From IMG/VR virus record IMGVR_UViG_3300044657_000462, positions 1 to 24,202 of that record: 24,202 nt of DNA; one strand, given 5' to 3'. Every line of letters starts with the position of its first letter. Within the stretch, counting starts at the first letter, position 1. The DNA is from a virus (Duplodnaviria; Caudoviricetes). The translations under genes were made by a program, and so were the position numbers. Below the pieces are notes generated by a model that ran no database searches, had not been told where the DNA came from, and saw only the letters and a list, made by a program, of their open reading frames with translations. Positions 1 through 24,202 of the stretch are shown here, one piece after another.

Positions 1-2
1 CG

Positions 3-1454
3 ACGGTATATCCTGATTGGGATACAGCGCCAGACGCCACGTCTCAATATGACATCAAGGCGTTCAAGGAAGCTGCGGTTGGGGAGTATATCAACGCGCT
101 GAACGGTTTTGGTCGTGCGCGTATCACAGAGTTCGTCAGCAATACTGTCGTCAAGGCGTATGTTGAGGTTCCGTTTTTCGACACTGACGATATCGTTAGC
201 GGCGACTGGGAATCAGAACATGGCTACGAAAATGCGTGGAGTGCGACACGCGGTTGGCCGCGTAGCGTTACGTTCCACGAAGGACGCCTTTTCTTCGGTG
301 GTGCGAAAAGCCTGCCATCTACAATCTGGGGTTCGCGTGTCGGCGATTTCTTCAACTTTGATCCGGGTGAGTCGCTGGACGACAGTTCAGTAGAAGCCAC
401 GCTTGATACCGGCACGTTCAATGCGATTGTTGACATATATTCGGGCCGTCACCTTCAGGTGTTCACAAGCGGCGGCGAGTTCTATGTGCCGCAGTCATTG
501 GATGAGCCAATCACACCGTCCAACCTGATCGTGAAGCAGCAGACCGCATTTGGCATGAAACCCGGTTTGCGCGTACAGAACATCGACGGTGCGTCATTGT
601 TCGTACAGCGTCAGGGCAAAGCACTTCAGGAGTTCATCTTTAGCGATACGGTGCAAGCCTACACGTCTGCAAAGATATCTTTGCTGTCGTCGCATCTTCT
701 CAAGTCGCCAGAGGAGATGGCGGTGCGCGTTGCTACATCTACGGATGAAGGCGACAGGCTTCTGATAGTGAACGGTGATGACGGGTCGTTGACCTGCTAC
801 ACCGTCCTGCGCTCTCAAAATGTGGTCGCCCCGTCTTCGTGGACAACGGATGGCGAGTTCATAAATGTCGGCGTCGATGTCGATGATATTTACGTTGCGG
901 TGAAGCGCACTGTGAATGCCGCGACTGTTTATTATGTGGAGTTATTCGATGATGAAGTTTTGCTCGACTGTGCGAAAACAGGCGGCGCGGCGTCTTCGGT
1001 TACTATGGATCACCTTGAGGCTGCTAGTGTCAAGATTATACGAGATGGCGTTGTGGAGCCTGACCAAACTGTGCCAGCTAGTCCGTTCACTGTTACGTTC
1101 GCTCAAGCAGCTAGTGCTTCGTATCAGGTCGGTCTTAACTTCACGCCTGTAATCAAGACGCTGCCGTTCGAGCCGAAACTGCCTTCTGGCTCGTTAAAGA
1201 GTTTCAAGAAGCGCATATTCGAGGTGAACGCCGAAGTGTTTGAGACACAGGCCATGACGATCAACGGCAAGGAGATTCCGTTCCGTCGTTTGGGTGGTGA
1301 TATCCTTGACGAAGACGTGCCGGAGTTTACGGGCCTGAAGACACTGCACGGCATTCTGGGCTACAGTTACGACGGCCAAATCACGATAGGCCAGAACGTG
1401 CCGTTGAAGATGAACATATTGGGTATTGATTACAAAGTGAGTGCAGGACAATGA
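3..1454 (+). CDS. Tail tubular protein B / nozzle (stabilisation protein), 5'-truncated by the window edge
   Basis: Frame 3 is open from position 3 (TVYPDWDTAP...) through the ORF-track start at 459 to TGA 1454. It contains WSATRGWPRSVTFHEGRLFFGG and TIWGSRVGDFFNF, motifs typical of podovirus nozzle proteins, and lies directly upstream of the ejection genes. Confidence 0.85.
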   Translation, partial: TVYPDWDTAPDATSQYDIKAFKEAAVGEYINALNGFGRARITEFVSNTVVKAYVEVPFFDTDDIVSGDWESEHGYENAWSATRGWPRSVTFHEGRLFFGGAKSLPSTIWGSRVGDFFNFDPGESLDDSSVEATLDTGTFNAIVDIYSGRHLQVFTSGGEFYVPQSLDEPITPSNLIVKQQTAFGMKPGLRVQNIDGASLFVQRQGKALQEFIFSDTVQAYTSAKISLLSSHLLKSPEEMAVRVATSTDEGDRLLIVNGDDGSLTCYTVLRSQNVVAPSSWTTDGEFINVGVDVDDIYVAVKRTVNAATVYYVELFDDEVLLDCAKTGGAASSVTMDHLEAASVKIIRDGVVEPDQTVPASPFTVTFAQAASASYQVGLNFTPVIKTLPFEPKLPSGSLKSFKKRIFEVNAEVFETQAMTINGKEIPFRRLGGDILDEDVPEFTGLKTLHGILGYSYDGQITIGQNVPLKMNILGIDYKVSAGQ

Positions 1455-2065
1455 CTATAGCAGCAGCAGCGCTTGCTCTTGCAGCAATCTCCGCCGTCGG
1501 CACTATCGCTGGCGGTCAGGCACAGGCGAAAATGGCGAACGCGCAAGCTGCCGCTGCTCAGCAGGCGGCGGATGCGCAGGCGATGGCGTCCTTGCGTCAA
1601 GCGACGATGCAGCGGATGCAGACGCGATCTGAAGTGCTGAAGTATCGTGAAGAAGGCGCGAACACCTTAGAGAGGGTTTTGGCTAATATGGCGACTGTAA
1701 ACGCTAGGGCGTCGGCGGGCAGCATAGACCCGTTCAGCGGCAGTGCAGGCGCTTTGCAAATGTATGCACTCTCCAAAGGCTCGGAAGAATTTGGCAACAC
1801 AGCGGACAGCGCAATTATCACGCAAAGGTCCGGCGAGATTCAGGCCGGTGTGTTTGAAGAAGAAGCACAACTTACACTTGATCGCGGAGCGTCCCAATCA
1901 GCGTTGCTGCGCTATCAGGGTAAGGTGGCGAAGACGCAATCTTACTTCAAGGCAGCGACTACGATGGCATCGGCTGGGATGAGTTACGCTCAGGCTGGCA
2001 GTGCGCCTGCCGGAGATACGTCTGGTGTCTCTCAGATGGGCGGGACGTGGCAGGGGAATTTCTAA
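1451..2065 (+). CDS. Internal virion/ejection protein (T7 gp14-like position)
   Basis: 204 aa with a hydrophobic Ala/Gly-rich N-terminus, Gln/Ala-rich helices and an ARASAGSIDPFSGSA motif. ATGA overlap with the nozzle gene; synteny supports the call. Confidence 0.7.
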   Translation: MTIAAAALALAAISAVGTIAGGQAQAKMANAQAAAAQQAADAQAMASLRQATMQRMQTRSEVLKYREEGANTLERVLANMATVNARASAGSIDPFSGSAGALQMYALSKGSEEFGNTADSAIITQRSGEIQAGVFEEEAQLTLDRGASQSALLRYQGKVAKTQSYFKAATTMASAGMSYAQAGSAPAGDTSGVSQMGGTWQGNF

Positions 2066-4366
2066 ATGGCTGAACGTCTCCCTAGATACAAAAGCGCGAG
2101 ATCGGCACCTCTAGCCTCTCCGTCTGCTTCCTTCCGTGGCTTAAATTATAGTATGCCGCAAGCGCCCATTCGCGATCCTTTCGCTGGTGTTACTCAAGCG
2201 TTAGATAAAATGTCTAACTTCGCATTCGAGCGCCTGTCCGAACAGCGCAAACTCGAATGGGAAGAAGCAGGTCTCACGGCTCCTGAGTCTGTGATCGAAC
2301 AGCTTTCCGGCAAGAAAACATCTGAGATGACAAGGGCGGAGCGATCCGGCTGGGACAAGGCATCTATCGTCATGTCTGACCGCGTTGAGATTCAGGCGCG
2401 TAAGAAAATTGGCGAAATTTCTCTTGAGGGGCAGGCGAACAACCTAGCGCCGGAAGAAATAGCGGCAAACATAGATGACGCTGTTCTGGGCTTTGCGTCA
2501 TCACTGGAGGGTATTTCGCCTGACCGCGCTTTGAAGGTTCAGAGCAACCTGACCAGACTGCGTGAGTCTGAATACCTAAAGGCCAGTGCTAGATATCTGA
2601 AGCAGCAAGAAGCGGAAGACCGGGCGCTTGGTCTTGAGGGCATTGATGTTATAAGCAGGAACGTCAAGGAAAGGGCTAGGGTCGGCGTAGAGAGCCAAGA
2701 CTTCGATCTTGAAGACGAAATAGCCAATCTCAGGACGTATATGGAGCATCACAGGTTTACGCCTGGTGAGATAGCTAGAACAGAAATTGATGTTCGCAAA
2801 GACTCTAATCGCGAGCGTGTTCGCGGTGGCTTTTACAACAACGAAAGCCTGATCGAACGTAAGAAATTTTTACAGCGTTTCGGGGAGGCAATTGAATCCG
2901 GGAAAGTAACTTCCTACGGACTCGATGTTGATGACCTCAGAACGCTAGAACGTGAGTTCAGAAGCGATATAAGCGCAGATATCGCCGCCCTCAAGCCGCG
3001 TCTTGATGCTTTGAAAGATCGCGTTGAAAGAGAAGTCTCGGATGTCGTTCAAGATGGCGCATCTCCATTACCCGCCGTCATTGCTGACGCCCGTAAAGAA
3101 GTAGCTGAATTGAAGGCTCTTGGCGTTGACACGACCTCTATTGAAGAAGAAATTGCGAACGCATCTACAGATGCGGCGATTGCCAAATCCTTCCAAACAG
3201 CGACACTTTCAGAACTTGAAGCTGCTGAAGGGCAATTTATCGCGGCAGAAAGAGAGCAAGGTGGCCTGACTGGGCGTCAGGCAAATATGCAGGATATGCT
3301 TCGCAAAAGAATTGCCAAGCAGAAAGCCGCTTTGAAACGAGATTCTGTCGAATGGGGAAAGCGCACTGGAGTTATTACGCCCGGTAATTTCTTTATTGAT
3401 TCACTGGGTAAGGACTCAGGCGCGATACAGGAGATGGCGTCTAAAAGGCTGGAAGAAGCGCAGGCTTTCGCCATGCGCCATAAAACTGATCTCGTCGTTT
3501 TCTCTGATGTAGAGGCAGATACCCTAACTCAGCAGCTTTCTGAAGCGACAAATCCTGAGCGGATAAAAATCTTAGGGCTTGTCAACCGTTCTTTCGGCGC
3601 GTCTTCGTATGAAGTTTTCAAGCAGATAAGCAAGAAACAGCCTGAGTACGCTCATGTCGGCGGATTGATTGGAGCGGGCGCTGCGCCGAAAACAATCAAT
3701 GATGCTATGGTCGGTATCCGCCTGATGCAGGAAGACGCCGATGTGTCTACTAGGACTCAAAGCGAAGATTTCAAAGCGGCTATAGAAGCCCAATTGTCGT
3801 CATTCAACCTGTCGCCAATTGCGAAGAAAGGCATCATGGATGTCGCAAAGGCTATTTACGTCGGACGGCAAGGGCCATTGGATATCGCTGACAGCGATAG
3901 GATTGTAGACGCAATCCAAGACGCGGCTGGGCGCATTCAGGGAAGCGACGGTAAGTTTTATGGCGGGATAGACAGTTATGAAGGGGTAAATGTTTCTATT
4001 CCGACTACTATCGAAACAGGAACGCTGAACGATATTATTGATAAGGTGAGTCCTGCCGCATTTATGGATGCGCGGGTCGGCGGTCTGCCGCGTGATCCAA
4101 ACGGCAATCCTCTCAACATAGAGGAGATTCGAGATCGCGGCCAACTGCGTTTGCAGCAAACGACAGAGCCGAATATGGTTTCAGTCCGTTTTGAAGCAAA
4201 CGGGGCTATATACACCGCGACGAACGAAGCTGGCGGCACATTCGTCATAAACCTTGAAGATGTTTATCGGCGGTCCCTGCCTGTACCGGATATCTTTAGC
4301 TTCCCGAATGAAGATACCAGAAGCGCAGTGGAGAAACGCCGCGCCCAGCGCAGGGAACGCAGATAA
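2066..4366 (+). CDS. Large internal virion/ejection protein
   Basis: 766 aa, charged and helical-looking, no Cys. Abuts the previous gene (TAA-ATG) and sits in the ejection-protein block. Confidence 0.7.
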   Translation: MAERLPRYKSARSAPLASPSASFRGLNYSMPQAPIRDPFAGVTQALDKMSNFAFERLSEQRKLEWEEAGLTAPESVIEQLSGKKTSEMTRAERSGWDKASIVMSDRVEIQARKKIGEISLEGQANNLAPEEIAANIDDAVLGFASSLEGISPDRALKVQSNLTRLRESEYLKASARYLKQQEAEDRALGLEGIDVISRNVKERARVGVESQDFDLEDEIANLRTYMEHHRFTPGEIARTEIDVRKDSNRERVRGGFYNNESLIERKKFLQRFGEAIESGKVTSYGLDVDDLRTLEREFRSDISADIAALKPRLDALKDRVEREVSDVVQDGASPLPAVIADARKEVAELKALGVDTTSIEEEIANASTDAAIAKSFQTATLSELEAAEGQFIAAEREQGGLTGRQANMQDMLRKRIAKQKAALKRDSVEWGKRTGVITPGNFFIDSLGKDSGAIQEMASKRLEEAQAFAMRHKTDLVVFSDVEADTLTQQLSEATNPERIKILGLVNRSFGASSYEVFKQISKKQPEYAHVGGLIGAGAAPKTINDAMVGIRLMQEDADVSTRTQSEDFKAAIEAQLSSFNLSPIAKKGIMDVAKAIYVGRQGPLDIADSDRIVDAIQDAAGRIQGSDGKFYGGIDSYEGVNVSIPTTIETGTLNDIIDKVSPAAFMDARVGGLPRDPNGNPLNIEEIRDRGQLRLQQTTEPNMVSVRFEANGAIYTATNEAGGTFVINLEDVYRRSLPVPDIFSFPNEDTRSAVEKRRAQRRERR

Positions 4367-5568
4367 TGTCGTTCTGGTTTGATAAGGCAGAAGCGCCGGA
4401 TGTCGCTCCGGCGCAACCAGCGCCTTATCACGGGATTGATATAGGCTTTTTCGAAGGCGTCGAGGCTTCTTACAGAACGACACGTCGCGCGGAAAATTCC
4501 GACGCTTATGACGTTCTGCTGGACGAAAAATTTCAACCCATAATCGACACGATTTCTGAGCGCACTGGCGCGAAGTTCATCAATCCTGGCAGCTTCATGG
4601 GCGCGTCTTCTTCTATGGGGCACATGGAAAGAAGACGCCAAGCCGAAATACAAAGAATTATGGGCGAGATAAAATCCAAGCCCGATGTCTATCCTGAGTA
4701 TCAGGATTTGACGATGGAACAGATTAACGAAGAGATAAAACAGACTGCGTTAGAAGAACTGAAGCGCGGCGAGAATATATCGCAGCGCACAACGACGATG
4801 GGTGAAATTGGCGCTTTCATAGGAACAATCGGCGGCAGCGTCGTAGATCAAAATTTCTTTGAAACTACGATTATGACAGCGCCCGCTCAATTCGCTTCAT
4901 TTGGTAAGAACCTTCTCCAACGCATCTTCTATAACAGTGCTATCTCCGCTGGGCAGGAAGCTATTCTCCAGCCGAAGGTCAAGCAGTGGTACGAATCCCT
5001 CGGCATAGATTACGGATGGGATGACGCTTTTACGCAAATCGCAGCGGCTGGTGCCTTCGGCGGGGCGTTACCTGTAGCTGGCAAAACATTCAGTCTGACG
5101 ACGGAGCAGATACGCAAAGGCGTCAAGGCTTATCAAGATTCGAACTTGATAAGCAAGCAGGACGGCGAATTGATAAAGGCCATTGCGGATGACGCTGATG
5201 TCATCGCGACTCGGCCAGACCCCGGCGTCTCTAGCGTAGACCATCTGGTTAAAGTCGAAGAAGCTATGGGCGATATCCAAGCGGGCCGGTTGCCCGGTTT
5301 GGACGAACCGGAGAACGCGCGGGTTTCCACGCCTACTGTTTTGACGCCAGAGGAGGAGGCCGTCGGGGCGCAACCGAAGATCGACCCGAATACCGGCATA
5401 GAGATGGAAGAATTGTCCGTTCTGCAAGAACGCTTTGAGGCGCTGCCGGACGATGCAATCATAGACGAAACGGTCGAAGGTGTGGAAGTTACCGCTGGCC
5501 CACTAAAAGCAGCATTGCGCCAAGACGACGCGATGATGGAACGCCTGAGAGGATGCGTAATTAGATGA
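4366..5568 (+). CDS. Internal virion/ejection protein with Gly/Ala-rich hydrophobic segments
   Basis: 400 aa; TAATG overlap; hydrophobic segments GEIGAFIGTIGG and IAAAGAFGGALPVAG; acidic C-terminal third. Confidence 0.7.
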   Translation: MSFWFDKAEAPDVAPAQPAPYHGIDIGFFEGVEASYRTTRRAENSDAYDVLLDEKFQPIIDTISERTGAKFINPGSFMGASSSMGHMERRRQAEIQRIMGEIKSKPDVYPEYQDLTMEQINEEIKQTALEELKRGENISQRTTTMGEIGAFIGTIGGSVVDQNFFETTIMTAPAQFASFGKNLLQRIFYNSAISAGQEAILQPKVKQWYESLGIDYGWDDAFTQIAAAGAFGGALPVAGKTFSLTTEQIRKGVKAYQDSNLISKQDGELIKAIADDADVIATRPDPGVSSVDHLVKVEEAMGDIQAGRLPGLDEPENARVSTPTVLTPEEEAVGAQPKIDPNTGIEMEELSVLQERFEALPDDAIIDETVEGVEVTAGPLKAALRQDDAMMERLRGCVIR

Positions 5569-8066
5569 GTTTCAAAGATTGCATTGATGAGGCTTTGAAC
5601 GAAGGCACTATCACGCAAGAACAGGCGGATGAGATGCGCCGCCGTTACGATGGTGCGTTTGCTGAGAACGCGCGCACTATGTCGTCCGACGAGGCTGCCG
5701 CACAAGCGAGCCGTGATGCGTTTGATTCTACGGAATATGAACTTGTGCTTCGCAAGCGCCGTCTTATCAAGCAGCATGACGCACAGAACGCACGTCTTCA
5801 GGAGGTTCTGGATATTGATGGCAAATATGTTGGCGAAGGTGTCAGCCATATTCTTGATCGTGACGGTAGTGGCCGTTACAAGCATCGCGATCTGGACAGC
5901 AGGCGCACTTCTTATGTTTCTCGCGCTCATGCGCGTATGGCTGGCGCAATTTCCAAGATGCGCCGCACGGGTATTTTGGGGCGCCAACGCCGTGGCGCGG
6001 AGGCATTGAATAACGATCTCGTCAAAGAGATATTCAATGTAGATAGTGGCAACGCGACTGCCAAGAATTTCGCGAAGGCTTGGGTCGAAACCGCAGAGAT
6101 GCTGCGCCAAGCCTTCAACAAAGCAGGTGGCGCGATTCCTAAACGCTCCGACTGGGGTATGCCGCAACAGCATGATAGGCGCTTGATCCGCGAAGCGGGG
6201 TTTGAAGAATGGCGTTCGTACATTCACGACCAACTTGACTGGGCGCGGATAATCAGCGAACGCACCGGGCGTATCATTCCTAAAGAACAACGTGAAGAAG
6301 TTTTGCAGGAGATATATGAAACGATTCTCACCAGCGGCATGAACAAGGTCAAGGAAACCAGTGTCGCAGGTAAGGGCCGCTCTCTCGCCCGTCGCCGTGC
6401 AGATCATCGTTTCCTCGTGTTCAAGAATCCAGAAGCGTGGCTGGCGTATCAGCAAAAATATGGTCAGGGCGATCCGTTCACGATTATGATGAACCATATC
6501 GAAACCATGTCGCGAGACATTGCCCTGCTTGAGACGCTTGGGCCTAACCCGAACAGCACGATATCGTTTCTGAAGACACAACTTCAGAAAAGAGCGGCTG
6601 AAGCTGACCTAAGCGATCCGAAGGGAAAGAATAACTCGCGTCTCAATAGGGAGATCAAGTCACTAGACGAGATATACGGCGATGTTTCTGGTTCTTCGTA
6701 TATCCCGGTGAACGAAACGATGGCGAAAGGGTTCGCCAGCTTGGGAGAATTGCTGGTTTCTGCCCAACTCGGAGCCGCTGCTATATCTGCGATATTCGGC
6801 GACGCGGCAACGACGCGCATCACGAAGCGCGTTGCCGGTATGCCCCACGCTGGCGTTATGACAAAGACCTTAAACACATTACTAGCCAGCAACCCGACGA
6901 AACAGGAACTTATCCGTGCCGGTCTCATCGCGGAGAACTGGTCGTCTGTTGCGTTTGGTCAGGCACGGTACATGGGCGACCTTATGGGCGCAGTAAGTAC
7001 GCAGCGCATCTCTAATTTCGTCATGAACGTCAGCGGTCTATCCCCAATTACCCAGGCAGAAAGATGGGCTTTCGGTCAATCCACGATGGGCTTCTTCTCC
7101 GATCAAGCCGCGAAGACGTTCGACCAACTTGACCCAAATGTGCAGCGTCTTCTCAAGACGTATGATATTGAGGCAGACGATTGGAATGCAATCCGCAAGA
7201 CGAAGAAGTACACATACAAGCGTGGCGAATGGTTGCGCCCGACTGACGTTTTCGAAGCTAACGAACTGGCAGGTCAGAAATATCTCGACCTGATACAGAT
7301 GGAAACGGATCGTGCTGTTCCTGTTTCCGGCCCGAGAGCAAGGGCAGCGGCACTTGGTAAAGAACCGCCCGGAACCATACGCGGTGATCTTTGGCGCAGT
7401 ATCGCCCAATACAAGACGTTTCCTATTGTCCTGTTCCAGAACAATCTAAAGCAGTTCCGGTATCTCGAAACCAGCAAGATGAGCCGCATCGGATATGCAA
7501 CAGAGTTCTTCATTCACGCTACTGTGATGGGCGGCATCGCGTTGCAGATTAGAGAAGTTCTGAAAGGTCGCGATCCGATGGCGATGTTTGGCGAGGATGG
7601 CGAGCCTAACTTGGCGTTCTGGGGTAAGGCAGCGTTGGCAGGCGGCAGTCTGTCGCTATTCGGTGACTTCCTGTTTGCTGACCATAATCGCTTCGGCCAC
7701 TCCCTTGGTGAGACAATCGCCGGTCCTCGCGTCAGCTTCTTAGGTGACCTTGCCCGCCTAACGGTCGGTAATGTCGAAGAAGTTATAGAGGGCAAGGACA
7801 CTAAATTTGGTTTGGAGGCGCTGAACTTCTTGGGCCGGTATGGGCCGGGTATGTCTATCTCGTACCTGCGTCTGGGGCTTGAGCGCCTCGTGCTTGATAA
7901 TCTACGCATGATGGTTGACCCCGACTATGAGCGCAGATTCCGCAGAAAAGTAAGGGACTTGGAGCGCAGAACGGGTCAGGATATGTGGTGGAAACCAGGC
8001 GAACAGCTTCCGAGTCGCGCTCCTGACTTGGAGGCTATCGCCCGCGACCTACCAAATAGAAACTAG
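5565..8066 (+). CDS. Large internal virion/DNA-ejection protein (BPP-1/epsilon15-like type)
   Basis: 833 aa; ATGA overlap; motifs FNKAGGAIPKRSDWGMPQQHD, HRFLVFKNPEAWLAYQQKYG and a C-terminal WWKPGEQLPSRAPDL, which I recognise from this class of podovirus inner-core proteins. Confidence 0.75.
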   Translation: MSFKDCIDEALNEGTITQEQADEMRRRYDGAFAENARTMSSDEAAAQASRDAFDSTEYELVLRKRRLIKQHDAQNARLQEVLDIDGKYVGEGVSHILDRDGSGRYKHRDLDSRRTSYVSRAHARMAGAISKMRRTGILGRQRRGAEALNNDLVKEIFNVDSGNATAKNFAKAWVETAEMLRQAFNKAGGAIPKRSDWGMPQQHDRRLIREAGFEEWRSYIHDQLDWARIISERTGRIIPKEQREEVLQEIYETILTSGMNKVKETSVAGKGRSLARRRADHRFLVFKNPEAWLAYQQKYGQGDPFTIMMNHIETMSRDIALLETLGPNPNSTISFLKTQLQKRAAEADLSDPKGKNNSRLNREIKSLDEIYGDVSGSSYIPVNETMAKGFASLGELLVSAQLGAAAISAIFGDAATTRITKRVAGMPHAGVMTKTLNTLLASNPTKQELIRAGLIAENWSSVAFGQARYMGDLMGAVSTQRISNFVMNVSGLSPITQAERWAFGQSTMGFFSDQAAKTFDQLDPNVQRLLKTYDIEADDWNAIRKTKKYTYKRGEWLRPTDVFEANELAGQKYLDLIQMETDRAVPVSGPRARAAALGKEPPGTIRGDLWRSIAQYKTFPIVLFQNNLKQFRYLETSKMSRIGYATEFFIHATVMGGIALQIREVLKGRDPMAMFGEDGEPNLAFWGKAALAGGSLSLFGDFLFADHNRFGHSLGETIAGPRVSFLGDLARLTVGNVEEVIEGKDTKFGLEALNFLGRYGPGMSISYLRLGLERLVLDNLRMMVDPDYERRFRRKVRDLERRTGQDMWWKPGEQLPSRAPDLEAIARDLPNRN

Positions 8067-8085
8067 ATTAGAACCACTCTATAAT
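8057..8085 (+). promoter_or_regulatory. Putative sigma70-type promoter upstream of the tail fibre genes
   Basis: TAGAAA (8057-8062, 4/6 match to TTGACA), 17-nt spacer, perfect TATAAT (8080-8085), at the only sizeable gap (48 nt) in the structural block. Confidence 0.45.
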
Positions 8086-8114
8086 GTACCATCCAACTCA
8101 AACAGGATTGACAA

Positions 8115-9572
8115 ATGGCCGACTATAGTATCAACGCAGTGACGCGTCGCGTCGTCTACACTGGCTCCGCTGGTACGGGGCCTTATGCTTTCTCGTTCGA
8201 AGTTCTCGTGGAAGGCGATATTGCCGTCTACTTCAACGCGGCGATCCTAACGCTGACGACCGATTACACGGTAACGATCAACGCGAACGGCACGGGCAGC
8301 GTAACGATTGTGACGGGTACGAACGTGCCGTCCACGCCGACTGCCAGCGACCAGATCACCATCGTCGGATCGCGCGACATCGAACGCACGACAGACTTCG
8401 TGACGGCTGGCGACTTCCGCGCATCGGCGATCAACGAACAGCTTGATAGCCAGATCATTATGATCCAGCAGATCGCGGAAGAAAACCAGCGCGGTATGCG
8501 AGCGCCAACCTACGACCCGGCGCTTGTCGCTGATGGTGGCGTCGTTGACATGACGCTGCCGACGAAGGCGTCGCGGGCTGGCAAGACGCTGGCGTTCGAC
8601 TCCAACGGCAACCCGGTGGTGGGCGAGGACATCGGCAACTGGCGCGGCGATTGGGCAGCAGCGACGGCTTATTCTGTCCGCGACCTGGTGAAAGACGCGA
8701 GCAACTACAACGTCTATCGGTGCAACACGGCGCATACGGCCAGCGGAACGACGCCGATCAGCGGCAATGCTGATGCTGCGAAGTGGGACTTGGTAGTCGA
8801 TGCGGCTTATGCGGCGACACAGGCCAGCAACGCTGCGTCGTCGGCGTCGGCAGCGGCAACGTCAGAGAGCAACGCGGCGTCCAGCGCAAGCGCGGCGTCC
8901 ACGTCGGCTAGTAATGCTGCGACCAGCGAGTCAAACGCATCGACCTCTGCGAGCAATGCAGCGACAAGTGAGTCAAATGCTGCTTCGTCTGCCAGCAGCG
9001 CCTCGACCAGCGCGTCAAACGCGGCGACTTCTGCGTCCGAGGCGGCAGCATCCGCTGCCCTGATCTCGCTGCCTCTCGCCGTATCAAGCGGCGGCACTGG
9101 CAGCACTACCGCGTCTGGCGCTAGGACTGCCATCGGTTCCGGCGCTGTCGGTGACGCCGTGTTCGTAGCTGCTACAGCAGCGGCGGCGCAGCAGGCGATG
9201 AATACAGAGGTCGGTGTGGACGTACAGGCGTTTGACGCTGACAACGCTGTCACCGATGCGGCACAGACGTTCACCGTCAGCCAGCGCGGCACACAGACAA
9301 CTGACGATGACCTCAGTTTTGACCTCGATGCAACAAACAACTTCAAATGCACACCCAGCGGCACCGGCACCCTGACGTTCACGAACCACACGGCTGGGCA
9401 GTCAGGCAACATCCTGCTGGACAACAGCGGCGGTCATGCAATCTCTCTGGCGGCTACGACCAAGGGTGACGCCAACTTGGCTACGACGATCAGCGTGGCT
9501 GGCACCTATTGGCTTAGCTACTACGACGACGGCACGAACGCATATGTCGTCACCAGTGCGGTGTTTGCTTAA
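8115..9572 (+). CDS. Tail fibre protein with T7-like N-terminal anchor domain
   Basis: 485 aa. N-terminus YTGSAGTGPYAFSF...LTLTTDYTV...DFRASAINEQLD matches the T7 tail-fibre anchor pattern, followed by a WRGDWAAATAYSVRDLV module, Ala/Ser heptad repeats and PLAVSSGGTG. AGGA RBS at 8104-8107. Confidence 0.85.
   Translation: MADYSINAVTRRVVYTGSAGTGPYAFSFEVLVEGDIAVYFNAAILTLTTDYTVTINANGTGSVTIVTGTNVPSTPTASDQITIVGSRDIERTTDFVTAGDFRASAINEQLDSQIIMIQQIAEENQRGMRAPTYDPALVADGGVVDMTLPTKASRAGKTLAFDSNGNPVVGEDIGNWRGDWAAATAYSVRDLVKDASNYNVYRCNTAHTASGTTPISGNADAAKWDLVVDAAYAATQASNAASSASAAATSESNAASSASAASTSASNAATSESNASTSASNAATSESNAASSASSASTSASNAATSASEAAASAALISLPLAVSSGGTGSTTASGARTAIGSGAVGDAVFVAATAAAAQQAMNTEVGVDVQAFDADNAVTDAAQTFTVSQRGTQTTDDDLSFDLDATNNFKCTPSGTGTLTFTNHTAGQSGNILLDNSGGHAISLAATTKGDANLATTISVAGTYWLSYYDDGTNAYVVTSAVFA
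8823..9059 (+). repeat. Coding heptad repeats (SASNAAT/SESNAAS) in the tail fibre shaft
   Basis: About 11 degenerate 7-residue Ala/Ser/Thr/Asn units are visible in the translation; codons differ between copies. Confidence 0.8.
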
Positions 9573-11884
9573 TGTCGATCATACAAGGAACATCCAAGGC
9601 GGCTGGCGGCGCTGTCTACGAGATTGATCAGTCGATCCGGTTTAATCAAGCCGACTCGGCACGACTTACACGTACACCCGCTTCGGCTGGAAACCGAAAA
9701 ACATTTACGTTTTCGTGTTGGTTAAAAAGAGGGAAACTTTCGACCATCGCTGCGAGAATTTTTACTGGTTATCAAGATGTTAATAATCAGTTTGAAGTTT
9801 ATTTTAATGCAAGTGACAAATTAATTGTTGCTCAAAGAATGAGCGGAACTTGGTACGAAAGAGCTACTAGTACATTGTACAGAGACCCATCAGCTTGGTA
9901 TCATTTTGTTTGGTATTGGGATACTACAGATGGTACCGCCGAAAACCGGATGCGGGCCTACATAAATGGCGAACGTGTAACTTTTGCCAGCGGTTCAAAC
10001 CCTAGTTTGAATGCAGATGGTATGGTCAATGCCACCATCCAACATGAGATTGCGGGAGAGCAGGCTGGTTCAACATATTACTATGACGGGTACCTTTCCG
10101 AAATTCATTTCATCGACGGCACTGCACTAGACCCAACCAGCTTCGGTGAATACAACGACGACGGCGTGTGGATTCCGAAGGCTTACGATGGCAGCTACGG
10201 AACCAACGGCTTCTACATCACAGGCGAGACAGCCAGTGATCTGGGTGAAGACTTCTCAGGCAACGGCAATGATTTCACCAGCAGCGGACTAGCCACCACA
10301 GACCAGATGTCGGATACGCCGACTCTGAACGCATCAACCTTTAACCCATTATGGGCAGGGGCAGGACTGTCAGATGGCAATCTGGTCGCTACTGCCAGCG
10401 GCAACTCCTACCAATGGGCGGTGTCTACGTTCGCCGTAGACGATGGCGGTAAATATGTTTGCGAACTTCAAAAATCTAGCGGCACGTTTGGATACATTGG
10501 CCTTTATCAAATGGGCAATCATAATGTAACAAGCGGAAATAATTACGGCTATTTCTACAATCTTGGTACGGGAGAGATTGTTAAAAACGGTAGTGTCGTT
10601 ACAGACCTTGGTACTGGCGCAGCCAACTCGCTTATGCGACTAGAATATAATAGTGCCACTGACACATTAGAATTTTTTGATGATGGTTCAAGTATCTACA
10701 GTGCGACAACCGGACTGACGGGACAAAACTCGCTTCACTTTGGCTGTGCGCCATTTGGTTCTGGCACAGTTATCACAGCAACTTTCCAAGGCTTGAGCGG
10801 CACACCAACGGCAGATTTTTTGGAACTAACAAGTGCCACCCTTCCCACACCATCGATCACAGATGGGTCAGCGCATTTTAATCCCGTATTGTTCACGGGT
10901 AATTCTGGAACAGCCTTCAGCGTCACTGGCGTAGGATTTCAGCCTGACTTTGTATGGGGCAAGCCACGCAGTCTTGCGGACAACCACCGCCTAATGGATG
11001 TTGTTCGTGGCTCTACAGAGCAGCTTATTAGTAATGCTACCAATGCAGAATTTACACAAACGCAGGGCATAACTTCATTTGATAGCGACGGTTTCACGGT
11101 TGGTACGCACAACGGTCTAAACACAGGAACAAACACGTACGTCGCATGGTGCTGGCTTGCAGATAATACTACTGGCAGCAGCAACACTGATGGCGCTACA
11201 ACCAGCACAGTCAGCGCTTCCGCTACATCAGGATTTTCTATTGTAAAATGGACAGGAACTGGTGCTAACACAACGCTCGGTCATGGGTTAGGTGTAGCAC
11301 CACAAATGATACTGGTTAAAAATCTAGCCGATGCAGATAGCTGGGTCGTTTATCACGAAGACGTTGGAGCTACCAAAGGTCTGACACTTGATACTACTGC
11401 CACTCCGGTTACAGCCAGCACGTTTTTTAACAACACTGCGCCAACATCTTCTGTGTTTAGTGTCGGCGGTGGTGGGAGAACTAATGGCTCCAGTGATGCA
11501 ATGATTGCCTATTGTTTCGCAGAAATTTCCGGCTATAGCAGCTTCGGGAGTTACACCGGCAATGGATCGACAAATGGTCCATTTGTGTACACAGGATTTT
11601 CACCCAAATACATTCTGTACAAGCGAACATCCGGTGGTACAGGCAACTGGGACATCCTAGACACCGAGCGTGATCCGATAAATGTTTCTGATGCTGTTCT
11701 TGCAGCAGATAAAACCACTGCTGAAACAACTTACAGTACAATCAAAATAGACATATTGAGCAATGGTTATAAAATTCGAGGGACACAAACAAATCTAAAT
11801 GCATCTGGCTCAACATACATATACATGGCATTCGCAGAAAATCCATTCGGCGGTGACGGCGTTGCACCAGCTACAGCAAGATAA
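9572..11884 (+). CDS. Receptor-binding/tail fibre protein with concanavalin A-like (LamG) and SPRY-like beta-sandwich domains
   Basis: 770 aa, rich in Gly/Ser/Thr. Motifs QSIRFN, KTFTFSCWLKR, RDPSAWYHFV, YDGYLSEIHFIDG, LGEDFSGNGN, GVGFQPDFVW, HGLGVAP and TYIYMAFAENPF are typical of this aquatic-phage family. TAATG overlap. Confidence 0.8.
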   Translation: MSIIQGTSKAAGGAVYEIDQSIRFNQADSARLTRTPASAGNRKTFTFSCWLKRGKLSTIAARIFTGYQDVNNQFEVYFNASDKLIVAQRMSGTWYERATSTLYRDPSAWYHFVWYWDTTDGTAENRMRAYINGERVTFASGSNPSLNADGMVNATIQHEIAGEQAGSTYYYDGYLSEIHFIDGTALDPTSFGEYNDDGVWIPKAYDGSYGTNGFYITGETASDLGEDFSGNGNDFTSSGLATTDQMSDTPTLNASTFNPLWAGAGLSDGNLVATASGNSYQWAVSTFAVDDGGKYVCELQKSSGTFGYIGLYQMGNHNVTSGNNYGYFYNLGTGEIVKNGSVVTDLGTGAANSLMRLEYNSATDTLEFFDDGSSIYSATTGLTGQNSLHFGCAPFGSGTVITATFQGLSGTPTADFLELTSATLPTPSITDGSAHFNPVLFTGNSGTAFSVTGVGFQPDFVWGKPRSLADNHRLMDVVRGSTEQLISNATNAEFTQTQGITSFDSDGFTVGTHNGLNTGTNTYVAWCWLADNTTGSSNTDGATTSTVSASATSGFSIVKWTGTGANTTLGHGLGVAPQMILVKNLADADSWVVYHEDVGATKGLTLDTTATPVTASTFFNNTAPTSSVFSVGGGGRTNGSSDAMIAYCFAEISGYSSFGSYTGNGSTNGPFVYTGFSPKYILYKRTSGGTGNWDILDTERDPINVSDAVLAADKTTAETTYSTIKIDILSNGYKIRGTQTNLNASGSTYIYMAFAENPFGGDGVAPATAR

Positions 11885-11893
11885 GGATAAATC

Positions 11894-12469
11894 ATGACAT
11901 CAGTTTATAAATGCAATGGAAAAACCATCCGCCCCGGTCAGCAATTCACTGACGCAGATGGCGCTACACATCCGGGTAGCTGGTACACCTATTCGGCAGA
12001 GCAGAAAACAGCGATAGGTATTACCGAGATCGTGCAGCAGCCGCATCCTGACAGCCGGTTGTACACGTGGTCTTACAACGATGACGGCACGATCACCAGT
12101 ACGGCCAAGTCGCTGGACGACGTTAATGAAGTAGACGAGAACGGCGATGCGGTTATGGAAGACGGCGTTCAGGTGGTCACACCGGGTGTTAAGTCGAATC
12201 TGATCTCCGAAGTCAAAGCACAGCAGGGCGCACTGTTGGCGCAGAGCGATTGGGCCGTGATACGCAAGGCTGACACCAACATCGACGTCCCTGCCAACAT
12301 CCAGCAGTGGCGCAACGAAATCAGGCTGGCCGCTGCGGCGATGGAAGACCAGATCACACAGGCCGCGACGACCGACGCCATCGCTGCGTTGTTCCTGACG
12401 TATACGGTCGAAGATGACGGGACGACGACAAAAACCGGCGTCCTGTTTGATTGGCCGGAACTCGGCTGA
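11894..12469 (+). CDS. Tail fibre assembly chaperone-like protein
   Basis: 191 aa with LLAQSDWAVIRKAD...IQQWRNEIR and a C-terminal DWPE, a tail-assembly chaperone pattern. Directly follows the fibre gene; AAGGA RBS. Confidence 0.7.
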   Translation: MTSVYKCNGKTIRPGQQFTDADGATHPGSWYTYSAEQKTAIGITEIVQQPHPDSRLYTWSYNDDGTITSTAKSLDDVNEVDENGDAVMEDGVQVVTPGVKSNLISEVKAQQGALLAQSDWAVIRKADTNIDVPANIQQWRNEIRLAAAAMEDQITQAATTDAIAALFLTYTVEDDGTTTKTGVLFDWPELG

Positions 12470-12645
12470 TGGACGATCACGCCAAAACCATCGTGGATGT
12501 AAGCAGCATCACAGTCGTGCTTGCCACGCTGGTCGAATGGCTCCCTGCTGTGGCGGCTTTGGCGTCCCTGATCTGGTCAGTCATCCGCATTTACGAAACC
12601 GAAACAGTGCAAAGGTGGATTAAAAAATGTCGCAAGCAATTATGA
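12469..12645 (+). CDS. Small membrane protein, holin/antiholin-like (58 aa)
   Basis: ATG 12469 overlaps the upstream stop (TGATG). Long hydrophobic stretch SITVVLATLVEWLPAVAALASLIWSVI followed by a basic C-terminus. Confidence 0.65.
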   Translation: MDDHAKTIVDVSSITVVLATLVEWLPAVAALASLIWSVIRIYETETVQRWIKKCRKQL

Positions 12646-12716
12646 TGTCATACGGCGAAGTCATTCTGCTCGGCGTGGTGATGGCCGGGCTACTGTTCGC
12701 CGCCTTCCGAAAATAA
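12642..12716 (+). CDS. 24-aa single-TM peptide (MMSYGEVILLGVVMAGLLFAAFRK)
   Basis: Below the ORF-track cutoff. ATGA overlap with the upstream stop and TAA 1 nt before the next ATG, so it fills the gap exactly. Hydrophobic core plus RK tail. Alternative start at 12627. Confidence 0.55.
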   Translation: MMSYGEVILLGVVMAGLLFAAFRK

Positions 12717-12717
12717 A

Positions 12718-13080
12718 ATGGACGGCGCAATCGACATCCGCCTTATTATTACAGTAGGTGGCATCCTATTCTCCGTGGCTGGAGCAGCAGCCGTAGGCAA
12801 GATGTCAATCCGCGTAATTCAAGAAACTCTGCGCGACATAGAAGGGCGGATACGCAAAATCGATCAGCGCATTGATCTGCTCGACAATGGCGAGGCCGTG
12901 GTTAAACAGCGCCTTGACATCCTCGCCAAGATGAACGCGCCTGATGTGTTGGAGCGCCGCAATATGCAAACCGCAACCATGCTGTCAGACATTGCTTACC
13001 TGAAAGACGAGGCATCGCGGATGCACAAACTGCATAACGGCGTCCATCCGCCTGTGGCAAACGAAAGGGTCGCAAAATGA
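12718..13080 (+). CDS. Membrane-anchored coiled-coil protein in the lysis cassette
   Basis: 120 aa; N-terminal TM segment (LIITVGGILFSVAGAAAVG) followed by a heptad coiled coil. Confidence 0.65.
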   Translation: MDGAIDIRLIITVGGILFSVAGAAAVGKMSIRVIQETLRDIEGRIRKIDQRIDLLDNGEAVVKQRLDILAKMNAPDVLERRNMQTATMLSDIAYLKDEASRMHKLHNGVHPPVANERVAK

Positions 13081-13481
13081 TAGGTCTATTATCGGCTGTA
13101 CTGCCGTCTGTGATGGATGTGGCGGGAAGATTTCTCCCGGAGGACAAAGAGAAGCGAGCCGCTGCGGAGCGTGAGATTGAGGCGCAACTAACGATGCACC
13201 TCGCAAAGATTGACCTTGCTCAACTAGAGATAAACAAAGTTGAAGCGGCAAGCCGTTCTGTGTTTGTAAGCGGATGGCGTCCAGCTATCGGTTGGATGTG
13301 CGGGGGCGCAATGGGGCTTAACTTTATCGTGTTCCCGCTTGCATCGTTTGTGTTGGCGCAGACAGGACATCTCGTGGAACTGCCGACGCTTGACATGTCA
13401 CAGATGATGCCGGTGTTGATGGGGCTTTTAGGTCTTGGGGGATTAAGGACCGTGGAGAAAATTAAACAGGTCAGCAAATGA
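13077..13481 (+). CDS. Holin of 3TMs (GTA-release holin family)
   Basis: 134 aa with the signature QLEINKVEAASRSVFVSGWRPAIGW and LMGLLGLGGLRTVEK. Confidence 0.9.
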   Translation: MIGLLSAVLPSVMDVAGRFLPEDKEKRAAAEREIEAQLTMHLAKIDLAQLEINKVEAASRSVFVSGWRPAIGWMCGGAMGLNFIVFPLASFVLAQTGHLVELPTLDMSQMMPVLMGLLGLGGLRTVEKIKQVSK

Positions 13482-13924
13482 CATTTGAGCAAAGCCTGCG
13501 CCTAGTGCTGGAACAGGATGAAGGCATCGTCCATGAGGTTTACGAAGACCACCTCGGCAACCTGACGTGCGGCATCGGGCACCTTCTGACCCCGCAAGAC
13601 AGGGAATACGGCTGGCCGGTAGGCACTGCAATCAGCGAGGCGCGTGTCACGCAGTTATACAACCAGGATGTAGGCATCGCGCTGAAGGATGCCCGCTGGA
13701 TACATCCTGACTTTGACGACCTGCCGACTGAGGCTCGCATCGTCATTGCGTCCCTGTGCTTCCAGCTAGGTCTGCCGCGCTACCAGAAATTCAAGCTGCA
13801 TCATGCCGCTATCGAGGCTAGGGACTGGCGTGAGGCGGCAGCGCAGTTGCGTGATAGCAACCTGTACCGGCAGACAACGAACCGCACAGAGCGCCACGCT
13901 AGGCGACTGGAGAGCATTGTCTAA
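13478..13924 (+). CDS. Endolysin, T4-type lysozyme (GH24)
   Basis: 148 aa; DEG...VYEDHLGNLTCGIGHLL carries the E-x8-D-x5-T catalytic pattern; also DWREAAAQLRDS and QTTNR. Confidence 0.9.
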   Translation: MTFEQSLRLVLEQDEGIVHEVYEDHLGNLTCGIGHLLTPQDREYGWPVGTAISEARVTQLYNQDVGIALKDARWIHPDFDDLPTEARIVIASLCFQLGLPRYQKFKLHHAAIEARDWREAAAQLRDSNLYRQTTNRTERHARRLESIV

Positions 13925-14246
13925 CCAGAGTCATATCGACGGCGATGTGTGCGAAATGATCGCGACGGAGTATTTTCTGCGTTTAGGTTATTGGGTATTT
14001 CCCGCAGTACAGGGGTCCAGCCCTATCGATCTAGTCATCGTGAACGCAGAAGGTGTGCGGCTGATACAGGTTAAAAAGGATGCAAGCCGCGTCAATCCCG
14101 GTCGTAAAGTTGCATCGCGCATCCATCGCCGTCGCTCTGATTTACAAAAGGCGCTTGGCGTCGAAATGGTTTACGTAAACCCAGAGTCGCGATCTGTTTT
14201 TGTGTCGAACCATCAATATTACGCCAAGCGCAAGGGAAACAGTTAG
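13917..14246 (+). CDS. PD-(D/E)XK family endonuclease
   Basis: G-x3-E...GYWVF...SPIDLV...IQVK motif. Likely start is TTG 13917 after GGAG, overlapping the lysozyme end; the ORF track extends it to 13803. Confidence 0.7.
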   Translation: MSNQSHIDGDVCEMIATEYFLRLGYWVFPAVQGSSPIDLVIVNAEGVRLIQVKKDASRVNPGRKVASRIHRRRSDLQKALGVEMVYVNPESRSVFVSNHQYYAKRKGNS

Positions 14247-15205
14247 CGATCTGTTTCCTTTATCGTCAGAGTTTTCTGACGCACGGTGTATGCGTCCTTC
14301 GCAGGCACGACCTTCTCCGGCCTTGCGCTATAGCTACGCATCGGGCGACTGATTTGGTAAAGGCGATTTCCTACCAGCCCTTTCGCCTTCGGGTGTGCGC
14401 CCATGTACTCCATGATCGTGGCTTGCGCCGCGTCAATACGCGCTTCACTTGCGCCCTTGTCCGCCCTCGCCTCGACCAGTTCGCGCAGGGCTTCCGCCGC
14501 GTATTCGTTCTTCGACAGATCGAGTTCAGGCGCATCGTCATCGACCGTGCTGTACGCGTGTGCGGCGTCATCGCTGGACTCCACAGGGTAGAAATCCACA
14601 TCGGCCTTGCGGCGTTCAAAATCCACGACAGCTTCCGCGATCTGGCGTTGCACGTCGGGGTCAGCCTTGTATACGAAAAGGCGCAGGTCCAAGCCCTCAT
14701 ACAACGTCGCGATCACGCCTACCTGGTGGCCCGTACACATCATCTGCGCCTGCAACTGTAGCGGGCCGCGATCATGTGGCGGTCGGGTTTCCGGGCGTGA
14801 GCGTGTCGCCTTGCTCTCGACAATCACAGGCCCGGTCAGGTCTATCGTGTCGGCGTTGACGAGGAATATGCCCCTGTCCGCGTCCGTGCTGATCGTGCCT
14901 TGCCCTTCTCCCAAGCCGTCCAGGCTACACGCCATGCGTAGCGTCGGGTGCGGGAACGCGGCAGGGAAATCGTCGCGGAAATTTTCCAAGCCCAAACGCT
15001 CCGCCGCGACTTTCAGTATCACGGGTTCGAGTTCGTTACCCCAAAACGTCGCTTCGTTGCCCGTGAAGGTATCAACGAACGTCCCTTCCGCCGCCGCGAT
15101 GCAGCGCTCAAGCAACTGATTGCGCGTCATATACTTGCTGTAGCCAAGCAGCGCAGGCACAACGCTTGCGCTGATAATGTCGTCCGGTGTTAGTTTTCCA
15201 ACCAT
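14243..15205 (-). CDS. YqaJ-like (lambda exonuclease family) nuclease
   Basis: 320 aa with ISAS..PALLG.SKY, GNELEP, MACSLDG, VESK and LQLQAQMMCTG motifs; GGAGG RBS. Confidence 0.9.
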   Translation of the reverse strand: MVGKLTPDDIISASVVPALLGYSKYMTRNQLLERCIAAAEGTFVDTFTGNEATFWGNELEPVILKVAAERLGLENFRDDFPAAFPHPTLRMACSLDGLGEGQGTISTDADRGIFLVNADTIDLTGPVIVESKATRSRPETRPPHDRGPLQLQAQMMCTGHQVGVIATLYEGLDLRLFVYKADPDVQRQIAEAVVDFERRKADVDFYPVESSDDAAHAYSTVDDDAPELDLSKNEYAAEALRELVEARADKGASEARIDAAQATIMEYMGAHPKAKGLVGNRLYQISRPMRSYSARPEKVVPAKDAYTVRQKTLTIKETDR

Positions 15206-15206
15206 A

Positions 15207-15854
15207 TCATCCTCCGTGGTTTTCGATTAAGCGGGACACGCTGGCGGGATGCCAGCGCTTGCCCATTGCACTTGTAATGCCAGCCCCGTTAAGAGCGCCA
15301 GCGATTTGACGTAGACTTGCGCCCCTGTCCAGTAGCGGACGCGCGACCGATAGGGCTGTTTCGGCCACCCTGGCGGACGCTTCCAGGCGTTTGCGTTTGG
15401 TTGTCGCGCCGCCCTTCTCCGGGCAAGGGCAACCAAGTTTAACGCCGCGCGCCTTGGCGGCAGCAAGCGCCGCGCGGGTTCGTTCGCTGATTTTGCGCCC
15501 TTCCCATTCGGCGAATACCGCCGCCATTTGCAAAAACGTCCGGTCTGCTTCCGGCATGTCCGCCGCCATTATGGGAACGTTACTTTCCAATAGGCCCGAA
15601 ACGAAATGAAGTTTGCGCGCTAGGCGATCTAGCTTCGCAATTAACAGCGTTGCGCCCTTCTCCCGGCACGCGGCAAGGGCGCGCGCCAGTTCCGGTCGGT
15701 CGCTTTTCTTGCCGCTTTCTATTTCCGTGAACTCCGCGACGATACCGTCGCGCCACGGTTCAACGGCGGCGCGTTGCGCTTCTAATCCAAGGCCGGAACG
15801 CCCCTGCCGTTGCGTGCTGACGCGATAATACGCGACGTACTGCGGCGCGGTCAT
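15207..15854 (-). CDS. Serine recombinase (resolvase catalytic domain plus short C-terminal DNA-binding domain)
   Basis: 215 aa; YYRVSTQRQ (catalytic Ser), ESGKKSDRPEL, KLDRLAR, ERTRAALAAAKARGVKLG, and a C-terminal SLRQIAGALN..G..WHPASVSRLI. Confidence 0.93.
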   Translation of the reverse strand: MTAPQYVAYYRVSTQRQGRSGLGLEAQRAAVEPWRDGIVAEFTEIESGKKSDRPELARALAACREKGATLLIAKLDRLARKLHFVSGLLESNVPIMAADMPEADRTFLQMAAVFAEWEGRKISERTRAALAAAKARGVKLGCPCPEKGGATTKRKRLEASARVAETALSVARPLLDRGASLRQIAGALNGAGITSAMGKRWHPASVSRLIENHGG

Positions 15855-16036
15855 GTCATGCCCTCAATGTGTTCGGCGCTTATGTTTTGTAACGTGTCGC
15901 CGGTATCGTCGCGGCGGACGTCATAGACTGGCGGGCATGTGTATGAGCGCGCGACGATTACGCCGGGCGTCCATACTACGCGCGGACGATCCGCGTCTAT
16001 CACGCGGACCGTTACGGGTGTTTTAAGGGGTATCAT
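15851..16036 (-). CDS. Hypothetical early protein (61 aa)
   Basis: ATG 16036 overlaps the upstream TGA (ATGA), and its stop overlaps the recombinase ATG. Beta-rich-looking sequence. Confidence 0.6.
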   Translation of the reverse strand: MIPLKTPVTVRVIDADRPRVVWTPGVIVARSYTCPPVYDVRRDDTGDTLQNISAEHIEGMT

Positions 16037-16344
16037 TGTGCGGCTCCCCATTGTGAAACGTCATATTCGCGCCGCGCCTTTATGCGCCACGTTTCCGCCA
16101 CGGGCGCGCCGTTTGGCGCTTCACCTGTCGCAACGCGAACGCGCGTCCCCATGACTTTGCAAACGCGCGTTCCGTCCGGCGTGAAAATTACGTGCGGCCA
16201 TTCTATCGCGTCCGCGCCTGGCCAATAGTGCGCGTCTGCGCGGTCCGCCCATTCAAAAAAGGCGGACGTTTCGGAAACCTCAAAACACCCGCGAACAAGC
16301 CCTTGGCCCGTTACGCGGCGATCGTTTGTATATGGCGCGTACAT
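16033..16344 (-). CDS. Hypothetical early protein (103 aa, MYAPYTND...)
   Basis: ATG 16344 overlaps the upstream TAA (TAATG). The ORF track's longer start at 16497 would overlap the upstream gene. Confidence 0.6.
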   Translation of the reverse strand: MYAPYTNDRRVTGQGLVRGCFEVSETSAFFEWADRADAHYWPGADAIEWPHVIFTPDGTRVCKVMGTRVRVATGEAPNGAPVAETWRIKARREYDVSQWGAAQ

Positions 16345-16535
16345 TATTCGGCCCCCTCGATGAATGCGCGTTTGCGAGCGCTGTACGCTTGCGGCGGATA
16401 GCCCGGCAGGGTGGCGAACCATTCCGCGCCGCGCTCTATATCGCCGCGCGGGTTCTCGGCCCGCCATGCTTTTCCGTACAGTTGCCAAGCATTCCATGCG
16501 CTGCCGGGCTTGGCTTCATTTATGTTGCGTATCAT
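16344..16535 (-). CDS. Hypothetical early protein (63 aa)
   Basis: Strong AGGAG RBS inside the repeated leader; coupled to the downstream gene. Confidence 0.7.
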   Translation of the reverse strand: MIRNINEAKPGSAWNAWQLYGKAWRAENPRGDIERGAEWFATLPGYPPQAYSARKRAFIEGAE

Positions 16536-16562
16536 ATCGTGGTTTCTCCTGTGGTTGGTTGG

Positions 16563-16646
16563 TTAGGCGCCAAGGCGCATGAGCGCCTCGGCTGTTAGCA
16601 TTGCGCCGAATACGGCGGCGAACATTACAAGGGCGGTGCGGATCAT
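16563..16646 (-). CDS. 27-aa hydrophobic peptide (MIRTALVMFAAVFGAMLTAEALMRLGA)
   Basis: Below the ORF-track cutoff. TAATG overlap with the Ocr-like gene; the stop lies right before the next leader repeat. Confidence 0.6.
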   Translation of the reverse strand: MIRTALVMFAAVFGAMLTAEALMRLGA

Positions 16647-16969
16647 TATGCGGCCTCCATTTCGTCAATCTTCGCGTCGATTGCTTGTTCGATCCGGGCG
16701 CGCAGTTCGCCATATGCAATGATGGTGGCTATCTTGTCATAAGTAACGTCTTCCCACGGTCCGCAGTCTTCGCAGAATTGTTCGCCATTGTCCGTGTTGC
16801 AATTCTGGCAAAGTTCGTGCGCCTTGTGATAGGAAATCGCCCATTCGCTGCCGTCCGCGCTTTCGTGTGCGCGATCCATTGCGGCGGCGCGGTCGCCGTC
16901 ACATTCGCGGATGATTTCGTCGGCAATGTCAGCGGCGTATTCGTTAAGGGTGTAATCGTTAATCGTCAT
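16646..16969 (-). CDS. Ocr-like (T7 gp0.3-type) acidic DNA-mimic anti-restriction protein, putative
   Basis: 107 aa with 26 D/E versus 8 K/R. DRAHESADG..AISY, FCEDCG and IAYGEL line up by eye with T7 Ocr DAIHMAADN..PHYY, FEDSG and RIYEQL (recalled from memory). First gene of the leftward operon, with a strong RBS. Confidence 0.6.
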   Translation of the reverse strand: MTINDYTLNEYAADIADEIIRECDGDRAAAMDRAHESADGSEWAISYHKAHELCQNCNTDNGEQFCEDCGPWEDVTYDKIATIIAYGELRARIEQAIDAKIDEMEAA

Positions 16970-17012
16970 AGCGTGGTTTCTCCGTGGTTGGTTGTGTTTT
17001 GCTTCATTACGC

Positions 17013-17049
17013 TTGCAAAGTTATATTGGAACGATATCCTCCATTGCAA
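17013..17049. promoter_or_regulatory. Overlapping divergent sigma70-type promoters
   Basis: Leftward: TTGCAA (17049-17044), 18 nt, TATAAC (17025-17020), with an A/T tract upstream. Rightward: TTGCAA (17013-17018), 16 nt, TATCCT (17035-17040). Lies between the two divergent operons. Confidence 0.6.
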
Positions 17050-17084
17050 GTGTTTTTGTGAAAAAAAATTAAAGGCGGGTAAAA

Positions 17085-17294
17085 ATGGCGGAAAACAAGG
17101 GCGTTCGGCCCGTATGTTTAAGGCTTTCCAACGCGACGCATGAAGCATTACGCGACGCGGTGACGCATTCGGCGCACCGTAGCATGTCCGCGCTTGCGGA
17201 TGAAATACTGGCGGACGGTCTGGCAAGGCGCGCGATCACGGCGGAAAGTGATCTTGAGCGCATGATACGGGCCGCGCGGGACGCGGGCGCATGA
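17085..17294 (+). CDS. Ribbon-helix-helix (Arc/CopG-like) transcriptional regulator
   Basis: 69 aa; alternating strand RPVCLRLS, helix NATHEALRDAV, then RSMSALADEILADGL. First gene of the rightward operon. Confidence 0.75.
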   Translation: MAENKGVRPVCLRLSNATHEALRDAVTHSAHRSMSALADEILADGLARRAITAESDLERMIRAARDAGA

Positions 17295-17722
17295 AGCAAG
17301 GCGGCGGTAGGCAAAAAGGCGCGACGTTCGAACGTGATATTGCGCGCCAGTTGGACGCGGAACTAGGGATAGCGTTCCGGCGCGACCTTATACAATACCA
17401 AGAGCGCGGACGCGGCGACCTGGTACGCGTAGACGGTGAACCGTTCCCTTTCGTGATCGAGTGCAAACGATACGCAAAGGGGCCGATCCGCCCCGAGTGG
17501 TGGCGGCAGGCGTGTGACGCGGCACGAACGGCGGGCGCTATGCCCGCGCTAATATGCCGGTTTGATCGCGGTCCGGTGATCGTGCGAATACCATTCGCGG
17601 CGTTTGTAAGGATGGCGGAAGGTTGCGGCGCGTATGCGTGGGACAACTATTGCGAGTGCGATTTCAAGGCGTTTTGCATGGTCGCGAGGGAGGTATTGGC
17701 GGTGGAAAAGCAGGGTGCGTGA
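17291..17722 (+). CDS. Holliday junction resolvase-like PD-(D/E)XK nuclease (Hjc/T5 D14-like)
   Basis: 143 aa with GRQKGATFERDIA...GDL...FVIECKRY...WWRQA...PALICRFDR; ATGA overlap. Confidence 0.8.
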   Translation: MKQGGGRQKGATFERDIARQLDAELGIAFRRDLIQYQERGRGDLVRVDGEPFPFVIECKRYAKGPIRPEWWRQACDAARTAGAMPALICRFDRGPVIVRIPFAAFVRMAEGCGAYAWDNYCECDFKAFCMVAREVLAVEKQGA

Positions 17723-17754
17723 TGCACGGGAAAAGTGTGGGATTTTGGCGATGA

Positions 17755-17940
17755 CGGGCGGACACCAAAGCGGACGCGTCCTGTTTAGCGTGTCCCATGA
17801 CAGGACATGGCGGACATGTAATGTTTTCAATGGGTTAAGGGTGCATGTCCTGTTAGTGTCCTGTCCTGTTTCGGCATGAAATGGGACGTGTCCGCATGTC
17901 CCCCCCCCTTTAGGGGGGGACATGGGACAGGACATGCCCG
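17755..17940. repeat. Iteron cluster with hairpin: putative replication origin
   Basis: 12 GGACA/TGTCC pentamers in both orientations within ~175 bp. A 12-bp-stem hairpin CATGTCCCCCCC-CCTTTA-GGGGGGGACATG at 17895-17924 and an IHF-like TTTCAA-TGGG-TTA at 17825-17837. Confidence 0.65.
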
Positions 17941-18015
17941 GAAATCGTGTTTGGTTTTGAGCGGGAAAAAAGAGTTTGAAATGCGTCTTATTGAGAATTG
18001 CGGCAGGTCAAAAAC

Positions 18016-18618
18016 ATGACGAAAAAAACACGTTCAATGCGTCAAAAACACCCCGCGCCGGATCGTGGGATTTCGCGCGAACTCACGGCCAGTTATTCGC
18101 GGCAGTATGCGAAGGTGCAAAGCGCGATTGTGGACTATGACCGGGTGGCGTCGGAGTTCGAACGGAAATGGGGCATAGACCGCTTACCCGAATTGGTAGA
18201 CGCGGAATTGCGCGAACGGTTCTGGCAAACCGTCTACCGCCTCAACGTGGCGATAGATAAAAACGATCCGGACGAGGTGCGGCGACACGGTGACGCTGCC
18301 GCGCGTGGTTGGTATGCCCTAGATCGCGCAGCAAGCGCCGCTGGCGCGCTTCCGCCGTCCGGCGAGGGGTATGACGCCCGAATTGACGAAACGCGCGTCC
18401 TGCGCGTTTGTAGGACGATACAGGACGCATGCGTTTCACAGCGCGAACGCCCGGACGTGGTCGCGGTATCGGTTGAGGAAATCGCGCGGATTTGGAAGAT
18501 ATGGGACGAACGCGATATCGTCGCGATGGCAAAACAGGCTTTCCCTGGCGCGGAAATCTTGGAAGCGCGGGTAAAATCGGACGGAAAGGGGGTATTGAAT
18601 GACGAAATTCCATTCTGA
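18016..18618 (+). CDS. Hypothetical phage protein with SSB-like C-terminal tail (DEIPF)
   Basis: 200 aa from ATG 18016 (ORF track starts at TTG 17998); contains FERKWGIDRLPELV and ends LNDEIPF. Confidence 0.75.
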   Translation: MTKKTRSMRQKHPAPDRGISRELTASYSRQYAKVQSAIVDYDRVASEFERKWGIDRLPELVDAELRERFWQTVYRLNVAIDKNDPDEVRRHGDAAARGWYALDRAASAAGALPPSGEGYDARIDETRVLRVCRTIQDACVSQRERPDVVAVSVEEIARIWKIWDERDIVAMAKQAFPGAEILEARVKSDGKGVLNDEIPF

Positions 18619-19282
18619 CGTGCCGGAAATTAAGCGCCAATGGTCTATCCTGCCGGTTCGCGCGTTGCTGGATCGTAACTTAACGCCAGTCGAGTTCCGC
18701 ACATTGGCGGCGCTTTGCGTTTATACCAATTCGCATGGCGTATGTTGGCCGGGCGTAGAAACGCTCTCGCAGATTGTCGGATCGGATAAGGCGGTAATAT
18801 CGCGGACGGTGACGAAATTGGTTCGCAAGGGATACGCGCGGAAATTGCGCCCGGCGGACTATCAGATGGAATACGCCAAGTTCGGCAAGATAAACCGTTA
18901 TCAAGTGTTGTATGAGCCGGACGCGCCCATGCCATCGTGGGAAGAGGTCAAATCGTCAATCGTACTCGCGCCGGTATCAGACGCCCCGGCGGATCAAGTA
19001 AAGGATATGGGGTCCGGGGTATCGGACGTTCTCGTCTCTCTCTCTCACTCTCTCACACACGCATATCTTCGCGCCGTTCAGCGCCGGACCGGCCAGACGC
19101 GGCGGTTCGATAACGAAGTGAACCACGCCCGGCGGCTGGCGGAGCAAGGCGCGACGGTAGAGCAGGTGACGGCCGCGACCGAGGCGCTTTGCCTTGCCTA
19201 TCTGGCGGAAAGGCGCGGTATCCCTAGCCTTGCGGACGTAGCGCGACAGGGCGTTACAGAAACAAACGAGCGTTTGCCATGA
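18599..19282 (+). CDS. Helix-turn-helix protein (HTH_36/replication-initiator-like N-terminus)
   Basis: 227 aa; LLDRNLTPVEFRTLAALCVYTN..GVCWPGVETLSQIVG....ISRTVTKLVRKGY is a winged-HTH pattern. Confidence 0.75.
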   Translation: MTKFHSDVPEIKRQWSILPVRALLDRNLTPVEFRTLAALCVYTNSHGVCWPGVETLSQIVGSDKAVISRTVTKLVRKGYARKLRPADYQMEYAKFGKINRYQVLYEPDAPMPSWEEVKSSIVLAPVSDAPADQVKDMGSGVSDVLVSLSHSLTHAYLRAVQRRTGQTRRFDNEVNHARRLAEQGATVEQVTAATEALCLAYLAERRGIPSLADVARQGVTETNERLP

Positions 19283-19446
19283 TACACCGCGCGGCAGAAC
19301 GGCAGGGGCCGGGCTTTCCGGTTTCCGGCGCTGGCGCGAGAGGCACCCCTTGCCCCCCCGCCCCTGTCTGTATCTATATGGGGGTATCGCTCAAAATTTT
19401 CCCACGAAACCACTGTAAATCGTTATCGCAAAAGGAGAATCACGAA

Positions 19447-20058
19447 ATGAAGAAACCACGAAAAGTCTACGGCGTCGGCATAAACGACGCGAATTATGCC
19501 GTATCTCCCAAAGGCGCGGACGGCAAGCGGCTACCTTGCCCGTACTATGTCGCGTGGAAACGCATGCTCGAACGCGCCTACTGCCCAAAGTTCCTCGCCC
19601 GCAACCCCACCTACACAGGCGTCACGGTTTGCAAGGAATGGCACTCGTTCATGGCGTTCCGCGCCTGGATGGAGGAGCAGGACTGGCAGGGGCGGCAGCT
19701 CGATAAGGACATCATCGCGCCGGGGAACAAGGCATACTCGCCCGACACATGCGTCTTCGTGCCACAAGCGCTTAACTTGTTGCTCACCGACCACGCCGCC
19801 GCCCGTGGCGAATGGCCGATTGGGGTGAGTTGGAATAAGGCGTCTAATAAATTCTGCGGCTATATCAAAGAAGGAGGGGAAAAGCGACACCTCGGCTACT
19901 TCACCTGCCCGCACGAGGCGCACATGGTATGGCGCAAAGCGAAAGTGCGACTTATTCGCGGTGCCGCCCGCGAACAGGACGACCCGCGTGTTTACGCTGG
20001 TTTGATGCGCCACGCGGCGCGAATTGAGGGTGGCGAATTTTTGGAGGACGCGGCATGA
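19447..20058 (+). CDS. HNH-type (homing) endonuclease with AP2-like C-terminal domain
   Basis: 203 aa from ATG 19447 after AAGGAG. Motifs VYGVGIND, WKRMLER, VTVCKEWHSF, QLDKDII.PGNK.YSPDTCVFVP..LN, PIGVSW and HLGYF...EAH. Confidence 0.8.
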   Translation: MKKPRKVYGVGINDANYAVSPKGADGKRLPCPYYVAWKRMLERAYCPKFLARNPTYTGVTVCKEWHSFMAFRAWMEEQDWQGRQLDKDIIAPGNKAYSPDTCVFVPQALNLLLTDHAAARGEWPIGVSWNKASNKFCGYIKEGGEKRHLGYFTCPHEAHMVWRKAKVRLIRGAAREQDDPRVYAGLMRHAARIEGGEFLEDAA

Positions 20059-20354
20059 GTTGGGTAAAGATCGCTGAGAAGTCCCCTGCGACGGGGCAGA
20101 ACTGGATTGTCACAATGACGCATGAGAAGTTGAATTTGCTCAACCTCATGCCGACACCGCAGATTGTGTCTGGTTTGCATAAGCGTAACGAGATGCGCGA
20201 ATTGCGCCAGTTGTTCACCCGCGCGGTGAACAATAGCGCCATCGCGTTAGAGGGTGTTCGCCTGCTGTCCGATAGGGACCGCGTTTTTTTGGCGACACGT
20301 CGGGTCGCGCCTGATTGGTACGACCTATTGGTAAAAGAGCGAAACTGTAAATGA
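20055..20354 (+). CDS. Hypothetical protein (99 aa)
   Basis: GGAGG RBS and ATGA overlap with the nuclease gene; fills the gap to the next gene. Confidence 0.6.
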   Translation: MSWVKIAEKSPATGQNWIVTMTHEKLNLLNLMPTPQIVSGLHKRNEMRELRQLFTRAVNNSAIALEGVRLLSDRDRVFLATRRVAPDWYDLLVKERNCK

Positions 20355-20367
20355 AAGGAAAGACGTT

Positions 20368-20991
20368 ATGGCTCTTGGTTTGAACGTAGATAGCAAGTCT
20401 TCTGGCGACATTTTGCCGATTCTGAAGTTCGACGCGAAGGCGGGTGACTTCATCCGGCAGGACCGTTTTCAGGACGCGAGTGGTGCATGGACGAAAAGCG
20501 AGGAGGAAGTGAAGCTGCCTCTGAAGTTCGCGGCTGATTTCGAGAACATGGAGGTCGGCTGGCTGTCTTTCGCGTCTGGTCATCCCGATTTCGCGATGAC
20601 TCGCGTTGGTGGCGAGATGCCTGATCGCCCGTCGGCGGATCACAAGCAGGCGTTTCGTATTCGTCTGACGAACAACGATCTGGGTCTGCGGGAATTGTCC
20701 GGCAGCAGCAAGACGCTGCTTCGGGCGATGGATCGACTGCATGATGAGTATGTGTCGCAGTCTGCCGCCAATCCGGGCAAGTATGCTGTCGTTGAGGTGA
20801 CTGAACTTGAGACGACGAAGGTGAACACGCCGCAGGGCGAGTTGCGTTTCAAGTCGCCGGTATGGCATATCGCGTCATGGATGGATGCGCCGAAAGCGTT
20901 CCAGAACAATGTTGAACCGGAACCTGCGCCGTATAGCGGTGAACCTGCGATGCCGGAAGGGGGTAGTGCAGACGACGCAGATTTGTTTTAG
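20368..20991 (+). CDS. Putative ssDNA-binding protein
   Basis: 207 aa; beta-rich core, Pro/acidic linker and C-terminal DDADLF. Immediately upstream of the primase-helicase; AAGGA RBS. Confidence 0.55.
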   Translation: MALGLNVDSKSSGDILPILKFDAKAGDFIRQDRFQDASGAWTKSEEEVKLPLKFAADFENMEVGWLSFASGHPDFAMTRVGGEMPDRPSADHKQAFRIRLTNNDLGLRELSGSSKTLLRAMDRLHDEYVSQSAANPGKYAVVEVTELETTKVNTPQGELRFKSPVWHIASWMDAPKAFQNNVEPEPAPYSGEPAMPEGGSADDADLF

Positions 20992-21000
20992 GGCATGACT

Positions 21001-21027
21001 GGCGGCGGGGTACAACGCCCCGCCGTC
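21001..21027 (+). terminator. GC-rich hairpin between the SSB-like and primase genes (weak terminator or processing site)
   Basis: GGCGGCGGGG-TACAACG-CCCCGCCGTC, a 10-bp stem with one G-U pair, followed only by GTTT. Confidence 0.4.
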
Positions 21028-21046
21028 GTTTCCAGGAGAAGAATGA

Positions 21047-22903
21047 ATGAACACGAATATAGCCACATACATGGAGGAGATCGCGCGTCACTATTGGGGC
21101 GAGCCTAATCCGAAAGCGCGAGGACAAAAGCTGCGTTGGGGTACTCACAATGGGCGTGAGGTCGATCTACGCAAGGGCGTCTGGTTTGACTACGAATTGA
21201 ACAAGGGCGGTGGCGTGATTGATATGGTGCGCCATCATGAGGGTGCGTCGTTAAAGCCCATTCACGAAATTTTGGAACACAAATTCGGGATAACGCGAGA
21301 GGTTGAGGAGCGCATCCGCCCGAAAGAATGGCTGTCGAAGGTCTATGAGTATTATGACGAGGACGGCGTTCTGTCGTATCAGGTGCTTCGTTATGAGCCG
21401 AAGCGTTTTATCCAGCGGCATCCTGACGATAAGGGTGGCTGGGTATGGAATATGGATGGCGTCACGCCATTGCCGTACAACCTTCCGCTTATCGTTGGTC
21501 AGCCCAACCGCCCGATACTGGTCGTTGAGGGGGAGAAGTGTGCTGACGCGCTGGCGCAGGCAGGCTTTCTCGCGACGACGAGTCATGGCGGTGCGCGAAA
21601 GTGGCGCGAGGACTTGAATCGCTGGTTCGACGGTCGCGCCGTTGTGATGATCGCTGATAATGACGAAGCGGGCGAGGCGCACATGGATATGGTCGCGCAG
21701 AACCTGAACGGTGTCGCCAATCGCATGAAGCGCGTCGTGTTACCGAACCTTGCGCCGAAGGGCGATGTCGCGGATTGGCTTGCCGCGAATGGCAATGACG
21801 CGGAGCGGTTGAAGCACATCATGCGCTCTACGCCGTTGTATGAAGTGCCTGATGATCTACCGGAAGTTGAGCAGTCGGTGGATGAGGTGGAGGAAGAACA
21901 GGCGGACACGTTCGAGATATACACGCTGGCGCACTTGCGTCGTATGCCGCCGGTCGAGTGGTTGATCGACGGGATGCTGACGAAGCACGGGTTCAGTGTG
22001 CTGTACGGTGAGCCGGGTGCGGGTAAGTCGTTTCTTGCGCTGGATTGGGCGCTGTCTATCGCGCATGGTCGTGCGTGGCAGGGGCGTCATAACGTGACGG
22101 CTGGCAGCGTATTGTACATCGCTGGTGAGGGTGTCGGCGGATTGGGCAAGCGCATCAAGGGTTGGGAGTTCCATCACGAACTGCCCGGTGTGGATTGTCC
22201 GTTTTATGTTCTGCCGACGGCGGTACGTTTCCGCGAGCATGGCGATATTGAGAAGCTGATGCGGACGATTGATTCGCTGGGCCAGCGGTTCTCGCTGATC
22301 GTGATTGATACGGTCGCCCGTGCGCTTTTGGGCGGTGATGAGAACAGCGCGACGGACATGGGGTTGTTTGTCGATGCGTGTGACGCGATCAAGCGTCATG
22401 CCGGTTGCGCTGTACTGGCGGTTCACCATTCGGGCAAAGATGCGGCTCGCGGTATGCGTGGCAGCACGTCGCTGCTTGGCGGCGTGGACGCATCGCTTCG
22501 TGCCATGCAGGACGACGGCCTGATGACGATCCAGGTGGAGAAGCAAAAGGACGCGGAGCCTGCTGGCGATATAAACTTGCGTATGGTTAGCGTCGGGCTG
22601 ATAGGCGATCAGACGGTCGTGTTGCATGAGACGGACGAGCAGGGTACGCCGAAGCAACGGCGTGAGCGCTTGACCGGGCCGCAGAAGATAGCGTTGCAGG
22701 CGTTGACGAATCTTGCCGCGACGAAAGGGCCGAAGGTTTCGGTCGCGTCGTGGCATGAGGAACACAACGACAAGACGCCATCCGCGACACGGCAGTCACG
22801 CAATCGTGCGCGTGACGCTTTGCAGAACAAGGGCATCGTCGTGATCGACAAGGGGTTTGCGTGGGTGGACAACAGCGTACTGAAGGGGGATGACGGTGAA
22901 TGA
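21047..22903 (+). CDS. Primase-helicase (TOPRIM plus RecA-like AAA_25/RepA helicase)
   Basis: 618 aa. TOPRIM motifs VEGEKCAD, ADNDEAG and KGDVADW; Walker A GEPGAGKS, Walker B LIVIDT, VHHSGK and RGSTSL; short basic wHTH-like C-terminus. Confidence 0.93.
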   Translation: MNTNIATYMEEIARHYWGEPNPKARGQKLRWGTHNGREVDLRKGVWFDYELNKGGGVIDMVRHHEGASLKPIHEILEHKFGITREVEERIRPKEWLSKVYEYYDEDGVLSYQVLRYEPKRFIQRHPDDKGGWVWNMDGVTPLPYNLPLIVGQPNRPILVVEGEKCADALAQAGFLATTSHGGARKWREDLNRWFDGRAVVMIADNDEAGEAHMDMVAQNLNGVANRMKRVVLPNLAPKGDVADWLAANGNDAERLKHIMRSTPLYEVPDDLPEVEQSVDEVEEEQADTFEIYTLAHLRRMPPVEWLIDGMLTKHGFSVLYGEPGAGKSFLALDWALSIAHGRAWQGRHNVTAGSVLYIAGEGVGGLGKRIKGWEFHHELPGVDCPFYVLPTAVRFREHGDIEKLMRTIDSLGQRFSLIVIDTVARALLGGDENSATDMGLFVDACDAIKRHAGCAVLAVHHSGKDAARGMRGSTSLLGGVDASLRAMQDDGLMTIQVEKQKDAEPAGDINLRMVSVGLIGDQTVVLHETDEQGTPKQRRERLTGPQKIALQALTNLAATKGPKVSVASWHEEHNDKTPSATRQSRNRARDALQNKGIVVIDKGFAWVDNSVLKGDDGE

Positions 22904-23741
22904 GCAAGAAACCATCAACGTACTCGACCTTTTCAGCGGCATCGGAGGGTTCAGCCTCGGACTTGAACGAGCCGGACCTTTTCGGACAGTTGCCTTTTGT
23001 GAACAAGACGCCTTCTGCCAAGCCGTCCTCCGAAAGCACTGGCCCAATGTCTCAATCTACGATGATGTCAGAACCATCAACGCAGATGGATATCGAGGAA
23101 TTGACATCCTCTGCGGCGGGTTCCCTTGCCAGCCTTGGAGCGTCGCCGGGCAGCAGCGAGGCGCAGAAGATGACCGTGACCTCTGGCCGGTCATGGCTTC
23201 CCTTATTGAAGACATACGGCCTCGGTGGGTCATTGGCGAAAACGTGCGAGGCTTTATTAACGAAGCACTGGGCCTCCAACGCAGCCTTTCTGACTTGGAA
23301 AGCCTCGGCTACAGCGCCGTCCCATTTGTTATTCCAGCTTGCGCCGTCGATGCCCCGCACCGACGCGACAGAGTCTGGATTGTGGCCCACGCGGCGCAGT
23401 TGCAGCGCGATGGCTACGGAGAGCATTCAAAACCGCGTGAACGACAAGTTCCTGAATTTGGAAAGCGTGGTGGCGCGGGCGATGTGGCCGACGCCAACGA
23501 CAAGGGATCACAAGGGCGGGCGAAAGCCGGAAACGCTGACAGCAAGCGGACGCGGGGAGACGAACGGCTTAAACGATGCGGTGACCGTGAGGGACCAGCA
23601 TGGATCCCTGAACCCGACGTGGGTCGAGTGGCTAATGGGGTTCCCCGAAGGGTGGACCGACTTAAAGCCCTCGGAAATGCAGTCGTCCCGCAAGTCGTTG
23701 AGCAAATCGGAAAAGCAATCCTCGCAGGAGAAAACAGATGA
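22890..23741 (+). CDS. C5 cytosine DNA methyltransferase, catalytic chain
   Basis: Motif I DLFSGIGG, IV GGFPCQ, VI GENV, VIII HRRDRVWIVA and X LKALGNAVVPQV; no recognisable motif IX. Start is ATG 22890 or GTG 22896. Confidence 0.92.
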   Translation: MTVNEQETINVLDLFSGIGGFSLGLERAGPFRTVAFCEQDAFCQAVLRKHWPNVSIYDDVRTINADGYRGIDILCGGFPCQPWSVAGQQRGAEDDRDLWPVMASLIEDIRPRWVIGENVRGFINEALGLQRSLSDLESLGYSAVPFVIPACAVDAPHRRDRVWIVAHAAQLQRDGYGEHSKPRERQVPEFGKRGGAGDVADANDKGSQGRAKAGNADSKRTRGDERLKRCGDREGPAWIPEPDVGRVANGVPRRVDRLKALGNAVVPQVVEQIGKAILAGENR

Positions 23742-23748
23742 GGTGTAA
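22900..23748 (+). CDS. Overlapping +1-frame ORF: putative second methyltransferase chain (TRD plus motif IX)
   Basis: 282 aa open frame whose ATG overlaps the primase stop (ATGA). Carries LWPT and MWPTPTTRDHKG repeats and LNPTWVEWLMGFPEGWT, which resembles motif IX (consensus like RxLTxRExARLQGFP). Confidence 0.7.
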   Translation: MSKKPSTYSTFSAASEGSASDLNEPDLFGQLPFVNKTPSAKPSSESTGPMSQSTMMSEPSTQMDIEELTSSAAGSLASLGASPGSSEAQKMTVTSGRSWLPLLKTYGLGGSLAKTCEALLTKHWASNAAFLTWKASATAPSHLLFQLAPSMPRTDATESGLWPTRRSCSAMATESIQNRVNDKFLNLESVVARAMWPTPTTRDHKGGRKPETLTASGRGETNGLNDAVTVRDQHGSLNPTWVEWLMGFPEGWTDLKPSEMQSSRKSLSKSEKQSSQEKTDEV

Positions 23749-23884
23749 GGAATGCAACGGCGACGGCGAAGTCGAGCGCGAATATACGGTCGGCGGCTAT
23801 GACGGCGGACCGTGGATGGAATATCGCGTGAGATGGGTCGAGTGTGAAACGTGCAATGGAATAGGAGAGGTGGAAGATGAATAG
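23738..23884 (+). CDS. 48-aa DnaJ-type zinc-finger mini-protein
   Basis: MRCKECNGDGEV...VECETCNGIGEVEDE has two CxxCxGxG motifs. AGGAG RBS and ATGA overlap with the MTase stop; missing from the ORF track. Confidence 0.8.
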   Translation: MRCKECNGDGEVEREYTVGGYDGGPWMEYRVRWVECETCNGIGEVEDE

Positions 23885-24137
23885 GACTGAACTGCTGGAA
23901 AACGTCACCGTCGCGCTGTCTGATCGCGGCAGTGCGTATGGCGATGCGTCGGATAACTTCCAGCGCATCGCGGATATGTGGTCTGTTATACTGAGCCGCC
24001 GCGTAACAGTGAAAGAGGTCGCGCTTTGCATGTCAGCAGTTAAGATGGCAAGATTAGTCGAAACGCCAGATCACGCCGATAGTTGGATCGACCTGGCTGG
24101 GTATGCGGCGTTGGGAGTTGAAGTGCATGACCGATAA
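23877..24137 (+). CDS. DUF6378-like small phage protein
   Basis: 86 aa with DRGSAYGD..DNFQRIADMWS, VALCM..VKMARL and HADSWIDLAGYAALG. Confidence 0.85.
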   Translation: MNRTELLENVTVALSDRGSAYGDASDNFQRIADMWSVILSRRVTVKEVALCMSAVKMARLVETPDHADSWIDLAGYAALGVEVHDR

Positions 24138-24202
24138 AAAGCTGACCGTCCGCGAGGCGCGAGCGGCTTTAGCGGCTGACGACGAGGACCGAAAACGCGC
24201 TG
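24127..24202 (+). CDS. 5' fragment of the next gene (MTDKKLTVREARAALAADDEDRKRA...), possibly a small terminase
   Basis: ATG 24127 after GGAG; the frame stays open to the window end. The product guess rests on position only. Confidence 0.45.
   Translation, partial: MTDKKLTVREARAALAADDEDRKRA

Follow-up and report, generated by a model that had tools for sequence, protein, structure and literature searches.

The closest described system is M.EcoHK31I (YGGCCR). As it is presented in PMC2836561 and PMC3404938, its alpha chain carries motifs I-VIII and X, its beta chain contributes motif IX from another frame, both chains are required, and the target-recognition domain (TRD) is assigned to alpha. 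M.AquI (CYCGRG) also consists of two chains, and by the account in PMC3404938 the smaller one holds part of the variable region together with motif IX. Multispecific C5-methyltransferases of Bacillus phages carry tandem, exchangeable TL-core units between motifs VIII and IX, according to Trautner's work as cited in PMC2413257. With regard to the production of two proteins from one start, productive transcriptional slippage has been described for the 9-T run of Thermus thermophilus dnaX and for Shigella cases (PMC5009743, PMC3711429). Bacterial RNA polymerase is stated to slip efficiently on 9 As or Ts (PMC5009743), whereas for the E. coli enzyme slippage is described as weaker on runs of A than on runs of T (PMC6260861).

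The stretch analyzed here, referred to as the window, comprises 24,202 nt of the IMG/VR virus record IMGVR_UViG_3300044657_000462. Its ORF listing contains two overlapping plus-strand frames which are open over approximately 850 bases (Table 1), as the preliminary description had reported; beta begins 4 nt downstream of the alpha start and runs 7 nt beyond the alpha end. We think it likely, from the sequence comparisons below, that two frames behind one Shine-Dalgarno sequence give the catalytic and the predicted DNA-recognition chains of one heterodimeric cytosine-5 methyltransferase, and that sister phages obtain the same coupling by a slip on nine A's (A9). Compared by description, the window resembles M.EcoHK31I in that motif IX lies on a second chain, in another frame of the alpha gene, and in that alpha holds motifs I-VIII and X. 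In contrast, the M.EcoHK31I beta lies wholly inside alpha and has an internal start, whereas the window beta is open from 22900 and extends beyond alpha; this near-total overlap arises because both chains likely start at one site. Also, the TRD was placed in alpha in M.EcoHK31I, whereas residues 172-247 of the window alpha contain no conserved or folded segment and TRD-like modules are found in beta. Unlike M.AquI, the window has motif X in alpha and frames that overlap almost entirely; the M.AquI layout, with IX and X in beta, is matched by a relative, L056, whose alpha ends after motif VIII and whose beta holds the modules, IX and X. In having tandem, apparently exchangeable units with a TL-like core between motifs VIII and IX, the window may resemble the multispecific Bacillus phage enzymes (SPR and phi3T among them), but those are single-chain proteins in one frame, whereas the window units are read from a second frame and agree with the TL motif only in its PxPT core. 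What is added beyond the M.EcoHK31I-like layout, and had escaped the preliminary description, is a probable start mechanism: the twin start and, in sister phages, its A9 variant.

Table 1. Positions of the features of the methylase locus in the window.
Feature	Position	Strand	Remarks
Upstream primase/helicase	21047..22903	+	AAA_25 and primase PHROGs; stop coupled to beta start
Shine-Dalgarno-like AAGGGGG	22883..22889	+	6 nt before GTG (frame A), 10 nt before ATG (frame B)
Frame A / alpha ORF	22890-23741	+	283 aa; alternative start GTG 22896
Twin start GTG-A-ATG	22896..22903	+	ATG overlaps TGA stop of upstream primase/helicase
Alpha (catalytic) chain	22896..23741	+	281 aa from GTG; PF00145, TIGR00675
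Alpha motifs	motif I near 22932; catalytic PC near 23124-23129; ENV 23238; motif VIII near 23364; motif X near 23673	+	
Beta chain / frame B (+1)	22900..23748	+	282 aa; phrog_1008, stop depletion, conserved columns
N-terminal extension of beta	22900..23061	+	overlaps alpha motifs I-III; sequence not conserved
Conserved middle segment of beta, T92-L147	23173..23340	+	dual-coded with alpha motifs V-VII
Beta module 1, TRD-like	23383..23484	+	begins WPTR (WPTP in homologues)
Alpha-frame linker, residues 172-247	23409..23636	+	unconserved, predicted disordered, pLDDT under 50
Beta module 2, TRD-like	23485..23607	+	begins WPTPTTRDHKG, 41 residues ahead of motif IX
Motif IX in beta, LNPTWVEWLMGFP...	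23608..23664	+	overlaps run-up to alpha motif X

Alpha shows the features of a C5 DNA methyltransferase (PF00145), namely motifs I, IV (PC), VI (ENV), VIII and X and the large-domain fold. The PF00145 match was limited to residues 10-190, and phrog_363 was matched over residues 2-281. Alpha matched M.HhaI at E 1e-19; its predicted model lacked a small domain and gave a fold match (E 3e-14) to the large domain only. The TRD and motif IX that single-chain enzymes combine in one polypeptide are not found in alpha: its linker has no TRD core and no motif IX, its amino-acid identity is only 0.13-0.31 over 23403-23582, and the PxPT core occurred in none of 100 alpha linkers. Besides, the linker remains open through length changes (238-550 aa) among homologues. 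Synonymous/nonsynonymous differences favored the alpha frame at 22923-23402 and 23643-23702, and the beta frame at 23463-23522 (3295/2232 vs 915/4380) and 23583-23642 (3318/1273 vs 869/3265), which agrees with the selection that had been predicted for the module and motif IX segment of the +1 frame.

Frame B matched phrog_1008, annotated as DNA methyltransferase, at E 5e-30. The motif IX that had been proposed for this frame was recovered: LNPTWVEWLMGFP spans 23608-23646, and hhalign aligned the beta motif with single-chain enzymes at E 1.5e-4 (probability 51), leaving the modules unaligned. The two proposed WPT(P) repeats were likewise present, as WPTR and WPTP, each opening a module. Module 1 had counterparts of its type in 12 further loci (alpha chains 40-79% identical), and module 2 in 23 (alpha 37-79% identical). 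In total, 243 module units from 99 loci fell into 102 clusters, which were common to distant alpha chains. Of 100 beta chains, 67 contained PxPT, the core of the TL motif as published, but only 1 the full consensus; the last PxPT lay 10-50 residues ahead of motif IX in 44 of 66. The modules may set specificity. In the middle of beta, T92, S95, G96, G110, L119, W124, S126, L131, T132, W133 and L147 were nearly invariant; this segment is predicted as a helix-hairpin (pLDDT 60-75) and likely packs on the alpha large domain. Modeled alone, beta was poorly predicted (pTM 0.31) and had no Foldseek match at E 0.001, no PDB entry was matched by sequence or profile, 92 members gave no relevant Pfam family, no NCBIfam family was matched, and the ESM Atlas returned unnamed clusters only. 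Among longer proteins with the beta C-terminus (11 matches), the 5 examined were extended beta chains that carried no catalytic domain. With motif IX in the +1 frame, selection switching to that frame over the modules, and an alpha linker that is unconserved and unfolded in the model, the earlier two-chain, M.EcoHK31I-like reading is supported.

The +1 frame of the methylase locus contains no stop where 9.0 were expected given the frame-A protein and phage codon use (P about 2e-5); the +2 frame of the same stretch has 19. Its core was stop-free in all 46 homologous loci found with the alpha query (0 stops vs 309 expected), although these loci, like those counted below, are related and the counts are not independent events. 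The expectation that both frames stay open in homologues was borne out for the core. For comparison, 13 single-chain methylases with an in-frame motif IX had 5-30 +1 stops each. The first part of frame B behaves differently. Its identity over 22923-23042 was 0.37-0.38, no higher than that of the +2 control frame, and its first 50 open codons were not significant in the window alone (P 0.21); judged by sequence, the open N-segment gains its significance from homologues. The N-terminal ~40 codons of beta are an unconstrained passenger, which probably serves to give the two chains a common start site.

With regard to the start site, AAGGGGG forms a duplex of about -10.8 kcal/mol with a generic anti-Shine-Dalgarno sequence, L005 has GGAGG at the same position, and the element is likely common to both starts. 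The preliminary description had considered three starts credible, of which GTG 22896, kept in L005, and the stop-coupled ATG 22900 remain the candidates; ATG 22890 was rejected as the alpha start because it directly follows the G-run, with a spacing of 0, and L005 lacks it. Twin starts were counted among relatives with a TGAATG motif scan. The design was present in 35 of 52 methylase loci, and every one of the 35 +1-frame ATGs was preceded four bases upstream by an alpha-frame ATG, GTG or TTG, never CTG. Frame B lacked stops over its first 50 codons in 28 of the 32 dual loci with a twin start (the other 4 had a +1 stop within the first 150 nt), compared with 3 of 14 dual loci having the ATG in another phase. 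For example, L121 and L129 showed no N-segment stops against 4.7-4.9 expected. Grouped by start type, the beta N-segment was open in 13/13 A9, 13/15 twin and 6/71 other loci, and twin start and open N-segment co-occurred in separate branches of a quick tree. In species genomes, 68 of the best 80 beta relatives were scorable; 2 of them combined a twin start with an open N-segment, one had G9 and none had A9. In L002, L003 and L004, the three closest full-length homologues (70-79% identical), a stop interrupts the +1 frame ten bases after motif I begins; therefore, a long beta is not required.

In sister phages the start region is different. A scan that accepted 7 or more A's in any phase returned 37 distinct hits, 34 of them with exactly A9 preceded by one beta-frame start, which lay at -35 or -38 in 34/34. 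The runs occupied all three codon phases (26/6/2), and A/T9 was found once in the other 57,650 bases of 13 A9 loci. Since 28 of the 34 loci had no alpha start within 48 nt, their catalytic chain would need slippage; the remaining 6 had a GTG or TTG at -12 or -18, a potential alpha start. Alpha was under purifying selection in A9 loci (5849/1249). Assembly error was rejected as the cause of A9 because the length is fixed in many assemblies, and contigs from 7 of 8 runs span the A-run without indel. One A9 locus, L321, had a +1 stop within the first 150 nt. No hairpin was conserved after A9 and there was little Shine-Dalgarno pairing before it, a weak argument against stimulated ribosomal frameshift. 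The mark of a slippage gene, a conserved run of about nine A/T at a frame transition needed for a conserved product, was found in the A9 relatives only; the window itself has no A-run, and the pattern had 0 hits in species genomes. As in dnaX, nine identical bases behind a single start would give two products, which in dnaX are both subunits of one machine. Unlike dnaX, the run of the A9 relatives is at codons 3-6, and the putative products share few residues and come from two frames of the same DNA.

These data suggest the following mechanism. Ribosomes that are loaded where the primase gene ends would choose GTG 22896 for alpha or ATG 22900 for beta, a choice that would tie the amounts of the two chains together and force frame B to be open from its first codon. 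Beta would supply the small domain that is missing from the alpha linker, and each of its modules would act as a unit of target recognition; gaining, losing or exchanging modules would then change or widen specificity. In A9 sister phages, one beta-frame start would be followed by nine A's at codons 3-6; the unslipped message would encode beta. Alpha would result from a slip of one base: most likely RNA polymerase adds an A, or else the ribosome shifts by -1. We lean slightly towards the whole combination, in which a single start site serves two whole frames, each encoding one subunit of the same enzyme. The site would be the twin codon NTG-A-ATG here; in sister phages, a single start would be followed by slipping on nine A's at codons 3-6, which would determine whether the catalytic or the recognition chain is made and thereby set their ratio. 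The recognition chain would be a shuffled TRD cassette growing at the cost of a floppy linker in the other frame, and placing the M.EcoHK31I TRD in alpha, as published, may be incorrect where this family is concerned. Such a reading would explain how a large phage methylase family makes two subunits in fixed proportion from one DNA stretch. In the A9 form, slippage would have an unusual role: acting right at the gene start, it would choose between two complete overlapping frames, the catalytic chain lacking a start codon.

The start regions can be read in other ways. The same heterodimer may form in the window with a beta that starts internally (Met 23047-23065, with codons at 23047, 23062 and 23065, or 23170), in the manner of M.EcoHK31I and most family members, which would make ATG 22900 and the open first 50 codons incidental. 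The P value for the window alone, the early stop in its three closest homologues and N-segment stops in 65 of 71 plain loci speak for this, as does the M.EcoHK31I beta, which is described in PMC2836561 as tolerating N-terminal loss and using internal Met codons. However, ATG 22900 is stop-coupled and within Shine-Dalgarno range, and twin starts accompany an open N-segment across separate branches, so that a purely internal start appears unlikely; both beta starts may be used. Similarly, A9 may be a DNA-level phase-variation switch, with alpha off at A9 and on at A10, instead of slippage in every infection. L328 has A10, places its ATG in the alpha frame and is a near-identical copy (99.8%) of L284, and L422 has a G9 run at the A9 position. 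Yet the supposed off state is seen in 34 of the 35 related start regions and in the contigs from 7 of 8 runs while purifying selection on alpha is strong, and the A-run keeps its length of nine even where its position and its flanks vary. A minority A10 state may escape notice, since contigs drop rare variants. We find a switch rather improbable.

More distant readings give up the two-chain enzyme itself. A frameshift from alpha to beta after motif VIII could yield a single fused polypeptide, and the order I-VIII, modules, IX is indeed colinear; moreover, a one-base change in L338 joins alpha to beta, but this locus has lost its catalytic PC and appears defective. Because motif X lies in alpha again and beta ends shortly past IX, fusion needs two shifts. 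Beta is also conserved upstream of motif VIII (T92-L147) and the alpha linker stays open through its length changes. Fusion, already judged less likely in the preliminary description, is thus very improbable. It is equally hard to credit that alpha is a complete or inactive methylase alone and frame B an unrelated overprinted gene: beta has no Pfam, PDB or fold match, as such a gene might, but it contains precisely the motif missing from alpha, carries motif X as well in L056 with its shortened alpha, and is not found in single-chain relatives.

In the window, the neighbors of the methylase locus are the primase/helicase, a 48-aa Cys-rich ORF and DUF6378. No restriction enzyme, such as the adjacent cognate endonuclease of a Type II restriction-modification system, was found among these neighbors; the window ends 450 nt downstream. 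The enzyme is probably an orphan anti-restriction methyltransferase of the phage. The nested two-frame layout proposed as a phage version is present but not special to this phage: beta motif patterns match an estimated ~1,700 IMG/VR stretches and ~630 stretches in species genomes. We found no paper on the twin start or A9 site of the phage family in the literature covered, mainly the main texts of freely accessible papers.

Gene callers would miss or truncate genes of such layout. It had been anticipated that standard annotation drops one frame; the family is mostly half-annotated, but some GenBank records annotate both. For example, the record of Paenibacillus phage Leyra holds both frames as LEYRA_61 and LEYRA_62, and the database families phrog_363 and phrog_1008 likewise cover the two frames. 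PMC6070908 tabulates the two genes, and the accessible part of its text leaves their nesting undiscussed. The Leyra beta starts internally, unlike the window beta, which is open from 22900. Separately, one plasmid match that was examined proved to be an MspI-family system.

We found that frame A, the catalytic chain (alpha) of the predicted C5-methyltransferase, matched PF00145 over residues 10–190, M.HhaI over residues 9–172 (E 1e-19) and also phrog_363. Frame B, the +1-frame chain (beta) on the same DNA, matched phrog_1008 (DNA methyltransferase; E 5e-30) and had no match in Pfam, NCBIfam or PDB. When the frame-A protein was kept constant and its codons were sampled from other genes of this phage, 9.0 stops were expected in the +1 frame of the window and none was seen (P ~2e-5); the +2 frame had 19. 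Dual coding in the window is real, and this count bore out the claim of the preliminary description that two frames are open over the same DNA. The pair is likely a two-chain methylase of a known kind, with its recognition modules in the second frame.

Features of the window and their coordinates
Feature	Position	Strand	Remark
Frame A (alpha)	22890/22896-23741	+	ORF
Frame B (beta)	22900-23748	+	+1 frame, long ORF overlapping frame A
Twin start		+	Shine-Dalgarno-like AAGGGGG, then GTG, A, ATG; GTG for alpha (6 nt spacing), ATG for beta (10 nt)
T7 gp14-like internal virion protein	1451-2065		
Lysozyme ORF	13478-13924		overlaps the next ORF by 122 nt
Weakly PD-(D/E)XK-like ORF	13803-14246		
YqaJ-like recombinase and serine resolvase genes	14243-15854	-	facing lysis genes
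Antisense ORF	5133-6581	-	482 aa
Antisense ORF	21857-22765	-	302 aa
Antisense ORF	23414-24031	-	205 aa

Throughout the family, frame B is a genuine gene. Of the 160 loci in the sample, 159 came from IMG/VR and one was a phage region with annotation. Alpha could be placed in 151; 142 of these were complete, and at a 90% cutoff 102 were non-redundant. Among 46 non-redundant loci found with an alpha query (L056 and L009 excluded), all 46 were stop-free in the core of the +1 frame, with 0 stops against 309 expected; since two of the six query peptides lay in the dual-coded part, this set was not wholly blind to beta. As a control we used a second, separate motif scan that gave 41 methylase loci; an in-frame motif IX pattern was matched by 14 of them. 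Thirteen of these 14 had 5–30 core +1 stops, and the remaining one (L239) had none and its motif IX match was spurious. Across 49 loci aligned as DNA, synonymous changes favoured alpha at 22923–23402 and 23643–23702 and beta at 23463–23522 and 23583–23642; over 22923–23042, conservation of beta was no higher than that of the +2 control frame. Both results agree with the earlier expectation that homologues stay open in both frames, with selection on the WPTP/motif IX segment of the +1 frame. Alpha varied from 238 to 550 residues, tracking the number of beta modules (WPT(P)-type repeats before motif IX), and both frames remained open. In species genomes, the 80 best relatives came from many phyla. 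The remark that standard annotation drops one frame did not hold for Paenibacillus phage Leyra, whose GenBank record carries both nested frames.

In the AlphaFold model of alpha, which matched M.HhaI across ~175 columns, the large domain and motif X helices were confident and residues 172–247 fell below pLDDT 50. Beta alone gave a poor fold prediction and matched no structure in a structure search and a PDB profile search. Profile comparison with 13 single-chain enzymes placed beta LNPTWVEWLMGFP on their motif IX (E 1.5e-4, probability 51), in line with the motif IX-like segment originally noticed in this frame. According to PMC2413257, the TL consensus of target-recognition domains (TRDs) includes P(STCA)PT(ILV)(TASV), 10–50 residues before motif IX. 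A PxPT core was present in 67 of 100 beta chains and in none of 100 alpha linkers, and its last copy lay 10–50 residues from motif IX in 44 of 66 beta chains; the full consensus was satisfied in only 1 of 100. The single-chain enzyme L162 carries a similar PTLSARDYK. The 243 module units from 99 loci formed 102 clusters, and the two units of the window were found again in 12 and 23 other loci, where their order and number differ and alpha identity drops to 40% and 37%, respectively. In L056, a locus of the same family, alpha stops after motif VIII (183 aa) and the modules, motif IX and motif X are all in beta, an M.AquI-like layout. Because of the motif IX and PxPT matches, the module recurrence and this layout, beta is likely the small domain of the enzyme and the modules are likely TRDs. 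Alpha is about as long in L058, L068 and L070 as in L056. L141 and three long beta-type proteins (P0001, P0003 and P0004) carry extra WPTP/WRTP modules past motif IX, where beta has usually already ended, and another long beta chain (P0009) has an insertion of roughly 150 residues that may resemble a LAGLIDADG endonuclease.

The preliminary reading as an M.EcoHK31I-type pair stood in so far as the two would work alike. In M.EcoHK31I as published, however, the TRD is in alpha (PMC2836561 and PMC3404938), whereas the TRD-like modules of the window are in beta, and its beta is wholly nested, unlike that of the window. Since it departs from both features, the pair was filed as a variant and not as a member.

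What is added to the known two-chain kind is that both chains probably co-initiate from one site, in the window via the twin codon, whose beta ATG overlaps the primase stop, and in sister phages likely by slippage. Most family members have +1 stops within the first 150 nt and an internal beta start. Among 99 loci labelled from the start region alone (L009, L056 and L160 excluded), the N-segment, i.e. the first ~50 codons of frame B, was open in 13/13 loci with nine As near the start (A9), 13/15 twin-start loci and 6/71 others. Searching for TGAATG ahead of motif I gave 119 loci, nearly everything that the collection contains; once 66 matches that were too short or no methylase and 3 duplicates had been removed, 52 remained. 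The ATG was in the +1 frame in 35 of the 52, and in all 35 the preceding four bases began with ATG, GTG or TTG in an open alpha frame, and never with CTG. Among dual loci, those with a +1-frame ATG had an open N-segment in 28 of 32 cases, and those with the ATG in another phase in 3 of 14. In a quick tree, start designs were interleaved within the clade of the window, and twin starts occurred on distant branches too. For the window alone an open N-segment has P 0.21, and its closest homologues (L002–L004) have a +1 stop at +10; thus beta need not be long, and it may also begin internally. Neither the twin start nor the A9 site was described in the literature searched, including the available portions of PMC3711429, PMC5009743 and PMC6070908; subscription papers and supplements, among them the PMC3711429 cluster tables, could hold a description.

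Exactly nine As stood just before motif I in 13 of the 102 non-redundant loci; in the others, A or T runs at this place did not exceed six. The A9 loci are related to one another, and counts on them are not independent events. When seven or more As were allowed regardless of phase, scans picked up 19 loci from viruses and 46 from metagenomes, which gave 37 distinct start regions (34 A9, one A10 and two unrelated). In all 34 A9 regions a beta-frame start lay at -35 or -38, and in many cases it overlapped the stop of the gene upstream; 28 had no alpha start within 48 nt, six had GTG or TTG at -12 or -18, and several had an alpha-frame TAA at the beginning of the run. The run was seen in each of the three codon phases (26, 6 and 2). 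Elsewhere in the 13 A9 loci, over 57,650 bases, nine As or Ts appeared once. Alpha in A9 loci is under purifying selection (5849 synonymous and 1249 non-synonymous pairwise differences, 50 codons). The gene upstream of many A9 loci, on otherwise Cys-rich ORFs, ends in DDIPF or DLALPF, presumably resembling the acidic tail of single-strand binding proteins, and its stop often overlaps the beta ATG.

In these sister phages both chains likely arise from one start via predicted slippage. As to the mechanism, we lean towards slippage during transcription: nine As or Ts are a site of high-efficiency slippage by bacterial RNA polymerase, and Thermus dnaX makes two subunits in this way (PMC5009743), although T runs are preferred by the E. 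coli polymerase (PMC6260861). A ribosomal -1 shift at the run is rather unlikely. At A9 loci, neither a conserved hairpin nor a Shine-Dalgarno stimulator turned up. Phase variation of the DNA itself appears less probable still; it is favoured by L328, a copy 99.8% identical to L284 that has A10, placing the ATG in the alpha frame, and this A10 is either a natural variant or an assembly error. In L284, contigs from 7 of 8 sequencing runs cross A9 without an indel, the eighth starting too close to count. Any other mechanism seems very improbable. In L321, given its +1 stop at +145, the slip would control alpha alone; here, and likewise in L335 and L344, the unslipped product would be a short peptide, and beta would have to restart inside. 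Two further loci are unusual. In L338 the frame changes immediately ahead of motif IV, which fuses the alpha N-terminus to beta with loss of the catalytic PC (a broken copy or an assembly error), and L422, from an Oscillospiraceae MAG, has a G9 run between ATG and motif I, 48 nt before motif I, a possible phase-variation site.

The methylase lies in a phage replication region, preceded by primase/helicase and followed by small ORFs; genes for the virion, lysis and recombination are elsewhere in the window. No restriction enzyme was found beside it in the window, and therefore its likely role is to shield new phage DNA from host restriction. The gp14-like protein suggests a podovirus-like phage. 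Besides, the lysozyme ORF overlaps its neighbour, and the three long antisense ORFs, opposite plus-strand genes, are probably shadows.
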